Position numbers and translations under genes: made by a program
Shown: in pieces, positions 1 through 64,000 of the stretch
Numbering within the stretch: the first letter of the stretch is position 1
Layout of the letters: each line of letters starts with the position of its first letter
Origin: Candidatus Saccharimonadales bacterium
GTDB taxonomy: Bacteria; Patescibacteriota; Saccharimonadia; Saccharimonadales; UBA10212
NCBI GenBank assembly: GCA_040900055.1
Contig: JBBDZU010000007.1
Coordinates: forward strand, 169,705-233,704
DNA length: 64,000 nt
Reading direction: 5' to 3'
Notes under the pieces: generated by a model
The model's input: the letters and a program-made list of their open reading frames with translations, nothing else
Databases searched by the model: none
What the model was told of the DNA's origin: nothing

Positions 1-67
1 TAAGTTCCTTGTAACCAACTCTACGGGCTTCGGCGGAGTACGTAACTAGTCTGTGTGTGACTCTCAT
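1..67 (-). CDS. 5' end (22 codons) of an unidentified gene that runs off the window
   Basis: ATG at 67..65 opens a stop-free frame to position 1 (MRVTHRLVTYSAEARRVGYKEL). It lies 24 nt after a hairpin plus T-run. Too short to identify. Confidence 0.3.
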   Translation of the reverse strand, partial: MRVTHRLVTYSAEARRVGYKEL

Positions 68-90
68 ATACTTTCTTCTATTTTAACCTA

Positions 91-126
91 AAAGACCTCC
101 AGAGGGGGTGGGCACCGCTGGAGGCC
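91..126 (-). terminator. Intrinsic-terminator-like hairpin
   Basis: 7-bp stem cctccag(96-102)/ctggagg(118-124). On the minus strand it is followed by TCTTTT (95..91). Confidence 0.45.
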
Positions 127-440
127 TATTGCACCCTTCAACCCCACCACGGCAAGCGTCGAGATAACTGCAAGACGCAATGTTTATTCGAGCCGTCGAA
201 TTAACGACTTACGCTAAAAATTAGCGTACTGCCGACCCACATTGAATGGGAGGAGGTTAAAGGGGTTAGTATGTTTAAGAGTTTTTATGCTGTGGCTTGC
301 TAAAAAGTGGAGGGTAAACTACTTTGACAGCAAGTCATTAGCGCTCTTAAACACTCTAACTGCCCGGCATAAAGCCGGAAGTGTTAGATGGGGGATATAA
401 GGTACGTAAGATCCCTGGATAGGACTTACGAGTTGCAACT
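127..440. ncRNA. Unclassified structured RNA element (stand-alone ncRNA, or attenuator-type leader of the gene starting at 67)
   Basis: ORF-free. Nested helices are readable by eye, including closing helix 128-135/432-439 and a 9-bp long-range helix 273-281/344-352. Minus-strand promoter and terminator signals flank it. Strand is unresolved because two G-T pairs favour the plus strand. Confidence 0.45.
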
Positions 441-461
441 TTAACAAAATAATGACATAAT
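433..461 (+). promoter_or_regulatory. Sigma-70-like promoter for dprA-topA
   Basis: TTGCAA (433-438), 17-nt spacer, CATAAT (456-461); the ATG is at 486. Confidence 0.5.
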
Positions 462-466
462 GTCAA
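438..466 (-). promoter_or_regulatory. Sigma-70-like promoter firing leftward into the structured element
   Basis: Minus strand reads TTGACA (466..461), 17-nt spacer, TAAAGT (443..438). It occupies the same DNA as the dprA promoter. Confidence 0.45.
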
Positions 467-485
467 TACTTATTAATCTTTACCC

Positions 486-1352
486 ATGATTGTCAATAGC
501 CTTAAGCAAGATCACCCTGACTTTCCAAAAATCCTTTCCGAGATACCTCAGCCACCCAAGCAATTATTTTGGCAAGGAACCGAGCCAAAGGCTTGGCTCA
601 AACTACCTAAGGTTGCAGTAGTTGGCAGCCGTAAGGCCAGTAGCTATGGCTTTAGTACTACTGACAAATTAGCTAGCGAGTTGGCCGAGGCCGGCGTTGT
701 CATAATCAGTGGCCTAGCCTTTGGCATAGATGCGGCTGCTCATAAAGCAGCCCTCAAAGTTGGCGGTCACACTGTGGCAGTTTTACCCACGGCGTTACCC
801 AAAATATATCCGGCGGCGCACAGCGGCTTAGCCAGACAAATCCTCGACACAGGCGGGACTTTACTTAGCGAGTACGCTGCCAGCGACCTACCGAACGCCG
901 GTAACTTTGTGGCTCGTAACCGAATTGTCAGCGGCTTAAGCGACGGCCTGCTTATAACCGAAGCGGCCATAAATAGCGGCAGCCTGCACACCGCCCGGTT
1001 CGCCCTAGAGCAGGGTAAAACGGTCATGGCCGTGCCAGGTAATATAAATAGCCCGAGCTCTGTTGGGGCTAATAATCTGATAAAAAGCGGCGCATTACCA
1101 GTAACAGACGTTAGTGATGTCTTTTTCGCATTGAACATAAAACCCAAAGCCAAGAATAAAGTCTCACGAGTCTTTCGCGGTAGTCCCCAAGAGGAGGCGA
1201 TTTTAAAACTAATACGAGACGGCACCTCCGGTCAAGAAGAATTAGCCGTGGCCGCAGGGTTAGATGGACCGACTGTTAGCTCAGCCTTGACCATGTTAGA
1301 GATTGGCGGCTTTATTAGACCAGTCGGCAGCGGCCAGTGGCTATCTACTTAA
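486..1352 (+). CDS. dprA: DNA processing protein DprA
   Basis: 288 aa with the ISGLAFGIDAAAHKAAL Rossmann-like DprA signature. The classic dprA-topA pairing is present. Confidence 0.93.
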   Translation: MIVNSLKQDHPDFPKILSEIPQPPKQLFWQGTEPKAWLKLPKVAVVGSRKASSYGFSTTDKLASELAEAGVVIISGLAFGIDAAAHKAALKVGGHTVAVLPTALPKIYPAAHSGLARQILDTGGTLLSEYAASDLPNAGNFVARNRIVSGLSDGLLITEAAINSGSLHTARFALEQGKTVMAVPGNINSPSSVGANNLIKSGALPVTDVSDVFFALNIKPKAKNKVSRVFRGSPQEEAILKLIRDGTSGQEELAVAAGLDGPTVSSALTMLEIGGFIRPVGSGQWLST

Positions 1353-1406
1353 ATAGACTAATTTATTGCATATAAAGCAGAAGGCTTTTACACTTGTATC
1401 CATCTT

Positions 1407-3704
1407 ATGGCCAAGAACCTAGTAATTGTAGAAAGTCCTGCCAAAGCTAAAACTATCGGCCGGTTTCTAGGCAGTAACTACCAGATTAAAAGCAGCCTGG
1501 GTCACATTCGCGATCTGCCCAAACAAGACCTTGGAGTGGATATTAAAAATAAATTTATGCCAACCTACCAAGTTAGTCCCGGTAAAGAAAAAACTGCCAA
1601 AGAGCTTAAAGCAGCCGCTAAAGACAAGGCTGTATGGCTAGCCACAGATGAGGACCGGGAAGGCGAAGCCATAGCTTGGCATGTCTGTAACGTCATTGGC
1701 GCAGATCCAGCTAAGACTCATCGCATTGTATTTCACGAAATTACCGAGCCAGCCGTTAAAGCGGCTATAGCTAAACCTCGGACTATCGACATGAAGCTAG
1801 TTGACTCACAGCAAGCTCGCCGGATTTTAGACCGCCTAGTTGGCTATGAGCTAAGCCCGGTGCTTTGGAAAAAAGTCCGTACTGGGCTATCGGCTGGCCG
1901 GGTCCAAAGCGTAGCTGTTAGGTTGATTGTAGATCGTGAACGTGAAATTAAAGACTTTAAGCCGGTAGCTAGCTTTAAAGTGACGGCAGAATTTGATGCT
2001 GGCGGCCAACCTCTGCCGGCTGAGCTAGACACTAAGTTAGAAAATATTGAAGAGTCCAGACGGTTTTTGAATCAAATGCCCACGTCCCGATTTAAAGTTG
2101 CGAATATCGCCGAAAAACCAGCCAGCCGTAGCCCTAGTGCACCCTTTACTACCAGCACTCTCCAGCAGGAAGCTGCCCGCCGCCTTGGTTTTAGCGTTAA
2201 GCAAACTATGGTAACGGCTCAGCGGCTTTATGAAAACGGTCTAATAACCTACATGCGAACAGACAGCACCACGCTATCACCCCAAGCAATTGAGGCGGCT
2301 AAATCCTACATAATAATTACTTACGGTGCCAAGTACTCCTACCCCCGTCAATTTCAAACTAAAGCCAAATTAGCCCAAGAGGCCCACGAGGCAATTCGAC
2401 CAGCGAATTTATCTAAACCAACCGCTGGAGTCGACAGCGGGCAAAAAAAACTATATGAATTAATATGGCGACGGGCTATAGCTAGTCAAATGACGGCTGC
2501 CCAAATTGCTAAAACAGAAGTTTCCATAGAGATTAGCAACCAAGACCTACGGTTTATAGCCTCAGGCGAAGTTCTAGTTTTTGATGGCTTTATAAAGGTC
2601 TATGGCGGGGGAAGAGATGACCGTATCTTGCCTAAAGTCGCAGGAGGCCAAGATTTAAACTATCAAAAAATTAGCGCCACCGAAACTTATTCGCGCCCGC
2701 CAGCCCGCTATAGCGAAGCCACGCTTGTTAAAAAATTAGAGCAGCTGGGCATTGGTCGCCCCAGTACCTACTCGCCGATTATATCGACTATCCAAGACAG
2801 GGAGTACGTAGAAAAAACAGATATCGAAGGGCAAACCCGGCAGGTAAAAGAGCTTACACTGGTTGGCGACCAGCTTAAAGAACAGCAGCTGAGTGTCAAT
2901 TTTGGAGCCGACCGATCTAAGCTAATGCCCACACCACTTGGCGAGTTAGTAACTGACTTCTTGATCACCCACTTTAAGCCAATAGTCGATTATCAATTTA
3001 CAGCTTTAGCCGAAGAACAATTTGACCAAATAGCCGAAGGTAAAATTGCCTGGCAATCAGTCTTAGAAGACTTTTATAAATTCTTTCACCCTTTGATAGA
3101 AAAATCCAAGGACGTTTCACGCTTTGAAGCGGTTAAGGCTCGTGAGTTAGGTACACACCCAAAAACCGGTAAAAAAATTATCGTCCGCTACGGCCGCTAC
3201 GGCCCCGTCCTACAAATGGGGGAGGCCACCAAAGATAAAAAAGCCCCCAAGCCCCAGTTTGCCCCACTGCCTGATGGCTCAACTATTGAAGATATTGATC
3301 TTAAGCAGGCCTTGCCAATGTTTAACTTACCAAGACCTGTGGGTCAGACGGACGAAGGTACGCCGATTTTAGCTGATATTGGTCGCTTTGGTCCGTATTT
3401 AAAAGTCGGCAAGAAATCGCTAAGTATAGAAGGCAGCGACCCGCTGTCAATCTCCGAGCCGGAGGCTAAAAAACTAATAGCCGAACATGACAAGCGCCAA
3501 AAAGAAAGGGTGATTGCTGACTGGGGCACTCTGAAGATCCTGCGCGGGCCTTATGGGCCCTTTATTACGGATGGCAAGAAAAACGCTCCAGTACCCAAGT
3601 CCGAAGACCCAGAGAAGGTTAGCGAGCCTCAAGCTAAAGACATACTTCGAAATGCTCGTCCAAAACGGCATTTCAGGCGACCCAAGCGACTCCCTAAAAC
3701 GTAA
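1407..3704 (+). CDS. topA: DNA topoisomerase I
   Basis: 765 aa. TOPRIM LVIVESPAKAKTI and TDEDREGEAI; active-site context ITYMRTDS; basic C-terminal tail. Confidence 0.97.
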   Translation: MAKNLVIVESPAKAKTIGRFLGSNYQIKSSLGHIRDLPKQDLGVDIKNKFMPTYQVSPGKEKTAKELKAAAKDKAVWLATDEDREGEAIAWHVCNVIGADPAKTHRIVFHEITEPAVKAAIAKPRTIDMKLVDSQQARRILDRLVGYELSPVLWKKVRTGLSAGRVQSVAVRLIVDREREIKDFKPVASFKVTAEFDAGGQPLPAELDTKLENIEESRRFLNQMPTSRFKVANIAEKPASRSPSAPFTTSTLQQEAARRLGFSVKQTMVTAQRLYENGLITYMRTDSTTLSPQAIEAAKSYIIITYGAKYSYPRQFQTKAKLAQEAHEAIRPANLSKPTAGVDSGQKKLYELIWRRAIASQMTAAQIAKTEVSIEISNQDLRFIASGEVLVFDGFIKVYGGGRDDRILPKVAGGQDLNYQKISATETYSRPPARYSEATLVKKLEQLGIGRPSTYSPIISTIQDREYVEKTDIEGQTRQVKELTLVGDQLKEQQLSVNFGADRSKLMPTPLGELVTDFLITHFKPIVDYQFTALAEEQFDQIAEGKIAWQSVLEDFYKFFHPLIEKSKDVSRFEAVKARELGTHPKTGKKIIVRYGRYGPVLQMGEATKDKKAPKPQFAPLPDGSTIEDIDLKQALPMFNLPRPVGQTDEGTPILADIGRFGPYLKVGKKSLSIEGSDPLSISEPEAKKLIAEHDKRQKERVIADWGTLKILRGPYGPFITDGKKNAPVPKSEDPEKVSEPQAKDILRNARPKRHFRRPKRLPKT

Positions 3705-3778
3705 GCTTAGCCCCTTACACAACCTTTTATAGCAAAAACGTCTAATTCGTGATAGAATAGACATATCAAGAAAAGTGT

Positions 3779-3807
3779 TTGACTTTTTAAAATTAAAGTT
3801 ATATAAT
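3779..3807 (+). promoter_or_regulatory. Strong sigma-70-like promoter
   Basis: TTGACT (3779-3784), 17-nt spacer, TATAAT (3802-3807), upstream of the CDS at 3857. Confidence 0.6.
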
Positions 3808-3856
3808 TAGGATTAGCCTCTAGCGTAATAGCGCTAGCTAACAGGGAAGAGTATAT

Positions 3857-4894
3857 ATGGATGAGGCCGCCGCTATAAGTAAATTAGACGTCAAAAAGAT
3901 TATTGACGATGTTTTGGGCACTATTGAGCGTGAGCGCGAGCAGGAAATCGTCGCCCGCCGGTTTGGCCTCTTCGACCGCCGAGAAACCTTAGAGCAAATT
4001 GGTGAGCTACTTGGCATCACCCGGGAAAGGGTACGCCAGCTGGAAAAGGTAGTAGTTAACCGCCTCAAAGCGACTGGTAAAGACTTGCCTCATATCTCTG
4101 ATTTTGAATCAGCGCTTTCTGGTCTATTAAAGGATACGGGTCATGTCGCCAAAATTAGCGATGTGACGGCCAAAGTAGCTCCCCAAAATACTAAAATTGA
4201 CCAATCCAGAGTAGCATTTTTGGCTTCTTTGAGTCCCGGCATCGCCGTAATTGAAGATAACGATCACTTCTTTCATGCGGTAGGTCTGGCTGCTAAGCAT
4301 AGCGAGAAAGCTATCCGTGAGCACGTTACAAAAATAATCGACACTATATCGGACATTGGTGAACCATCTCATATTAGTAAAGTGGCCGAAAAGTTAAGCC
4401 AACCTGACGTAGGGCATGTCGAGGCACTGGCTTCAATTTCTAAAAACTTAGCCAGCCTAAACGATCGTTGGGGTCTAGTCCGTTGGCCAATGGTTAATCC
4501 TAAAAATATTAGAGATAAAATATACGTTATTTTGCACCAGACTAAAAAGCCAATGCACTTTAGCGCAATTGCCGAGGCTATTAAAAATAGCGACTTAAAA
4601 CGCAAAGATGTCACCACCCAGGCTATACACAATGAACTTATTAAAGATTCACGCTTTGTGTTAATCGGCCGGGGAATCTACGCCTTAAAAGAATGGGGCT
4701 ACCAAAAAGGCACAGTTGCCGATGTTATCGCCGATGTTTTAGCTAAAGAGCGTGGTCCACTACATCGCGACGAAATAGTGCGAAGAGTCTTAAAGAGTCG
4801 ACGAGTCAAGGAAACAACCATTCTTCTTAACCTACAGGGCAAGCCCCAATTTAAAAGGGTTGCCAAAGCTACTTACGCCTTAGCCGAAAAATAA
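3857..4894 (+). CDS. Sigma-70 region-4-like HTH protein with a C-terminal HARE-HTH-like (RNAP delta-like) domain
   Basis: 345 aa. EREREQEIVARRFGL...TLEQIGELLGITRERVRQLEKVVVNRLK resembles sigma region 4. The C-terminal KIYVILHQTKKPMHFSAIAEAI...RFVLIGRGIYALKEWGY resembles HARE-HTH. No sigma region 2 is visible. Confidence 0.7.
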   Translation: MDEAAAISKLDVKKIIDDVLGTIEREREQEIVARRFGLFDRRETLEQIGELLGITRERVRQLEKVVVNRLKATGKDLPHISDFESALSGLLKDTGHVAKISDVTAKVAPQNTKIDQSRVAFLASLSPGIAVIEDNDHFFHAVGLAAKHSEKAIREHVTKIIDTISDIGEPSHISKVAEKLSQPDVGHVEALASISKNLASLNDRWGLVRWPMVNPKNIRDKIYVILHQTKKPMHFSAIAEAIKNSDLKRKDVTTQAIHNELIKDSRFVLIGRGIYALKEWGYQKGTVADVIADVLAKERGPLHRDEIVRRVLKSRRVKETTILLNLQGKPQFKRVAKATYALAEK

Positions 4895-4978
4895 CTCTCT
4901 TTTTTAGACTTTAAATCCAGCTAGGGTGACTCAGAAGGTGTTAATCTGATAGTCCAATGTATAATAAAATTAAAGTGT

Positions 4979-7558
4979 ATGGCGTTATTTACTAAAACCA
5001 CAAAAAAATCCCAAGAAGCGCAGGCTGACTGCTTGCTTATGCTTGAGGTGCCCAGGACCAACGATAAAAAAGAACTCGCCGCCGAGCAAATGCTAGCCGC
5101 TTTACACGGTATCCTCCGACCCAAAAGGGAGCTTCGGCTGGCAGGCCACTTACAAGAACACATTAGTCTGGAGGTAGCAGCTATTGGACAGCGCATTCGC
5201 TTCTATATTTGGACACCCAAACGCCTGCAGGCTTTTGTAGAAGGTCAGATTTATGCCCAGTATCCAACAGTCCAAATTTATGAGCAAGAAGAGGATTACA
5301 CTGAAAGAAAGCTCCACCAAACCGTTATTCACACCACTGAGCTTAATCTCATAGACGATGAGACCCTGCCAATTAAAACTTTTCCCAGTTTTGAGGTGGA
5401 CCCTTTGGCGGCTATTACAGCCACTTTGGCTAAGTTAGACAAAGAAGATGAGGAAATGTGGATCCAGATCATGGCTCGACCAATTGCCGACGACTGGCAC
5501 CGCAGGGGAGCCAAAGTGGTTAGGCGCATCCGCAGCGGCCGAAGTTTATTTGGTGGGGCTGCCACTACCTTTAGCTATGCTGCCGAAGCCTTAGCGGCCT
5601 TAGCGCGTCCGCCGACTGCTACCGAAGCTAGCGGGACAGATTTGTCCGAACGAGACAAAAGCCGCATTTCTGCTATAGAGGAAAAAAGCAATAAACTTGG
5701 CTACCAAGTTAAGATTCGTCTGCTATATGGCGGCCATGACCAGACAACAGCTCGGCTGCGCATGCAGGCCTTAGTTGGAGCCTTTAAGCAATTTAATACC
5801 ACAAACTTAAATGGTTTCACTGCAAAAACACCTAGTTTTAACAGAGATAATCAGCTGCAATTCCAGGCTCGCTTCTTTATTGATCAGGGGTTTATATTAA
5901 ACATAGAAGAGCTGGCAAGTTTGTTCCATTTACCCCACACCACAGTCGAGACACCTAACATCGTTTGGGCTACTACAAAGACCGCTGAGCCGCCTCCGAA
6001 CATACCTGTTACTACCGCAGGGCAGGAGAGCGATATCAGCTTATTTGGGGTTACCAATTTTCGTGGCGATAACACCATATTTGGTATCCGCCGCGATGAT
6101 CGTGATCGACATATTTACATACTAGGCCAAACTGGCACTGGTAAATCCGGGGCATTAGAGCTCTTAACGTTATCGGACATTTATTACGATCAAGGTTTTG
6201 CCGTTATTGATCCGCACGGCGATTATGCCCATCATGTTTTAAGCTTTATTCCCGAAAGACGCCTTGATGATGTTGTCTATTTTAATCCAGCTGACACATC
6301 TTATCCCATTGGTTTTAACCCCCTAGAAGTGACCGATCCGACTCTAAAAGGGCATATTAGCTCAGAATTAGTCGGCGTACTAAAAAGACTATTCGCGGAA
6401 AGTTGGGGCCCGAGGTTGGAGTATATTTTGCGATACACTTTGCTGGCCTTGCTTGATTACCCCAATTCGACCATGCTTGATATAACCAGGATGCTAACTG
6501 ATAAAAAGTTCCGCTCTAATGTCATAGGTTATATTGAAGACCCAGTAGTAAAAAGCTTCTGGGTTACAGAATTTGCTAGCTGGAATGATCGCTTTGCTTC
6601 CGAGGCAGTAGCCCCAGTGTTAAACAAAGTTGGTGCTTTCACTGCCAACCCTATGATCCGAAACATCATCGGTCAGCCCAAAAGTACTTTTAATCTTCGT
6701 CAAATAATGGATCAGGGTAAAATCCTTATTGTTAATTTGAGCCGTGGTTTGATGGGCGAAGATAATGCCGGAATCTTAGGCGCTATGATGGTCACTAAGA
6801 TCCAACTAGCAGCTATGGGACGAGCCGACATGCCAGAAGAGCAGCGCAAGAAATTTTATCTTTATGTTGACGAGTTCCAGAACTTTGCAACTGATTCGTT
6901 TGCCACCATACTGTCGGAGGCTCGTAAATATGCCCTAAACTTAACCGTAGCCAACCAATATATCTCCCAGATGAGTGAAGCAGTTCGGGATGCTGTCTTT
7001 GGCAACGTGGGAACTATAGTCTGCTTTCGGATTAGCCCAGACGATTCGCCGTTTTTACAAAAATATTTCGAGCCTCAATTTGAGGCTGGCGACTTAATAC
7101 AACAACATTCCCGCTTTTTTGTCGTGACAATGATGATAAATGACGAGAAGGCTCCGGCTTTTTCGGCTAAAACCCTCAATATACCGCCAGCTCCCGCTGA
7201 TCTAACTTCCAGGATTATTGAACTGTCGCGCCAGCGGTACACCCAGGAGCGCCCGGTAGTTGAAGATATGATCCGCGTGTCAGCCGGCTTAGAGAGCCAT
7301 GGTGTTCCGCCAATTAATCCTCAGACTCACAAAATAGAGCCTAAACCTACTAGTATCGTTGCTACACCTCCCGAGCATATCGGTAAGGTTGCCACTACAC
7401 CGATTGTCGGCAGCGAATCAACTACCAGCCGTTCTACCAAAAGACGACGTGGACGGAGGGGGCGAGGGGGGCCGGCTAAGAGTCCTTCAACCAGTAACGC
7501 AGGCCCGCCTAAGGCATCGCCGGCCGAGGCCCAGGAACACACTGTACGTTTACGTTAG
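4979..7558 (+). CDS. TraD/VirD4/TraG-like P-loop ATPase (coupling-protein family) with a large uncharacterised N-terminal domain
   Basis: 859 aa. Walker A ILGQTGTGKSG, Walker B-like FYLYVDEFQNFAT, LSEARKYALNLTVANQ. Arg/Gly-rich tail KRRRGRRGRGG. Confidence 0.75.
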   Translation: MALFTKTTKKSQEAQADCLLMLEVPRTNDKKELAAEQMLAALHGILRPKRELRLAGHLQEHISLEVAAIGQRIRFYIWTPKRLQAFVEGQIYAQYPTVQIYEQEEDYTERKLHQTVIHTTELNLIDDETLPIKTFPSFEVDPLAAITATLAKLDKEDEEMWIQIMARPIADDWHRRGAKVVRRIRSGRSLFGGAATTFSYAAEALAALARPPTATEASGTDLSERDKSRISAIEEKSNKLGYQVKIRLLYGGHDQTTARLRMQALVGAFKQFNTTNLNGFTAKTPSFNRDNQLQFQARFFIDQGFILNIEELASLFHLPHTTVETPNIVWATTKTAEPPPNIPVTTAGQESDISLFGVTNFRGDNTIFGIRRDDRDRHIYILGQTGTGKSGALELLTLSDIYYDQGFAVIDPHGDYAHHVLSFIPERRLDDVVYFNPADTSYPIGFNPLEVTDPTLKGHISSELVGVLKRLFAESWGPRLEYILRYTLLALLDYPNSTMLDITRMLTDKKFRSNVIGYIEDPVVKSFWVTEFASWNDRFASEAVAPVLNKVGAFTANPMIRNIIGQPKSTFNLRQIMDQGKILIVNLSRGLMGEDNAGILGAMMVTKIQLAAMGRADMPEEQRKKFYLYVDEFQNFATDSFATILSEARKYALNLTVANQYISQMSEAVRDAVFGNVGTIVCFRISPDDSPFLQKYFEPQFEAGDLIQQHSRFFVVTMMINDEKAPAFSAKTLNIPPAPADLTSRIIELSRQRYTQERPVVEDMIRVSAGLESHGVPPINPQTHKIEPKPTSIVATPPEHIGKVATTPIVGSESTTSRSTKRRRGRRGRGGPAKSPSTSNAGPPKASPAEAQEHTVRLR

Positions 7559-7743
7559 TTTAAAAGAGATCATTATTACGTACATTTTACGAACACCATA
7601 GTATGGACATAGTTTATATAGATATTAAAGAAAAGAAGGTAATAGGTTAAGCGGAAAGAATGGAAGAAATTGAAGTATAGAAAACTGAAAAAATACAGAT
7701 AAATCAAGCGAAGGGAGATAGCTTATTTAGCTCATGATGACAC

Positions 7744-7767
7744 GTCGCACAATGTATATTTTGCGAC
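7744..7767. other. dif-like inverted repeat (candidate Xer-type recombination site, or simply a hairpin)
   Basis: gtcgcacaa TGTATA ttttgcgac: 9-bp arms with one mismatch around a 6-bp spacer identical to the E. coli dif core. Confidence 0.3.
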
Positions 7768-8273
7768 TTACATAATCTAAGAGACAAATATGTATATAAG
7801 CCCTTCTAACAGGGGACTTGTATTATTTAGCGCCTCGTAATTATCGTATGTCCGCTTCTGCACTCTAGTTGCTTCTAAGCTCTCAAGCTTAATGGTCTGC
7901 TGTAGTCTTTACCTAAACTTATCCACAGCCATTAGTTATATATTTGATTTTTCTATATTTCATATCTTTATATGTTATTCGATTTTTTCTCGACATTTAC
8001 TAATATTTGACATTCTAAATAATCATATTATGCTTATGCTTTCCCCTGCTTGAAGACTAACACAAATTTTGAACAAAATACGAACTAAGAGAGTAGAGAG
8101 TCATTAGGCATCTCTTCCAGATACTAAGCGATAACCGCTTCTCATAACATAATTACAGCTGACCTAAAACCCCGCCTTTGAAATATGGCACTCCTTCCCT
8201 TCCCCTGTCGTCGTCCTCGTTAAAGTTATAGCTATCTCTACCATAGTCAGAAAACTTGCACCTTAATTAACGG

Positions 8274-9137
8274 TCATCTATAGAAGATCTTGCCGCTAAC
8301 TCGTACATCCAAGTATAGTTCCGGATTTATATTAGCTGCTGTAAAATGCTCACGAGCAGCCAAGAACTGACCGATTTGCGAGCGGGCATCGCCAGCTAAA
8401 TTAAACTTAATAAAATAAGGCTTATCTGTCGTTCTTAAGTTAAGTTCGTGTGGTCTGGGCGGTAGAGTTAGAGATTTTATGGGGGCCCCTGCCTTTTTAG
8501 ATTGGTTAACTACAGCCTTAATAAAATCAACAGCTGATTTGCTCATGGCCTTTTGATCTTTTTTAAGCTCAAACCCGCTTTGATCATCAATTACTGTCAG
8601 CCCACTTATCTTAGGTAGCTCCTGCTTTAGCGCGACTGTTCGACCCATGGCATCAACAATGTAAGTCGAGGTATTGCTGGTTACAAAAAAGGTCGGTGCA
8701 GCAATATCAAGCTTAACGGTTGGCCGCTGGCTTATGGGCGACAAATGCAAGGAAGCGGTAGTAATTTCCGGGAACTTCTTTTTTAAAGAGTCTGCTACTT
8801 TAGCTTCGTCTAAGGTCACCTTGTTTCGATTCTTTAGTTTTTTTAAGTAGGCTTCGGCGGCTTTTTGGTAGGTAGCTTGGCTGTTGTAGGACAGATCGCT
8901 GACTTGCATATGAGGCCGAGGCTTAAGACTTAATATATATACCAAGCCGTAAATAACCAGACCAATTAACATTAAGTCTAATAATCTTGATAACACCGGT
9001 CGCTTTTTTTTGAGTTTGGGTTTTGGCTTAAAGGGGCTGGGGGCAGGTTTAATATCGCCCTTATAATACTTGGTGGCGGGTACCCGGCCGGTTGGCTGTC
9101 GGACTCTAAGGCGAGAATGAGGCCGGGCCACTACCAC
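8274..9137 (-). CDS. FtsQ/DivIB-like cell division protein
   Basis: 287 aa. Basic N-terminus, one TM helix (LMLIGLVIYGLVYILSL), POTRA-like region. It sits directly after murG at the end of the dcw cluster. Confidence 0.6.
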   Translation of the reverse strand: MVVARPHSRLRVRQPTGRVPATKYYKGDIKPAPSPFKPKPKLKKKRPVLSRLLDLMLIGLVIYGLVYILSLKPRPHMQVSDLSYNSQATYQKAAEAYLKKLKNRNKVTLDEAKVADSLKKKFPEITTASLHLSPISQRPTVKLDIAAPTFFVTSNTSTYIVDAMGRTVALKQELPKISGLTVIDDQSGFELKKDQKAMSKSAVDFIKAVVNQSKKAGAPIKSLTLPPRPHELNLRTTDKPYFIKFNLAGDARSQIGQFLAAREHFTAANINPELYLDVRVSGKIFYR

Positions 9138-10352
9138 CTACCTGGCATTTAAGGGTTTAGCAACTTTTAGCAAGATTTTAGCGATTTCAGTGGCTGCATT
9201 CATTTTGACTGTTTTGTTTAGGTTTTTAGCCAGCTGCCAGCGACGGTGATCATTACGCAAGAGTTCACTAACTAAGACCAGCAGCTCGTCAGGGCTTATG
9301 TCGTTACCTGCGACAACGGCTGCATCCCGCATTTGAAGTTCCTCGGCATTCTTCAGTTGATGGCCGCCTGCCAAAAATGGGCTAGGAATAATGATGCAGG
9401 CTTTAGATAAAGCAGCAAATTCGGCTATCGAAGTGGCACCGGCTCGGCTAACAATCAAGTCCGAAACAGCAGTAAGCTGGGAAAATTTATCACTAAATCC
9501 CATAACTAAGACTCTTTTAAGTTGGGATTCGCTAAGGCTCCGGCGATATTTACTTAGAATATTATTTTCGTGTGTCCGACCGGCTATATGAACAATGTGA
9601 AGCGACAAATTAGACTCTAACAGCTTGGGGGCAATTTTAACTAGCTTGTTATTAATTGTTAGCGATCCATGACCACCGCCGGCGACCAATAAGACTAGGC
9701 TGTCTTTAGGTAGGTGGAGCTGGCTTTTTAGACTTTTAGTCTCGGTATTACTTAGCGGTCTTAAGTCTTTTGGTAATGGAATGCCAACATGCACAGTCTG
9801 TTGTTTGGGGTAAGGATAGTACTTAGCTGGCATACCAGTAGTATTGACTACAGCCCATCGCCCGACTAGACGATTAGCTAGCCCGGCATTAGCGTCTGAA
9901 TCGTGAGTAATGATAGGTATCTTGAGCAATTTGGCAGCTAAGCCGACTGGTACCGCAATAAATCCACCTTTTAAAAAGACTACTTGTGGACGAACCCGAC
10001 GCAATATTTTTAACGCGGCTGCACAAGCTACAAAAACTCTAAAAAAATCACGCGCATTTAAGGCAAGTGTCCGAACGTCAACTGCGTGTGCCAGTAGACT
10101 CTCGCCGTGGTAGCGCCGAAATTTACCTCCAGAAACGAAAGCCAAAAAGTCAAAACTCTGACTATGCAGTTTTAAAGTGTCAAATTTATCACCTTTGTGA
10201 CCGATATAGACAATTTGGCACTTGGGTTTAAGTACTTTAAGCTCTTGGGCGAGTGACAGAAGCGGGATTATATGGCCGCCTGAGCCGCCGCCTGCCAGGA
10301 CCACTGTAAGATCTTGAGGCGGAAGTGGGGCCGTTTTTTGGTTCGATAACAT
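9138..10352 (-). CDS. murG: Lipid II glycosyltransferase MurG
   Basis: 404 aa. N-terminal G-loop VVLAGGGSGGHIIP. GT28 architecture and dcw context. Confidence 0.92.
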   Translation of the reverse strand: MLSNQKTAPLPPQDLTVVLAGGGSGGHIIPLLSLAQELKVLKPKCQIVYIGHKGDKFDTLKLHSQSFDFLAFVSGGKFRRYHGESLLAHAVDVRTLALNARDFFRVFVACAAALKILRRVRPQVVFLKGGFIAVPVGLAAKLLKIPIITHDSDANAGLANRLVGRWAVVNTTGMPAKYYPYPKQQTVHVGIPLPKDLRPLSNTETKSLKSQLHLPKDSLVLLVAGGGHGSLTINNKLVKIAPKLLESNLSLHIVHIAGRTHENNILSKYRRSLSESQLKRVLVMGFSDKFSQLTAVSDLIVSRAGATSIAEFAALSKACIIIPSPFLAGGHQLKNAEELQMRDAAVVAGNDISPDELLVLVSELLRNDHRRWQLAKNLNKTVKMNAATEIAKILLKVAKPLNAR

Positions 10353-11529
10353 CGTAACTAGTATAACGCGAAATCTGGAAAACCACCCCTAGGGCTGCTG
10401 TTAAGAAGATGATGCTGGTGCCGCCTTGACTAACTAAGGGCAATGTAATCCCCTTAAGCGGCAGCAAGCCTATCATAGCTCCAATATTAATAATCATCTG
10501 GGTACTAAACCAGGCCAAAACCCCTACCACAACTAATCGGCTAAAGACGTCAGCTGTTTTGCTAATAATGGTTTTTAGCCGACTGATTAAAACAGCGTAA
10601 ATAGCTACAACGATTGCCGAGCCTATAAAACCAAACTTCTCGGCAATGATAGCAAAAATGGAGTCATTAGAAGCTTCTGGCAAGTAGCCATAGGCCTGGA
10701 CGCTGTGGCCAAGACCCAGCCCAACTAACCCTCCCGACCCCACAGACTTTAGAGCCTGGCAGGCTTGATAGCCACTGCCCAAACAGTCACTCTGGGGGTT
10801 GAGAAAAGTTGCCAGGCGCTCACGGCGATAGTTGCTTGAAGCTATGGCTATCGTCAAAATAAGTAGCACGGTTGCTGCTATCAAGCCGATCCTTTTTAAG
10901 GGTACGCCGGCAACATATGCCATTAAGGCAGTTATAGCCAACACTACGCCGGCTGAGCCTAAATCGCTTTGGGCTTTAGCAATAACAAAGGCTATAGCTA
11001 TTAAAATAATGAGCAGAGGTCTAATCGTAGCCGAGGAGTCGGCTATTTTACCAGCTCGGAAACGCTGCGCCAAAAAGCCGGCCAGCCAGATTATAAGAGC
11101 TAGCTTAATTAACTCAACAACCTGAAACGACAGACCGCCTACTCTAATCCAGCGGTGAGCCTGGTAGATAGAGTCTACCGGCATAAACATAACTACAGCC
11201 GAGGCAAGAATTGCAGCGTACGCTAACGGCCTAGCCAACCTATGCCAAAGGCTAATTGGCAAACGCGCAGCCAAACCGAAAACTGCCAGACCAAGCACTA
11301 CGTCAATAAACTGCTTGGTGATAAAGTAGTTTTGGCTAACATTTTGGCTGGCAGCTAAGCCTGGACTAATAGAAAAAACCACAATGAAACCAATTGTTAG
11401 AAGTAAGGTCGCACCAATCAACAGCCAGTAATCAGGTTTATGCCGACGACCTACGTATGTGCCATCAGCAGGGTTTGCAGCAGCCGCAGCTACTAGGCGG
11501 CTACCAGTTAGCACCCGCCTACCGATCAC
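10237..11529 (-). CDS. ftsW: SEDS-family peptidoglycan polymerase FtsW/RodA
   Basis: 430 aa polytopic membrane protein. PLKGITLPLVSQGGTS motif. Located between mraY and murG. Confidence 0.9.
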   Translation of the reverse strand: MIGRRVLTGSRLVAAAAANPADGTYVGRRHKPDYWLLIGATLLLTIGFIVVFSISPGLAASQNVSQNYFITKQFIDVVLGLAVFGLAARLPISLWHRLARPLAYAAILASAVVMFMPVDSIYQAHRWIRVGGLSFQVVELIKLALIIWLAGFLAQRFRAGKIADSSATIRPLLIILIAIAFVIAKAQSDLGSAGVVLAITALMAYVAGVPLKRIGLIAATVLLILTIAIASSNYRRERLATFLNPQSDCLGSGYQACQALKSVGSGGLVGLGLGHSVQAYGYLPEASNDSIFAIIAEKFGFIGSAIVVAIYAVLISRLKTIISKTADVFSRLVVVGVLAWFSTQMIINIGAMIGLLPLKGITLPLVSQGGTSIIFLTAALGVVFQISRYTSYDVIEPKNGPTSASRSYSGPGRRRLRRPYNPASVTRPRA

Positions 11530-11530
11530 C

Positions 11531-12571
11531 TTAGGCCGGCCCTCCTAAGACAAATAAAATTAACCCGATAAAGGCCGCTATCTGGCCTATTACCCAAAAT
11601 CGCATAGTTACTTTAGTCTCTGGCCAGCCCATAGCTTCAAAGTGGTGATGTATCGGTGTGGAACGGAAAATCTTTTTGCCTGCCCTTAGCTTTTTGCTGA
11701 TAATTTGGAGGGCCACACTGCCGGTTTCAAAGACAAAAACTAACCCGATTATGGGTAGTAACAGCACTGTATCGGTCAACATAGCCACTACACCCAGTGC
11801 TGTACCCAGAGCAAACGATCCAACATCGCCCATAAAAAACCTAGCCGGGTAAATATTAAACCAGGTGTAGGCAAGTAGTGCCCCCGTAACCGTCATGCAA
11901 AAGCCAGACAAGCCGTACTTTTTTTCGATCAGAGCGATAAGCGCATAGGCGCCAAAAGCAATAGCTGCTAATCCGCCAGCCAGACCATCCAAGCCGTCGG
12001 TGATATTAACGGCATTGGCTGTCGAGAAAATAACCAGTACAAACAAAGGGATTATTAGCCAGCCAATGTGGACGGCATCAAAAAACGGTATGTGAATAGT
12101 TGTCACATCAAGTTTTGCATAAAACCACCAACCGCCAACTAAAGCTACGGCCGTAAGTAACAATGACTTAATTTTGGCTCGCATGCCAGCAATTCCCCGG
12201 CCGACGGCTTTAATGTTGATGATGTCATCAAATAGGCCTACCATTCCCGCTCCAACCATGGCGGCCAGCGGCAGCCAAGTTTCCGAACGGCTTAGGTTAC
12301 CGGCTAAAGTTACTATCAATATCGATAGCACAAAGATAATCCCAGCCATAGTCGGTATATTGCGCTGATGTTTGGCGGCGTGAAGCTTGTTATAAACACT
12401 GGAGACCTCACCGGTTATGGCCACTGTACGGGCCTTTTTCCACCATTTACCAGCAAATGCAGCAGTGGTGTAAAGAGGAGTTAAAGCCATGCAGACGATA
12501 AAACTTAAAAACCCTAGTGCAAAAATCTGCTCTATGGTGCCAGAATCAGCAACAATCGATAAATTACTCAT
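11531..12571 (-). CDS. mraY: Phospho-N-acetylmuramoyl-pentapeptide transferase MraY
   Basis: 346 aa with NAVNITDGLDGLAGG and PIHHHFE signatures. Confidence 0.95.
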   Translation of the reverse strand: MSNLSIVADSGTIEQIFALGFLSFIVCMALTPLYTTAAFAGKWWKKARTVAITGEVSSVYNKLHAAKHQRNIPTMAGIIFVLSILIVTLAGNLSRSETWLPLAAMVGAGMVGLFDDIINIKAVGRGIAGMRAKIKSLLLTAVALVGGWWFYAKLDVTTIHIPFFDAVHIGWLIIPLFVLVIFSTANAVNITDGLDGLAGGLAAIAFGAYALIALIEKKYGLSGFCMTVTGALLAYTWFNIYPARFFMGDVGSFALGTALGVVAMLTDTVLLLPIIGLVFVFETGSVALQIISKKLRAGKKIFRSTPIHHHFEAMGWPETKVTMRFWVIGQIAAFIGLILFVLGGPA

Positions 12572-12606
12572 CTTTTAACTTGCTCGCCATATTATAGCAC
12601 TAACGT

Positions 12607-14376
12607 TTAGGGAGAGTTTTTGGGTGGCACGTTAAAATTACTAATAAGCATACGGGCTAAATCTCCAAAAATAGGTTGAGCGGCGCCAGCACCAGCATAA
12701 GTGCCTATACGTGGCTCCCTGACAACTATGGCGATAACATACTTGGGCACATCGCCCCCAACAAAACCTATATATGTCCCGTTAAACCTATCCTCATAAT
12801 AGCCGCCAGCCGGATTGGCAATTTGTGGCGTACCAGTTTTGCCGCCGATGCCATAGTTAGGATTAAGCTTTGGACTAAAATTGTGATTAGTAACCACATA
12901 TTCCATTAGCCTACGAAGAGCTTGGCTGGTCTGAGCTGATACTACATTTTTTCTGACAATTTTAGGTGTTTTGGGAACCTTGTCACCTTTGGCATTATAG
13001 GTAGCGTCAATTAAACGTGGTTGCCAGTAAGTTCCGCCGTTAACTATCGACGATAAGGCTGCTGCCATCTGAAGTGGCGTTAAGGTCATAGCCTGACCAA
13101 AAGACGTATTGGCGTAAGCTAAGTCAAGGGCGAAGCCCGAATTTGGCGGTGGTATATAACCTGCGGCCTCATAACCCTGCTCGATGCCTGTTGGTTTGCC
13201 CAAGCGGTAATGCTCTGTCATGTAGTTATGCCATCGCTCCCTGGCCTGCTTATTAATCTCGCCGCCTCCCATTTGCATTAACATCCAGGTCGCTCCAGTG
13301 TTTAGCGACAAGTTTAAAATGTCGGCTATATTCCGCTGTCCGGGTCCGGAAATCTCCCTAATATTTGTCACAGGATGGCCGTTTAGTGTCCAGCGATTGG
13401 GGTCGTAGTAGCTGGTGTCTTCCTTGATAACTCCGAGATCCAAAGCGGCAGCGGCAGTTAAGACCTTCATCGAAGAACCTATCTCTAAAGCCGAGCCTAC
13501 TGCCGGATTGGCAAAAATGTTTTGGTCGCTAACCTTAAAATATTCCGCCGGATTATAGGTTGGAAAATTAGCCATAGCTTTTATGGCGCCGCTATATGGA
13601 TCCATGATTAAAGCGCTGCCAGCTTTGGAGTTTGCCCGGCTTAGACCTTTCGCCAAAATGCTCTCTAACTCTTTTTGCATTGCTAGATCAATAGTCAACC
13701 TGACCTTTTTGCCGGGCACAGGATCTATTTGGGTATTCTCTTTAGAAGCTACCAGCGGCACACCGTTGGCGTCGGTTATAGCTTTTAGCCGACCCGGCTG
13801 CCCAGCAAAATCATAATCTAAGGCCTGCTCTATTCCATAATTACCCTTGCCTTCGCTGTTCACAAAACCAAGTATTTGTGCAGCCAAACTTCCTTGGGGG
13901 TAGGTTCTATAGTGCTCGGCCTGGACACCAACGCCCGGCAATTTAAGAGCAACTATCTTATCTTTTTGCGATTCCGATAAACGCTTGGTTAAAACTACAT
14001 AGCGAGTGTCCCTTTTTTTCATCAGAACCTCGTAGTCAGCTGGCTTGGCCGCCGTAATATCCGCGGTCTTTGCTGCCGCAAGCTTTACGTCAGAAATTAA
14101 TCCGGGGTCACCAAAAAGCGTGTAAAGTTTTTCGTTTAAGACCAGCGGCACCGCTTTATCGCCCTGGTAGGCTTCGATAATGCCCCGCTCTGCCGGGATG
14201 ACGTATTCCTTAAGCTGATCGCTTAAGGCCTGCGTGCGGTAGAAATCATGTTTAATTACCTGTAAATAAAAAAGTCTGGCAATAAACGCCACACATATTA
14301 ATACAAGCAAGCCGTACCATACGTTCAGTCGTAGGTTACTGCTCACATTCCCGTGGCCGGACATGTCCCATCTCAT
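12607..14376 (-). CDS. ftsI: Class B penicillin-binding transpeptidase (FtsI/PBP2-like)
   Basis: 589 aa. N-terminal TM anchor, SxxK (GSSMK), KTGT (GGKTGTPQ). dcw position. Confidence 0.9.
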   Translation of the reverse strand: MRWDMSGHGNVSSNLRLNVWYGLLVLICVAFIARLFYLQVIKHDFYRTQALSDQLKEYVIPAERGIIEAYQGDKAVPLVLNEKLYTLFGDPGLISDVKLAAAKTADITAAKPADYEVLMKKRDTRYVVLTKRLSESQKDKIVALKLPGVGVQAEHYRTYPQGSLAAQILGFVNSEGKGNYGIEQALDYDFAGQPGRLKAITDANGVPLVASKENTQIDPVPGKKVRLTIDLAMQKELESILAKGLSRANSKAGSALIMDPYSGAIKAMANFPTYNPAEYFKVSDQNIFANPAVGSALEIGSSMKVLTAAAALDLGVIKEDTSYYDPNRWTLNGHPVTNIREISGPGQRNIADILNLSLNTGATWMLMQMGGGEINKQARERWHNYMTEHYRLGKPTGIEQGYEAAGYIPPPNSGFALDLAYANTSFGQAMTLTPLQMAAALSSIVNGGTYWQPRLIDATYNAKGDKVPKTPKIVRKNVVSAQTSQALRRLMEYVVTNHNFSPKLNPNYGIGGKTGTPQIANPAGGYYEDRFNGTYIGFVGGDVPKYVIAIVVREPRIGTYAGAGAAQPIFGDLARMLISNFNVPPKNSP

Positions 14377-14436
14377 TTACACCCCACGTAAGTTTATTAT
14401 CCGATTTCTTATGCGCATTTTAAGTAAAGGTCGAGC

Positions 14437-14832
14437 TTAGCGGACAACACCTGAAGGTGTTGCAGATACCAAGCTTTTGGCCACTTGGCTGTTAGCAATT
14501 CTATCAAGTGACTGCAAACGAGCCGCGGCTACTTCTAGGTTTGCTTTCTCGCTTTGCAGCAGTGAGTGCTGTTTTTGCAGCTCGTTAATAGTGTAGCCAT
14601 GGCTGTTTGTCTTTGTAACTTGGGTTAAATAAAGAAGTCCAATTAGACAAGCCAGAAACAGCAAAATTATGGTATTGCTTATTGGCCCTATGGCTTTGAC
14701 TGCTTCGCTTGCAGCTACAAAGTTTTGGTTGCGCCGTCCGTACTGTCGGCGGCTTAGGCTAATTGAGTTTGAATATGTCATATTTTGTTTTTGTTTAGTC
14801 TGGTGGCAGCGCCGGGTTAGCTTAGGGTGCAA
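14437..14832 (-). CDS. FtsL-like small bitopic division protein
   Basis: One TM helix plus the coiled coil ELQKQHSLLQSEKANLEVAAARLQ, between rsmH and ftsI. The true start may be Met18 (14781). Confidence 0.6.
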   Translation of the reverse strand: MHPKLTRRCHQTKQKQNMTYSNSISLSRRQYGRRNQNFVAASEAVKAIGPISNTIILLFLACLIGLLYLTQVTKTNSHGYTINELQKQHSLLQSEKANLEVAAARLQSLDRIANSQVAKSLVSATPSGVVR

Positions 14833-14943
14833 AAACGACGCTGCCTATGGTCCCTCTTTAAGGACCCCTCAGATTACTCTGACGGGCACTTTAGAGGCTC
14901 GAGAGCTTTGGTACTCTACCTTAATCGGCATGAGTTTAACCAT

Positions 14944-15870
14944 TTAACCTTTCTTTGTTTTTATTTTTACTGCGGCCCGTAGCTTTGCGCTGCGAGCTCG
15001 CGGATTGGAAGTAATTTCATCGTCTTTAGCCGAAATGGGTTTCTTGGTCAAGGCTATCAGCTGTTGGTCATAGGAAGTAGCAGTGCGGTCGGCTAAAAAA
15101 CTTTTCACTAGGCGGTCTTCTAAGCTATGGAAGCTAATGACGGCTAACCTACCGCCCTCCGCAAGTAGATCTACCCAAACCGGTAGGCTTGTCGACAGCT
15201 GGCGAAGTTCGTCGTTAACGGCAATTCTAATTGCCTGAAAACTGCGGGTTGCCGGATGAACTTTTGACCGACGGAACTTTTTAGTTCGGGCAATGGTGTA
15301 AGCCAGCTCTGAAGTCGTCTTTAGGGGACGACTGCTAACGATTTTTCGCGCAATCGAACTGGCTTTGGACTCCTGCCCATAGTCGCGCAAGATTTTTGTT
15401 AGTTCAGCCGAGCTACAGTTGTTCACAATTTGTGAAGCTGTCAGTTCTTGGCTTGTATCCATCCGCATATCTAGGGGCCCTGTCTTTGTCAAGGAGAACC
15501 CTCGTTCGGCTTGGTCAAGGTGCGGTGAGCTTAAACCTAAATCTGCCAAAATGATGTCGAATTTGTTGCCTCTCTTTGCGAGTTCGTGGCTGGCGCTCAA
15601 AAAATCCTGGTGGACAATTTGAGTTCCCTGCCCTTTGAAGCGCTTCGCAAGGTAGGCAACCGCTTGAGCGTCGCGGTCTATTAAAACCGCTTTATGGGGC
15701 GCTTTTGTGCGATCTAAAATGGCCGCGGCATGTCCGCCGTACCCGGCGGTTAAATCAAGGTACGACTCGTGCGCCTTTGGTGCCAGAACCTCCAGAACTT
15801 GGGTTAGAAGTACGGGGGCATGGCGCATCTCGGCTCTACCTATGCTACTTTGTTGGTTTTCTTTTGGCAT
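14944..15870 (-). CDS. rsmH: 16S rRNA m4C1402 methyltransferase RsmH
   Basis: HAPVLL, DLTAGYGGH and DLGLSSPHLD motifs. The start could be Met15 (15828). Confidence 0.93.
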   Translation of the reverse strand: MPKENQQSSIGRAEMRHAPVLLTQVLEVLAPKAHESYLDLTAGYGGHAAAILDRTKAPHKAVLIDRDAQAVAYLAKRFKGQGTQIVHQDFLSASHELAKRGNKFDIILADLGLSSPHLDQAERGFSLTKTGPLDMRMDTSQELTASQIVNNCSSAELTKILRDYGQESKASSIARKIVSSRPLKTTSELAYTIARTKKFRRSKVHPATRSFQAIRIAVNDELRQLSTSLPVWVDLLAEGGRLAVISFHSLEDRLVKSFLADRTATSYDQQLIALTKKPISAKDDEITSNPRARSAKLRAAVKIKTKKG

Positions 15871-16190
15871 TTTTGTTTTGGCAAGGCCACCTATTTAGCA
15901 GCCAGCTTTTTGTTTTTATAGTTTTTGTTTTTTATGGCTTCGCCAGATAGGCGAGGCCAGAGCTTAGGGCGCGTCTAGCATTGCCAGACTTGCTACTAGG
16001 CTCGTAAAAGTCCTTTCACAAGGACTTTAAATGAGGTGGAGTTTTGGGAGGTGTTACCTTTTAGAAGGTGCGAGGATTTTTGTTGTCGATGGTTCCTAAT
16101 GCCCACCGGCTGACTGCCAAATAGCTAACCTCGAAGTTTTTTGTACTTTAGTTTTGCTTCCAGATTGTTAAGTTGCTATCAATTCTTTGC

Positions 16191-16550
16191 TTAGCTGTCT
16201 GTCGCAGACAGGCGCCAGTAGCGCCCGGCACGTACACCCACAATGTTTTTGTCGATGCCAGCGTAGTCCAACAAGTGCTGGGGTAGCTGGATCCGACCTT
16301 GTTTAGAGTCAATGTCGGTTTCGTGCTTGCCCGTTCTAAACTTGACGTTGAGGTCGGCCGTAGCTTCATCGAGGATGTTTCCCGAAAGCGCCGGCTCCAT
16401 CAACTCGTCCCAAACGGACTTCGGAAAAAGGTGCAGATACTTTTTGAATCCCCTGGTCACTACTGCTCGGCTGCCAAACTCGAAACGTACTTCGGGAGGC
16501 AGGGTAAGCCTCCGTTTATCGTCTAGTTTGCGCTGCCAGTAGTCTCCCAT
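16191..16550 (-). CDS. mraZ: Transcriptional regulator MraZ (short form)
   Basis: 119 aa with two SpoVT/AbrB-like repeats carrying DDKRRLTLP and DSKQGRIQLP. Confidence 0.88.
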   Translation of the reverse strand: MGDYWQRKLDDKRRLTLPPEVRFEFGSRAVVTRGFKKYLHLFPKSVWDELMEPALSGNILDEATADLNVKFRTGKHETDIDSKQGRIQLPQHLLDYAGIDKNIVGVRAGRYWRLSATDS

Positions 16551-16583
16551 AGTGATTGATCTGCTTAGTGGTTTTTTGTTTTT

Positions 16584-16648
16584 GTGGGTGAGTTAATTAC
16601 TACCCACTTTTACCCACTAACGGCAGTGTACAGTCATTTTCTACCCAC
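16584..16648 (-). promoter_or_regulatory. Candidate MraZ operator: GTGGGTA repeats
   Basis: On the minus strand, GTGGGTA occurs at 16648..16642, 16617..16611 and 16607..16601, the last two 10 nt apart. An inverted gtgggtg lies at 16584-16590. All are 35-100 nt upstream of the mraZ ATG. Confidence 0.55.
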
Positions 16649-16781
16649 TTGCAAGTCTTTTAAAAGAAAAAAGACTCGTTAGAGGAGTCACTTTTCCACA
16701 GTTTTAACAGATATTATTTATTTGCGCAACATATAGCGTCTTGACGGTGCAGTGGCACGCTATTCCCCGTGAGGAGTTCAG

Positions 16782-17084
16782 TTACTTAGGCTGTTCTAGC
16801 GAAGAAGGAGATTGTTTAATCTCATGGCCGTAGGCTTCGCTGAATAGATAAGATATACCTACAGCGCTTAATACTGCGGCTCCTACTACTGCTGCGGTTT
16901 TTCTTGCTCTATGCTTACTGACGTTAGCAGTCGATGGTTCAATAACCTCAGCGGACAAGACGTCTCTAGGTGCGACCCTGCGCGAACCTTCCCAGTCAAG
17001 CTGGGCGGCCATTCGCTGATCTATAGAAGACTGGTCCACTGGTCGTTCGTAAGCTGGTCTTAGCTCGTCTGGTGTTTTTATCAT
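16782..17084 (-). CDS. Hypothetical protein with one C-terminal TM helix
   Basis: 100-aa ORF with TM segment AAVVGAAVLSAVGISYLF. No recognisable domain. Confidence 0.5.
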   Translation of the reverse strand: MIKTPDELRPAYERPVDQSSIDQRMAAQLDWEGSRRVAPRDVLSAEVIEPSTANVSKHRARKTAAVVGAAVLSAVGISYLFSEAYGHEIKQSPSSLEQPK

Positions 17085-17186
17085 AACTATTCTAGTATAG
17101 CATAAAGTACTAAAATGGTCAAGCTTATTTTACTATACCCTTCTCTGCTGTCGTAGAACACTATTCTCTCAAAAACTAAATTTAAA

Positions 17187-18449
17187 TCAAGATAGTTCTT
17201 TAATCTTGTCGGCAAACCATCTGGCACTTTGGCGAACAGTCCGCTTCATACCCTGCTCTTTATCCACCTCTACTAGGCCAAACTTAGGCCACCAACCCTC
17301 GGCCCATTCGAAGTTATCTAACAGGCTCCAATGCAAATACCCTTTGACTTCTACGCCCTCACTTATGGCTCTTTGCATAGACACAATGGTTTCTTCTATC
17401 CACCACTGGCGATATTTGTCATTCATATCGGCCAGTCCATTCTCACTGACTAAAATTGGTTTCTTAAACCGCGTCCATGTCCTAATTAGCAGAGGGTAAA
17501 GCCCTTCGGGTTCCATATACCAGCCTAGGTCGTTTATAGGTAACTTGGGGTTCTTGCGCTTAAAGGCGCCTGTGTAATAGTCGGTAAAATAATAGTTAAT
17601 GCCAATAAAATCCTGCTGCCTTCGAATCCGGAGCAAAAACCACCAATTCCAAAAATATCTCATTAGCTTTGTAGAAAACCTATCTGCCAAATTATTGGGC
17701 CGCTTGGCCTGAATATTAGCCAGTTGCGCCGCTATACCTACTTGAAGCTCTGGATTCATATCTTTTATGCGACCGTAAGCCCGACGATGAGCCTTTGCTA
17801 GATTAAAGTACACTTTTAGGGCATTAATCAGACTTCTCTGCCCCGGCGGCCAGTCTTTAACCAAATAGCCTTTGCTCATGTAAACGCTAGGCTCGTTTAA
17901 GGTAATAATGTACTTTAGGTCTGAGCCGTATTCTTGAATGATTTTTTCGCTAAACCTAACAAAGTAATCAATATTGGCCCTTTTCTCAAAGCCGCCCTTA
18001 GCGGTGAACCAGGTTGGCATTGTCCAGTGCCAGATGTTTAGGATTGGCTCAATGTCGCGCTTTTTTAACTCCTCTATATATTCCCGGTAATGTTTGATCT
18101 CGTCTTCGTCCCAACTGCCCTCTGCCGGTTCGATTCGCGACCATTCAATGCTAAAGCGAAAGGCGTTTAGGTTAAGCTGCTTTAATAAATCAAAATCCTC
18201 TTTATAGCGAGTGTAGTGCTCCACCCCCTTGCCTGAAATATAATTTTTAGGATTTTGAGCTAGCTCTTTTATTTCGCCCCAAACCGGCACGTTTTTAAGA
18301 CGCACATCGGCCGTTTTAGCTAGCCGTTCAGCATTTTGCTGTTCCCAAACCGTCCACTGGTTTTGATTGCCTCCTTCTACCTGGTGACCGGCAGTAGACG
18401 CCCCCCATAAAAAATCTTTGGGGAAGCTTGTTTTATTTTGTTGGGACAT
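17187..18449 (-). CDS. Glycoside hydrolase family 1 (beta-glucosidase-like)
   Basis: 420 aa. Acid/base TLNEP and nucleophile VSENG motifs. N-terminal FLWGASTAGHQVEG. Confidence 0.9.
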   Translation of the reverse strand: MSQQNKTSFPKDFLWGASTAGHQVEGGNQNQWTVWEQQNAERLAKTADVRLKNVPVWGEIKELAQNPKNYISGKGVEHYTRYKEDFDLLKQLNLNAFRFSIEWSRIEPAEGSWDEDEIKHYREYIEELKKRDIEPILNIWHWTMPTWFTAKGGFEKRANIDYFVRFSEKIIQEYGSDLKYIITLNEPSVYMSKGYLVKDWPPGQRSLINALKVYFNLAKAHRRAYGRIKDMNPELQVGIAAQLANIQAKRPNNLADRFSTKLMRYFWNWWFLLRIRRQQDFIGINYYFTDYYTGAFKRKNPKLPINDLGWYMEPEGLYPLLIRTWTRFKKPILVSENGLADMNDKYRQWWIEETIVSMQRAISEGVEVKGYLHWSLLDNFEWAEGWWPKFGLVEVDKEQGMKRTVRQSARWFADKIKELS

Positions 18450-18470
18450 TTGCCCCTATTGTAACAAAGG

Positions 18471-19493
18471 CTAAGGAGTTTGCTGGATTTCTTGAGCGAA
18501 CTCTGTAATCATTTTATCGACAGCTAGTTTCCAATTTTTACTTCTCCACAAAAACGTTACGCCGCCCACGGCAACCGCACCTAACCGCATTCGATAGGCC
18601 ATCTCCCTGCCGGAGTCGACGCCCAACTCGCTAGCTACAGCAATCCCGCTACCTTCTAGCTCGAGCTGCCAATTATTTAGCTGCTCTCGAGCAATAATTT
18701 TGACTCTAGCCGATGTGCCGCTAAGGCTTGCCATGTGGCCGTTTATTTCTCTTTGGTGTGGAATAGTATTCGAGGCTACGATAGTTTGAAAAGCCCGGCT
18801 TCCTTTAAATACGCTTGCCATGCTTGGCAGCCATGGTTCACTCATACTTTTAATGTAGTCGGGAATAGTAATGCCCAGCCATGATTCGTGATGGGTGTAT
18901 AGTTCGGGCGGCATTTTGGCCATCAGTCGTTCATGTTCTGCCGGGCCAAATTTAATATAAAATTCCGAGACTGCCTTATCCATAGCTTCTAAGTCATACC
19001 CCATAATAGGTGCATAGTTACCACCAATATCTGTGATATGCGGACAACTAAAATTAACCTCCACACCATCTACGTCAGTCTCTAGAAAATCGTGAGCCAA
19101 TTCTAGGGCTTGCTCGGTAGAAGAGCTGCCATCGGACGTCTCCATTGGCGACACGCTAGCTATGAGTAGCTTGCCTTTTTCGTGAGCAATATACGCCAGC
19201 TTGTTAATTAGTTTGAGGGCATTTGACCGACCAATATTTGGTAGTAACATGCGGTTATAAGTTTCACCTGTCTCTTGATCATGATGAAAAATTTCTAACC
19301 CTTCTTGTCGCGACAGCGTAAATGAGCCGACTTTAATTGCCCCTATTCTGGTAGCGGCCAGAGTTTCTACCTCGCGAGTGATATTATCTTCGCTTGTCCC
19401 GTTTATGGAGCCGGCCGCATTTTGTAAAGGCGACTCAACTTCTTTCCCAACAAAAAAGTAAGATTGCTCGGAGGGCTCAGGCAGTCTGCTCAT
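18471..19493 (-). CDS. Dihydroorotate dehydrogenase class-1-like FMN TIM-barrel protein
   Basis: 340 aa. NAAGS, GAIKVGS, NRMLLPNIG, VNFSCPH, AKMPPE and GAVAVGG line up with PyrD family motifs (by eye). Confidence 0.7.
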   Translation of the reverse strand: MSRLPEPSEQSYFFVGKEVESPLQNAAGSINGTSEDNITREVETLAATRIGAIKVGSFTLSRQEGLEIFHHDQETGETYNRMLLPNIGRSNALKLINKLAYIAHEKGKLLIASVSPMETSDGSSSTEQALELAHDFLETDVDGVEVNFSCPHITDIGGNYAPIMGYDLEAMDKAVSEFYIKFGPAEHERLMAKMPPELYTHHESWLGITIPDYIKSMSEPWLPSMASVFKGSRAFQTIVASNTIPHQREINGHMASLSGTSARVKIIAREQLNNWQLELEGSGIAVASELGVDSGREMAYRMRLGAVAVGGVTFLWRSKNWKLAVDKMITEFAQEIQQTP

Positions 19494-20529
19494 TTAATGT
19501 CGGATTAAACTCTTCAATTTTAAGGAAAAGCTTTCCTAAAAGCTGTAAGTACGAAGTACCTGTGCGTGTGTTTACTCCTTCTTCCATTTGATCAATGAAA
19601 AGACCCGATGGATGATGGGTAAGCTCTACAGAAAGTTCTTGTTTTCTAGGGAACGGGTGCATAATTCGCACTCCCCGTTCTTCGATAATTCTCAAGACCG
19701 GAGAGTCGGGTGTAATTTGGGTTTCTTTTAAGTACTCTTCTTCCTTTTTTGCGATCCGGTGCTGATAATCCTCTTTGCTTTCCCCTCCCTCTTTTGGGAT
19801 TCTTTCTGTTTGATGTCGGTTCATATAGATAATCTGGGCTTTTTGGGCAGCTTTTGAAATATCATGCATGACTTCAAAAGAAACATTTCTTTGCTTGAGC
19901 TTTTCAACATATTCAGGCTCAAGCTCCATACCGGGGGGAGTAGAGAATATATGGTGAGTATCATAGTAGGCAAGTAAGTTCAGGAGAGAATGCGCGGTAC
20001 GCGCCTTAGCGGGATCTCCCACGTAGGCGGTAGTCAGGCCGTCAAATTTCCCAAATGTTTTTTTAATTGTTTGACCATCTAAAATGGCCTGCGAGGGATG
20101 CTCGTTCTTGCCATCGCCACAGTTAACAATAATTGCCCTACGTGTATATTGGGCTGCTTTTTCGGCAGCGCCTTCTGTATCCGACCTAAAAAAGATGAGC
20201 TGGTAATCGAGCGCATCAAATGTTAAAAAAGTATCTTCCCAAGTCTCACCTTTTAGAAGAGATAGGGTATCCGCAGGGTGTGGTTCTTGGAAAGCTACTA
20301 CGCCAAGTCTTGCACAGGCTCGTAACGAACTGTAGCGTGTTCTTGCTGAGGGCTCTACAAATAAGGCAAGTGCTGCTGCACCGCGCGGATGGGCTTTTTT
20401 TATTCTCCTTTTGGCTCTTTCGAGTTCTCTGGGCTTTTGCAGCCTTACGGTTGTTTCAGAAATTCTCTCAAATACTTCTGGTGTTATCTGCGATCCAGAA
20501 AGTAGATGTTGCGGCACTTCAGAGCTCAT
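19477..20529 (-). CDS. pyrB: Aspartate carbamoyltransferase catalytic-chain-like protein
   Basis: 350 aa. FVEPSARTRYS (STRTR-like), LKGETWEDT, GDGKNEHPSQAILD, MNRHQTER, MHPFPR. Confidence 0.8.
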   Translation of the reverse strand: MSSEVPQHLLSGSQITPEVFERISETTVRLQKPRELERAKRRIKKAHPRGAAALALFVEPSARTRYSSLRACARLGVVAFQEPHPADTLSLLKGETWEDTFLTFDALDYQLIFFRSDTEGAAEKAAQYTRRAIIVNCGDGKNEHPSQAILDGQTIKKTFGKFDGLTTAYVGDPAKARTAHSLLNLLAYYDTHHIFSTPPGMELEPEYVEKLKQRNVSFEVMHDISKAAQKAQIIYMNRHQTERIPKEGGESKEDYQHRIAKKEEEYLKETQITPDSPVLRIIEERGVRIMHPFPRKQELSVELTHHPSGLFIDQMEEGVNTRTGTSYLQLLGKLFLKIEEFNPTLNEQTA

Positions 20530-20591
20530 TGATAACTAATATAGACTTGCTCTAAAAAAGAGCAAGCATGAGCGTGAAAGAAAACTAAAGC

Positions 20592-21023
20592 CTAGAGCCC
20601 TACCCAACCAATGGCTGCGCCCATGGCTAGGAAGGCGACCAGTTGATTGCCAACATTCAAAACCGTGAGCTTTCTGGAGCGCTGTTCAAAGGCACCGTGA
20701 ACGACAAGGGTCGTTGCAGCCACACCTAACCACAGCCAAAAGGCCGTGCTCATAGCGGCATTCATAAACGAGTTACCAAAAAACTGGTAAGACAAGTATG
20801 CCACGTGAGCGAGCACATAAGCCGTTAAAAGAGATGTCACGACGGCTATAAACATCGGCATCCACCCGCCTTCTCTCATTTTTTTCTCGTCCATTTTAGT
20901 AAGACTCATCCAAGTCTTGCCAAAGACCGCTTTTGAGTACCATAGGCTGCCTACAACCATAGAGGCGGCTGCAGCCGCCAAAACCCCTACCATATTAATT
21001 TCTACTTCCATAGCACCTCCCAT
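20592..21023 (-). CDS. DUF1761-like small membrane protein
   Basis: 143 aa with four predicted TM helices and the LWYSKAVFGKTW motif. Confidence 0.6.
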   Translation of the reverse strand: MGGAMEVEINMVGVLAAAAASMVVGSLWYSKAVFGKTWMSLTKMDEKKMREGGWMPMFIAVVTSLLTAYVLAHVAYLSYQFFGNSFMNAAMSTAFWLWLGVAATTLVVHGAFEQRSRKLTVLNVGNQLVAFLAMGAAIGWVGL

Positions 21024-21071
21024 TTATATTTTTAAATATGCTCCTAATGCCTCGTTAAGGCAAGATATAGG

Positions 21072-21434
21072 CTAGGCTTCAAAAATGCTAAAGGAATTGC
21101 CTTCGGTATCTTTGCAGTAACAATATTTCTTGTCACCCATTGCAATAACGTCGGTAGTTAGCTTACCACCAGCTTTTTCTATTTTTTGGCGGGCTTTGTT
21201 TATGTCGTCCACATCAATAGAGCAAACAAAAGCATTATGACCGCCTACTCCTCGGTGACCCCTGCGCGGCATTAAGCCACCATTGATGCCGGTTTTTTCC
21301 TTATTGCCGGTATAGATCACCCAATAATCCTGACTGCTTACTTTTTCTATCTTCCAATCTAATGCCTGTTCGTAGAACTTTTTAGCACGCTTTGCGTCGT
21401 CAACGGCTATTTCAAAATGTATTACTCGTCCCAT
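21072..21434 (-). CDS. VOC/glyoxalase-family protein
   Basis: 120 aa. The HFEIAVDD start and beta-alpha-beta-beta-beta pattern are typical of VOC proteins. Confidence 0.75.
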   Translation of the reverse strand: MGRVIHFEIAVDDAKRAKKFYEQALDWKIEKVSSQDYWVIYTGNKEKTGINGGLMPRRGHRGVGGHNAFVCSIDVDDINKARQKIEKAGGKLTTDVIAMGDKKYCYCKDTEGNSFSIFEA

Positions 21435-21724
21435 TAAGCCTCGCTCCCTCCTTCTTGTGCTAGTTTTTCTTCGCCAATTTCGCGGGCCCTACCCACAACT
21501 GCTTGATAAACGTCATTGTCCGGATAGCGATCTTGTAAAAATGTAATCGCTTTGACGCCGTCAAAACCAGATTCCTCTTCTGCTATTTCAAAAACCTGCT
21601 TTTTTAGTTCTTCGTCGCCTAGCTTTTCGACCCACTCGATAACAGCTTCCCTGATGTTCGCGGATACTTCCTGGCCCATGCGGATGGTTTGCTCATTCTC
21701 CATTTTGTCTCGCTCTCTACCCAC
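21434..21724 (-). CDS. Hypothetical acidic protein
   Basis: 96-aa ORF chained by short overlaps to glyQS (8 nt) and the VOC gene (1 nt). Confidence 0.55.
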   Translation of the reverse strand: MGRERDKMENEQTIRMGQEVSANIREAVIEWVEKLGDEELKKQVFEIAEEESGFDGVKAITFLQDRYPDNDVYQAVVGRAREIGEEKLAQEGGSEA

Positions 21725-23171
21725 CCAGTAATTTTGCTAGCTTCGTAAGGGGAACTCTTTCTTGTTTAGTCGTATCGCGATTACGAATCGTCACGTCGTT
21801 AGCTTTAAGCGAGTCAAAGTCGATTGTTATGCAATGAGGGGTGCCGATCTCGTCTTGGCGGCGATAGCGTTTGCCAATGTTGCCGTTGTCATCCCACATA
21901 ACGTTGCCGATTTCTTTCTTTAGAGTTGTATAAACTTCACGGGCTTTTTTAACTAACTCGGGCTTGTTCTTAAGAAGCGGGAAGACCGCTATCTTTATTG
22001 GTGCTATGTGCTCAGGTAGTTTGAGAAGGACCCGCTTTTCTCCGCCCTGCTCGTCCTCGGCATATGTAGAGCTCAAAACTGCCAACACTAAACGCTCTAT
22101 ACCAAAAGTGGGCTCCAGCACATGTGGCACGAATGCCTCACCACCATCTTTGGGTTGATATGCCAGATTCTTCCCACTATGTTTGATGTGCGCTTGAAGA
22201 TCAAAATCGGTGCGGTACGCCAAACCCGTAAGTTCTTTTTTGCCAAAGGGATAATCAAACTCCCAATCAATGGTTTTTTTACTGTAGTGGGAGCGGTCTT
22301 TGTCTGGGTGCTCAAACTTATGAAGTTTCTTAGGGTCTATTCCAATATGGTCTAAGTACTCCGCTTGCTGGTCTAACCAATAATCAAAAACTTTTTGCCA
22401 TCCGCCAGCGGCCGGAGTCTTTGGATTGAAAAAGTACTCAATTTCCATCATTTCCATTTCGCGGTCACGAAAGATAAAGTCACGTGGGCTTATTTCGTTT
22501 CGAAAAGCCTTACCGATTTGGGCAATGCCAAACGGCATGTCCGGCTGGAAGCTATCAACGACGTTTTTAAAATTTGTGAATATTCCCTGCGCAGTCTCCG
22601 GCCGTAGATAAGCTTCATTCTCCTCGCCCTCAACCGGCCCTATGCTAGTCTTGAACATTAAATTGAATGCTTTAGAGGGAACATATTCTGAAAATTTAGA
22701 ACAATTTGGGCATTTGACCTTGCCCTCAATATAAGACTCGTCTCGGGCTTGAGCGGCTTTAGCTAAATCGCTCTCATCCGAAAAACCATGTATTGATCTA
22801 TAAGAATCTACCCATTTTTCTAACCATAAAGCATCATTTTGTTTTGTCGGTGGCTTATTTGGGAATCTATCAGCGCGAAAACGTGCTTTACACTTCTTGC
22901 ACTCAACTAATGGGTCGGCAAAATTAGCTAAGTGGCCGCTGGCTTGCCAAACTTTGGAATTCATGAGAATTGCTGAGTCCAAAGGGTACATGTCGTCTCG
23001 CGACAAGACGAAATGCTCCCACCAAACATTTTGAATGTTTTGTTTGAGCATGACACCCAGTGGTCCCCAGTCCCATGTACCAGCCAATCCGCCGTAGATT
23101 TCACTGCCCTGATAAATAAAGCCGCGCCGTTTGCACAGGCTAACAATATCTTCCAGTTTCACTTGCGACAT
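21717..23171 (-). CDS. glyQS: Glycine--tRNA ligase (dimeric class II type)
   Basis: 484 aa. SEIYGGLAGTWDWGPLG and YLRPETAQGIF motifs. Confidence 0.95.
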   Translation of the reverse strand: MSQVKLEDIVSLCKRRGFIYQGSEIYGGLAGTWDWGPLGVMLKQNIQNVWWEHFVLSRDDMYPLDSAILMNSKVWQASGHLANFADPLVECKKCKARFRADRFPNKPPTKQNDALWLEKWVDSYRSIHGFSDESDLAKAAQARDESYIEGKVKCPNCSKFSEYVPSKAFNLMFKTSIGPVEGEENEAYLRPETAQGIFTNFKNVVDSFQPDMPFGIAQIGKAFRNEISPRDFIFRDREMEMMEIEYFFNPKTPAAGGWQKVFDYWLDQQAEYLDHIGIDPKKLHKFEHPDKDRSHYSKKTIDWEFDYPFGKKELTGLAYRTDFDLQAHIKHSGKNLAYQPKDGGEAFVPHVLEPTFGIERLVLAVLSSTYAEDEQGGEKRVLLKLPEHIAPIKIAVFPLLKNKPELVKKAREVYTTLKKEIGNVMWDDNGNIGKRYRRQDEIGTPHCITIDFDSLKANDVTIRNRDTTKQERVPLTKLAKLLGG

Positions 23172-23181
23172 CTTATCTAAA

Positions 23182-23210
23182 ATTATACCTGTAGCGAACT
23201 TTTAGGTCTA
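23182..23210 (-). promoter_or_regulatory. Promoter placed for a (near-)leaderless glyQS mRNA
   Basis: Minus strand reads TAGACC, 17-nt spacer, TATAAT (23187..23182). Only 10 nt separate the -10 box from the ATG at 23171. Confidence 0.45.
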
Positions 23211-23308
23211 TTAAGGGAAAGGTAGTAGCGCCGGTTCGGCCTTAGTCGAATCTGGATTTACTCCAGAAGGCGCGTTGAAGGAAAACCGCAGGTTGTCCTT
23301 CAAAGTTC

Positions 23309-24007
23309 TTATACCCGAACGTAGGAATTGAGCATAGCTTGGATAAGGGGTTGGGTCTCGCCGGCTAAGGCCTCTACCCCGCTGACACGCGTCAATACTT
23401 TAGGACGCTGGGCCGAGAAGCCGAGCCGTAAAAACTTTATATGCTGTGCGCTATATGGCCCCTGGTCGGACAATTGCGGCACAAAGTGCATATGGTCCAT
23501 ATGGAAGCTATAAGTTCCCGAGATTTTTAGCTTAGCGCCCGACTTATCGCTATCTAGGTTAGGGCTATGACCGGTTAGTTTAAGCAATTGCATCCTAAAC
23601 CATAAATCGGTTAGCGACTGTTCAATTTGCTTGTCATCTAACGCTTCCAGGCCGATCCTAAGCAAATCAAAATAAGCTGGCTCGGCAGCATCCTCGACAG
23701 CCCGATTAACCATTTTAAGCAGCTCAAAGCCTAAGCTAGTGCGGCCAAGGTCTTTAACGATGTTGCCGTAGTGTTTTACCAGACGGGCTGAAATTAAAGT
23801 GTCTATCCCGCTCCGCCCAGGAATTAAGGTTAGGTCGCTAACACTAAACAGCTCAATACTACCAGCAAGTTTGGCCTTAGATTTGCGCACGCCTTTAGCC
23901 ATAGCTTTGACCTTGCCATGGTCTGGCGTTAAAAAAGTTAAGATTCTATCGGCCTCGCCGAAGTCCGTCCGAGCCAATACTATGCCGGTTGTAGTATAGC
24001 GCTGCAT
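23309..24007 (-). CDS. recO: DNA repair protein RecO
   Basis: 232 aa. N-terminal OB-fold pattern TTGIVLARTDFGEADRILTFLT. Confidence 0.85.
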   Translation of the reverse strand: MQRYTTTGIVLARTDFGEADRILTFLTPDHGKVKAMAKGVRKSKAKLAGSIELFSVSDLTLIPGRSGIDTLISARLVKHYGNIVKDLGRTSLGFELLKMVNRAVEDAAEPAYFDLLRIGLEALDDKQIEQSLTDLWFRMQLLKLTGHSPNLDSDKSGAKLKISGTYSFHMDHMHFVPQLSDQGPYSAQHIKFLRLGFSAQRPKVLTRVSGVEALAGETQPLIQAMLNSYVRV

Positions 24008-24012
24008 AGATT

Positions 24013-24393
24013 CTAGGCTGTGGCTAAAGCCAGGTTAACGCCTGCAGCTAAAGTTTTAAGAGAAGTGGCCGTTTTAGAATAAACCGCTGCAATATTGAGT
24101 TCTAGTACCGCTCCCAGTGGCAGGGTCACTTTATCTGCCGGGATATTACTAAAAATTATTACCGGTAGTCGTTGCCACTCTGGGTAGCTTCTAAATTCAT
24201 ATAGGAACTCGGCGGCACTTCTGCCGGCCAGAAGTAAATCTAAAATTACTAGATCGGGAGTATTAGCATCGGCGCTAATGATGGCCGACTGAGGGTCGAC
24301 TCGCCAGTCGACCTGGTGTCCTTGATTTTTTAAAATCTTTCGGACATTAGCGGCAATAAGTTTATCGGCCTCGATTAATAAAATCCTTGCCAC
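24013..24393 (-). CDS. Single-domain response-regulator receiver protein
   Basis: 126 aa. ILLIEAD, DLVILDLLL (phospho-acceptor Asp context) and VIIFSN. No output domain. Confidence 0.85.
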   Translation of the reverse strand: MARILLIEADKLIAANVRKILKNQGHQVDWRVDPQSAIISADANTPDLVILDLLLAGRSAAEFLYEFRSYPEWQRLPVIIFSNIPADKVTLPLGAVLELNIAAVYSKTATSLKTLAAGVNLALATA

Positions 24394-24406
24394 TCAGGTG
24401 CTCTAA

Positions 24407-25150
24407 TTAAACAAACTTTAGTTGTTTAGAGGCCGGAATGGCCGTAGCCAAGCCTGGGATATTACGATGGGCCGAGGCCCTAAGCGGCTGCCACATTAAA
24501 CTACAAAGCATATCGGCAATTAGCACGCCGCTGGCTGCTCCAGGCGGTAAAGCCGGCAGTGGCTGGCGGGCCCGCCCCACCAGGCCGCGGGCGGCTCGGA
24601 GCGTTTTATCACTTAAACCGTTAACATTGCCATAAACACCGGCAGCTATACCATTGTCTATGGAACGATGAGCCCCCAAAACAATACGGTATCGACTAGC
24701 TTGAGATTGAGCAGCCTGGGCTCGCAATAGACTAGTGCTTAGGACCTCCATGGCCGAGAATAAACTAGGCTGATGAGCTAGTACTGGCCTGAGTCGGCCA
24801 GCCACATCAACCTCAATGACTGTCGAATACTGTTTGGCGTAAGGGCTTATGCGATGAGCAACTTCATCTAATACTGCACCGATTGCCAAGGGCTCTAGCG
24901 GCAAGCTGCCAGACTCGGCAGCAGCCAAAGCATGGCGGTAAGCCTCAATTAATCTTAATCCGGCTTCGGCTGATAGCGACATAGCCTCTGTGCTCTTTTT
25001 GACTCTGGCTTGATCAGGGTTTGCCTCTAATACCTCTAGTCCTGTTTTAACCTGTAGTAAGGGTAAGGCCAGATCATCGCTTAAGGCGATAAGCAGCGCA
25101 CGCTGTTGTTCCTGTTCCACAAGTTCAGATTTGGTTGAACGAAGCCTCAA
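24407..25150 (-). CDS. Soluble histidine-kinase-like protein with degenerate H, N, G1 and G2 boxes
   Basis: 247 aa. The H-box position reads LSDDLALPL instead of SHELRTPL. The N-box position reads STSLLRAQ. G-boxes are eroded (YGNVNGLS, GAASGVLIAD). Confidence 0.6.
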   Translation of the reverse strand: MRLRSTKSELVEQEQQRALLIALSDDLALPLLQVKTGLEVLEANPDQARVKKSTEAMSLSAEAGLRLIEAYRHALAAAESGSLPLEPLAIGAVLDEVAHRISPYAKQYSTVIEVDVAGRLRPVLAHQPSLFSAMEVLSTSLLRAQAAQSQASRYRIVLGAHRSIDNGIAAGVYGNVNGLSDKTLRAARGLVGRARQPLPALPPGAASGVLIADMLCSLMWQPLRASAHRNIPGLATAIPASKQLKFV

Positions 25151-25232
25151 AATACCCTCTTTTTGTCTGTTCTTTGGCTAATTATACACGCCCCTTATAG
25201 TCAATATAGTTGTAAAAAATGGCTGAGTATAT

Positions 25233-25901
25233 CTAGGGGACAAAAGTTAGGCTAGGAAGAACAATTTTTTCAAAATCAGCAATAAAATTTCGCGACTCGG
25301 TGTAAATTTTAAGGGTTTTATCTCGAACTTTGGCAACCACAATTGCCCCTTGAAGGCCTTCATCTAGCTCGCCATCCAGATAAAGCCCTGGTTGGGCTCC
25401 GCTGGCATTTTGCATTTTTGGTGAGATATAAGCTCTGGCCGTCAGTGAACCTTCTTCGATGGCTGAGCTAAACTCCTCAACCACCTGGCTGTATTCATCA
25501 TCGACAATTTCTACGCGTAGGGCGTAAGATGATTCTGCATCAACCGCTGGCACAAAGTCCGGATGGAAATAAGCGTCCAGCGGCGTGTCCACTGAGCTAG
25601 CAACGTAGGCGCTCCAGGTTTTTGGATAATCGAAGGTAACCGAACCATAAGTAGCTGAACCTTTGTAAGTCTTGTGCGGCGACTTGCTCTGCTCAGCAAA
25701 GTCTTTTTCCAATTTTGCAGCCTGAACAGCTTCGGCCTGCGCCACAGCTTGAGCTATTTTATTATCGACGTTATTTTTATAATCTTCCTTTGAGCCATAG
25801 AACAAAAATGCTGCGACTGCTGTGGTTATCAGCAAGACACTAAGCAGACCGATTGCCAGATAATACTTAAGGGGACGCGGTTGGCTCTGAAGAGGTGGCA
25901 T
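25233..25901 (-). CDS. Hypothetical membrane-anchored protein
   Basis: The ORF extends to 26015, but Met39 (25901) precedes the TM anchor YYLAIGLLSVLLITTAVAAFLF and avoids overlapping the upstream gene. Confidence 0.6.
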   Translation of the reverse strand: MPPLQSQPRPLKYYLAIGLLSVLLITTAVAAFLFYGSKEDYKNNVDNKIAQAVAQAEAVQAAKLEKDFAEQSKSPHKTYKGSATYGSVTFDYPKTWSAYVASSVDTPLDAYFHPDFVPAVDAESSYALRVEIVDDEYSQVVEEFSSAIEEGSLTARAYISPKMQNASGAQPGLYLDGELDEGLQGAIVVAKVRDKTLKIYTESRNFIADFEKIVLPSLTFVP

Positions 25902-25920
25902 ATAGCTTATGGTAAATGAG

Positions 25921-26460
25921 TTAGAGAAGGTGCGCAACCCTAACTGGCTGATACTGGTAAAGGAATAAAGCGTCTTTTTGAGTAGTTGGCTTACGGCCAG
26001 GAATCTTAAATGCATGGGAGACTACTTTAAGGCGGCGCGGCTTTTTTTGTTTGCTGAGAAAGCCATCCAGCCGCTTCATGTGCCGTTCGATTAAAAATAC
26101 ATAAACACCATCTGCCGCCGAAATATCGGCCCGCCAAAAACTTCCCCAAGTTACTTTCACCTGTTTACGGTAAGCTCTTGTGATAAGCCAAGCCGTAAAA
26201 GCTAAAAAGGGATTTAGCTCATAGCCCACCGCGTTTAGTCCCCTGCTGGCTGCGGCTCTAAGGAAGCGCCCATCACCGCAGCCTAGATCAACTACCGTTT
26301 GACCGTTTTTTAAATCTAGCAAATCAAGGGCATCTTCTTGAGTCTTTTTTAAAGTGGGCAAATAGGGCGCACCAAATAGTAGCACTGCGCCAAAACTTAG
26401 CGCTAAGGCAGTGGCGATGGCCCATGTGAGCCAAAAAATTATCGTTAAAATATCTAGCAT
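25921..26460 (-). CDS. Class I SAM-dependent methyltransferase with N-terminal TM helix
   Basis: 179 aa with motif I VVDLGCGDGRFL. Confidence 0.8.
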   Translation of the reverse strand: MLDILTIIFWLTWAIATALALSFGAVLLFGAPYLPTLKKTQEDALDLLDLKNGQTVVDLGCGDGRFLRAAASRGLNAVGYELNPFLAFTAWLITRAYRKQVKVTWGSFWRADISAADGVYVFLIERHMKRLDGFLSKQKKPRRLKVVSHAFKIPGRKPTTQKDALFLYQYQPVRVAHLL

Positions 26461-27515
26461 TAACGTTTAGCAGCCAAACCCCGACCGTTAAGGGCGCGGC
26501 TATATAAAATATAGCCTGGAACAAGCTGGATAAACATAGTTAACACTCTAAACATGACAGTTACAGGAATACTTAATCGTGCTGGGATGCCTGTGGCGAC
26601 TAAGACAGCCGTCATCAAACCTTCATAAATACCAATACCCGCAGGCAATACCGAAATTAATCCAGCAAAATTAGCGACCGCGTAAGCTAAAATGATTGCG
26701 CCAACATTTACTAGTTCTCCAAAAGCCAGATAAACCACATAAAGAGCCGCTACTTCTGTGGTGTTAGCAAAGAAGGTGTAAACAAAAGGCATCTTTAATG
26801 ATCGCCAATTCTTTTTGAGGATTTTATAATTTTCGTGAAGTTCTACAAAAGATGCCTGGGCTCTTTTGATGCTAATAGTCTCTGGGTATTTAGGACGAAC
26901 AATATGGACAAGCTTATTTAGTCCTTTGGTAACAAAAGTCAAAAAGGTGCTAATCCGGCTCTTGCTATCGAGAATGTATAGACCTACAAATGTGCCGACA
27001 ATTAATAGAGTAATTAAAGAACTTGCCACCACCATAACTAGGTCGTTAGCATGGCCGCGGGCAGCCAAGAAAAATAGGCCTAAAACCAACAGCGGCTGAA
27101 AGCTAACAAAAACTAACATAAATTTCATAACTTGCGTAAGAGTTGCTTGAGAAGCAGTGACATTTTGGCTACGAGCCCGAACGCTAAAATAAGAGACCCC
27201 ACTTATACCGCCACTTGGAAAAATATTGTTAACAAATTTAAGCTCCATGGTCATCTTAAACATGGCCGCGTAGGAAACAGTCTTACCTAATGTTTTAAAT
27301 AAGCTCCGGTACAGCCTAGCGTAAGCATCGTTATTTAAGATTTGAATAGGGATTAGCAAAAGCAAAGCTAGTGCATTAACCTGGCCCAAATTACTAATAA
27401 CGCCACCGATCTGATCTCTTAAGCCATAGACTAAACCAACTAAAGCTATAAACGTTACGATGGTTAAATAAAGCTTCCAGCGCGACTGCTTGAGAGGATT
27501 TATTTTTTCTTCCAT
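26460..27515 (-). CDS. Flippase-like / lysylphosphatidylglycerol-synthase TM-region family membrane protein
   Basis: 351 aa polytopic protein. The UPF0104-like pattern was judged by eye only. Confidence 0.55.
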   Translation of the reverse strand: MEEKINPLKQSRWKLYLTIVTFIALVGLVYGLRDQIGGVISNLGQVNALALLLLIPIQILNNDAYARLYRSLFKTLGKTVSYAAMFKMTMELKFVNNIFPSGGISGVSYFSVRARSQNVTASQATLTQVMKFMLVFVSFQPLLVLGLFFLAARGHANDLVMVVASSLITLLIVGTFVGLYILDSKSRISTFLTFVTKGLNKLVHIVRPKYPETISIKRAQASFVELHENYKILKKNWRSLKMPFVYTFFANTTEVAALYVVYLAFGELVNVGAIILAYAVANFAGLISVLPAGIGIYEGLMTAVLVATGIPARLSIPVTVMFRVLTMFIQLVPGYILYSRALNGRGLAAKR

Positions 27516-27555
27516 GCCTTTGTCTGATTATATAGGCTAAACTTAGATTAAAATA

Positions 27556-28809
27556 ATGGCAACACACGATTTTACGGCTCAAACATTAGTGATCTTAGGA
27601 CGTCAACCGGCGCTTGGCCTGGCTGAGCTTGAAAGTCTATATGGAGCTAGCAATCTAAGACCTATAGAGCATGGGGCACTGCTTAGGGTACCGACTGAAG
27701 AAGTTGATTTTAGACGGCTGGGCGGAACGATTAAAACCGCTCGAGTTCTTGCGGTTTTGCCTCACAATGATTGGGCCTCTGTCTCTAAATATTTAAAAGC
27801 TGAAGTCCCCAAACATCTAGCGACAGCTGTCCCCGGCAAGTTTCGGTTAGGGCTGAGTGTTTATGGCCTAGATGTTACCCTACCCCGTTTACACATGGAT
27901 CTAATGGCTATTAAAAAATCAACTAAAGGCCTTGGCCGGTCCATTAGAGTGGTTCCAAATAAAGAATTGGCGTTAAGTAGCGCCCAAGTTTTTCATAACA
28001 AATTGACACGCTTAGGCGCTTGGGAACTTTTGTTAGTTAAAAACGGCAAAAGTACCATTTTGGCCCAAACTATGTTTGTCCAAGATATTGAGGCCTACGC
28101 GGCCCGCGACCAAGCCAGGCCAAGGCGTGACGCAAAAGTTGGAATGTTGCCACCAAAGCTAGCCCAGATAATAGTCAACTTGGCCATGGGACAAGTCAAC
28201 CCTGAACGGATTAATCGATGGGATAAAGCTGAGGGAACCAAAATGTATGTAGTGTTTGATCCATTTTGTGGCACTGGTGTAATCCTGCAAGAGGCTTTAC
28301 TAATGAATTATAGCGTGTACGGCACTGATATAGATCCAAGAATGATTGAGTATACAGAGAAAAACTTACAGTGGTTAGTAAAAAAATATCCTTCTGTGGA
28401 GGGAAGAGTTGCTCTCGAAGTAGCAGACGCTACTAAGCATTCTTGGGCCGGCTATGCCGGCGTAAGATTTAGCCGGATAGCCAGCGAGGTCTATTTGGGC
28501 AGGCCACTGGGAGCTTTTCCGCCCGAAGATAAACTGAAAGAAATCGTTTCCGACACTAATACCGTCATTAAAAAATTCTTAATAAATTTGGCCACTCAGC
28601 TCCAGGACGAGCGAACGATTTGCTTGGCTCTACCTGCCTGGCGAAAGCCAGACGGCCGGTTCGTCCATTTGCCGTTGATGACTAAATTAACAGATATGGG
28701 GTATAATATTAGAAAGTTTAAGCATGTCAGCTCCGAAGATCTGATATATTACCGCGAAAATCAAGTAGTCTGTCGTGAACTGGTAGTGCTGACTAAAAGG
28801 AGTCTGTAG
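27556..28809 (+). CDS. Putative RNA/DNA methyltransferase (UPF0020/Trm11-like)
   Basis: 417 aa with the SAM motif VVFDPFCGTGVILQEA...YGTDID. Confidence 0.6.
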   Translation: MATHDFTAQTLVILGRQPALGLAELESLYGASNLRPIEHGALLRVPTEEVDFRRLGGTIKTARVLAVLPHNDWASVSKYLKAEVPKHLATAVPGKFRLGLSVYGLDVTLPRLHMDLMAIKKSTKGLGRSIRVVPNKELALSSAQVFHNKLTRLGAWELLLVKNGKSTILAQTMFVQDIEAYAARDQARPRRDAKVGMLPPKLAQIIVNLAMGQVNPERINRWDKAEGTKMYVVFDPFCGTGVILQEALLMNYSVYGTDIDPRMIEYTEKNLQWLVKKYPSVEGRVALEVADATKHSWAGYAGVRFSRIASEVYLGRPLGAFPPEDKLKEIVSDTNTVIKKFLINLATQLQDERTICLALPAWRKPDGRFVHLPLMTKLTDMGYNIRKFKHVSSEDLIYYRENQVVCRELVVLTKRSL

Positions 28810-29082
28810 GTGAGTAAAACTAAAGCCGGCGGTACAGCCAAAAATGTCCATGACAGTCCGGGCCAGCGACTTGGACTTAAGGTATTTGGCGGCCAAAAAG
28901 TTAGAACCGGTGATATTATTGTTCGCCAAATTGGCATGACTAAAAGGGCCGGCCCCGGCACTTTTTTGTCGCGGAATTTCACAATTCACGCCGCCAAAGA
29001 CGGCATAGTTAAGTTTGTCCCCCGCAAGTTTAAGAATTTTGGCGGACGTAGCATACCGCGAACCGAAGTTAGAGTCGAGTAA
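28810..29082 (+). CDS. rpmA: 50S ribosomal protein L27
   Basis: GTG start directly after the upstream stop. SKTKAGGTAKNVHDSPGQRLGLKVFGGQ. Confidence 0.95.
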   Translation: MSKTKAGGTAKNVHDSPGQRLGLKVFGGQKVRTGDIIVRQIGMTKRAGPGTFLSRNFTIHAAKDGIVKFVPRKFKNFGGRSIPRTEVRVE

Positions 29083-30733
29083 GAGCAGTTTTAGTCTGAG
29101 TTTTAGCGGCCTTAGTTTGGTGAGCAAGGGCCGCTTTTATTAATCCTAAAAATAGCGGATGAGGGCGCTCCGGTCGCGAACGGAATTCCGGGTGAGCTTG
29201 AGTAGTCATAAAATAAGGATGGTCTACGGCTTCTATCATCTCAACTAGATTACCGTCTGGTGACACCCCACTTGCGGCTACTCCCCATTTTTTGTATTGG
29301 TTACGGTATTTATTGTTCGCCTCATAGCGATGACGATGCCGCTCGACAATATGGCTTTCGCCGTAAATCCGGCGAGCTAGGCTCCCGGCTGCTACCTGGC
29401 AGGGATAGTCCCCGAGTCGCATTGAACCGCCAGTATTTTCTTTGCCCTTTTGGTCGGCCATAGTTGCAATTACTGGGTGCTGGGTTTTAGGGTTAAATTC
29501 GGTGGAATTAGCGCTCGTTAACCCGGCTCGGCGGGCGGCAGCGATAAGGCCGACTTGCAAGCCTAAACATAGCCCTAGGTACGGAACTTTATTATCAAGG
29601 CTATAAGTGGCAGCCATCACCTTACCTTCAATGCCACGGCCCCCAAAGCCGCCAGGCACCACGATACCGTTTAGCGTGGCAAGCAGCCCGGTACCTGCGC
29701 GGTCTTTTGAGAGAGTCTCGGCATTAACCCAAACAATATCAATATTAACTTTTGCCGACCACGCCGCGGAACGCAAAGCCTCAAAGACAGACATGTAGGT
29801 ATCGGAGTTATTTAAATACTTGGCAATGACTCCAATTCGGATAGTTCTAGGGTAAATTGTTTTGGCACTTTCAACCATGCGGCTCCAAGCTGTTAGGTTA
29901 GGGCGCTTAGTTTTAAGTGACAGATGCCAGCCGATAACCTCGGCTAGTCCGGATGCCTCGAGATACAAAGGTACTTCGTAAATTGTCTGAGCATTAGGCA
30001 GCAATACTATAGCTTCTTGGCTCACGCCACTATATAAGCTTAGTTTTGGCAGGACTGACTTAGGCGGCCGTGTTTCACTTCTGGCAATCAATACATCCGG
30101 GACGATACCTAAGCTTCTTAGTTCCCGCACAGCATTTTGAGCTGGTTTTGTTTTAAATTCACCGCTGGCACCAAGGTACGGTAAATAAACTACCTGCACG
30201 AACAAGCAATTTGCCCGATCAAGTTTAATCGACATTTCGCGGATGGCTTCTATAAAGCTAAGCGATTCATAATCGCCAATAGTACCGCCGACCTCCACGA
30301 TATGGACGTCAAATCCCCTGCCAGTTTCGGCAATAGTTTTTTGGATATGACTTGTAACGTGAGGAATAATTTGGACAGTAGTGCCTAAATACTTGCCAGC
30401 TCGCTCGTCATTTATAACTTCGCTTAAGATGAGGCCAGACATTAAGCTACTGCTACTTTTTAGCTCAATATCTAAAAAACGCTCATAATGGCCTAGGTCT
30501 AAATCGGTTTCGGCGCCGTCGCAGGTCACAAAACATTCGCCGTGCTCTGCTGGATTCAAGGTACCGGCATCAACATTTAAATAAGGGTCGCACTTTTGGA
30601 TGTTTACGGATAGTCCTTGGGCTTTTAGGATGGTGCCGATAGAAGCGGCGGTGATGCCTTTACCGACGCCCGATAATACGCCGCCGGTTACAAATATAAA
30701 CTTAGTCTGCCGCTTGGGCACCGATGTCATCAT
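29069..30733 (-). CDS. pyrG: CTP synthase
   Basis: 554 aa with VTGGVLSGVGKGI, GLCLGLQ and HRHRYE. Confidence 0.96.
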   Translation of the reverse strand: MMTSVPKRQTKFIFVTGGVLSGVGKGITAASIGTILKAQGLSVNIQKCDPYLNVDAGTLNPAEHGECFVTCDGAETDLDLGHYERFLDIELKSSSSLMSGLILSEVINDERAGKYLGTTVQIIPHVTSHIQKTIAETGRGFDVHIVEVGGTIGDYESLSFIEAIREMSIKLDRANCLFVQVVYLPYLGASGEFKTKPAQNAVRELRSLGIVPDVLIARSETRPPKSVLPKLSLYSGVSQEAIVLLPNAQTIYEVPLYLEASGLAEVIGWHLSLKTKRPNLTAWSRMVESAKTIYPRTIRIGVIAKYLNNSDTYMSVFEALRSAAWSAKVNIDIVWVNAETLSKDRAGTGLLATLNGIVVPGGFGGRGIEGKVMAATYSLDNKVPYLGLCLGLQVGLIAAARRAGLTSANSTEFNPKTQHPVIATMADQKGKENTGGSMRLGDYPCQVAAGSLARRIYGESHIVERHRHRYEANNKYRNQYKKWGVAASGVSPDGNLVEMIEAVDHPYFMTTQAHPEFRSRPERPHPLFLGLIKAALAHQTKAAKTQTKTALTRL

Positions 30734-30794
30734 CCTTGCTCATAGCTGGTTAGATACTACCACAGGCCCAAAGCCTGGGACAATTTAAAAGCCG

Positions 30795-32009
30795 TTATCT
30801 GGCCCCTATGAGGTCAAAAGCTTTATCTTTTTGCGGATCGCGTGAAGCCTTACGATCTTCTTCGCTCAAACCAACAGTCACATCTGGGGCAATTCCTTGC
30901 TTGTCTATGTTGCCCCCATCTGGCGTATACCATCGGGCTATAGTTACTTTAAGCTCCGCGCCGCCAGACAGTCGCTCCACTTGCTGAACACTGCCCTTGC
31001 CAAAGGTTTTTATACCAACGAGTGTGGCCAAGTCGTGATCGCCCAATGCCCCCGCCAAAATTTCGCTGGCGCTGGCACTGCCCTCATCAACTAGAACAAC
31101 TGTTGGCAAGCCTTTTAAAATATTGCCCCCGATGGCGTATTCGGTGCCCACTACCTGGGACCCTCGGCGCTGAGTGACCACCGCCTGACCTTCATCAAGC
31201 CAAAGACTAGAGACCCCAACAGCTCCTTTTAAATAACCGCCTGGGTTGCCCCTAAGATCAAGCACTATGCCTTTAACGTTTTGTTTTTTAAAATCGGCAG
31301 CCGCCGCTTTTGCCAGCGCCACAGTGTCATCTGTAAATTGGCTTATCTTTATATAGCCAACATTTCCCTCTACCTGGTGCTTTACGCTTACAACGGTTAT
31401 CTTAGCCCTTGTTATAGTTACTTCGAAGGGGGCTGCCTGGCCACGAACGATACCCAGTGTAACCTTGGTGCCAGCCGGGCCGCGAATTTTTTGGACTGCC
31501 GCACCCACAGACGTATCGGCGGTGGACTGTCCATTAATCGATACAATTTTGTCTTTTGGTTTTAAGCCAGCCTTTTCGGCCGGATAACCCGCCAGCGGCG
31601 CCACAATAACAATCGAACCCTCAGTGTCAGTGCCCAACTCGGCACCAATGCCGGCAAAAGTACCGCTTAGTGCCTCGTTAAATAGTTTTGCCTGCGCTGG
31701 GTTAAAGTACTCGGTGTATGGATCACCAGCTGCCTCTACTAAGCCGCTTTTTAGCCCATCTAAAAGTTTGGCCCTATCTAGGCTACCATCGTAATTAGCC
31801 TTTAAGGTTTGATAGGCCTCGTCGACCGATGAATAGTTTAGCTGGCCCTGATAGGTTGGCCGGGCGGCCTGCGTACTTAGGCCTTCAAAATAAATGTCGC
31901 CTCGGCCGACGACTACGCCGGTACCAAATAAAATAACCACCAAAGCCAAAGTCGCTAGCCCCCGTAACAACAAGTGACGGCGACCCCGCGCACCTACCCT
32001 TTTAATCAT
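30795..32009 (-). CDS. S41 C-terminal processing peptidase with PDZ domain
   Basis: 404 aa. DLRGNPGGYL, GSASASEI, TFGKGSVQ. Confidence 0.9.
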   Translation of the reverse strand: MIKRVGARGRRHLLLRGLATLALVVILFGTGVVVGRGDIYFEGLSTQAARPTYQGQLNYSSVDEAYQTLKANYDGSLDRAKLLDGLKSGLVEAAGDPYTEYFNPAQAKLFNEALSGTFAGIGAELGTDTEGSIVIVAPLAGYPAEKAGLKPKDKIVSINGQSTADTSVGAAVQKIRGPAGTKVTLGIVRGQAAPFEVTITRAKITVVSVKHQVEGNVGYIKISQFTDDTVALAKAAAADFKKQNVKGIVLDLRGNPGGYLKGAVGVSSLWLDEGQAVVTQRRGSQVVGTEYAIGGNILKGLPTVVLVDEGSASASEILAGALGDHDLATLVGIKTFGKGSVQQVERLSGGAELKVTIARWYTPDGGNIDKQGIAPDVTVGLSEEDRKASRDPQKDKAFDLIGAR

Positions 32010-32067
32010 TTAAACCATTATAGCTTATACGGGTTTTAGGCTCTTAAGAGTCTTTCTGAGTTCTTTA

Positions 32068-33270
32068 TTAGAAATAAACGAAGAGTAGTCCGGCTGGGCT
32101 AATAACATTAGCGTCGTATTTGCCGGTGCCCGCCCGGTTATAGTCACTGACCAATATGGAGCCGTCCTCGTTGACGGCTTCGACATACATTACGTGACCA
32201 TAAAAGCCAAAGTTACTAACGGCGACCGCTCCTACTTTAGGAGTGGAGCTGACTACGTAGCCCTTTCCGGGAGCTCTGTTGTCCCATTGGTTGGCATTGC
32301 CCATGCCGCTTGGTACATAACCGCCGGAGCTTCTAATCCTAAAGGAAACCCAGTCTGTGCAGTTACGAAAACCATAACCGCCAGTCTGCCAGTTATAAAT
32401 CGAGCCGCCAACTGCCCAGTCGTAATTAGAGCACCAGCCCTCTACGTTTCCGGTGTGAATACATTTAGCATAGCCCCACGGATAACCACCACCACCTAGA
32501 CGACCGCCACTGCCACCAAATCGCCGAATATTCTCCAGAGCCTGCTGGCGCTTCAGTTCGGCAATTTTAGCGTTATTGGACTTAATTTTTTGGGTATAGC
32601 CCGCTTGTTGACCTTCGGTGTAGGCCAGCAGTTGACTCTGTTCGTTCCGGTCGGCGCTTAGGTTGTTTTGCAGCTGAGTTTGTTCGGCAATTAGACGCTC
32701 AACTGTATTTTTTTGGACCACAAGCTCTTGTTTAAGCTGGGCAATTTTGTCAACGGTTGCTGTAATTTTATCCTGGACCGCATTGCGATATTGCTCGCGA
32801 TCAATAAATTCACCCAAAGACTTGCTAGCTGCTAAAATTTCTAAAGTAGAGATTTGGCTTTCTAAATACATAGTTTTGATGTTTTGGCCTAGCACATCTT
32901 TTTGTCTGGCTAGCTCTTCTTCGGCAGCTATAATATCGCGCTGAAGCTGGGCATGTTTATTCTGGTTGGCCACTATTTGAGCTTGCACGCCATTAATTCG
33001 GTCCTGCAACCTATTGATAGCGCTTTGGTAAGAGTCGGCCTCGACCTCCAGCTCATCAACTGCCGATTGGTGGCTAGCATTTTCTTCACGAAGGCCTGAG
33101 ATGTCGTCGTCTAAGTGGTTGGCATAGACTAAGCTGGTAGAGATTACGGCTATGGTAAATAATGAAGATAGCACCAAGATGCTAAAGCGCTTAGGCATAA
33201 GTCTTATTTTATTTAATTTTTGTTTTAGCATTAACAAGTTAGTAATAGCATACCCCTTATAGTTAGTCAA
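32068..33270 (-). CDS. Coiled-coil plus CHAP-domain peptidoglycan hydrolase (PcsB-like)
   Basis: 400 aa. About 230 aa of heptad-rich coiled coil, a Gly linker, then a CHAP domain (NCTDWVSFR, YGHVMYVE). Located directly downstream of ftsEX. Confidence 0.75.
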   Translation of the reverse strand: MTNYKGYAITNLLMLKQKLNKIRLMPKRFSILVLSSLFTIAVISTSLVYANHLDDDISGLREENASHQSAVDELEVEADSYQSAINRLQDRINGVQAQIVANQNKHAQLQRDIIAAEEELARQKDVLGQNIKTMYLESQISTLEILAASKSLGEFIDREQYRNAVQDKITATVDKIAQLKQELVVQKNTVERLIAEQTQLQNNLSADRNEQSQLLAYTEGQQAGYTQKIKSNNAKIAELKRQQALENIRRFGGSGGRLGGGGYPWGYAKCIHTGNVEGWCSNYDWAVGGSIYNWQTGGYGFRNCTDWVSFRIRSSGGYVPSGMGNANQWDNRAPGKGYVVSSTPKVGAVAVSNFGFYGHVMYVEAVNEDGSILVSDYNRAGTGKYDANVISPAGLLFVYF

Positions 33271-33346
33271 CTCTTAGGGGCTTTTGAAAACATCAAGATC
33301 AAAGGCCCAAAAAAGTTAGTTTAAATTTTTCTTTATCAAATGTTTA

Positions 33347-34291
33347 TTAACGATGGAGCTTTAGATAGCGCCGCGTAGCGATAGCTGACGATGCGGCCCC
33401 GATGAGTATACCAATGGCGATTTGGATAGTCAAAATTCGCCAAAAATGACCAGTAAAGTAAGTGCTGGAATAGCCAATATCAAGTAGCCCGAAGCTGCTA
33501 GCTTGCAAAGTAGAGGAGGCTATTTTAAATAGCGCCGCGCAAATCGCTAAAGAAATAGCGGCGGCTACCACCCCATAAAGCATGGTCTCTACCACAAAGG
33601 GGCCGCGGATATAAGAGGTACTGGCTCCAAGTAACCGCATGATAATCAGCTCGTCACGACGATTAAAGATGGCCATGCGAATAGTGTTAAAAATAATTAG
33701 AGTCGAGATGATCAAAAAGACAATAATGCCGACTACTCCCGCTTGCTGGAAAAAACCGGTAGCTTTGGTGATATTATCGATAGCTCGCCGACGATCACCA
33801 GAATAATCACTGGGGTCAGATTGCAGCGCCTTAACCTCGGGCTTATCGATAAAATCTCTGATTTGCTGTAAGCGATTAGGGTCTTTAGGTGTGATTCTAA
33901 GCGAAGCTGGCAGCGGATTGTCGGTTTGGGATATAGCTGCAAGTAGCTTTGGGTTGTCGATGTTGGCAGCCTGATAATTCTTTAGAGCTTCTTCCTTGGA
34001 AAGATAAGAAACAGATTTAACATTATCAGCCTTGTAAAGCTGGCTGGTTAAATTGTCGCGCTGTTCGGTGGTTACAGAATCTTTAAGATAAACCGAAACA
34101 CTAATATTACTGAGCAGGTCGTCAATAGTGCGGCTAAATGTAGCATTGGCCACTACTCCAAAAAGCAAAATTGTAAGCGTAATACCCATCATGGCAATTG
34201 CCGCGATGGCCAGCCAGATATTGCGGCCAAAATTAATCACCCCGCTTTTGAGGATTCTCTCGATAGTTATCAACCTGCGGGAATTTCTCAT
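33347..34291 (-). CDS. ftsX: Cell division permease-like protein FtsX
   Basis: 314 aa with four-TM FtsX topology, adjacent to ftsE. Confidence 0.88.
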   Translation of the reverse strand: MRNSRRLITIERILKSGVINFGRNIWLAIAAIAMMGITLTILLFGVVANATFSRTIDDLLSNISVSVYLKDSVTTEQRDNLTSQLYKADNVKSVSYLSKEEALKNYQAANIDNPKLLAAISQTDNPLPASLRITPKDPNRLQQIRDFIDKPEVKALQSDPSDYSGDRRRAIDNITKATGFFQQAGVVGIIVFLIISTLIIFNTIRMAIFNRRDELIIMRLLGASTSYIRGPFVVETMLYGVVAAAISLAICAALFKIASSTLQASSFGLLDIGYSSTYFTGHFWRILTIQIAIGILIGAASSAIATRRYLKLHR

Positions 34292-34295
34292 TTGT

Positions 34296-34982
34296 TTAAG
34301 CCTTGTATTGGCCCACGGCCCGGTCGGAAGTTATTCTGCCGTCAGAAATCGTGACTACTCGACGTTTTAAGGCATTCACAATATCTTGGTTATGTGTGGT
34401 CAAAAGGACAGTCGTACCAAAGCGATTAACCTTCTCCAGGACTTTAATGACGTCCCAAGCATGCTTGGGGTCTAGGTTCCCTGTCGGTTCATCGGCGATT
34501 AGGATTTTTGGCTGCCGGACAATTGCCCGGGCGATAGCTACTCGCTGACGTTCACCGCCAGATAACTCTAAGGGGTAGCTGCCGGCCTTATCTTTTAAGC
34601 CAACAACATCAAGTACTTTGGGGACAGTGTGCTTGATTTCGGCATTAGAAATACCGGCAATCTCTAAAGCAAAAGCCGTGTTCTCGTAGGCCGTTTTATT
34701 AAGTAGTAGTTTAAAGTCTTGAAAAACTACGCCAATCTTACGCCTAAGCAACGGTATGTCTTTATCTTTAAGCTTGTCGTAGTCCATACCTCCAACAATA
34801 ATTTTGCCGCTGGTTGGTTTTTCCTCGCGTGTTAGCAGTTTAAAAAGTGTCGACTTGCCGGCGCCGGATGGACCCACAATAATTACAAACTCCTTAGGCT
34901 CTACATGCAAACTTACCCTCTCTAAGGCCGAACTTCTCCGGGCATAGGTCTTGGTGACCCTATCTAGCAAAATCATTCGCAC
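34296..34982 (-). CDS. ftsE: Cell division ATP-binding protein FtsE
   Basis: GPSGAGKST, LSGGERQR, ILIADEPT. Confidence 0.93.
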   Translation of the reverse strand: MRMILLDRVTKTYARRSSALERVSLHVEPKEFVIIVGPSGAGKSTLFKLLTREEKPTSGKIIVGGMDYDKLKDKDIPLLRRKIGVVFQDFKLLLNKTAYENTAFALEIAGISNAEIKHTVPKVLDVVGLKDKAGSYPLELSGGERQRVAIARAIVRQPKILIADEPTGNLDPKHAWDVIKVLEKVNRFGTTVLLTTHNQDIVNALKRRVVTISDGRITSDRAVGQYKA

Positions 34983-35012
34983 TTAATTATAACAAAGTGG
35001 CATTTACAGTCT

Positions 35013-36101
35013 TTAAGCGGTTTGGCGAACTTTGAGCCCAGCTTCGATAAGTGGATCGATTTTGCCAGCTAAGACGTTCTCGACATCACTTGACTCATAG
35101 CCAGACCTAAGGTCCTTGACTTGCTTATACGGGTGTAGGACGTAGTTTCGTATTTGGTTACCGAACTCGGCACTTTGACTTGGCCCCTTAATTTCCGCCA
35201 GATTTTTAGCATGTTGCTCTAATTTAAGTTGAGTAAGTTTTGAGCGCAAAATTGTTAGGGCTGTTTGCTTATTTTGCATCTGGGAGCGTTCATTTTGAAT
35301 ACTAACCGAAATCCCGGTTGGAATATGTGTAAGCCGCACCGCGGAATCGGTGGTATTAACCGATTGGCCGCCGCGGCCGCCAGAACGAAAGACATCTATT
35401 TTCAAATCTTCGTCGCTAATGTCTGCCTCCCCGGGACTATCGATTAAGGGCAGAACTTCAACTTTGGCGAAACTAGTTTGCCTAAGGTTAGCGGCATTAA
35501 AGGGACTGAGTCGTACCAGCCTATGGACACCATGTTCACCGCCTAAGCGGCCATACAAGAATTGACCTCCAGTAATCTCAATGGTTGCGCTTTTGATGCC
35601 AGCCTCTTCCCCGACAGATTCTTCCAGCGGTTTGACCTTAAGCTTGTGGCTTTCGGCCCAGCGGACATACATTCTAAGCAGCATCTGTGCCCAGTCTTGA
35701 GCGTCTGTACCTCCAGCACCGGCATAGATAGCTAAAATGACGCCATGATCATCATAGGGTCCGTTAAGAAATGTCGCTTCGTTCAGCTCATCTAGACGGC
35801 TTTGTAGCATCTTAAGCTTAGAGTTGAGCTCGGACATCATATCGGTGTCGTATAGCTGAACTAGCTCGCTAAGTTCAGAGGCTTCATCAGAAAGGGCTTT
35901 AATCGGTTGGACCTGGCGCTCTAGTTGGGCATAACGCTTGCTAACAGTCTGTGCACGACCGCTGTCTTGCCAGAAATCTGCTTGGGACATTTGCTCTTTG
36001 AGTTCTGCTAGTTCGGCAAATCTGTCATCCAGTTTAGCTTTAGCTAACTTGGCCGCTATACCCTCCTTGAGCTGCCTGACTTTCTTTTGCAGATCATCCA
36101 T
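35013..36101 (-). CDS. prfB: Peptide chain release factor 2, encoded in a single frame
   Basis: 362 aa with SPF (RLSPFNA) and GGQ (GGRGGQSVN) motifs. No in-frame stop or frameshift near codon 25. Confidence 0.93.
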   Translation of the reverse strand: MDDLQKKVRQLKEGIAAKLAKAKLDDRFAELAELKEQMSQADFWQDSGRAQTVSKRYAQLERQVQPIKALSDEASELSELVQLYDTDMMSELNSKLKMLQSRLDELNEATFLNGPYDDHGVILAIYAGAGGTDAQDWAQMLLRMYVRWAESHKLKVKPLEESVGEEAGIKSATIEITGGQFLYGRLGGEHGVHRLVRLSPFNAANLRQTSFAKVEVLPLIDSPGEADISDEDLKIDVFRSGGRGGQSVNTTDSAVRLTHIPTGISVSIQNERSQMQNKQTALTILRSKLTQLKLEQHAKNLAEIKGPSQSAEFGNQIRNYVLHPYKQVKDLRSGYESSDVENVLAGKIDPLIEAGLKVRQTA

Positions 36102-36159
36102 ATTTAAACATTCTACACTTTAAGGTGCTAAACTAGCTCACTACGAATGACGTCAGCTT

Positions 36160-37449
36160 TCAGGCCCAAAGTGGGCGAATTTGTTGGTTAAGCGTCTTAG
36201 CCAGCTCTCGGCTGCGGCTCCCGCCGCCCAAAATACCTAAACCCCCGATGCGATCAGAGAACATGCGCTCCGTCGCCGACATAATTTTTTCGCTACTAAC
36301 CGCGTTTATGCGCTCAGGCACTGCTTCGTAATCATTAACTGTACCGTCAAAATAATAGCGGCTGCTATAGCCTGCCATGGTTCCAGCGACTGTTTGGGCG
36401 CTTCTTTGATGGCGACCGAGCCAGTAGGCTTTAGCCGACTTTAAATCAGCTAAACTAATGTCCCCACTCCGGACTCTGTCTATTTCGCTAATAATAATAT
36501 CAAAAAGCGCCGGTGCGTTGCGCGCCAAAACTTGAGCGCTAAACCACCAACCAGTAACTGTCCGCATAATATCAAGGCCCGAACCCATGGAATAAATTAG
36601 TCCGCGTTCCCGAGCTTCGCCTAAAATCCGTGAGTATAAAGTAGCTGTCAGCATGCCATTGACCAGCTCTAGAGCATCCATGTCTGGATCTTCGAAACGG
36701 TTTAGGGCAAAAGTCTCTAGTTCAAAATAAACATTTTTGACAGATGGCCTGGGAATAAAAATGGGGTCAGGTAAATTTGTGGGTTTTTCTATTGGCAGCT
36801 CTAGCAGCTTTCTACCAGTCGGCAGCTGTAAGCCTTCTAGCATGCGTTTGATGGCTTCGCGTCGACCTTTTAAGTTACCAGCAATTACAAACCGTAGGTT
36901 ACGGGTTACGTGGGTCTTGGCATAGTGTTCTTTTAAGTCTTTAGGCCGGACATTTTTAATTTGCTTTAGCCGTTCCCGATCGGTCATGGCCAGTAGTCCA
37001 TGAGCTTCGCGCATAGTTATACCAAGCGTCCTAAAATGATTATTGGATCTAGCTGTTAGCTCATCACGCACATTGCCGTACTCGGCTTTGAACTCGTCTC
37101 GCAAAAATAGGGGCTTAGAAATCGCCACTATCATAAGTTCCAAAATTCTTCGCCATTCAAAGTCGGCGCATTCTGCCTCATAAGTTATATGATAAAGACC
37201 GGTAGAAGCATTATTGGCTGCACCGTTTTTTTCAAACTCAGCCTGGAATGATCGGGCTTTGGGGATTAACTGGTTAGCACCCAGTAGCACATGTTCCATC
37301 AAATGAGGAACTTCCCACTTAGATTTCTCGACTAGGTATTCGCCAGCCCTAAAATTAAATTCGTAGTCCATGACCGTGGCACCAGGGACATCTATCAAAA
37401 GTCCCTTCGCACCATTTTTTAGTTCAATTTCGGTAACTATATGTTTCAT
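36160..37449 (-). CDS. M16-family (pitrilysin-like) zinc peptidase
   Basis: 429 aa with the inverted zinc motif HLMEH. Confidence 0.85.
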   Translation of the reverse strand: MKHIVTEIELKNGAKGLLIDVPGATVMDYEFNFRAGEYLVEKSKWEVPHLMEHVLLGANQLIPKARSFQAEFEKNGAANNASTGLYHITYEAECADFEWRRILELMIVAISKPLFLRDEFKAEYGNVRDELTARSNNHFRTLGITMREAHGLLAMTDRERLKQIKNVRPKDLKEHYAKTHVTRNLRFVIAGNLKGRREAIKRMLEGLQLPTGRKLLELPIEKPTNLPDPIFIPRPSVKNVYFELETFALNRFEDPDMDALELVNGMLTATLYSRILGEARERGLIYSMGSGLDIMRTVTGWWFSAQVLARNAPALFDIIISEIDRVRSGDISLADLKSAKAYWLGRHQRSAQTVAGTMAGYSSRYYFDGTVNDYEAVPERINAVSSEKIMSATERMFSDRIGGLGILGGGSRSRELAKTLNQQIRPLWA

Positions 37450-37561
37450 CGGCGAGGCTTCTGTTCGGCAATTTTAATGATATGTATTAGTCTTTCCAGC
37501 AAATAACTTCTCAAGTTAACTCACCTTAATCTTACTACTGTCTGCCTATCTATACCAGGGG

Positions 37562-40186
37562 TTATTTGCGTTTTTTCTTACTTTTCTTTAATTTTTTTCG
37601 TTGACGTTCAGCTTTGCGAGCTTTTTTACGTTTTTGATGCAGTTGCCGCTGTTTTTTCTCTTCTTCGCCTGCTGAAATAAACTCGGCTTCTTTGTATTGC
37701 TCGGCCTGCAGTACTTCAGATGCGTTATCTACAGAACCACGAGCTGCTCTAGTTAATTCTGTTTCGACCACCTGCGTAAGGAGGCTTTTAGCTTCAATCG
37801 GCTGAGCGTGGGCTAACGTCCTAACAATCTCATGGCGTAGAGTGCCGAGCATTTCCTCAAAGATAAGCTGCCCTTGCCGCCGATATTCTACCAACGGATC
37901 GCGCTGGCCAACACTTATCCAGTGAATTCCCTGGCGTAAATGGTCCATATTTTCAAGATGCTGCATCCATAGGTTATCTAAAACCTGCAAGTAAATATCG
38001 CGCTCTACCTTACGCATGACCTCAACACCAAATAGCTTTTCTTGTTTACGATAATAATTAAGCGCAGCTTTTTTTAGCTCAGCTTCAAAATTGGCGGGCT
38101 CGGCGTCAAATAATTTATCCAGTGTTGCTTCATCGAACGGGAAACTGTCAGCCAGTATGGCCTGATATGCCTCATCGGCTGCCTCCGGATGTTTAGCTAG
38201 CCACTCGGCCTCTTCGGATATGTATTTAATAACTCTTGGGCTAATATCACTAGCCCTTAAAATCTCACGGCGCATAGTATAAATAGCCCGGCGGTGGCGG
38301 TTCATAACATCGTCGTATTGGACAACGTTTTTACGTATGTCGAAGTTAAAGCCTTCGACCTTTTTTTGGGCCCCCTCTAGGCTTTTGCTTATCATGCGGC
38401 TTTCAATTGGCGTGTTCTCGTCAACTTTAAGCCGGTTCATAATCGAGGCAATTTTATCGCCACCGTAAATCCGCATTAAGTCGTCTTGGCAAGAAACATA
38501 AAATTGACTCATGCCTTGGTCACCCTGCCGGCCAGTTCGGCCTCGCAATTGATTGTCGATCCGCCTAGCTTCGTGGCGCTCACTACCGATTACAAATAGC
38601 CCGCCAAGTTCCGTCACGCCTTTAGCCAAAACAATATCAGTACCTCGTCCGGCAATGTTGGTGGCTAGCGTAACAGCTGCTTTTTGGCCGGCGTTGGCAA
38701 TAATGGCTGCCTCTTTCTCATTATTTTTGGCATTTAAAACCTCGTGAGGCACCGAAGCAGCCATCAACATTTGAGACAAGCGCTCATTTTTCTCGATGCT
38801 GACCGTACCCAGTAGCACTGGCTGACCTTTTTTGTGCAGAGTTTTTACTTCATTAACAATTGCCTTAAACTTACCGGCCTCGGTCTTATAAATTCTATCG
38901 GGTGAATCAGCCCTTATCATTGGCCGATTAGTAGGGACTTCTACTACATCAAGCTTGTATATTTGGTGAAATTCTTCGGCCTCGGTCATGGCCGTACCGG
39001 TCATGCCAGCCAATTTTTTGTATAGCCTAAAATAATTTTGAAAAGAGATAGTTGCTAGGGTCATTGACTCTTCCTGGACTGGGACGTCTTCTTGGGCTTC
39101 AATGGCTTGGTGTAACCCTTCGTTATAGCGACGACCGCGCAGCAACCGACCGGTAAAATCATCGACTATGACTATTTCGCCATCGCTGGTCACTACGTAA
39201 TCTTTATCGCGCTTAAACAGGGCGTGAGCTTTTAGGGCTTGCTCTAGGTGGTAGATAGTCCGTAAATTTTCGTTGGCGTAAAGGTTATCAATGCCTAAAA
39301 TTTTCTCGACAAGCTCCACACCGGCGTCTGTCAAGATTACACTTCGGCGTTTTTCATCTTTTTCAAAATGCTCGGTCTCTTTTAAATTTCGTACGATTTT
39401 GGCGAATTGCTCATAAGCCGCGCCGCTAGCCGTAGAAGGCGCCGAAATTATCAGCGGCGTCCTGGCTTCGTCTATTAAAATTGAATCGACTTCGTCAACA
39501 ATGGCGTAGTTAAGATCGCGCTGACGCAGCTGGTCAAGCTCCCGGACCATATTGTCACGAAGATAATCGAAACCAAACTCATTATTAGTACCGTAAGTAA
39601 TATCGGCGCCGTAAGCCTCTTGCCGGGTAGCCGGCCGTAGGTGCCTCATGCGAGCATCATAGTGGTCCTTATTTTCATAAGACTCATCATATAAATATGA
39701 TTGGTCTGGGATAACCACCCCAACTGACAGCCCTAGAAAGTTATAAATCTGGCCCATCCAACCAGCGTCACGCTGGGCCAAATAATCGTTTACGGTAACT
39801 AGGTGGGCGCCTCTGCCGTCCAAGGCGTTTAGATACATCGCCAAGGTTGCCACTAGGGTCTTACCCTCTCCGGTTTTCATTTCGGCGACATTACCCTCAT
39901 GTAAAACCATGCCGCCGACTAACTGGACATCAAAGTGGCGCTGGCCCAAAGTACGCTTGGCCGCTTCACGGACTACCGCAAAAGCGTCATTTAAAATATC
40001 GTCTAGACTAGCTCCGTCTGACAGGCGCTTTTTTAAAGCAGTGGTTTGGGCGGTTAGTAGCTTATCGGATAACGCTTTGTACTTAGCCTCTAACGCATTT
40101 ATTTGCTTAACGCTTCTTCTCAGCCTTTTAATGGTCGCGGCTTGGGGATCGCCTAAAATTCGCTTTAGTAATTTTTTATTAATCAT
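37562..40186 (-). CDS. secA: Preprotein translocase ATPase SecA
   Basis: 874 aa. MKTGEGKT and DEVDSILIDEARTPLIIS. Lys-rich C-terminal tail. Confidence 0.97.
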   Translation of the reverse strand: MINKKLLKRILGDPQAATIKRLRRSVKQINALEAKYKALSDKLLTAQTTALKKRLSDGASLDDILNDAFAVVREAAKRTLGQRHFDVQLVGGMVLHEGNVAEMKTGEGKTLVATLAMYLNALDGRGAHLVTVNDYLAQRDAGWMGQIYNFLGLSVGVVIPDQSYLYDESYENKDHYDARMRHLRPATRQEAYGADITYGTNNEFGFDYLRDNMVRELDQLRQRDLNYAIVDEVDSILIDEARTPLIISAPSTASGAAYEQFAKIVRNLKETEHFEKDEKRRSVILTDAGVELVEKILGIDNLYANENLRTIYHLEQALKAHALFKRDKDYVVTSDGEIVIVDDFTGRLLRGRRYNEGLHQAIEAQEDVPVQEESMTLATISFQNYFRLYKKLAGMTGTAMTEAEEFHQIYKLDVVEVPTNRPMIRADSPDRIYKTEAGKFKAIVNEVKTLHKKGQPVLLGTVSIEKNERLSQMLMAASVPHEVLNAKNNEKEAAIIANAGQKAAVTLATNIAGRGTDIVLAKGVTELGGLFVIGSERHEARRIDNQLRGRTGRQGDQGMSQFYVSCQDDLMRIYGGDKIASIMNRLKVDENTPIESRMISKSLEGAQKKVEGFNFDIRKNVVQYDDVMNRHRRAIYTMRREILRASDISPRVIKYISEEAEWLAKHPEAADEAYQAILADSFPFDEATLDKLFDAEPANFEAELKKAALNYYRKQEKLFGVEVMRKVERDIYLQVLDNLWMQHLENMDHLRQGIHWISVGQRDPLVEYRRQGQLIFEEMLGTLRHEIVRTLAHAQPIEAKSLLTQVVETELTRAARGSVDNASEVLQAEQYKEAEFISAGEEEKKQRQLHQKRKKARKAERQRKKLKKSKKKRK

Positions 40187-40201
40187 AGAAATAGATAAAG
40201 G

Positions 40202-41452
40202 CTAAATAACTTTTTGGCCACTCATGTATGGCTGTAAGCTCTTTGGTATATGAAGTTTACCGTCTTTGGCCTGATGATTTTCAATTATGGCTACTAACAT
40301 GCGGCTGGCGGCCATCGCCGTGGCGTTAAGAGTGTGCACATAATTTGTTTTACCGCCCTTGTCCTTATACCTAATATTTAAACGCCTGGCTTGATAATCG
40401 GTTACGTTTGAACAGCTCATCAACTCGCGATATGTCTTATCAATCGGGCTCCAGTATTCGACATCGTATTTTTTATAGGCCGGCGCGCCAAGATCGCCAG
40501 AGGCAATTCTAACAACCCGGTACGGAATTCTTAGCAAGTGGCAAATTTCCTCTTCTATCGCCAGTAGTTTCTGGTGCCACTGCTCGCTTTCGCTAGGCTC
40601 ACAGTAAACATAGAGTTCAAATTTATTAAACTGGTGGGTTCTAAATAGTCCGCGGTTATACTTGCCATAGGCGCCGCCCTCGACGCGGTATGACGGGCTG
40701 AAACCGGCCATTTTTGACGGCAACCAATCTAAAGGTATAATCTCGTCAGCAAAAAAACCGGTTAATGGAATCTCTGCCGTGGCAATCAGATTAAGGTCTT
40801 CGCCTTCTATTTTATAAACTTGTTTCCCATCCCCCTTGGCCGAAAAGCCAGCGCCTTCTAAAGTGCGCGTATTTACCAAATGGGGGACCATCATAGGCCA
40901 AAAGCCATGTTTCTTAACCACCGATAGGCTAAGCTGAGCCAGCGCCAGTTCCATATCTACCAAATCGCCTTTAAGGAAATAGAACTTATGGCCAGCCACT
41001 TTCGCGCCGCGCTCAAAATCGAGGAAGCCTTTTTTTTGAGCCCAAGTCTGATGATCAATTACTTCAAAATCCGGAAATGCTGTTACCCCCCATTTTTTTT
41101 CTTCCTGGTTGGCATCCTCGCCGCCCAGAGGTGTGTCATCAGCAAAGACATTGGGAACAGCGACCATCAAAGGCTCGAACTCTTTTTCAATAGCGGCAAA
41201 TTGGGCTTCACAATCTGCTAGATGCTGCCTTAGGTGCTTCCCTTTCTTAACAGTCTCGGCAGAGGGCTTGGCCTTCGGCTTGGCTTCGGCTAGCTTGTTA
41301 CGCTCGGCTCTGACCATTTCCAGATCGGCTAATACTTCCCGGCGCCGCTGGTCAAGCTTTAAGAGCTTATCAACATCAATGTCATAGCCTTTGTGTTTTG
41401 ATTTTTCGGCAACCTCTTTAGCATTTTCCCGAATATACCGGATATCCAACAT
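40202..41452 (-). CDS. serS: Serine--tRNA ligase
   Basis: I place the start at the ATG at 41452 (MLDIRYIRENAKEV). The 16-codon TTG extension in the ORF track is read through the tandem repeat. Confidence 0.93.
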   Translation of the reverse strand: MLDIRYIRENAKEVAEKSKHKGYDIDVDKLLKLDQRRREVLADLEMVRAERNKLAEAKPKAKPSAETVKKGKHLRQHLADCEAQFAAIEKEFEPLMVAVPNVFADDTPLGGEDANQEEKKWGVTAFPDFEVIDHQTWAQKKGFLDFERGAKVAGHKFYFLKGDLVDMELALAQLSLSVVKKHGFWPMMVPHLVNTRTLEGAGFSAKGDGKQVYKIEGEDLNLIATAEIPLTGFFADEIIPLDWLPSKMAGFSPSYRVEGGAYGKYNRGLFRTHQFNKFELYVYCEPSESEQWHQKLLAIEEEICHLLRIPYRVVRIASGDLGAPAYKKYDVEYWSPIDKTYRELMSCSNVTDYQARRLNIRYKDKGGKTNYVHTLNATAMAASRMLVAIIENHQAKDGKLHIPKSLQPYMSGQKVI

Positions 41453-41461
41453 GGCTTTAAT

Positions 41462-41613
41462 TATAATCGAATGATCAATGAGATTATATGCCGAACCCAA
41501 TTTTTTTGGCGAAGCTATATAATCGAATGATCAATGAGATTATATGCCGAACCCAATTTTTTTGGCGAAGCTATATAATCGAATGATCAATGAGATTATA
41601 TGCCGAGCCCAAG
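41462..41613. repeat. 56-bp tandem direct repeat, 2.7 copies
   Basis: The unit tataatcgaatgatcaatgagattatatgccgaacccaatttttttggcgaagcta starts at 41462 and 41518 (identical copies). A third copy at 41574 diverges after about 33 nt. Confidence 0.95.
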
Positions 41614-41664
41614 AAAGTCAGTCTTTTAGGATAAGAGATTTTCTTGGCGCGATGCTATATACAG

Positions 41665-42462
41665 CTATTTGGTGCGGATTTTGCCAGATTTTTTGTTTCG
41701 TAAATGATCCAAGCTAAGTTCCGTTCGAGATTTGGCATAAGAGCAGTGTTCGCAGTCGGCGGCAGCTGCTGGCAACTCATCTGACTCTAAGTAAGATTTG
41801 AGGCGAATTAGTTCAGGTTCTATCCACTTGTCGGAACCCTTATAGGCAATTAGGGTTATCTCAAATTCCAGCTTGCCGTCAAAACCTGGTTTGTCTTTAA
41901 GGCCGTTGCAATACACAAAGTATCCAGTATCTGAAACCGGTAAGTTGTTAGCTCTAACCAGCCATTGATAAATCTCCATCTGCCGGCGGTATTGGTCATG
42001 CCAGCGCGTCTCGTCTAAAGTTTCGATTTTAGCCTTTTTAGAAGTGGCCTTATAGTCAACCACAATATAATTGCCCTTGGAGTCTTGCCACAGATCGTCA
42101 ATGGCTCCAGTAATCAATAGGTTGGTAGGCTCATGAAGGGTTTCCACTCCCTTGAAATTTTCTCGCCAGATATCTATTTTCTCGTGTTTACAGGGTTTGG
42201 CATCAATGCCATAGGCTACCTGCAACGGATGCTGCTTGCCGTCGGCCCGCAATACGTCAAATTCCAGTTTTAACAGGTGGTCAACTGCTGAGTTTAGGGT
42301 AAAGGCCGGTATTGACGGCCGTTTTATGCCAAGCTTGGCATCCAAATAAAAACAGCGAGGGCATTGCATAAACAAGTCGATTTTTGATCGACTGATTTTA
42401 AATGGTGTTTTTTGCCCGGGCTGATAAGGCGCCCTTGAGCGGGTGTACGTATATTGGGCCAT
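41665..42462 (-). CDS. Stand-alone PD-(D/E)XK nuclease, RecB/Cas4-like, with four Cys
   Basis: 265 aa. GAIDD...VVDYK...QMEIY motifs. CPRC near the N-terminus and CEHC near the C-terminus. Confidence 0.7.
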   Translation of the reverse strand: MAQYTYTRSRAPYQPGQKTPFKISRSKIDLFMQCPRCFYLDAKLGIKRPSIPAFTLNSAVDHLLKLEFDVLRADGKQHPLQVAYGIDAKPCKHEKIDIWRENFKGVETLHEPTNLLITGAIDDLWQDSKGNYIVVDYKATSKKAKIETLDETRWHDQYRRQMEIYQWLVRANNLPVSDTGYFVYCNGLKDKPGFDGKLEFEITLIAYKGSDKWIEPELIRLKSYLESDELPAAAADCEHCSYAKSRTELSLDHLRNKKSGKIRTK

Positions 42463-42510
42463 GTCTTATTAATTGTACCAGCTTAAAAGATTGACTTTAG
42501 CTAAGATTCA

Positions 42511-42550
42511 ATAAAAAAGCGCCGGAGTTTCCGGCGCTTGGTTTTTTATA
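42511..42550. terminator. Bidirectional intrinsic terminator
   Basis: aagcgccgga-gtt-tccggcgctt (42517-42539), flanked by an A-run and a T-run. Confidence 0.8.
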
Positions 42551-42563
42551 TTTTGTTTTTAAT

Positions 42564-42872
42564 TTATCGTCGTCCGGCAGCCCACCGACTAGCCAAGCCC
42601 AATATCGCATAGCCGGCTAGAGCGTATACCGCTATCGCGAATAAGGCAACGTAGTCCACAACCCAGCCGCGGCTGACTACATCTGTCGATGTAAATACGT
42701 TTCTAAATGGCTCCAAAAGCATATTCGTATTGGTGTAGACCCAATTGACGAACGTAGCATCTGGATCGCCGTTAAAGAAACGAAGTACAACTCGTAGAGC
42801 CAACAATAATACTGTTAAGCCTACGAAGAAATTCGTCGCCCACGCGACCAGCTGTTTGTGAGAGTATTGCAT
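42564..42872 (-). CDS. Small two-TM membrane protein (YggT-like)
   Basis: 102 aa with hydrophobic ends. Family assignment is by eye only. Confidence 0.5.
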   Translation of the reverse strand: MQYSHKQLVAWATNFFVGLTVLLLALRVVLRFFNGDPDATFVNWVYTNTNMLLEPFRNVFTSTDVVSRGWVVDYVALFAIAVYALAGYAILGLASRWAAGRR

Positions 42873-42963
42873 ACCTTCTCCTTAGTTGTTAATGAGCTCA
42901 TCATATGCCCAAGTTGGCAACTTTTCAACTATTAATCCACAGTTTTAGTTTATGGTCCAAAGT

Positions 42964-43353
42964 TTACTCCTTAGATTTGTTGTGAGAGTTATTCTCAAGC
43001 TCGTGGATGCGGCGATGGTCTAGGCCAAAATAATGGGCGACCTCATGCCAAATAGTATTGCGAATATTCTTTCTTAGCTCGTCAATATCACGGCTAGCGG
43101 AGATTAACGGCTCTTTAAAAAGAGTTATTTTATCTGGCAGTAGTTTAGTGGTATTTCGGTCAGGCAGCGGTGTACCCTCGTAAAGACCAAACAGCGTCTG
43201 GCCGGAAACTAACCCTAACTCTTTTAGCTGGTCGGTGGTAGGCTTATCTTCAGCTATAAAGGCCACGTTTTGCAGTCTTTCGTTATACGGCGAAGGTATG
43301 TCAGCAATAGCTTCTGAGATCATCTGCTTAAACTGCTCATGCCCAATCTTCAT
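42964..43353 (-). CDS. Minimal zincin-like metallopeptidase family protein
   Basis: 129 aa with HExxH in WHEVAHYFGLDH. Confidence 0.7.
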   Translation of the reverse strand: MKIGHEQFKQMISEAIADIPSPYNERLQNVAFIAEDKPTTDQLKELGLVSGQTLFGLYEGTPLPDRNTTKLLPDKITLFKEPLISASRDIDELRKNIRNTIWHEVAHYFGLDHRRIHELENNSHNKSKE

Positions 43354-43531
43354 AATCTGATTATAGCCTTAAAAAGTGAGCTAACTAATGAGCCAACCCG
43401 AAGGGCGGGCCTTTTTAATAGAAGTAAGTTATTTAACAAAATGGCTGTTAGTTTGGCCGCAGATTAAATCCTTATTTAGCGCTAATTTAGAGGTAGTTAC
43501 TTCGCATAACTTAAACCAAAGGAGATAGCCT

Positions 43532-44014
43532 GTGGTGTTAAGGCCTATTACGCTTGGTCTTGGTATGGTGGTGGCCCTTACTTTATTTTTTGGGGCCTTT
43601 GCACCCAACGACAGCTTATTTTATAGCCTAATATCGATAAATATTTGGTCCGCCGTTTTTAAGACGGCTCTCCTTATTGCCCTAGTTTTAATAGCAACTC
43701 GAAGGAGGTTTAAATACGCTGTTACTTCGATACTGCTAGCTAGTCTAGGCTCTCTCTTAATAATGTTTGGCTTAGCAGGTTTATTTGTACCGCAGATAAC
43801 TTATGGATTATTTACTTACGCTAAGTTTCTAGACTTCTTATTAATGACGGAGGCTGGCGTTATTATGAGTTTAGCTGTCTTAACTTTTGAGTCAGCAAAA
43901 CAAAGGCTGCCGATGCCCGCTAAGCTGCAGCCAATTCAAGCCTATATAAGCCTGCGTAATCAACTGCCGGCCAAGGGTTCGTTAAAATCCATGTCAATAA
44001 GAAAGCCAGCCTAG
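43532..44014 (+). CDS. Hypothetical polytopic membrane protein
   Basis: GTG start preceded by aaaGGAGat. 160 aa with four hydrophobic segments. Confidence 0.65.
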   Translation: MVLRPITLGLGMVVALTLFFGAFAPNDSLFYSLISINIWSAVFKTALLIALVLIATRRRFKYAVTSILLASLGSLLIMFGLAGLFVPQITYGLFTYAKFLDFLLMTEAGVIMSLAVLTFESAKQRLPMPAKLQPIQAYISLRNQLPAKGSLKSMSIRKPA

Positions 44015-44074
44015 AGAATAGCCGGCTTTCGATATTTACTTTTGTTTGTTTAAGAGTGTTTGTGTGAGGTGGTT

Positions 44075-44296
44075 TTAGGAGTCGCCTTTTTTGTTGTTGC
44101 CCATCATCATAAGCATGGTGTAGAGCAGATAAAGTGCTGCCACACCTACCACTGCGTATATTACGCGGGCAACGGTAGAGCCGGCGTCAAAGAGCTCGTC
44201 AACTAGGTTGTATTCAAAAAACCCGACGAGACCCCAATTTAGACCACCGAGTACGACTAGAACGTTAGACAATTTGTCCATTGCGTTCATGTTCAT
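44075..44296 (-). CDS. DUF378-like small membrane protein
   Basis: 73 aa with VVLGGLNWGLVGFF. Confidence 0.7.
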   Translation of the reverse strand: MNMNAMDKLSNVLVVLGGLNWGLVGFFEYNLVDELFDAGSTVARVIYAVVGVAALYLLYTMLMMMGNNKKGDS

Positions 44297-44477
44297 TGCT
44301 ATTCCCCTTACGTTTATAATACGTCAATAATAGCGCTAATGCTTGACCTTGTCCAGTCGAAATTTTTTGTCTATTTTATTATTTTAAAATTTAGAGGAAC
44401 AATACTTTCTAAGACGTTAATGTAAGGTTTTTAAACATCTTTTCCACTAAACTATCCACAAAATCGACTACGCTTAG

Positions 44478-44506
44478 TTGACAAGGATTCGGCGGTTGAA
44501 TATCAT
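44478..44506 (+). promoter_or_regulatory. Orphan sigma-70-like promoter
   Basis: TTGACA (44478-44483), 17-nt spacer, TATCAT (44501-44506). No plus-strand gene lies downstream. Confidence 0.45.
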
Positions 44507-44512
44507 TGTAGT

Positions 44513-44595
44513 AACCATCGTGAGGTGGCCAGATCAAGTACCTCCTCGGAGGCAACTAATCGACAAAAAAGAGCCCCTTAAAAGGCTCTTTTTTG
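44513..44595 (+). ncRNA. Candidate small RNA (~85 nt) of unknown class
   Basis: It lies between the orphan promoter and the intrinsic terminator at 44569-44594. It contains GAGGTGG and CCTCCTCGGAGG segments. Confidence 0.35.
44565..44595. terminator. Bidirectional intrinsic terminator
   Basis: aagagcc-ccttaaaa-ggctctt with an A-run before it and a T-run after it. It also ends the minus-strand operon 46652..44610. Confidence 0.8.
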
Positions 44596-44609
44596 CATAT
44601 TATGGTTTT

Positions 44610-45107
44610 TTAATTTGTATCGACGGGGCTGACCTCTATTTTAAAATAGCCAGGCTTCAGGCTACGAGAAAAAATTTCTAAGATTGGCTTAGGCGGATCC
44701 AAAAGGACTAGCTCTTTTTTAAGCTCCAGGCTTCTTTGATTAAATGATACGAGCGTGCTCAATACAGCTGCATCAACCGACTCTGCTTGGCTTAGATCTA
44801 CAGTGATTTTGCTAACAATAGGATCATCAAGACAGCTAGAAATTACTCCAAGTTCGTCTTGTCTATATATATCTAGCTGGCCGCTTAGCGGAATGATTTG
44901 CTCAACTTTGTGTGACTGCTCGGCTGTCGGTGCAGGTTGTAACGATTCTAATTCAGCAATCCTTCTGTCGCGAAGCTCAGTATGCTCGGCTATTCTATCC
45001 TGCAAGTTAGCGATAACTTGATTGTGGCTGCCTATCTGATATCTAAGCAACGTTCCCTTAAGCTTAGTGTCTTCGGCGTCGCTGCCAGGGCCTAATTTTT
45101 CACTCAC
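44610..45107 (-). CDS. Coiled-coil plus STAS-domain protein (anti-sigma-antagonist fold)
   Basis: 165 aa. The N-terminal ~60 aa are heptad-rich. C-terminal ITVDLSQAESVDAAVLSTLVSF has Ala at the usual phospho-Ser position. Confidence 0.65.
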   Translation of the reverse strand: MSEKLGPGSDAEDTKLKGTLLRYQIGSHNQVIANLQDRIAEHTELRDRRIAELESLQPAPTAEQSHKVEQIIPLSGQLDIYRQDELGVISSCLDDPIVSKITVDLSQAESVDAAVLSTLVSFNQRSLELKKELVLLDPPKPILEIFSRSLKPGYFKIEVSPVDTN

Positions 45108-45160
45108 GAATTTAATAATAGCGCTCGCGACAGTTCACGCAAGCATAACCGGTAGTTTTA

Positions 45161-45619
45161 TTATTCCTCAGGCTCAGGGGATAAGCCTAGGGCTTTTGGG
45201 CGACCTGATGCTAGTAGAGCCATTAACTCTTGGGTGATTTTACTTGAAACAACGCTCGTAGGAGCCAGCGCCTTTTCGCCCTCTTTGTCGTCCACTTTCT
45301 GGGTTCGATAGAGACAAATAGGGTTATAGTCCAAAACTACTAAAAGCGGCTGATGCTTAAAGACTTTCGTCAGAGGATCTACCCAGTAAGCTGTAGATGT
45401 GGCGTCTAAACCCGGACTGGGCCGGCTAAGTAAAACCATAGACAAGCTGTCAGACTCGACCTCCACATGAACTATCTCGGTATTGCCGACTGTTCTGATG
45501 TATTCGACCTGACCCGTACCTCCACTGTGCAGAGCAAATGCCCGGTCGAAAATTAAATTGCAGGCGTCTAAAATAGTTTCCGGACGCTCTTGCTCCAGAG
45601 ATCTTGATACTTCACTCAT
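45161..45619 (-). CDS. Hypothetical protein
   Basis: 152-aa ORF whose start overlaps the NYN gene end by 8 nt. No motif recognised. Confidence 0.6.
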   Translation of the reverse strand: MSEVSRSLEQERPETILDACNLIFDRAFALHSGGTGQVEYIRTVGNTEIVHVEVESDSLSMVLLSRPSPGLDATSTAYWVDPLTKVFKHQPLLVVLDYNPICLYRTQKVDDKEGEKALAPTSVVSSKITQELMALLASGRPKALGLSPEPEE

Positions 45620-46133
45620 TATCAGTTTTTGGCCGGCGGGTTTTATAGGTTAGGTGTTTTTTTAAGCTATCAACCCGTTCAATTTTATCTTCAAAGGGTT
45701 TAAGCAACGAGGAGTACCGCCAATTGGGCACTATCAACTTTTCCAGTTTATTTTTTTTAACTAGGTAATCTAAAAGTCCATGAAAATCGCCGTCGCCAGA
45801 GACTATCACGGCTTTGGCATACTGCGGGTATTTAATCATGGCATGAAGTACCAAATAAGCATCAACATTGCCTTTGACTGGCTCATCCTCTACTTCGACG
45901 GTAGGTTTAAATATTAGCTCATAGCCCATAGATTTAAGGTTAGCGTACAGATCTTCCTGATCCGAAACCTCGCCAATAAAAAAATAGGCTTTTTGAACGT
46001 TATATTTATCTTGAAGATAAAGCCGAAATTTCCTAAAATCGAGGCGCCAGCCCATGGCCCTAACGCCCATGTTTAGGTTTTGGCCATCAATAAACGCGTA
46101 ATTAGGTTGTGCCGACTTAGACGTGCTTGTCAT
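45612..46133 (-). CDS. NYN/LabA-like (PIN-related) putative ribonuclease
   Basis: 173 aa. YAFIDGQNL...VIVSGDGDF acidic-residue pattern. Confidence 0.8.
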   Translation of the reverse strand: MTSTSKSAQPNYAFIDGQNLNMGVRAMGWRLDFRKFRLYLQDKYNVQKAYFFIGEVSDQEDLYANLKSMGYELIFKPTVEVEDEPVKGNVDAYLVLHAMIKYPQYAKAVIVSGDGDFHGLLDYLVKKNKLEKLIVPNWRYSSLLKPFEDKIERVDSLKKHLTYKTRRPKTDNE

Positions 46134-46184
46134 TATTTACTTAAAGTATAGCCCAAATCTTTAGAGTGTCGCTGCTATTACTTC

Positions 46185-46652
46185 TTAATAAAGCTTTAGC
46201 TCCCCGCCGAATTGGCTAAAAGGAACTAAAATATGACTATTGAAGTTATCCTGCAAAGGCGCTAATCCATGATCCTGAATTTTGTGAACTTCGCTTAAGC
46301 GGACGGCAGGAAATGATGTGTGCCTTGCATCTATAAAACCGGCGTTATACCTAACAACTTGTAGAACATCCTTCACTCTCGCCATAAGCATGGGTGGTTC
46401 GCCGTACTTATAGTCTAACTGTTCGTAGCCGCGGGCATAATAAAACTGATCATCAGGTGTTAGATATTCCGGGAATGGGTCTTTTGGCTTCAGCAAATGG
46501 CGAAGCTGAGCCCTAGTAAAAAAATTACCTTGGCTAATAACTGCATTAATAGCCCTTAAATCCTCTGGCGTCGGTTCAGCCGGTAGCCGGATAATATTAG
46601 GCTTGCCTTCCGACAGCTCCCTAATGGTTTGTCTAGGCTCTTCAAGGTTCAT
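46185..46652 (-). CDS. Hypothetical protein
   Basis: 155-aa ORF, first gene of the operon. No motif recognised. Confidence 0.6.
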   Translation of the reverse strand: MNLEEPRQTIRELSEGKPNIIRLPAEPTPEDLRAINAVISQGNFFTRAQLRHLLKPKDPFPEYLTPDDQFYYARGYEQLDYKYGEPPMLMARVKDVLQVVRYNAGFIDARHTSFPAVRLSEVHKIQDHGLAPLQDNFNSHILVPFSQFGGELKLY

Positions 46653-46734
46653 TACAATATTGTATCATATTTAATGGTCTTTAGCAAGATATGGTGAGCT
46701 TGCTTTTAGTTAGGCCCGCGATATTATTAGGGTT

Positions 46735-47409
46735 ATGGTGCCCCAATCACCATATGATAGAAAAGTTGAAGGCTTATTTAGCAGCGGCCGGATTCGCAAG
46801 TACCCCAGAAATCAGTTGGTTCATTACCAGGGTGATGCCTTAACAAATATTTACCTAATTAAAAAAGGTTATATCAAGGCCTATACCATACTAGACTCTG
46901 GCGAGACTCGAACCTTGCTAATCCTGGGCCCCGGGGATATTTTTCCGATAGTTTTTTCTTTATCTTTGGATTGGAGTAATTACTACGCCAAATATTTCTA
47001 CCAAGCCCTAAGTGATGTTGATCTTAAATCAATTGAGAGCGACAAGTTCAAAGAACTAATTGAGTCAAGCAAAGACAACCTGAACATCTATATGCATTAT
47101 ATGTCCTCTTCTAACCAAACACTGATGAGCCAGCTAGAGGTTATGAAAAATAAGCATTCCTTAGATAAACTAAAGCTTCTCTTACCTTTTTTGGTTATGA
47201 AGTTAGGCGAAAAAATTGGCCCAGGAACCTACAAACTGCGCATCAAGCTTTCTCACCAAGAAATTGCCGACTTATCGGGCGTCACCCGCGAAACTACTAC
47301 CACCCTAGTTAAAAGTCTAGAGAAGGCTGGGATCTTAGAGCAGAAACAAGGCTTTTTTATAATCCATACCGGCCAAATTGAAGATATTTTCAAAGAACAG
47401 CTGGGGTAG
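46735..47409 (+). CDS. Crp/Fnr-family transcriptional regulator
   Basis: 224 aa with a cNMP-binding-like beta-roll and the C-terminal HTH SHQEIADLSGVTRETTTTLVKSLEKAGIL. Confidence 0.85.
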   Translation: MVPQSPYDRKVEGLFSSGRIRKYPRNQLVHYQGDALTNIYLIKKGYIKAYTILDSGETRTLLILGPGDIFPIVFSLSLDWSNYYAKYFYQALSDVDLKSIESDKFKELIESSKDNLNIYMHYMSSSNQTLMSQLEVMKNKHSLDKLKLLLPFLVMKLGEKIGPGTYKLRIKLSHQEIADLSGVTRETTTTLVKSLEKAGILEQKQGFFIIHTGQIEDIFKEQLG

Positions 47410-47516
47410 ATATTCACACTCCCTTTGTAAGAATATTTACTGTAGTTACACCCTGATACGGTATATTCTTTAGGCTTAAAATGACTTTTTAGGCATGCAG
47501 GAGTTACTTTAGTACG

Positions 47517-47984
47517 ATGGACGATACTGTCCTTAATAGCTTTAGGTTGCTTAGTCCTGTATTTAAAGACGGCTCTAATATCCCCGTGCAATACACCTGC
47601 AAAGGCCAAAATATTAACCCACCCCTAAATATCTTTAATGTGCCCCAGACGGCTCAAAGCCTAGCTTTAATGATGCACGACCCCGATGCCATTAGCGGTG
47701 ACTTTACCCATTGGTTAATGTGGAATATTGCGCCAGAAATTGAAACTATAGCTGTCAACAGCGTGCCTGAAGGAGTCATAGAGGGTTTAAACACCAGCGG
47801 CAAGGCTGGCTATATGGGGCCCTGCCCACCAGCCGGCACTGGCATTCACCATTACATTTTTGAGCTATATGCCCTACGCTCTCCGCTTAACTTAAGCGCC
47901 CAAACTACTCGCAAGGAGTTAGAAGTAGCGCTTAAAGACCGAGGTATTAGTAGCTGCAAGCTGACCGGGCTATTTGGAGGTTAG
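47517..47984 (+). CDS. YbhB/YbcL (PEBP) family protein
   Basis: 155 aa with DPDA...GPCPP...HHYIFELYAL. Confidence 0.85.
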   Translation: MDDTVLNSFRLLSPVFKDGSNIPVQYTCKGQNINPPLNIFNVPQTAQSLALMMHDPDAISGDFTHWLMWNIAPEIETIAVNSVPEGVIEGLNTSGKAGYMGPCPPAGTGIHHYIFELYALRSPLNLSAQTTRKELEVALKDRGISSCKLTGLFGG

Positions 47985-47987
47985 CTT

Positions 47988-48476
47988 TTATATTGCCGCG
48001 TAGTCGATGTGGCACATGCCTAGGCCGGTACGTTCGGTATATTTTTGATGATAGTCTTCGGCTGGCCAAAATTTACCGGCCGGCTCGAGCATTGTTAATA
48101 TCTTTTTATTAAACTGCCCCGAATTATTTAGCTTTTTAACTACTTCTTCGACTTGAGCTTTTTGCTTCTCGTCAAGGTAAAAGATAGCCGAGCGATATTG
48201 CTCACCGACGTCGGGACCTTGACGGTTGATCTGAGTAGGGTCGTGCATCCTAAAAAAATGCTTAAGTAGCGTAGGGAAGCTAACTTTTACCGGATCGAAT
48301 ATAATTTTCACGGCTTCGGCGTGTCCGGTGCCACCAGCACAAACCTGCTCGTAGGTCGGACTTGGCAGCTCCCCACCTATGTAGCCAACCGTGGTTTCGA
48401 TTATTCCCGGCACTTGATCAAAATAGTACTGGACACCCCAGAAACATCCAGCCGCTAATATCGCAGTCCGTCTCAT
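47988..48476 (-). CDS. msrA: Peptide methionine (S)-sulfoxide reductase MsrA
   Basis: 162 aa with the GCFWG active-site motif. Confidence 0.95.
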   Translation of the reverse strand: MRRTAILAAGCFWGVQYYFDQVPGIIETTVGYIGGELPSPTYEQVCAGGTGHAEAVKIIFDPVKVSFPTLLKHFFRMHDPTQINRQGPDVGEQYRSAIFYLDEKQKAQVEEVVKKLNNSGQFNKKILTMLEPAGKFWPAEDYHQKYTERTGLGMCHIDYAAI

Positions 48477-48654
48477 AGTCTATGTTCCGATTTGCCGTTG
48501 ACTAAGAAAAGAGCAGCCCGAGCGTCGGATTCACTCCGCGCCCGGCGCGATGAGAAAAACTTAGTTTGTCTCATAAGGCGTAGCCGCCGATCACCCCAGC
48601 AGCTGTGAGGCGACTGTCAACGAATCTTCCTTTAAAAGTCTTAGAGCAGCTAAA

Positions 48655-50157
48655 TTAGCTTTCAAGACGAAGCCTCTTAATTAGAAAATCTCTTGGTAGA
48701 ATCGAAAGAAACCAGCCGGCTCGCGGTCCCTGGTCTTTGCTTATTAAAGCTTTATAAAGAGGTTTAAAAACCTGCTCCGACGACAAGTTGCCGCTTTCTT
48801 TAAGCTCGTAAATAGCTTTGTGGAACCATTCGCCATCGGCATCCGCCGGTGCAGCTGCTGCTTTATCGGCTAATTGATTTAGGAACTGCTTTTCATCTGC
48901 GGCAAATTGTTTTTCGTCAATTTTCTCGGCCAGCTCAAACTTTACTGCATCTGGCGCCCATCTTTTAAGCCACTGATCAATAAATTTGAGCTCTTCGCGA
49001 ATCAACTGATCCTGCTCTACGACTGTGTCCCGGTACTCTGTACGCTTGATAATTTCCAAAGTCTTATCGGTGTTCTTAAGAGCCGCTTGATAGCTTGCCA
49101 CCAGGTGTGAAAAAGGCACGTGGCTGATAGTCGTATCCAGACTGGAGGAGCAAATTTCCAACAGTTGTTGATCGGTCTCAGCGGCATAATCGTCTATTAG
49201 CTTGGTGACACCAACTTCGTCAAAGAAAAGCTGTCGCTCGGGTGGCAGACGCAAGATAAAGTAGCGAATAATTTCGGGGGGAAGAACTTTAGCAAAATCC
49301 GAGCTGGCAATTATGTCGCCGGTACTCTTGCTCATTTTTTTTGTTTCACCAACGCGATTTATAAAGTGGTATGGAATCGGCAGCGGTGGATCCGTACCAT
49401 AGACTTTTTTGGCTATCTCGGCGCCGGTATCATAGCTCCCGCCGGCAGATGCATGGTCACGGCCAAATGGCTCAACATCTACTCCAAGCAACCACCAGCG
49501 AGCGGGCCAATCAATCCGCCAATTGAGTTTAACTTGGCCGCTGCGATAATTTATTTCTTGCTCCTTACCTCCCAGATCCTCGTATACGATAGTGTTTTTA
49601 GCTTTATCGATGGATACAAATCGGCGGTTTTTAAGATAACCTTCTTCGATTACTTGCACCGGAGACCAATTGTCGTCTAATTTATGGCCGGATATAGTTT
49701 CTAAGATTTGGCGAATCTCGGCGATTTTTTCTAAAGCTTTTTCAATCGCCGGCGCCATAAATCCTTCGCTATATTTAGGACGCGAGCGCACCACCTCCAT
49801 ATCTAAGTTCAAGGCTTTTGCGGCTTTTAGAAAGTCGTCTAAGAAAAAGTCAGCATAGCTTTTGCTTGAACCGTCCGGTGCCGGGACATCTGTCAGCGGC
49901 CACCCAAGATATTTTTTAAACTCAGGTGGCACATTTACAGGTACTTTACGAAAAACGTCTAAATCATCAACGACGTGAATGTGTCGGCTTTTACGGCCAC
50001 GACGGCGCAGTTCCAGCATTACGGCATCAGCCGTTAGAACCTCTCTCAACGTACCTACATGGTAAGTACCTGAAGGAGTCACTCCAGATGAGACTATGAT
50101 TTCGCCTTCGGGGTGAGCCGATAAAACCTTATCAACGACCAAGTTCAGCCACTGCAT
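48655..50157 (-). CDS. lysK: Lysine--tRNA ligase, class I (archaeal-type)
   Basis: 500 aa. SGVTPSGTYHVGTLRE (HIGH-like) and KMSKSTG. Confidence 0.85.
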   Translation of the reverse strand: MQWLNLVVDKVLSAHPEGEIIVSSGVTPSGTYHVGTLREVLTADAVMLELRRRGRKSRHIHVVDDLDVFRKVPVNVPPEFKKYLGWPLTDVPAPDGSSKSYADFFLDDFLKAAKALNLDMEVVRSRPKYSEGFMAPAIEKALEKIAEIRQILETISGHKLDDNWSPVQVIEEGYLKNRRFVSIDKAKNTIVYEDLGGKEQEINYRSGQVKLNWRIDWPARWWLLGVDVEPFGRDHASAGGSYDTGAEIAKKVYGTDPPLPIPYHFINRVGETKKMSKSTGDIIASSDFAKVLPPEIIRYFILRLPPERQLFFDEVGVTKLIDDYAAETDQQLLEICSSSLDTTISHVPFSHLVASYQAALKNTDKTLEIIKRTEYRDTVVEQDQLIREELKFIDQWLKRWAPDAVKFELAEKIDEKQFAADEKQFLNQLADKAAAAPADADGEWFHKAIYELKESGNLSSEQVFKPLYKALISKDQGPRAGWFLSILPRDFLIKRLRLES

Positions 50158-50209
50158 GTGTTTAGTTTATAGTTATTTTAAGTTTTAGTGGATAGGTATG
50201 ATAGTTGGT

Positions 50210-50671
50210 TTAGCTGATGGAGACAATCTTGTAAGTAGTCTCGGTATTGAAATTTTTTATTTTAGCCTTATCGCCCACTTCTTTGCCCATAAGTGCTAGC
50301 CCAATGGGCGACTCGTCGCTGATTTTTCCATTTAGGGGGTCGGCTTCAATGGTGCCGACTATTTGAAATTGTTTGGATTTACCATTGGCACTTTTTAGTT
50401 TAACCGTGGAGCCTAAGCGTACGTTGCCGTTACTTTTTGGTTTTTTAATCATCTGAGTATTTTGCAGAATATGCTCTAGCTCGCTAATACGGTTTTCTAA
50501 CCGATCTTGGTCTTCCCGGGCAGTCTGGTACTCGGCATTTTCGGACAAGTCGCCCAGTTCACGAGCTTGTTTAATCCGTTCGGCTACCTTGGTTCGCTGA
50601 GCCAATAAGCTAGCCAGCTCGTCTTTGAGCTCCATGGCGCCAGAATGTGTCAAACGGAATAATTTTTTCAT
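50210..50671 (-). CDS. greA: Transcription elongation factor GreA
   Basis: 153 aa with GDLSENAEYQTAREDQ. Confidence 0.93.
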   Translation of the reverse strand: MKKLFRLTHSGAMELKDELASLLAQRTKVAERIKQARELGDLSENAEYQTAREDQDRLENRISELEHILQNTQMIKKPKSNGNVRLGSTVKLKSANGKSKQFQIVGTIEADPLNGKISDESPIGLALMGKEVGDKAKIKNFNTETTYKIVSIS

Positions 50672-50744
50672 ACTATAAAGACTTATACTTGCTTTGCTTA
50701 TTAGCTTTTAAATCCCTTATTTTAGACTTAAGATTATAGCAAGC

Positions 50745-52031
50745 TTAGAGGGTTTTTACCAGTGTTCCGACCAGCGTTTCGACCAGCTGGTCATGCTTGA
50801 CTTCCTTGGGCGTTTGGCTGGTACGAGCTTTGAGCTCTACTTGATTATTTTTAATCAATTTTTCGCTAACGACTACTCGATATGGCAGACCAAGTAAGTC
50901 GGCGTCAGCAAATTTCTCACCGGCTCGCTCATCTCGGTCATCATATAGTACAGAAACGCCGGCCGCTGTCAATTGGCTATAGATGTCTTGGGCCGCTTTG
51001 CGTATGGAAGAATCGTCGCCAATCGAGACAAGGTAAACCATAAAAGGCGCCACTGCCTCCGGCCAAACCAGCCCAGACTTGTCGGCAAATCGTTCGGCAA
51101 TTACCCCCATTACTCGGCCTGGCCCAATGCCATAACTGCCCATTACCACCGACTTATTTTGGCCAGCCCTGTCCACAAAATTAAGCCCCAGTGGCTTAGA
51201 AAACCTAGTCCCCAGTGGAAATATATTACCGACTTCTACTGCCTTAGCCTCTTTTAAGTCGGCCTTTTTAAGGCCTAGATCGGTCAATACGTCATCAGTA
51301 ATTACATCTTTATTGACGGCCATCTTCTTTTTTTTATCGACAAAAACAGTATCTTCACCAACGGGAAGTAACGTTTGAAACTCATGGCTAAACTTGCTAA
51401 AACTTCCGCCGCTGGCATAGGTCAGGTAAGTGCTATCGGATAATCCCAGTCTTTTGAAAATCTTACCGTAAGCGACTTTAACTTCTTCGTAGAATTTGTC
51501 GTGCTGTGCTTGGCTACCTGAGAAAGAATAAAGGTCTTTCATTATAAATTCCCGGCAGCGCAGCAACCCACTTTTAGCCCTGGGCTCGTTTCGGTATTTG
51601 GTTTGGAATTGATACACGTACGTAGGCAAATCTTTATATGAGCTAATATGACCACGGGCAATTGCGGTGATAGCTTCCTCGTGAGTGTTACCAAGACCCA
51701 GCTCCGGACCTAAATGGAAACCTTTTGCTCCATGGGTACGGGTTTTGAACCAAACGTCAACTACATCGTCATGCCACCGGCCGCTTTTTTCCCAATTGTC
51801 TTTAGGCTGCAAGCCGCTAAGATAGACCTCCTGACCACCAATGGCATTCATCTCTTGGCGAATTATCTCGATAATTTTATTTAAAACGGCTAGCCCTAAG
51901 GGCAAAAAGTCATAAACACCGGCCATTTCTTTATGAACAAAGCCGCCACGAATCAGTAGCTGGGCATTTAAAGCCACCTCATCTGACGGTACGTCTTTAC
52001 GGGTTTTAATAAATAGCTGGCTGCGTCTCAT
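50745..52031 (-). CDS. proS: Proline--tRNA ligase (short form without the INS editing domain)
   Basis: 428 aa with class II motifs and an anticodon-binding C-terminus. Confidence 0.9.
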   Translation of the reverse strand: MRRSQLFIKTRKDVPSDEVALNAQLLIRGGFVHKEMAGVYDFLPLGLAVLNKIIEIIRQEMNAIGGQEVYLSGLQPKDNWEKSGRWHDDVVDVWFKTRTHGAKGFHLGPELGLGNTHEEAITAIARGHISSYKDLPTYVYQFQTKYRNEPRAKSGLLRCREFIMKDLYSFSGSQAQHDKFYEEVKVAYGKIFKRLGLSDSTYLTYASGGSFSKFSHEFQTLLPVGEDTVFVDKKKKMAVNKDVITDDVLTDLGLKKADLKEAKAVEVGNIFPLGTRFSKPLGLNFVDRAGQNKSVVMGSYGIGPGRVMGVIAERFADKSGLVWPEAVAPFMVYLVSIGDDSSIRKAAQDIYSQLTAAGVSVLYDDRDERAGEKFADADLLGLPYRVVVSEKLIKNNQVELKARTSQTPKEVKHDQLVETLVGTLVKTL

Positions 52032-52062
52032 TTACGGTGTAATTGTAGCAGTACTTTTAAGC

Positions 52063-52845
52063 TTAAAGTAGCTTGTTCCAAAAGTAGGCAATAAAAGCCA
52101 CCGTGTTATTTAGGCTATGCAAAATCATCGATGAATGCAGGGCGCCGGTTTTTTCACGAAGGTAAACTAAAACGCCCGACAATATAAAAGTGTGCACTGC
52201 CGCCACCCAGACTAAAGCGGTCCCTGCCCCAAATTGCAGGTGGGCTAATCCAAAAATTAAACTGGTAATAATAAGTGAGGTAGTAAAGTTAAGCCGGGCC
52301 CGCAGTCCTGAGAATAAATAACCACGCATCAGCACCTCTTCTCCAATTGGGGCCAAGAGTACCAGGGCAATAAAGGCTAAGACTAAATCAGCAGGTCCGG
52401 TAAGATTATTGAAACCAATATCTTGGGCTTGGTCAGTATCAAGCCCTGGAACCAGTAATTTAATTAAGCCGAACGTAAGAATTAAAAAGATCCAAAAAAC
52501 TATTAATGCAGCTGCTGCCCGCCAAATGTCGCTAAAGTATAGCCGCCGGCCAAGCCCAATAGCAGATAAACTAAGGCGTCTTTTTTTAACTATTACCAAC
52601 ACCGAACCAACGCTTATAGCTTCGGCGGCTAAGATATATAAAAACTGGGCGCTAGCGGCTTGTTCAAAAGCTGCGGTGCCTACTAGCCCCAGGCCTATGC
52701 CAACAAGCAGGCCAGCCACAAACTGGCTGGCTAAGAAAATCAGTGACGCTGAAAGGACCAGGCGGCCGGGGCCGCCCAAATCGTTTTTAATTAGCTGGTT
52801 CTTGGGCTTCCCCCCAGGCTTAGGCTTAGAAGAAGCGCCTAACAT
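52063..52845 (-). CDS. CPBP-family intramembrane glutamic endopeptidase
   Basis: EEVLMRGYLF, FGLAH and HSLNN motifs. Confidence 0.85.
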   Translation of the reverse strand: MLGASSKPKPGGKPKNQLIKNDLGGPGRLVLSASLIFLASQFVAGLLVGIGLGLVGTAAFEQAASAQFLYILAAEAISVGSVLVIVKKRRLSLSAIGLGRRLYFSDIWRAAAALIVFWIFLILTFGLIKLLVPGLDTDQAQDIGFNNLTGPADLVLAFIALVLLAPIGEEVLMRGYLFSGLRARLNFTTSLIITSLIFGLAHLQFGAGTALVWVAAVHTFILSGVLVYLREKTGALHSSMILHSLNNTVAFIAYFWNKLL

Positions 52846-54013
52846 CTACAATCGTTATTAAGACTATTAGTCCCAGTAAAATAACCATGCCGGTACCATG
52901 GATACGCTCCTCGGCAGCTTGACTAAGAGGACGTTTTAAAGCCAGTCTCGACCCTAGTGTTACAGCCAAGCGCCCGCCGTCTAAGGCTGGTATTGGCAAG
53001 AAATTAATTAGCGCCAAGGTTAAAGATAAAACGGCGATAATCATCAGCATAAAATTAAGGCCCAGTGAACCACTGCCCCAAAGTATGGCTCCAATGGCTA
53101 CTGGCCCGCCGACTTGGGAGGCTGCCGTGGTCTGGGCCCGCTCACGGGCTAAATCATTACCGGTTAGCGTCGCCGCTATAATCGAGCCAAGGCCGCCTAG
53201 GGCGCGGCCGATACCCTGCAAAGTCAGTTCAAATAGTTGATAAGTTACCCCTACTGCAGTAAGTGGAGCACTCCAACTAGAGCGGCGAATTTGAACTTCG
53301 GTGGGGACTATGCCTAGATGCCCTTTAGGGTTGGAACTGCTGGCACTTTCAGAAACTTCATCTTTACTTAGAAGTTTAACTTCTTCATTTAGAACTTTGC
53401 CGTTCCTGCTAAAGCTAATTTTGGCGTTCTGGCCGGCAAAGGCGGACGTGGCGGCAGAAACATCGGAAGCTTTAGTGAGCATTTTGACTTGCCCCTGGCT
53501 TTCAATTTGCAATAAGGTATCCCTTTGCTTTAACCCAATTTTAGCTGCCGGTGAGTCAGGTAAAATTAGGCCGGCCCGCACATCCTGATGAATAATTTTT
53601 GTATCCGAAGCTACGGTAAACTGGTCCTGCCCCACAGTCCGGTCATCTAAAATTTTGGGCATTCCGACTAACGCTAGTATGGTTAGTAAAATAAGCCCGG
53701 CTACTAGGTTAGCCGCCACTCCAGCTAGCAAAATTTGTGTCTTGGCTGATAAGCTAGCGGCCCCAAAACTGCCGGGGCGCCTGTCGGAGTCGTATTCACC
53801 CTTTAATTTAACAAAGCCGCCCAACGGAAGCCAATTTAGGCTCAAAATCATGCCGCCCTTTAGTTTTTTAGCAATTGCCCTAGGGGGGAAGCCTAGTCCA
53901 AATTCCCTTACCTTAACGTTATTTCGGCGAGCGAAAGCTAAGTGCCCCCACTCGTGTATCAGGATCAGCCCAATAAATAGCAAAAAGCCTATGGCAAAAA
54001 TTAATACCTGCAT
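52826..54013 (-). CDS. rseP: Site-2 (M50) zinc metalloprotease RseP-like
   Basis: 395 aa. HEWGH, a PDZ-like middle region, and C-terminal LPIPALDGG. Confidence 0.9.
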   Translation of the reverse strand: MQVLIFAIGFLLFIGLILIHEWGHLAFARRNNVKVREFGLGFPPRAIAKKLKGGMILSLNWLPLGGFVKLKGEYDSDRRPGSFGAASLSAKTQILLAGVAANLVAGLILLTILALVGMPKILDDRTVGQDQFTVASDTKIIHQDVRAGLILPDSPAAKIGLKQRDTLLQIESQGQVKMLTKASDVSAATSAFAGQNAKISFSRNGKVLNEEVKLLSKDEVSESASSSNPKGHLGIVPTEVQIRRSSWSAPLTAVGVTYQLFELTLQGIGRALGGLGSIIAATLTGNDLARERAQTTAASQVGGPVAIGAILWGSGSLGLNFMLMIIAVLSLTLALINFLPIPALDGGRLAVTLGSRLALKRPLSQAAEERIHGTGMVILLGLIVLITIVDVRRFF

Positions 54014-54049
54014 CTGTTTTTAGTATAACAGCCAGCGCTCTGGCAGGTG

Positions 54050-54637
54050 TTAAACCGTTAGAATTTCTTTTTCTTTAGCTGCCGTTTTTGCTTCGAGTTT
54101 GGTTTTTTGTTCGGCTACGGCCTCATCGATTTGTTTTTCAAGACGTTCTAAGTCACTTTTGCCGATTTGTTTTTGTTTTTCGGCGGCTTCGGCTTTTTTT
54201 AATATTTCATGGCGAATTTGCCGAACGGCTACCATAGACTCTTCGACTTTTCCGTGCAGTAGCTTTACCATTTGCTGTCTGGTCTCGGTTGTAAGTGGCG
54301 GAATTTGAATTCTAATTACTCGACCATCATCCACTGGATTAAGTCCTAGGGAAGTATCTTTAGAAATAGCGCTTGAAATAGCGTCTAGGTTGCTTGCGTC
54401 AAAGGGCGCTATTTGCAGCAGTTGCGGCTCTGGCGTCGAGATGGCAGCACAGGCGCGGATAGGCATGTTTTGGCCATAAACTTCAACCATTAAGCTATCT
54501 ACCATCCCCGGATGAGCCCGGCCGGTTCGGATTTTTTTTAGCTCTTGGTCAAAATGGTCGGCTGCGGTGGCCAGTTTTTGCTTAAGTAGGGCAAAAGATT
54601 GATTTAGATCCATGTCAGCTTTGGAATTAAATTTCAC
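54050..54637 (-). CDS. frr: Ribosome recycling factor
   Basis: 195 aa with the typical RRF sequence IRTGRAHPGMVD. Confidence 0.95.
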   Translation of the reverse strand: MKFNSKADMDLNQSFALLKQKLATAADHFDQELKKIRTGRAHPGMVDSLMVEVYGQNMPIRACAAISTPEPQLLQIAPFDASNLDAISSAISKDTSLGLNPVDDGRVIRIQIPPLTTETRQQMVKLLHGKVEESMVAVRQIRHEILKKAEAAEKQKQIGKSDLERLEKQIDEAVAEQKTKLEAKTAAKEKEILTV

Positions 54638-55085
54638 CTAACATCATGCGGTAAAAACGCTTTAACACAATATTCTCGCCCAATTTAGCGGCGTGGCTTT
54701 TAATCAATCCCCCAACAGTTTGGTCAGGGTCTCTTATGAAGGGCTGGCTCATTAACTCGGCTTCGTCTTTAGGATCCGAGGCAGCCACCTGTAGACAAAG
54801 GTCTCGAACCAGCACTTTAAACTCATCGGTTTTAGCTACAAAATCGGTCTCGCAGTTAACTTCCAAAACCACGCCAATGCGGCCGTCGTGAACATAGGCG
54901 TCAATTAAACCGGCCCTTGCCTCGCGCTCTGCCCGCATCTTCGCTGATACTAAACCTTTGGCCTGCATGGCAGACAAGGCTTTATCAAAGTCGCCGCCAG
55001 CTTTGGTTAAAGCTTGTTTGGCGTCGGTCAAGCCCACGCCGGTTAAACTGCACAATCGTTTAATTTCTTCAGCTGATATCTTCAT
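54627..55085 (-). CDS. tsf: Elongation factor Ts, truncated 152-aa form
   Basis: N-terminal UBA-like TGVGLTDAKQAL plus the first core subdomain (EVNCETDFVAK). Located between rpsB and frr. Confidence 0.88.
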   Translation of the reverse strand: MKISAEEIKRLCSLTGVGLTDAKQALTKAGGDFDKALSAMQAKGLVSAKMRAEREARAGLIDAYVHDGRIGVVLEVNCETDFVAKTDEFKVLVRDLCLQVAASDPKDEAELMSQPFIRDPDQTVGGLIKSHAAKLGENIVLKRFYRMMLGEI

Positions 55086-55103
55086 AAGTCCTTGCCGCCT
55101 ATT

Positions 55104-55856
55104 TTATCCTACAGCCATTCCAGCTTTTGCGTCACCACCTTTAGGTTCCTCAGCTGATGGCTTAGTTTTGGCTTTGCCGGCTAAAATTGCCGCAGCTACA
55201 TAGTCTAGTATCAAATTAATGGTCTTTACAGCATCGTCGTTACATGGGATAGGATAATCAGCCAGTGACGGATCGGCGTTAGTGTCAATTAGAGCAACTA
55301 TTGGAATGCCTAGCTTTTTTGCCTCTCTAACAGCGTGAATGTCCCAGTTTAAATCAACCACAAACAAAGCTCCAATAGAGGGCTGCATATCTTTTATGCC
55401 GCCGTAAAGGTGATTCATCTCGGTAATTTCCTCCTCCATGCGCTGAACCTCCAGTTTGCTGTAGCGAGCTGCCAACTCACCACTAGCCACTCGATTTTCT
55501 AGGTCCTTTAGCCTTCTAATACGGCTACCAATGGTATTTTGGTTGGTTAGCATACCACCTAACCAGCGCTCGGTAACATAAGGCATATTTAGGCTTTTAG
55601 CTACTTCGGCTACCTTCTCTTTAGCTTGACGTTTCGTGCTAACAAGCAGCACTTGTTTACCAGCTGCCGCGCACTTTGTTAAGAACTCTAGAGCTTTTTC
55701 TAGCGACTCAACCGTCTTAGTCAAATCAATAATATGGTTGCCGTCGCGCTTGCTATGGATAAATGGCCCCATCTTGGGGTGCCAGCGACTAGCACTGTGG
55801 CCAAAATGTGCTCCGGCTTCTAAAAGCTGTTTAATATCTACCGCCGTTTGTGGCAT
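55104..55856 (-). CDS. rpsB: 30S ribosomal protein S2
   Basis: 250 aa with LLEAGAHFGH. Confidence 0.96.
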   Translation of the reverse strand: MPQTAVDIKQLLEAGAHFGHSASRWHPKMGPFIHSKRDGNHIIDLTKTVESLEKALEFLTKCAAAGKQVLLVSTKRQAKEKVAEVAKSLNMPYVTERWLGGMLTNQNTIGSRIRRLKDLENRVASGELAARYSKLEVQRMEEEITEMNHLYGGIKDMQPSIGALFVVDLNWDIHAVREAKKLGIPIVALIDTNADPSLADYPIPCNDDAVKTINLILDYVAAAILAGKAKTKPSAEEPKGGDAKAGMAVG

Positions 55857-56077
55857 TTAAAATCCTTCCTTCTTGGCACAGAGTGGCTCACTTTATGCCT
55901 GCATAGCTTAAAGCAAGAGGATTCTTAGTCCCTGCACTGTTTAATTAATACCGGCTGATTATATCTCTTATCGTCCTCTGTGCAAACCCTTCTTGATATT
56001 ATTAGCCTTTGGAAGAAGATGAAAAGCGCCAAGCTGAAGCTCGTCGGTTAAATGCCCAGCTAGGCCATTGACCTTAA

Positions 56078-56107
56078 TTGACGCCTCACCGATACAACAG
56101 ATATAAT
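56078..56107 (+). promoter_or_regulatory. Promoter of rpmE-prfA-prmC
   Basis: TTGACG (56078-56083), 18-nt spacer, TATAAT (56102-56107). The ATG follows 9 nt later. Confidence 0.55.
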
Positions 56108-56116
56108 AATCAGGCT

Positions 56117-56458
56117 ATGAAGAAAGGTTTGCACCCCGAAAACTACCGGCCGGTAGCTTTTCAAGACACCAATAACGGCACCACTTTTATAACCCGCTCA
56201 ACTGCGGCGACCACTGAGACTATAACCGTGGACGGCGTCAAATACCCTTTAATCAAAGTTCATATTTCATCAAGTTCCCACCCTTTCTTTACCGGCGAGG
56301 AACGTATTGTTGATGTAGAAGGTCGTGTCGACAAATTCAAAGCTCGGCGTGAAGCTGCCAAAAAAGCCAAAGAAGCAAAAACCGCCAAAGCTCCTGCCAA
56401 AGCCAAGAAACCCGAAGCTCAAAAACTAGGTAGCGCAGCTAAAAAATCTGGCCAGTAA
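56117..56458 (+). CDS. rpmE: 50S ribosomal protein L31 (no Cys motif) with a Lys/Ala-rich C-terminal extension
   Basis: I place the start at the ATG at 56117 ([10 protein letters not shown]). The upstream TTG in the ORF track coincides with the -35 box. Confidence 0.9.
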
Positions 56459-56463
56459 CAGGG

Positions 56464-57522
56464 GTGGATCAAGAAATCAAAATTAGGGCCGAGGCTGAGC
56501 AGCTGGAAAAAGAGCTATCTGCACCCGATGTTTTTGGTCGTACTAACTACCCTGCCCTAGCAAAGCGCCAAGCCCAGCTTGCTAAAATTATTGGCTTGTT
56601 TGAAGAGTTGAAACGTTTAAACTCTCAGGTGCCTCAGACCCAAAAAATTACCGAGGGCAATGATAAGGAACTTGCCGAACTAGCCGAGGTAGAGCTTACC
56701 GAGCTGAACCAAAAAATAGTTCAGGTAAAGTCAGCTTTGACCGAACTACTTCGACCGACCGACCCCAATGACGAACGAAACGCAATTATAGAGATTAGGG
56801 CTGCAGCTGGAGGTGATGAGGCTAGCCTATTTGCTGGTGACCTCTACCGCATGTACATTAAATGGTGCGAAAAGAAAGGCTATAAGGCTGAACTCCTTGG
56901 ACAAGCTGCTAGTGGGGCTGGCGGCTTTAAAGAAGTTATATTTAAGGTTGACGGCGATGGCGCTTACCGAGTGCTAAAATTTGAGGCCGGTGTTCACCGG
57001 GTACAGCGAATTCCGACCACCGAAAGCAGTGGACGAGTTCATACCAGCACCGTAACTGTGGCCGTTTTGCCCGAAGCCGACGAAACAGACGTTAATATAA
57101 GGTCTGAAGAACTAAGGGTTGATGTTTTTCGCTCCAGTGGCCCAGGCGGCCAAAGTGTTAATACTACCGACTCTGCCGTTAGGATTACCCATTTGCCTAG
57201 TGGGTTGGTGGTCACCAGCCAAGACGAAAAGAGCCAAATCAAAAATAAAGACAAAGCCTTGAGCGTGCTGCGCTCGCGTTTACTTAAAATGAAAATTGAA
57301 GAAGAAGAAAAGTCACTGTCCCAAGCCCGACGTAAGCTAATTGGTTCGGGAGAGCGCAGTGAGAAAATCCGTACCTATAATTTCCCTCAAGATCGCATTA
57401 CCGACCACCGCATTAACTACTCCAGATCCAATCTTCCCGGTGCCCTAGACGGTGATTTTGACGACATAACAGAACGCTTACTAGACCAAGAACGGCTAGC
57501 TTTAGCTGATGAAGCCCGCTAA
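56464..57522 (+). CDS. prfA: Peptide chain release factor 1
   Basis: GTG start. The PTT tripeptide sits at the PxT position. GGQ (GPGGQSVN). Confidence 0.94.
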
Positions 57523-58363
57523 GGCAGCTAAATACCTTTCTGCTGGGCAATGGCTAGATATTGCCTGCCGCAAATTAACGGCCGCTGGTATTGGTACGGC
57601 AGAACTTGACAGCCTTGTGTTACTCGAGGATGTTACGAGCAAAGACCGCGCTTATTTGTTAGCTCACCCTGAAACCCCATTATCCAAGCAGGCTCGCCGT
57701 AAGCTAAACGCTTTGCTTAAGCAACGCACAATTCATATGCCCTTGGCCTATGTCCGGGGTTTTACAGAGTTTTATGGCCGCAACTTTATAGTTAATAAAA
57801 ATGTCTTAGAGCCCCGTCCAGAATCCGAAACTATGATAGATCTCCTCAAAGACTTAAGTGCACAATCCCAGGGTGCGCCCCTGTTGATTGTAGATGTGGG
57901 CACTGGCTCGGGGGCCCTAGCCATTACCACGAAATTAGAGCTACCTTCAGCCAATGTCCTAGCCATAGACATCGATCCAAAATGCTTGGTCGTCGCCCAC
58001 CAGAACGCCAAAATGTTGGGGGCTAATGTGGACTTTGTGCAAGGCGACCTCCTTACTCCCCTGCCAACTGCAAAATACCAATTGCAAACTATTCTCTTGG
58101 CCAATCTGCCTTATGTGCCTAGCCGTTACCAAATTAACCGGCCTGCCGCCCATGAACCAAGGATAGCTATCTTTGGTGGTCCCGACGGCCTAGAAATTTA
58201 CCGCAACCTGTTTAAACAAACAGAGAAGTTGGACCCCTGCCCACAGATTATTCTTACAGAAGCATTGCCCTCTCAACATGCTGAGATGATAAAACTTGCT
58301 GAGCTTTCGAGTTATAAACTTATCAAAACTCTTGATTTTATCCAGGTCTTTTGCCCTAGATAG
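57509..58363 (+). CDS. prmC: Release-factor glutamine methyltransferase PrmC/HemK
   Basis: [14 protein letters not shown] motif. The catalytic motif reads NLPY instead of NPPY. Confidence 0.85.
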
Positions 58364-58475
58364 TCCGAGACACAACTTTGAGAAAACACGCACTGCAGGT
58401 TTTTACAAAGTTGAGAGGAGTAAGCAAGCTCCAAGTCGAAGCTCCGCCAGCTGGCGGACGAGGCATAGGCGCAGT

Positions 58476-59639
58476 TTACGACGATGGTGCAGCTGTTAAT
58501 TTAACTTGCAAAACCAGAGTATCTTGGCCGCGAATGACCGTTAATCGGATCACGTCGCCTACTTTTAGTTTAAACAGCGCATTAGTAAGGTTAGTTTTAT
58601 CGTCTATTGGGATACCGTTTAGCTTGGTGATAATGTCCCTTTCGCGTAGTCCTCCTTCAGCGGCTGGACTACCGGGCAGAACCGAGGGCTCGCTGCTGTC
58701 CGACGGCACAATGTAGGCACCACGGTTAACCGGCAGATCATAAGTAGCTGCCAAATCGTCGGTCAGCGAAACATAGCGCACGCCCAAATAAGGTTGAAGC
58801 AGCTCGCCTTGACTTAGAACCGAGGCAACCAGCCCCTTGACATCGTTAATCGGTATGGCAAAGCCAATGTTTTGGGCCTCAGAGGCCACAGCTGTGGTTA
58901 TGCCAATAACTTCGCCGGCGCCATTGACCAGCGGGCCACCAGAGTTACCTTCATTAATTGCCGCATCGGTTTGGAATAAGTCGCTCAAAGACTCGGCCTC
59001 GCCAGCCCGGCTGCCGGCCGTTACATCACGGCCAAAGCCAGAGATAATACCGCTGGTTACCGTGTTTTGGAATTGACCCAAAGCATTGCCAATGGCGATA
59101 ACTCGTTCACCGACCCTCACTTTAGAAGAGTCACCCAAAACCGCTGGTGTTAGTTTTTTGCCCTTGGTATCGGTTATTTTTAAAAAGGCCACATCTAGCG
59201 GGCTGCCGCTGGAGGTCCGTCCAACTACCCTCACTTCGTCATATCGGGTACCGTCAGCCAAGGTAACGCTTACCGACTGGGTGCCAGACGGCACAACGTG
59301 CCGGTTAGTCACAATAAAGCCGCTGTCAGAAATTATAAAACCAGTACCAGCGCTTTGTTGCTCCAGGGTTTGGTTAAAGCCAAAAAAATCTTGAGTGGTA
59401 ACTCTGCGCTCTACATCCACCGACACCACGCTTGGCCCAACTTGTTTAGCTATTTGAGCAATTAGCTCGCTCTCAGAAGATATGTACTTAGCGCCCCTGC
59501 TTGATGACCCGTCGGCTTGGTCTGCCCGGTCATAACTAAACGCTCCCAGCCAACCACTGCCAAAACCAACTACTAAAGTTACCGGTATCAACCAAAAACG
59601 ACGGACGACAGGAGTATATTTTTGATAATGTAACTTCAT
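58476..59639 (-). CDS. htrA: HtrA/DegP-family serine protease with PDZ domain
   Basis: TNRHVV, GNSGGPL, and a C-terminal PDZ domain. Confidence 0.92.
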   Translation of the reverse strand: MKLHYQKYTPVVRRFWLIPVTLVVGFGSGWLGAFSYDRADQADGSSSRGAKYISSESELIAQIAKQVGPSVVSVDVERRVTTQDFFGFNQTLEQQSAGTGFIISDSGFIVTNRHVVPSGTQSVSVTLADGTRYDEVRVVGRTSSGSPLDVAFLKITDTKGKKLTPAVLGDSSKVRVGERVIAIGNALGQFQNTVTSGIISGFGRDVTAGSRAGEAESLSDLFQTDAAINEGNSGGPLVNGAGEVIGITTAVASEAQNIGFAIPINDVKGLVASVLSQGELLQPYLGVRYVSLTDDLAATYDLPVNRGAYIVPSDSSEPSVLPGSPAAEGGLRERDIITKLNGIPIDDKTNLTNALFKLKVGDVIRLTVIRGQDTLVLQVKLTAAPSS

Positions 59640-60421
59640 ACCGTCGCTCCTGTCCAGTCTGATAAGACAATTACGACCAGTAAAATTGCACCCATTATGG
59701 CCAAAAGCTGTTTTTGCAAAGTTGGTGTCAAACGGGAACTAGCTTCCATATAGTAAAGGGCCGCTAACCCGTAACCAACAGTAGTTAGAATAACTATAAT
59801 TTGGGCAATCAAACCGTAAAAAATCAGCCAATGTCCTAAGACAAAAGCTAAAGCGGCCGCAAAATAAGCCCAGACATGAGCCAGCAAAGCGGTCTTTGAT
59901 TCCTCGAAGCTGGTTAAAAAATGTCTAGCCGCCAAATAGGCAATCAGCCAGGTGCCAACAACCAGGGTAGCTAGCGAGCTATCGCCAAATTTTAGATAAA
60001 GGACCGATAAGCCGGCCAGCTGTCCAAGCATGGCCTGGGCCGAGACGCTCAAGGCGTCATAGCGTGGTTTTAGGCCAATTAGCCAGCCGCCATATAAGAC
60101 CATCCAGAAAATTTGCCACCACTGCTCTGCAGTATTAGCCATGAACAATACCAAGGCCACGGCCACGATGATGTCAACGCCGTTAGCCGTAATGTTGGCA
60201 ATCCAGTACCGCGGCCTAACTGCAAACATTCGCCATTTGCTAAGCAATATCAAAAAGATAGCCAGTGAAACAAAGTCAATTCTAACTAAGACGTAGCTAA
60301 GCACTGGCAGAAGAACATTCAACCCAATGTGAAAAAAATGGGCAAAGCCGCGAACCGGCTTAACTTTGGCGGCCAGGACGGCCGACAGGTTGCCTGGGCC
60401 CCTAATCGCTAGTTTTGGCAT
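59636..60421 (-). CDS. Hypothetical polytopic membrane protein
   Basis: 261 aa with about 8 TM segments, chained by overlaps between the LCP gene and htrA. Confidence 0.6.
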   Translation of the reverse strand: MPKLAIRGPGNLSAVLAAKVKPVRGFAHFFHIGLNVLLPVLSYVLVRIDFVSLAIFLILLSKWRMFAVRPRYWIANITANGVDIIVAVALVLFMANTAEQWWQIFWMVLYGGWLIGLKPRYDALSVSAQAMLGQLAGLSVLYLKFGDSSLATLVVGTWLIAYLAARHFLTSFEESKTALLAHVWAYFAAALAFVLGHWLIFYGLIAQIIVILTTVGYGLAALYYMEASSRLTPTLQKQLLAIMGAILLVVIVLSDWTGATV

Positions 60422-62045
60422 CTCTACCGACGATTATAACAAAATCGGTAGCTAGCGGCGCGGTGACGCCCGCCCCAGGAGGCAGCTCACTAACCGCACT
60501 GACACCCAGGCGTTTTTCCAAATAATAACGAGTGTATTTATCTTTGCCTTTAGTTAAATCGACTAAAACCGTAGCCGAGGGATTGGTTTGCTTGGGGGTG
60601 CTGGCTACCGTCGTGACATTGTAGCCAAACGATTTAAGTTCGGTGGCGGATACGTTGGCTAAGCCGGCTATGTCTGTGGCGTTATAAACAGCCAAGGAAG
60701 AATTTTCCTTAGCCAAGTAGCCGTCACGTAAAGCATTTCGAACATAATTTTGGATGGCACCGTAAGAATAAAGGCCGTCCTTTGGCCTAACAACCGACAA
60801 ACCACCTAAAGAGGCGGTAGTCAGCAGGTCATGCGGAGGAGTTACCAAATCAAGCGAGTCAATATCTGCAGAAGGAATATCTTGGCTAATCTTATAAAGA
60901 CGCATCATGGCATCTAGCGAGAAGTCCGTGTAAACGTTTCGGCCCAACGCCGAGAGCAGTTGCGAGACCTTTACAGGGTTAGAAAAGGTGCCTACAGATG
61001 TGGCTTTGTCTTTAAGGGCCACTAGCACCAGTCTTTGGCGCTCTCCCCTGGCAAAGTCGCTGGAAGTTTCCCGCGACTTAACATAAAGCAAAGCTTTAGC
61101 GCCGTTAAAGTTTTGGGGGCCGGCTTTAGCAATTACTTTATCGTAACCGTTCTCCCAGGCGATGGTCGGGTCATAAAGCTGCTCCGGCACGTTTACGGTT
61201 ATGCCGCCTAAAGCATTAACAACTTGTTTAAAGGCCTGAAAGTTAATTACGGCGTGGTAGTGGATAGGTATACCAAGAACCGGTTCTAGTGTTTTATTTA
61301 TTAGCTCAAGAGCATGTTTTTGTTGTTCGGGCAGTGAGTCCGAGTCGGATTCGGCTATACCGTACGTGTAGGCTGCATTAATTTTTTGGCTACCGTTGCC
61401 AGGAATCCTAACCCAAAGGTCCCGAGGGATGCTCAGCAAATCGGCTTTATTGTTTATGGGGTCAATTGAGGCAATCATCAGGGTGTCTGTTAAGTCCTGG
61501 CCGCTATGGCCCTCGCCACCAACCCCTAAGATTAAAATGTTAACGCGGCAGTCGCCCTCTTGCCTAAGCTGGTTAATGTCTTGGCAATCGGCAAGCGCCG
61601 GTGCAAACCCGCCGCCCCTAAATAGATTTTTCTGAGTAGCGTAGAAGTTATAGCCCATGTAAAGTCCGCCAGCTAAAACAACCGCTGATACTGTTATGGC
61701 TAGACGCTTTATACCAAGCTTAAGCTTAGGGTGGCGGCGAAGGTAGCCGATTTGTTTGGTTTTTGGTTTTTTTAACTCTGACTGATCGAGCAAAATTGGT
61801 TCTTCTAGTAAGTCGGCCTCGACTGATTTGGGGGTCTGAGATAAAGGAGTGCCGCTGGCGCGGTTGGGATGAAAGCCGTCAGCAGCTTGCCCAAAATTGC
61901 CAAGAGAGGGTGTTGGGGCTCCCCTGCTCGGTTGATAAGCACCGGAATTTAGGCCTGAGCCTTGGCGGCTAATAATTCCGTCGATTGAGGCCGAACTCAG
62001 TTTGCGATCTTTATTCTCGCTCATGTTTCCCGACCAGTATAACAT
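60402..62045 (-). CDS. LytR-CpsA-Psr (LCP) family protein with LytR_C-like C-terminus
   Basis: 547 aa with the LCP core NILILGVGG...DTLMIASIDP...LLSIPRD. The start may be Met8 (62024). Confidence 0.88.
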   Translation of the reverse strand: MLYWSGNMSENKDRKLSSASIDGIISRQGSGLNSGAYQPSRGAPTPSLGNFGQAADGFHPNRASGTPLSQTPKSVEADLLEEPILLDQSELKKPKTKQIGYLRRHPKLKLGIKRLAITVSAVVLAGGLYMGYNFYATQKNLFRGGGFAPALADCQDINQLRQEGDCRVNILILGVGGEGHSGQDLTDTLMIASIDPINNKADLLSIPRDLWVRIPGNGSQKINAAYTYGIAESDSDSLPEQQKHALELINKTLEPVLGIPIHYHAVINFQAFKQVVNALGGITVNVPEQLYDPTIAWENGYDKVIAKAGPQNFNGAKALLYVKSRETSSDFARGERQRLVLVALKDKATSVGTFSNPVKVSQLLSALGRNVYTDFSLDAMMRLYKISQDIPSADIDSLDLVTPPHDLLTTASLGGLSVVRPKDGLYSYGAIQNYVRNALRDGYLAKENSSLAVYNATDIAGLANVSATELKSFGYNVTTVASTPKQTNPSATVLVDLTKGKDKYTRYYLEKRLGVSAVSELPPGAGVTAPLATDFVIIVGRDAKTSD

Positions 62046-62068
62046 TGCCCATTGGCCACAAAAAAACT

Positions 62069-62707
62069 ATGCTGTTAAGATACATGTCCAAAAAAAGTCC
62101 GCAAATTCCACCAGAGCCGGGCGTGAGGGCCGACAGGCATAGCGCCTGGCGTGTTTCACTGTCAACCATTGGCATACTGGTTGCTGCGCCCCTTATCGCC
62201 CTGGCGTTGACGGCGTTTGTCGTACAGTCCTACCAGGTAGAGGGTTCTAGCATGGAAAAGACTCTAAACGATAAAGACCGCCTAATCGTTAACAAGCTGC
62301 CTAGGACTTGGGCCAATATTACAGGCCACACTTACATTCCGAATCGCGGTGACATTATCGTCTTTAACCAAACTGGCCTACCCGGCTATAGCGGCCCAAA
62401 ACAGCTTATCAAACGAGTTGTTGGGCTACCTGGCGAGCGAGTCATGGTCCAAAACGGCTCAGTTACGATTTATAACAATGATAGTCCTGGTGGCTTTGAC
62501 CCCGACAAACTTGGTGCATACCAAATAATCAGCCACTCGACCACCTCCAATGTCGATGTCCAATTGTCGAAAGATCAAGTTTTTGTTTTAGGCGACAACC
62601 GGCGTAATTCCGAAGATTCGCGCTATTTCGGCCCCCTAAAGGCCGAAAGTATTGTTGGCGATCTCATGCTACGCATTTTGCCCATTGATAAAGCCCAAAA
62701 GTTCTAG
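62069..62707 (+). CDS. lepB: Signal peptidase I
   Basis: GSSMEKTL (Ser), KRVVGLPGE (Lys) and GDNRRNSEDSR. I chose the ATG at 62069 (62084 is also possible) rather than the ORF start at 61985, which overlaps the LCP gene. Confidence 0.88.
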   Translation: MLLRYMSKKSPQIPPEPGVRADRHSAWRVSLSTIGILVAAPLIALALTAFVVQSYQVEGSSMEKTLNDKDRLIVNKLPRTWANITGHTYIPNRGDIIVFNQTGLPGYSGPKQLIKRVVGLPGERVMVQNGSVTIYNNDSPGGFDPDKLGAYQIISHSTTSNVDVQLSKDQVFVLGDNRRNSEDSRYFGPLKAESIVGDLMLRILPIDKAQKF

Positions 62708-62734
62708 CTCCCTTCTTTTTTAAGAATATATTTT

Positions 62735-63245
62735 GCCACCTTGTGCCGACAAGGGTGGCGTAAAAACTCTCGGACATTCAAAAAGCTAGATGGTCGCTCA
62801 GCACTTGCCATAAGTGAATCTGCGGAACGACAAGCCTGCCTGCCGGCCGGCAGGCGGTCCTCATTCCTTCGGACAGTCCTCGATTCAAAAGACTGATGGC
62901 TCATTCTTCGCTACCTCTGTTTTTTCAAGTCCGAACCTATGGGTCCGGGCATAAGAAGCTATTCATGGGCATGTAGGCGAGCCTGAGCCAGAGCGTCAAA
63001 AGCATCAATAAATTAGTGCCGAGGACCAGCCTCTAGGCCGACCGAAGGGAGTTTTGCAGGCTTGTTTGTGCGCTTTGACAAGGGCTGGCATCAGCCGAGC
63101 CTACGCCCAGAGTTTTTGGGCCACTTTTGTCGGTACAAAAGTAGCAATAATTTGCTTCTTTTAAAAAAGAAGATGCAGTTTGCCACACTTTGCCGTTCAA
63201 AGTGTGAAGATTGGTTTGGTGATACCTTTACGGCTAAAGGTATCA
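62735..63245. repeat. Cluster of short related hairpins in an ORF-poor convergent gap
   Basis: Hairpins at 62735-62759, 62836-62857, 63121-63144, 63155-63172, 63184-63206 and 63220-63245. Four share a ...CTTT(T)G / CGG-containing loop / CAAA(A)G... design. Confidence 0.55.
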
Positions 63246-63260
63246 AAAATTTGTTCAGGC

Positions 63261-63286
63261 AAAAAATGAGGCTACTATGCTAGCCT
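63261..63286 (-). terminator. Intrinsic terminator of parB
   Basis: Stem aggcta(63269-74)/tagcct(63281-86) includes the parB stop codon. On the minus strand it is followed by CATTTTTT. Confidence 0.65.
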
Positions 63287-64000
63287 TGTAATTGTTCAGC
63301 AATCCGTTGTAAGTCTTGTTCCGATTTGAAGACAATTATTAGCTGTCCACCGTGAGCAGTATGTTTAATTTTGACCGGTGCATTGATTTTTGAGCCTAAA
63401 GCCCTGGTTAACTCATTCTCGCTGGCTGTTGTTTTCTTAGCAATCGCAGTATTGGCACCCTTTTTAACAGCTGTAACAAACTGTTCGGCCTGCCTGACAG
63501 TCCACCCGTTGTTTAAAACACAACTCAGTAATTCCTGTTGTTTCTTATCATTGCCTTTGAGTGCTAGTATAGCCCTGGCATGGCCTTCACTTATCTTGCC
63601 TTCGGCTAATGCTAGCCTGGCTGGTTCAGGTAACTGTAGTAGACGCGTCAAATTACTTAAGGTACTGGGCGCCTTGCTAAGTTTTTGGGCAATCTGGTCA
63701 AGCGCTAAATTAAATTGCTGTTGTAATTTATATACACTCAAAGCTTGCTCTAATGGCGACAGGTCCACTCTCTGGATATTCTCAATTAAGGATAATTCTA
63801 TCTGCTCTAGCTCCTCTAATGAGCGGACAATGGCTGGTATATGGCTAAGTTTAGCATCTTTGGCGGCCCGCCAGCGGCGTTCTCCGGCTACGATTTTGTA
63901 GCCATTTTGGTCGCTATGACGCACTACAATAATGGGCGACAATATGCCGTGGTTTTTAACGGAAGACACTAGCTCTCTATGGGCGGCTTCGTCAAAGTCA
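63280..64000 (-). CDS. parB: Chromosome partitioning protein ParB (N-terminus beyond the window)
   Basis: GILSPIIV...IVAGERRWRAAK. The frame stays open upstream of the ORF-track Met (..DFDEAAHRELVSSVKNHG). Confidence 0.9.
   Translation of the reverse strand, partial: DFDEAAHRELVSSVKNHGILSPIIVVRHSDQNGYKIVAGERRWRAAKDAKLSHIPAIVRSLEELEQIELSLIENIQRVDLSPLEQALSVYKLQQQFNLALDQIAQKLSKAPSTLSNLTRLLQLPEPARLALAEGKISEGHARAILALKGNDKKQQELLSCVLNNGWTVRQAEQFVTAVKKGANTAIAKKTTASENELTRALGSKINAPVKIKHTAHGGQLIIVFKSEQDLQRIAEQLQG

Follow-up and report, generated by a model that had tools for sequence, protein, structure and literature searches.

What occupies the roughly 400 nt beside dprA at the start of the window, the 64,000-nt stretch of Saccharibacteria DNA analysed here? 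A first-pass annotation, made by inspection of the sequence, saw in it a densely folded element and took it for either an undescribed structured RNA or an attenuation leader, and suggested a search of Rfam and a comparison of the dprA-upstream spacers of related genomes. On the basis of these and further comparisons, we put at about 80% the probability that positions 90–431 of the minus strand form a stand-alone gene whose product is a structured, ~340-nt non-coding RNA, belonging to a family that lies outside Rfam 15 and is conserved in environmental Saccharibacteria, that is, in Saccharimonadales-type MAGs.

Coding status and transcription signals

Positions 1–485 had been described as devoid of open reading frames of 60 aa or more, and this is correct, the longest that lie wholly inside being 52, 42, 36 and 30 aa. 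The dense folding is real as well: compared with dinucleotide shuffles, positions 68–485 give z = -6.3 on the plus strand and -6.7 on the minus strand (about -6.5), and 0 of 100 shuffles are equally stable. The element is present in a single copy within the 64-kb window. In 95 sequences of the family no open reading frame is conserved on either strand, and the longest ones vary from sequence to sequence in strand, position and start codon. A small protein or a dual-function RNA was considered and rejected on account of these inconsistent reading frames and of the 1-nt insertions and deletions that occur within the most conserved block of the RNA.

Both transcription signals noted at first sight on the minus strand, a promoter at 466..438 and a hairpin with a U-run at 127..90, are there (Table 1). 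The window promoter, TTGACA-17-TGnTAAAGT, matches the consensus at 10 of 12 positions and includes the TG. The promoter recurs in all 28 loci reached through DprA: the -35 box reads TTGAC(A/T) in every one, the spacer is 17 nt in 24, TGn is present in 27 and the -10 box is TAAAAT in 23; the full pattern recurs in 76 of 120 metagenome loci among the matches listed. The locus thus has what defines a sigma-70 unit, -35 and -10 hexamers 16–18 nt apart that are conserved in relatives. It also has what defines an intrinsic terminator, a G+C-rich stem (here of 10 bp) followed by a U-run (UUUU) on the transcribed strand, at 127–90. In the DprA-reached loci the U-run is retained in 27 of 28 and the terminator loop is unchanged in 27 of 28; nine pairs of the stem show double-sided changes in a MAFFT-based alignment, and the same stem, as helix 8 of the 3'-domain model, is 99.3% paired. 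The -10 box predicts an RNA 5' end near 431 (+/-3) and the U-run after the terminator a 3' end near 90; members of the family range from roughly 300 to 560 nt.

Two promoter-like sites face the other way, towards dprA, and either may serve it. The genes der, pth, dprA and topA around the RNA all lie on the plus strand, and fold stability is about equal on both strands, as would suit a plus-strand element, either a pth–dprA intercistronic region or a structured dprA 5' UTR. The first-pass annotation had also read the G·T pairs of two helices as a hint of the plus strand. At the level of the family the balance is the reverse: read as minus, the modelled helices contain 529 G·U or U·G cells and 55 A·C or C·A cells, which sets the strand as minus. 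Likewise, it is only on the minus strand that promoter, terminator and U-run are conserved, and the RNA persists in loci from which dprA is missing (see below), so that a plus-strand element is barely credible.

Table 1. Features of the predicted RNA gene and its surroundings (window positions)
Feature	Position	Strand	Details
Predicted RNA gene	90..431	minus	~340 nt; from promoter and covariation models
-35 box of RNA promoter	461..466	minus	TTGACA
Extended -10 box	438..446	minus	TGn + TAAAGT; 17 nt past -35
P1, 5'-terminal hairpin	405..430	minus	CGUAAG.../...CUUACG; covariation
Unpaired linker, conserved	389..404	minus	UACCUUAUAUCCCCCA; family consensus ACCUUAUACCCCC
P2 region	356..387	minus	variable hairpin CCGGC/GCCGG (364–378); flanks CUAAC 383–387 and GUUAG 356–360
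P3, 5' strand	344..360	minus	GUUAGAGUGUUUAAGAG; long-range helix closing 5' domain
P4 arm	289..342	minus	helices 4–8 of 5'-domain model; loop 309–320 with near-invariant UACCCUCCAC
P3, 3' strand	266..282	minus	CUCUUAAACAUACUAAC; long-range helix closing 5' domain
Pc, 5' strand	256..264	minus	CCCUUUAAC; long-range helix closing 3' domain
Hb hairpin	236..250	minus	CCCAU/GUGGG with conserved UCAAUGUGGGU; covariance model
Three-way junction	150..234	minus	closed by Pm 230–234/150–154
Junction arms	Hc 210–228, Hd 195–208, He 155–194	minus	
Pc, 3' strand	134..142	minus	GUUGAAGGG; within invariant G-rich segment GGUGGGGUUGAAGGGUG (131–149)
Terminator hairpin	93..127	minus	10-bp covarying stem; U-run at 90–93
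Terminator loop	103–117	minus	CGGUGCCCACCCCCU, 15 nt; invariant or nearly so
dprA	486–1352		neighbour of RNA gene
dprA promoter-like site	433–461	plus	TTGCAA-17-CATAAT; back-to-back overlap with RNA promoter
dprA promoter-like site	471–477	plus	TATTAAT; 9 nt before ATG
259-aa gene	ATG at 67	minus	~22 nt past terminator

Structure and covariation across the family

More than 140 sequences of the family were gathered. When whole domains are aligned with MAFFT and passed to RNAalifold, misalignment of the variable hairpins leaves P3, Pc and the terminator as the only helices recovered; single-sequence covariance models were therefore built from the window's own fold. With these models 95.0% of the cells of the 3' domain are paired (71.1% in shuffles and 39–55% when the structure is slid) and 93.7% of those of the 5' domain (77.5% and 33–51%), percentages that are inflated because the alignments were fitted to the structure under test, an effect that the slid and shuffled controls and the MAFFT-based result offset only partly. 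Double-sided changes occur in 55 of 56 pairs of the 3' domain and 44 of 48 of the 5' domain, 99 of the 104 modelled pairs together. An unbiased scan for covarying columns, confined to those occupied in 85% or more of the sequences, places the modelled helices P1, P3 and terminator at the top, and when each of the 28 relatives is folded separately by minimum free energy, most arrive at the same architecture. Compensatory changes above controls, the general mark of a structured RNA, are thus present.

In the 5' domain, P1 (helix 1 of the model) comprises 10 pairs, nine of them with double-sided changes, is 90% paired and contributes the strongest covarying pairs of the unbiased scan. P3 (helix 3) is 96.7% paired, and all 16 of its pairs show double-sided changes. 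The hairpin of the P2 region differs in length between relatives, and the RNA core as a whole carries hairpins of species-dependent length. At the tip of P4, UACCCUCCAC is exact in 88 of 95 non-redundant sequences and has no more than one mismatch in 94 of them. In the 3' domain, the closing pair of the 9-pair helix Pc is C-G in 22, G-C in 3 and A-U in 3 of 28 loci, with further changes from G·U to A-U; Hb (helix 2 of the model) is 92.9% paired; and the junction helices 3–7 are 83–95% paired, with double-sided changes in every pair, the layout of the junction recurring in separate folds of most of the 28 relatives.

About half of the helices drawn in the first-pass annotation survive this comparison. 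Those at 405–410/425–430 (P1), 273–281/344–352 (inner P3), 294–301/329–336, 304–308/321–325 and 210–217/221–228, together with the terminator stem, are conserved and covary in relatives. The others fail for different reasons. The proposed overall closing helix, 128–135/432–439, relies on bases that coincide with the predicted start or precede it, and its C132 is U in nearly all relatives. The helix aacccc/ggggtt at 140–145/262–267 is in the wrong register, the covarying one being 134–142/256–264, while gcgtc/gacgc and attcga/tcgaat are lost in relatives; pooled, these three are 67.8% paired, against 65.6% in shuffles. Finally, CUAAC (383–387) and GUUAG (356–360) are conserved in sequence and 86% paired with each other, with zero covariation, and this pairing is in competition with the outer part of P3, which does covary, the P3 3' strand being the alternative partner of GUUAG.

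The invariant nucleotides lie in loops and junctions. They fall into C-rich elements (the linker ACCCCCA, the P4 loop CCCUCC and the terminator loop CCCACCCCC) and G-rich ones (GGUGGGG...GGGUG and GUGGGU). Their invariance is an unbiased observation only in the 28 DprA-reached loci, because the metagenome set was itself selected by two of these motifs. Scans for further contacts yielded no covarying pairs that join the 5' and 3' domains in a cross-alignment scan. Mutual information in anchored motif blocks returned mostly terminator pairs and noise from one poorly anchored block, and across the two covariance-model alignments it returned the modelled helices on top; for pseudoknots these scans are powerless because the candidate partners never vary.

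Distribution and genomic context

Starting from DprA, we found the RNA in 28 Saccharibacteria genomes. Conservation of the element's DNA ahead of dprA extends to about 30 species, with DprA proteins that are no more than 49–63% identical. An independent metagenome search with the RNA's own motif gave at least 120 loci of the same synteny, and nine dprA loci from outside Saccharibacteria gave no match. The gene has a fixed place between pth and either dprA or topA, and runs opposite to both of these neighbours. IMG/VR gave a single match, in which a full-length copy of the RNA stands at the end of a contig, next to RecT- and FtsK-like genes; the simplest explanation is the host flank of a prophage, and a phage origin of the RNA was rejected on this ground. 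A phage-like contig, L163, carries near 6856–6886 a separate hairpin with the identical 15-nt terminator loop on another stem, which suggests that the loop is a recognition module.

The placement beside dprA in most loci, and the overlap of two promoter-like sites at 433–477, would fit a local regulator of dprA, in which the RNA promoter occludes that of dprA and the RNA either arises as a by-product or acts as an antisense brake on competence. Such a device would leave 100 covarying base pairs and the invariant loops unexplained. Moreover, dprA is missing in 20 of 57 loci among the matches listed, where the RNA, with the same promoter, lies beside topA as its divergent neighbour. We therefore hold a purely local role to be quite improbable: the link between the RNA and dprA is one of synteny and an overlapping divergent promoter, with no dependence.

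The order of promoter, RNA, terminator, ~22-nt gap and ATG had led to the proposal that the minus-strand gene at 67 is controlled by an attenuation-type leader or riboswitch, and that ATG indeed exists. The gene, of 259 aa, has one homologue downstream of the RNA, in L014, and a different family of about 95 aa, unrelated to it, follows the RNA in four other loci (L003, L010, L021 and L031); read-through of the terminator could feed such inserted genes in some genomes. At the level of the family the proposal is contradicted. The 259-aa gene family was seen only in the window and L014 among the relatives examined, what lies downstream is variable and non-homologous between genomes, and no conserved protein partner was found among the neighbours, the frames between RNA and pth being of the ~95-aa family in four loci and the 259-aa family in two. 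Among the matches listed, 87 of 88 metagenome loci have a convergent pth as their next conserved gene, and in 31 of these the pth stop lies within 80 nt of the terminator loop, which leaves no space for a regulated gene. In the window itself, the gene at 67 has a TAAAAT box of its own at 85–80, 12 nt before its ATG, as do other genes here. The likeness to T-box and attenuation leaders is thus confined to the window, whereas the family lacks a constant downstream gene, T-box sequence, specifier architecture and any match to T-box or riboswitch models, aptamer cores of known riboswitch classes included. A leader for the gene at 67 is accordingly a far-fetched explanation for what is better read as a stand-alone RNA.

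Relation to known RNAs and possible roles

Searches with Rfam 15 gave no match at the gathering score for the window and 17 relatives, and at E-values up to 5–10 nothing meaningful for window positions 1–600 and three relatives, the hits being to two miRNA precursor families and the sRNA NsiR4, at chance level. ARAGORN, which also detects permuted tmRNA, found no tRNA or tmRNA. A full-text search of the literature on RNAs of Saccharibacteria, Patescibacteria, CPR and TM7x found no description of this RNA. With a covarying fold, a promoter and a terminator of its own and no match to Rfam 15 or by ARAGORN, it seems to represent a hitherto undescribed class of non-coding RNA in bacteria, which upholds one of the two possibilities first raised for the locus.

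In size, strong constitutive-type promoter, single copy, fixed synteny and retention in a minimal genome, the RNA resembles RNase P RNA, tmRNA and 6S RNA. No RNase P, tmRNA, 6S or SRP RNA turned up in the 64 kb of the window or in 145 kb from relatives, so that one could imagine a highly divergent member of these four families, of ~300–560 nt, escaping the standard models. Against this stand the absence of any Rfam match to E 10 and of an ARAGORN tmRNA, and the architecture. In RNase P RNA, tmRNA, 6S and SRP RNA the 5' and 3' ends pair together, whereas here both ends are local, covarying hairpins, P1 and the terminator. RNase P RNA forms its P4 pseudoknot from CR-I (GGAAAGUCC) and CR-V (ACAGAA..GGCUUA); its model has no match and CR-I, CR-V and P4 motifs are absent from the family alignments. 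No T-arm, CCA end or tag reading frame of a tmRNA is seen in the family, nor, by inspection of the alignments, the GGAA/AGCA motif of SRP RNA. 6S RNA is one long irregular rod of ~150–200 nt with a large central bubble; no such rod was seen in the alignments, and the RNA is branched and two-domain, with at least 15 helices in ~300–560 nt and no Rfam match. We regard a disguised housekeeping RNA of this kind as highly improbable.

A regulator that acts in trans by base pairing deserves more weight. In S. aureus RNAIII, RsaE/RoxS and the actinobacterial 6C RNA, C-rich loops pair with G-rich mRNA sites, and the loops CCCUCC and CCCACCCCC and the linker CCCCC could do so here, for example at Shine-Dalgarno regions. 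C-rich hairpin loops of this type are present, in P4 (UACCCUCCAC) and in the terminator (GCCCACCCCCU), which establishes a resemblance only. Three invariant C-rich single-stranded elements, one linker and two hairpin loops, speak for such a role, as does the precedent of RNAIII, in which a C-rich loop on the terminator hairpin is put to use and long-range helices close the domains, as they do in the window RNA; like RsaE and 6C, RNAIII also resembles it in having its own promoter and terminator. The reuse of the identical 15-nt loop on another stem in L163 also fits. Several observations point the other way. No SD-like motif precedes 45 of the 50 window genes, many of which appear leaderless, so that there would be few substrates for targeting Shine-Dalgarno sites. 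Complements of the invariant loops occur at chance level, at no fixed position, in the window and 680 kb of neighbouring DNA. The RNA's own invariant G-rich strands complement its C-rich loops. The Rfam models of 6C, RsaE and RNAIII have no match, and the RNA differs from these regulators in being conserved class-wide, with far more invariant positions and no encoded peptide. On balance we consider a base-pairing regulator possible and rather unlikely.

The closest likeness is to OLE, ROOL, GOLLD and raiA, which are also stand-alone, multi-domain RNAs of hundreds of nucleotides with long-range helices, conserved junction and loop nucleotides, variable peripheral hairpins and a range limited to one lineage. 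The covariance models of OLE, ROOL, GOLLD, raiA and HEARO have no match here, and the RNA differs from the first four in its host lineage (Saccharibacteria/CPR), its motifs and its invariant terminator loop. The raiA RNA often adjoins the competence gene comFC, as the window RNA adjoins dprA.

If the locus is a stand-alone RNA gene, as we favour, its near-consensus sigma-70 promoter with extended -10 would drive a transcript that the intrinsic terminator would end. This predicted transcript would be made constitutively and at a high level and would act in trans. The conserved fold has two domains, the 5' one closed by P3 and presenting the P4 loop UACCCUCCAC, the 3' one closed by Pc and holding Hb and the three-way junction. 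With somewhat less than even odds, the C-rich loops and the G-rich junction strands, both invariant, dock with each other, for instance CCCACC of the terminator loop on GGUGGG of the junction, a contact that is without support from covariation because both partners never vary. Docking could produce a compact particle that would serve as a housekeeping RNP scaffold or a catalyst and not as a cis-acting leader. We suggest, still more tentatively, that this is a large "ornate" RNA, universal in Saccharimonadia and abundant, whose core has a biochemical job of its own (as a ribozyme or an essential RNP) and is not an antisense device.

Saccharibacteria have some of the smallest cellular genomes and have shed most regulatory baggage; all members examined retain this gene of 300–560 nt, in which the promoter is almost perfect and dozens of nucleotides never vary. 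To our knowledge, few bacterial RNAs of unknown function are large and highly structured; OLE, ROOL, GOLLD and raiA each opened new biology, and the literature searched contains no description of a large structured orphan RNA in the Candidate Phyla Radiation. The annotation of the locus changes accordingly, from 400 nt of non-coding DNA to a predicted gene that runs counter to all its neighbours. Some Saccharibacteria can now be cultured and genetically manipulated, and with more than 140 sequences, a structure supported by covariation and predicted ends in hand, the proposal can be tested directly in such cultures, provided that they carry the RNA. Were it universal in Saccharimonadia, with a core that does a biochemical job of its own, the gene would add to the housekeeping RNAs a new one, peculiar to an ultrasmall, epibiotic lineage of the CPR.

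The minus-strand transcription unit upstream of dprA

No open reading frame in the spacer upstream of dprA reaches 60 aa, as the first-pass annotation had stated; the longest is 52 aa, and a coding sequence was rejected. In an identical contig from a public sequencing run (L001), the gene order is der, pth, a minus-strand gene for a 259-aa protein without Pfam domains, the spacer, dprA, topA and a sigma factor. A DprA protein search with one genome per species yielded 41 loci, about 30 of them from Saccharibacteria (Saccharimonadales-type MAGs), and all of the latter have spacer-like DNA directly upstream of dprA. Their DprA proteins are only 49–63% identical to that of the window, and over the last 80 nt at its 3' end the element is 85–92% identical. 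Two MAGs labelled Limnocylindria/Limnocylindrales (Chloroflexota; L023, L028) carry a Saccharibacteria-type dprA and RNA locus; these contigs are probably mis-binned.

The minus-strand promoter noticed in the window, a near-consensus TTGACA-17-TAAAGT with TG, has counterparts of the form TTGAC(A/T), spacer, TGnTAAAAT in 28 of 28 DprA-found loci (spacer of 17 in 24, TGn in 27, hexamer TAAAAT in 23). The terminator, likewise spotted correctly, consists of a hairpin and a U-run behind it in 27/28 loci; the 10-bp stem covaries among relatives, and the loop of 15–16 nt, CGGUGCCCACCCCCU(C), is invariant in 27/28. When the final model is read as minus-strand RNA, its helices contain 529 G·U or U·G cells versus 55 A·C or C·A cells, which indicates that the RNA is transcribed from this strand. 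The promoter, the terminator and this imbalance together reject a plus-strand UTR of dprA. The feature is a real RNA gene, and we put the probability that it encodes a structured minus-strand non-coding RNA at about 0.9; its predicted length in the window is ~340 nt, and family members span ~300–560 nt. The RNA promoter overlaps promoter-like sites of dprA back-to-back, with predicted start sites ~50 bp apart; the two promoters may compete, or the transcription units may exclude each other, and a local side effect of the RNA promoter on dprA is likely.

Features of the locus, in window positions
Feature	Position	Strand	Remark
Spacer	1-485		between minus-strand gene and dprA
Start of minus-strand gene	ATG at 67	-
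Sequence immediately before the gene at 67	67-85
Predicted RNA	~431 to ~90	-
RNA promoter	466..438	-
Overlap of RNA and dprA promoter sites	433-477		back-to-back
Sequence immediately before dprA	470-486
dprA	486-1352	+	topA next
P1	405-410/425-430		as first drawn
P3, inner part	273-281/344-352		as first drawn
Helix	294-301/329-336		as first drawn
Helix	304-308/321-325		as first drawn
Helix	210-217/221-228		as first drawn
Covariance model R1	86-272
Covariance model R2	262-437

Architecture and covariation

Both strands of the spacer fold much more stably than dinucleotide-shuffled sequence (z = -6.3 for plus, -6.7 for minus), and separate MFE folds give one shared architecture in most of the 28 relatives. 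The 5'-terminal hairpin P1 is followed by a conserved unpaired linker, ACCUUAUACCCCC, and a variable hairpin, P2. A long-range helix of 16–17 bp, P3, encloses an optional long arm, P5, and the hairpin P4, whose loop UACCCUCCAC is exact in 88 of 95 non-redundant sequences and has at most one mismatch in 94. A second long-range helix, Pc (9 bp, CCCUUUAAC with GUUGAAGGG), encloses an optional hairpin with UCAAUGUGGGU, Hb, and a three-way junction (Pm, Hc, Hd, He); another optional hairpin separates the Pc domain from the terminator, the last element. The P5 arm, present in many relatives (e.g. L007, L010, L013) and not in the window, has a conserved sub-motif UUAGUAUA...GCAAUUGCUUAAGCUAA, in which GCAAUUGC is a perfect palindrome that could mediate dimerisation.

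Pc and the terminator were recovered directly by MAFFT plus RNAalifold, and P3 was also recovered by RNAalifold. Among the 28 sequences, Pc is closed by C-G in 22, by G-C in three and by A-U in three, and its G·U is replaced by A-U where the sequence differs. Since variable hairpins break sequence-based alignment, two covariance models, R1 and R2, were built from the window's own fold only, and 94 non-redundant relatives were aligned to them. In these alignments, which are biased towards the structure fitted, 95.0% of the cells in the 3' domain and 93.7% in the 5' domain are paired, versus 71.1% and 77.5% in shuffles and 39–55% and 33–51% with the partner slid, and double-sided changes occur at 55/56 and 44/48 pairs, respectively, in keeping with a fold conserved among relatives. 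In the 3'-domain alignment, an extra hairpin interrupts the match in some 30 rows, leaving them incomplete; the evidence for Pc was therefore taken from the full-length rows and the MAFFT/RNAalifold result. Pairs of P1, P3 and the terminator also top a model-free scan of covarying Watson-Crick columns with an occupancy of at least 85%.

Other parts of the first-pass drawing had to be revised. Its closing helix (128-135/432-439) involves bases that lie at the start site or ahead of it, and C132 of the window is U in nearly all relatives. The aacccc/ggggtt helix is a wrong register of Pc; taken together with gcgtc/gacgc and attcga/tcgaat, it is 67.8% paired versus 65.6% in shuffles. The ctaac/gttag helix is conserved in sequence but shows no covariation, and is in competition with the outer five P3 pairs, which do covary.

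Synteny and the search for known families

Metagenome contigs were scanned with a pattern from the RNA itself (TGAAGGGTG, gap 14–44, GGTGCCCACCCCCTC), which yielded at least 120 loci. Among the matches listed, loci with long enough flanks show der, pth, the RNA on the opposite strand, dprA and topA; pth is convergent with the RNA in 87/88 loci, and of the 57 loci in which the start of topA is visible, 20 lack dprA and have the RNA directly beside topA. The presence of the RNA thus depends on neither a downstream gene nor dprA. The proposal of a leader for the gene at 67 was accordingly abandoned; this gene also has its own TAAAAT box 12 nt ahead of the ATG.

In most DprA-found genomes the left neighbour is pth (+), with its stop right at the element. 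Among the metagenome matches listed, the pth stop is at most 80 nt from the terminator loop in 31/88 loci; the gap is 81–300 nt in 12/88, and in 45/88 it exceeds 300 nt and reaches up to 2.9 kb. This points to a variable insertion spot, equivalent to 1-90 and leftwards in the window, and recalls the way tRNA and tmRNA genes serve as integration hot spots at their 3' ends. The ORFs found there are non-homologous: a 259-aa family (window/L001 and, alone among DprA-found relatives, L014) and a ~95-aa family (L003, L010, L021, L031). Locus L132 (-) has two terminator-hairpin copies with the same stem and loop in direct orientation, ~730 nt apart (~909 and ~1638), an arrangement suggestive of an att-type duplication at the 3' end of the RNA. 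The 4.3-kb contig L113 (Ga0137414_1190104) holds two complete inverted copies, 984-1377 (-) and 2907-3303 (+), either a real duplication or an assembly chimera. In the Patescibacteria MAG locus L020, a cyclic-di-GMP-II riboswitch (1066-1148, +; 54 bits versus a gathering score of 53.5) lies ~2.4 kb from the RNA copy.

Rfam 15 gave no match at gathering score in the whole 64 kb, and with E-values up to 10 allowed, positions 1-600 gave nothing but a chance match to NsiR4; ARAGORN found no tRNA or tmRNA. RNase P RNA, tmRNA, 6S and SRP RNA were rejected on the lack of a model or ARAGORN match, ends that do not pair with each other and the absence of their defining motifs, and OLE, ROOL, GOLLD, raiA, HEARO and T-box on the lack of a model match. 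A search of nine non-Saccharibacteria dprA loci with R1 had no match, and no description of such an RNA was found in the literature on Saccharibacteria/Patescibacteria. By every test run here the RNA belongs to no described family, in line with one of the two earlier readings, an undescribed RNA class; we consider it quite probable that the family is undescribed and rate it, as a family, a new RNA class.

Possible modes of action

The RNA forms a transcription unit of its own under a very strong type of promoter; its two-domain fold is conserved, and its unpaired C-rich and G-rich elements are invariant. We infer strong, constitutive expression and a trans-acting role. The C-rich loops might base-pair with G-rich stretches of other RNAs, like those of RNAIII, 6C and RsaE, which we regard as rather unlikely. 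Against it, in the whole 64-kb window, 45 of 50 ATG-ORFs of at least 150 aa lack a Shine-Dalgarno-like motif, and many genes, including dprA and the gene at 67, have a TATAAT-like box ending 7–12 nt ahead of the ATG, so that leaderless or near-leaderless mRNAs appear to predominate in this genome; nor do complementary targets stand out. Pairing with other RNAs, or recognition by a protein, is favoured by a phage-like IMG/VR contig, L163 (IMGVR_UViG_3300049064_000004). Its full-length RNA copy at the contig end (~7972-8368) adjoins RecT-like and FtsK-like genes (3814-6670), with no dprA, topA or pth nearby, and on the opposite strand, at a distance of ~1.1 kb, a separate hairpin (6856-6886) has the identical 15-nt loop CGGUGCCCACCCCCU on a different stem, GACGUG/CACGUC.

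Alternatively, the C-rich loops would dock on G-rich strands within the RNA, themselves invariant, candidate contacts being the junction GGUGGG with the complementary loop CCCACC, and GUGGG with CCCAC. This possibility, itself tentative, is rated slightly higher because both complementary partners are invariant, because a minimal genome retains the RNA and because its peripheral arms vary freely round a fixed core, as they do in RNase P and OLE-type RNAs. Such docking would yield a compact particle that may serve as an RNP scaffold or a catalyst.

Follow-up and report, generated by a model that had tools for sequence, protein, structure and literature searches.

The lepB-parB gap of a Saccharimonadales genome contains two convergent elements of a modular structured family that most likely act as RNA

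6S RNA forms a rod of 150-200 nt in which a long closing stem leads through a large central bubble to a bulged inner stem and an apical loop. It is specified in non-coding regions by one or two genes per genome and is often co-transcribed with a neighbouring gene. Stable helices are also a feature of small RNAs derived from 3'-UTRs and of the stem-loops that stabilise mRNA 3' ends. At the DNA level, ERIC/IRU, BIME, Correia and RUP sequences are imperfect intergenic palindromes of more than 100 nt, located near gene ends in either orientation. The presence of ERIC/IRU and similar sequences varies between genomes; ERIC elements are conserved across genera and are transcribed. REP sequences, which combine a tetranucleotide with a palindrome, are species-specific, occur in many dispersed copies per genome and are mobilised by RAYT (Y1 transposase). 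RNase P RNAs of CPR bacteria can score below Rfam thresholds (PMC8172020). A preprint of 2022 on the TM7x transcriptome states that this Saccharibacteria genome has no validated small RNAs.

The locus compared with these systems is a gap of 572 nt between convergent lepB (+ strand, stop codon ending at 62707) and parB (- strand, stop codon at 63280) genes, within a 64-kb window that represents the whole stretch of Saccharimonadales DNA analysed (64,000 nt). LepB is identical to a protein named signal peptidase I with PF10502 (P0001), its next-best match being 63-65% identical, which leaves no close relative for a fine-scale comparison of this site, and ParB is ~70% identical to syntenic ORFs with ParB_N and HTH_ParB Pfam matches (L036, L038 and L040; sampled loci carry the prefix L). 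The original prediction of an ORF-poor, hairpin-rich gap flanked by these convergent genes is upheld by the ORFs and by shuffled controls, with 14 perfect hairpins (stem of at least 8 bp) in the 64-kb window compared with 5-8 in shuffles, and three of the 14 lying within 125 nt inside the gap. Judged by ORFs of at least 100 aa, the gap is the third-largest rather than the second-largest non-coding stretch, since 7558-8274 and 44014-44610 are longer. Folding of the gap gives z-scores of -6 (+ strand) and -8 (- strand). A long-range inverted repeat of 33-60 nt (62712-62773 against 63106-63172), which had been missed, consists of the 5' modules of two convergent elements, and the gap as a whole is made up of two tail-to-tail copies of one modular hairpin-plus-rod element, together with two solo 5' modules (Table 1). 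Element A lies on the + strand (62713-62934), directly 3' of lepB, and element B on the - strand (63172-62966), beyond the parB terminator. Both copies are built from three modules: an AU-rich hairpin (H0), a conserved hairpin (H1) with single-stranded (G/C)CAAAAC on its 3' side, and a hairpin of 145-165 nt shaped like a rod. The four stem-loops previously regarded as related are all H1 modules of this one family, in both orientations, and were correctly located, with 10 bp and one bulge in element A, 11 bp in element B, and 9 and 11 perfect bp in the solo modules (63184-63206 and 63220-63245, respectively). The predicted GC palindrome, the cttctttt/aaaagaag hairpin and the parB terminator are also present, the last being the only hairpin with a proper T-run.

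Table 1. Coordinates of the genes, modules and other features in and around the lepB-parB gap.
Feature	Position	Strand	Basis or remark
lepB, signal peptidase I	62069..62707	+	ORF; upstream co-oriented gene of element A
Element A H0, weak AU-rich hairpin UUCUU-UUUU-AAGAA	62713..62726	+	Fold; 6 nt after lepB stop codon
Element A H1 (hairpin 1 of the original prediction), GCCACCUUGU-GCCG-ACAAGGGUGGC	62735..62759	+	Fold, covariation
Element A linker, GUAAAAACUC	62760..62769	+	Alignments
Element A rod, 165-nt irregular hairpin	62770..62934	+	Folds, RNAalifold, covariation, model match
Spacer of ~30 nt between 3' ends of elements A and B	62935..62965		
Element B rod (subtype C)	62966..63109	-	Fold; RNAalifold with L009B and L027_2
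Element B linker, CCAAAAACUC	63110..63119	-	
Element B H1 (predicted hairpin 2), GCUACUUUUGU-ACCG-ACAAAAGUGGC on - strand	63120..63145	-	Fold
Element B H0 (predicted cttctttt/aaaagaag hairpin)	63155..63172	-	
Solo 5' module (predicted hairpin 3), CACACUUUG-AACGG-CAAAGUGUG then GCAAACUGC	63175..63206	-	
Solo 5' module (predicted hairpin 4), UGAUACCUUUA-GCCG-UAAAGGUAUCA then CCAAACCAAU	63210..63245	-	
parB intrinsic terminator, hairpin + CAUUUUUUG	63269..63286	-	Outside element family
parB, 3' part, cut by window end	63280..63969	-	ORF

Fifteen distinct copies, a small sample, have been recovered from eight Saccharimonadales genomes as full-length covariance-model matches of 24.8-202 bits. They came from an 18-mer metagenome scan (L009, L016/L017, L018), a lepB search (L002), nhmmer and the covariance model itself. 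Three copies are present within 22 kb in L027 and two each in L018, L016, L009, L030 and the window, and family members occur in both orientations, including head-to-head or tail-to-tail pairs. Orthologues from different genomes are 59-85% identical, compared with 51-60% for paralogues within a genome; the subtypes are old, and orthologues across genomes are more alike than paralogues sharing a genome. Insertion sites differ by genome (after lepB, jag, rplU or gyrA), and the element is missing from related gyrA loci (L023, L028, L032, L035) and parAB loci (L036, L038, L040). In addition, the lepB-parB spacer measures only 39-152 nt and is element-free in L002, L003, L005, L036, L038 and L040. 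Given this patchy distribution and varying site, a semi-mobile element fits as well as a gene family. Viral contigs gave no matches to the 18-mer or to the H1-plus-linker pattern, and for at least 80 viral loci with an H1-core palindrome there was no covariance-model match among the matches listed. A marginal match in the window at 179-230 is unrelated to the family. No earlier description of the family was found in a literature search.

Element A scores 155 bits against the covariance model. Modules of the H0 type are also found 5' of H1 in element B of the window (winB) and in L018A, L027_2, L027_3, L022_1 and L009B. H1 corresponds to helix 1 of the model-based alignment (98.8% paired, with double-sided changes at 8 of 10 pairs), its outer pairs covarying across copies and its inner ACYUU/AARGU pairs being conserved. 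No other unpaired stretch in the family is as conserved as the linker, for which the same alignment gives the consensus 'caAAACtc'. The rod is closed by pairing of UCGGAC (62770-75) with GUCCGA (62929-34), after which comes the central internal loop. The invariant block AUAAGUGAAUCUGCGGAAC (62810-28) is on the inner helix, in which GAAUC (62816-20) pairs with GAUUC (62882-86), and the apex is a variable GC hairpin (62834-62858), the palindrome mentioned above. Despite its likeness to SSU rRNA helix 45, the invariant block does not form an h45-like hairpin. No conserved ORF is present in the elements; indels of 1 nt fall between the conserved blocks, and the 5-8 aa shared between copies are a consequence of the invariant nucleotide block. 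Within the A-B spacer, a small hairpin (CCGAACC-UAUG-GGUCCGG) overlaps the closing strand of element A, and the string GGGUCCGGGCAU is common to L009 and L002.

Element B is recognised by the covariance model with 24.8 bits (E 4e-4 to 8e-5) and by nhmmer with an E-value of 2e-30. Its rod contains the helices UGGGC/GCCCA, GUAGGC/GCCUAC, CUGA/UCAG, GCCAG/CUGGC and UGUCAAAG/UUUUGACG, with the central motif GCCUGCAAAAC...GGUCCUCGGC, and its H1 includes a U-G pair on the - strand, where the + strand would have a C-A mismatch. The solo module at 63175-63206 is nearly identical to H1 plus linker of L009B and is part of a model match at 63179-63247 (24.2 bits). A longer string had been described as recurring within the gap, but only the 8-mer GACAAGGG recurs exactly, its second copy lying inside the element B rod.

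Each of the five type-A orthologues folds independently into H1 plus rod, with z-scores of -3.6 to -6.9. Covariation in relatives, a point raised by the original prediction, is evident from compensatory changes at levels reached by none of 500 shuffles. In a plain MAFFT alignment of the five orthologues, 90.4% of cells are paired compared with 80.7% in shuffles, and 19 pairs are changed on both sides compared with 8.0 +/- 1.9 in shuffles (0/500 equal), with slid controls reaching 33-46% paired. The model-based family alignment has 90.2% of cells paired compared with 63.0% in shuffles, and 52 of the 55 pairs, or 196 cells, are changed on both sides (again 0/500 equal; slid controls 37-46% paired). 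The closing helix reads UCGGAC/GUCCGA in the window, CCCGAAC/GUUCGGG in L009, UCAGAC/GUCUGA in L002 and CCGGCAC/GUGCUGG in L018, and the inner helix is either GAAUC/GAUUC or GAACC/GGUUC among copies. Moreover, L016A and L018A are 71% identical, whereas the adjacent gyrA genes, in which synonymous sites are saturated, agree at only 40% of conserved four-fold sites. The copies are homologous, share one anatomy and conserve its pairing, and the family is under purifying selection. These observations bear directly on the possibility that the gap contains chance hairpins or, as suggested originally, decaying sequence without function. The window offers neither an annotation nor an Rfam match to contradict it, but with homologues in eight genomes the probability of this explanation is negligible, and decayed sequence is excluded by conservation, compensatory changes and purifying selection.

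Known RNA families do not account for the elements. The 4227 families of Rfam 15 gave no match at the gathering threshold in the whole window, and only chance-level matches at E<=10 on the gap and on the L009 and L027 elements; a tRNA/tmRNA scan found none, and no family matches any subtype, contrary to one outcome that the original prediction had allowed for. That prediction had also drawn attention to partial resemblances to RNase P RNA. RNase P models (RF00010/RF00011; listing floor ~15 bits) gave no match at E<=10 in 62600-63400 or in the L009 and L027 elements, strands of CR-I and CR-V forming P4 are absent, and the CR-like strings are rod strands that vary among orthologues. One of them, AAGUCCGA (62927-34), pairs with UCGGAC (62770-75) and is represented in orthologues by GUUCGGG, GUCUGA and GUGCUGG, with compensating changes on the 5' side.

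A single structured RNA gene of ~460 nt with a 60-bp terminal stem, for example a diverged CPR RNase P RNA, might still have been proposed for the gap, as the two arms of the inverted repeat pair with each other in the minimum-energy fold calculated for the entire gap. The CPR host, the length of a few hundred nt, the lack of a match at the Rfam gathering threshold and the short CR-I-like strings (AAGUCCG...CUAUGGG is loosely similar) recall the sub-threshold RNase P RNAs reported from CPR bacteria (PMC8172020). However, what looks like a terminal stem is a pair of opposed 5' modules, L018 and L016 have element A by itself, and both halves give full-length matches to one and the same model. 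There is no P4, several paralogues of this multi-copy family occur per genome, and the AAGUCC string belongs to a covarying helix as its 3' strand, with GUUCGG, GUCUGA or GUGCUG in its place in orthologues. The probability of a single RNA is very small, and this explanation has been dropped as refuted because the halves are separate homologues on opposite strands. The original idea of an unrecognised structured RNA is nevertheless the closest of those put forward, and fails only in that the gap holds two family members and two solo modules rather than one RNA gene.

No match to 6S models (RF00013 or related) was obtained at E<=10 for subtypes A, B and C; a rod layout of the 6S type is present, in which consensus helices 2-5 and 6-8 are parted by an internal loop of ~11/14 columns. 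The long closing stem, the loop of roughly 11-14 nt on either strand, the bulged inner stem and the apical loop of the 145-165 nt rod, its non-coding location and the frequent association with a neighbouring gene are likewise shared. The element differs in its additional 5' modules (H0, H1 and the CAAAAC linker), in having at least five subtypes with two or three copies within 10-22 kb, and in the strong conservation of the inner-stem sequence motif, and the resemblance is one of architecture only. Most copies begin at the stop codon of a co-oriented gene and contain stable helices, as do 3'-UTR-derived sRNAs and mRNA 3' stabiliser stem-loops, but stabilisation would not need an element of such size and sequence conservation, and some copies are 5' or divergent. 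In addition, H1 does not have the layout of an intrinsic terminator, with U's before it and GCAAAAC after it, and its complement is also followed by A's.

Several properties of the family would suit a selfish or domesticated palindromic intergenic repeat of the ERIC, BIME or MITE type, spreading at the DNA level, inserting near gene ends and affecting, at most as a by-product, the stability of mRNA 3' ends or the insulation of convergent genes from each other. The orthologous lepB-parB spacer is element-free in six other genomes, one subtype follows different genes in different genomes, and occurrence is patchy even among related genomes. The long imperfect palindrome, its occurrence in both orientations and the solo and tandem 5' modules are typical of such repeats, conservation across genera and the transcription proposed for the family have their parallel in ERIC, and the head-to-head or tail-to-tail pairs have theirs in BIME. 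Moreover, the solo module resembles REP in being a hairpin of 20-26 nt flanked by a short conserved CAAAC (GTTTG on the other strand). Unlike ERIC/IRU and similar sequences, however, the family has few copies, asymmetric conserved loops and a separate hairpin-plus-linker module; unlike REP, it is conserved across distant genomes, is joined to a 150-nt rod and is not dispersed, as BLAST, motif, HMM and unfiltered model searches of the 64 kb found no further copy outside the gap; no RAYT gene was noted in the sequences covered. The greatest divergence is seen between copies that share a genome, whereas recent bursts would be expected to leave the reverse pattern. Compensatory changes keep the helices, sequence is kept despite saturated neutral sites, and the asymmetry of the conserved loops shows that the two arms of the rod are more than plain inverted copies of each other. 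None of the loci has a recognisable transposase neighbour or a recognisable terminal inverted repeat with target duplication; at the ends of elements A and B, too, no such repeat or target-site duplication was recognised, the empty sites being too diverged to align. The REP-like palindromes originally suggested are at odds with both the copy number and the pattern of orthologues and paralogues, and that idea fails; a mobile-repeat origin is unlikely.

A further possibility is a single-stranded or cruciform DNA site near the replication origin that works without involvement of RNA, for example in the binding or loading of a replication, segregation or topology protein. All type-A copies adjoin genes commonly found close to the origin (parB; rnpA-yidC-jag; gyrB-gyrA; rplU 3 kb from parAB), DnaA boxes flank dnaA 2.5 kb from the element in L009, the cumulative GC skew has its minimum at the right end of the window, and the two strands fold with about equal stability. 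Such a site would also be consistent with the lack of a canonical parS, noted originally and confirmed here, no site with two or fewer mismatches to the 16-bp palindrome TGTTNCACGTGNAACA being found in the window, nor any near elements or parAB in the sampled loci. The origin-proximal pattern of the later copies is, however, due in part to sampling, as their loci had been chosen around gyrA. Three other parAB and four gyrBA loci lack both a copy and an H1-like palindrome, such palindromes being absent from parAB loci L003, L005, L036, L038 and L040, and there are no DnaA boxes (TTATCCACA, at most one mismatch) in the gap. H1 sequences differ between copies in the same genome with pairing kept, and are therefore a poor fit to a double-stranded operator; element orientation, in turn, follows the upstream gene in all eight cases. 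The suggestion of an array of ParB-binding sites is likewise unsupported, because the hairpins differ, covary and are absent from other parAB loci. The single-stranded or cruciform DNA site is distinctly improbable.

The explanation preferred here is that the gap arose by insertion of two convergent members of a family of modular structured elements that is present in some Saccharimonadales, and that these members most likely act as RNA. Orientation is biased relative to the upstream gene, all eight copies with a gene end within ~120 nt upstream being co-oriented with that gene and seven of them starting 0-13 nt after its stop codon, which points to transcription. G-U pairs outnumber A-C mismatches by 42 to 18 on the modelled strand, in an alignment itself fitted to the model. 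In L002 the apical hairpin has a UUCG loop, and a canonical terminator lies 3' of the element on the same strand. Together with the U-G pair in H1 of element B, these features suggest that the active molecule is RNA and that it is the modelled strand. The reverse complement of each type-A core is slightly more stable, by 1.6-8.6 kcal/mol, and scans and by-eye inspection upstream of H1 revealed no promoter or terminator signal consistent across elements. As element B lies beyond the parB terminator, and five copies (L027_1, L018_2, L022_1, L030m and L030p) have no co-oriented gene ending just upstream, these would need promoters of their own.

The family is best read as putative structured RNA modules that would bind a protein. 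Each member would usually be transcribed from, or jointly with, the gene ending just upstream, giving a transcript of ~190-230 nt or a 3'-UTR module. The stable 5' hairpin H1 and the single-stranded CAAAAC linker may function as an end-protecting and recognition module, and the double-stranded rod of 145-165 nt, with its conserved internal loops, as a specific protein-binding scaffold. In the rod, the closing stem leads to a bubble of ~12 nt on each strand and then to the inner stem with CUGCGGAAC...UCARACAGUCCUCGG, which is the layout of a 6S-type decoy, and RNA polymerase (in a 6S-like manner) or another double-stranded-RNA-binding protein is, speculatively, a candidate partner.

The element family is probably useful to the cell, since it is selected, covarying and divided into several subtypes in genomes of ~1 Mb in which non-coding DNA is scarce. 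It explains otherwise puzzling long gaps in Saccharimonadales MAGs, and the covariance model lets annotators mark such gaps. The family is also a concrete candidate for RNA work in those Saccharibacteria that are now genetically manipulable. A more far-reaching conjecture, which is rather doubtful at present, is that Saccharimonadales possess a small RNA family, clustered around the origin and comprising at least five paralogous subtypes, whose members sequester proteins in the manner of 6S RNA or otherwise, each with a dedicated 5' hairpin-CAAAAC recognition module. If true, CPR bacteria would have their first described lineage-specific regulatory RNA system, which may link transcription or the availability of RNA polymerase to origin-proximal chromosome biology in ultra-small epibionts.

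The 572-nt gap between the convergent lepB and parB genes contains two elements in convergent orientation, A and B, which belong to a modular family without a counterpart in Rfam 15; two solo modules accompany them. The original prediction had singled out this gap as packed with hairpins, and every hairpin that it listed is present. Perfect hairpins with stems of at least 8 bp number 14 in the 64-kb window, compared with 5-8 in shuffles. Three of the 14 fall inside 125 nt of the gap, and the gap itself folds far better than shuffled sequence (z = -6 for the plus strand, z = -8 for the minus strand). The feature exists and the observation was for the most part correct, although the gap ranks third by ORFs of at least 100 aa, not second, among non-coding stretches, and a long inverted repeat had been missed. 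The repeat could be taken for the terminal stem of a single RNA of 460 nt, but comparison with other genomes did not support this reading; the arms of the repeat are the facing 5' modules of elements A and B. A Candidatus Saccharimonadales MAG encodes a protein identical to the window LepB, and the gene order LCP-lepB, parB, parA is kept in relatives, whose genes have ParB and ParA Pfam hits. Six related genomes have just 39-152 nt between lepB and parB, so the additional ~480 nt in the window represent an insertion. The element model matched neither of the two longer stretches without ORFs of at least 100 aa; close to the end of the second is a 12-bp perfect hairpin, with A and T tracts on its flanks, that resembles a bidirectional terminator.

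Positions in the window of the elements, their borders and associated features
Feature	Position	Strand
lepB stop codon (upstream border of gap)	62707	+
Element A H0	62713-62726	+
Element A H1	62735-62759	+
Element A linker	62760-62769	+
Element A rod	62770-62934	+
Type-A invariant block	62810-62828	
Element B H0	63172-63155	-
Element B H1	63145-63120	-
Element B linker	63119-63110	-
Element B rod	63109-62966	-
Long inverted repeat, paired arms	62712-62773 / 63106-63172	
parB stop codon (other border)	63280	-
Longer ORF-free stretches	7558-8274; 44014-44610	
Perfect 12-bp hairpin	44564-44595	

A single plan is common to all aligned copies. From 5' to 3', an AU-rich hairpin, H0 (NNCUUU...AAAGNN), is followed by a spacer of roughly AAAUAAUUUUU, a second hairpin, H1, of 10-11 bp (inner stem conserved as ACYUUKG/CMAARGU, outer pairs covarying, loops mostly NCCG or NUCG), a single-stranded (G/C)CAAAAC linker, and the rod, an irregular hairpin of 145-165 nt with a GC-rich closing helix. 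The 3' ends of elements A and B lie ~30 nt apart. The four stem-loops proposed to be related divide accordingly: the first two are the H1 modules of A and B, and the other two are solo 'H1 + CAAAC' modules on the minus strand, between element B and the parB terminator. The GC-rich palindrome is the apex of the element A rod, a variable part that differs in orthologues (for example, GCUCC-UUCG-GAGC in L002, a locus from another genome).

A homologue of window 62735-62955 occurs in L002, directly after rplU and 3.5 kb away from the lepB-parB spacer. Scanning metagenomes with the 18-mer ATAAGTGAAYCTGCGGAA, common to both sequences, revealed three further true homologues: L009, following rnpA-yidC-jag and 2.5 kb from dnaA and DnaA boxes, and L016 (identical to L017) and L018, both after gyrA. 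The remaining matches were due to chance, 18S rRNA 3' ends among them. The invariant block of subtype A (AUAAGUGAAYCUGCGGAAC) has 10-16 nt in common with the small-subunit rRNA 3' end, in the helix 45 loop and 3' strand (GUAGGUGAACCUGCGGAAGG), and consequently 18S/ITS contigs (L012, L013) were also drawn. The block pairs elsewhere within the element and therefore forms no h45-like hairpin; the likeness may be coincidence or mimicry. In addition, an HMM of the 200-nt core matched the opposite strand of the gap and diverged copies in gyrA-centred loci. The tail-to-tail A/B pair recurs in L009, flanked by different genes. In L002 (7758-7830), element A has a miniature convergent partner with an H1-like hairpin (TTACTTTGG-GTGG-CCAAAGTAA) and CCAAAGCC linker, the rod being replaced by a short CCGGGC...GCCCGG hairpin alone, an arrangement suggesting that the 5' module can outlast loss of the rod. 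Right after element A in L016 (3700-3745), the rod 3' closing strand lies in a short tandem duplication (CAGATGTTCGGA...CAGATGTTCGGA).

The copies fall into at least five subtypes by pairwise identity: A (winA, L009A, L002A, L018A, L016A; 61-85%), C (winB, L009B, L027_2; 60-68%), B (L027_3, L018_2; 78%), D (L027_1, L030p; 59%) and E (L030m, L016_2; 65%), winA and winB being the window copies. Element pairs from the same genome are only 51-60% identical and orthologues are closer than paralogues in every case, a pattern of an old gene family and not of a recently spreading repeat. The main rival explanation, a domesticated palindromic repeat, draws on the palindromic form, gene-end position and presence/absence polymorphism shared with REP, BIME, ERIC and MITE sequences, but copy number and the orthologue/paralogue pattern do not fit, and we regard it as unlikely. 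An unfiltered model scan of the window gave no significant match outside the gap.

All five type-A orthologues fold alone into H1 and rod (z -3.6 to -6.9). Covariation was counted in a plain MAFFT alignment of these orthologues as well as in a model-based alignment (18 distinct rows), because the latter leans towards the model's structure. With MAFFT, 90.4% of cells were paired (80.7% in shuffles, 33-46% in slid controls), and 19 pairs (25 cells) had changed on both sides against 8.0 +/- 1.9 in shuffles. The model-based alignment, with its lean to the model, gave 90.2% paired (63.0% in shuffles, 37-46% in slid controls), with 52 of 55 pairs and 196 cells changed on both sides. The observed value was reached by 0/500 shuffles in either alignment. 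Compensatory examples include the closing helix (UCGGAC/GUCCGA in the window, CCCGAAC/GUUCGGG in L009, UCAGAC/GUCUGA in L002, CCGGCAC/GUGCUGG in L018) and an inner helix (GAAUC/GAUUC versus GAACC/GGUUC). L016A and L018A retain 71% identity across ~190 nt; gyrA, ending just upstream, encodes proteins 85% identical, with conserved four-fold sites only 40% identical and so close to saturation. A small protein gene was ruled out directly, there being no conserved reading frame in the element and 1-nt indels between conserved blocks.

Rfam 15 did not match any subtype, and no hit was obtained at gathering threshold on the 64-kb window, which has no tRNA or tmRNA. Partial resemblances to RNase P had been noted, and CPR RNase P RNAs can be highly diverged (PMC8172020). 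No RNase P model hit was found; the strings concerned are the closing strand of element A and the 3' arm of element B, the two elements lying on opposite strands, and the CR-like string forms one side of a helix that covaries. Direct tests also ruled out intrinsic terminator, parS and oriC identities and, among the viral matches listed, phage origin. The window has no canonical parS (TGTTNCACGTGNAACA) at up to two mismatches, nor have the sampled Saccharimonadales parAB loci (L002, L003, L005, L036, L038, L040); Saccharimonadales ParB may have another target sequence. No previous account of the family turned up in literature searches, and according to a TM7x transcriptome preprint no small RNAs are validated in that genome.

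The element is co-oriented with the upstream gene in 8/8 copies having a gene end within ~120 nt upstream, and starts 0-13 nt past the stop codon in all of these except L009A (~120 nt). Element B lies downstream of the parB terminator. Five copies (L022_1, L018_2, L027_1 and the head-to-head pair L030m and L030p) sit 5' of genes or within divergent spacers and would need their own promoters; none was definable by sequence scan. All type-A copies adjoin genes of the kind commonly grouped around the origin. Window GC skew is negative throughout with its cumulative minimum at the right end, placing the origin probably just beyond 64000. Element copies are absent from three other parAB and four gyrBA loci, and the origin-proximal pattern is suggestive but not proven, since later loci were sampled around gyrA. 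Upstream of gyrB-gyrA, many Saccharimonadales (L022, L023, L027, L028, L029/L030, L035) carry a conserved cluster of ~112-aa, ~140-aa and ~960-aa genes, the last matching DUF8128 and, faintly, AAA_22; copy L027_2 directly follows this cluster. In L022 (12650 onward) the 16S rRNA gene begins right after gyrA, the site of the element in other genomes.

The active form is favoured, from sequence features, to be RNA on the modelled strand, because orientation follows the upstream gene, G-U pairs outnumber A-C mismatches (42 versus 18), a U-G pair in element B H1 becomes a C-A mismatch on the opposite strand, and L002 has a UUCG apical loop with a same-strand terminator downstream. The slightly better folding of the reverse complement argues the other way. 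Of the readings originally offered, a structured RNA comes closest, applied to two convergent family members and two solo modules instead of one RNA. The closing stem, central loop and inner stem recall 6S RNA in architecture alone, whereas no model match was found and copy number differs; a specific 6S-like function would be improbable. The elements are nevertheless reasonably likely to be a structured, transcribed RNA module predicted to bind protein. In this module, H1 together with the CAAAAC linker would provide recognition and protection, and the rod would act as a 6S-like scaffold for protein binding.
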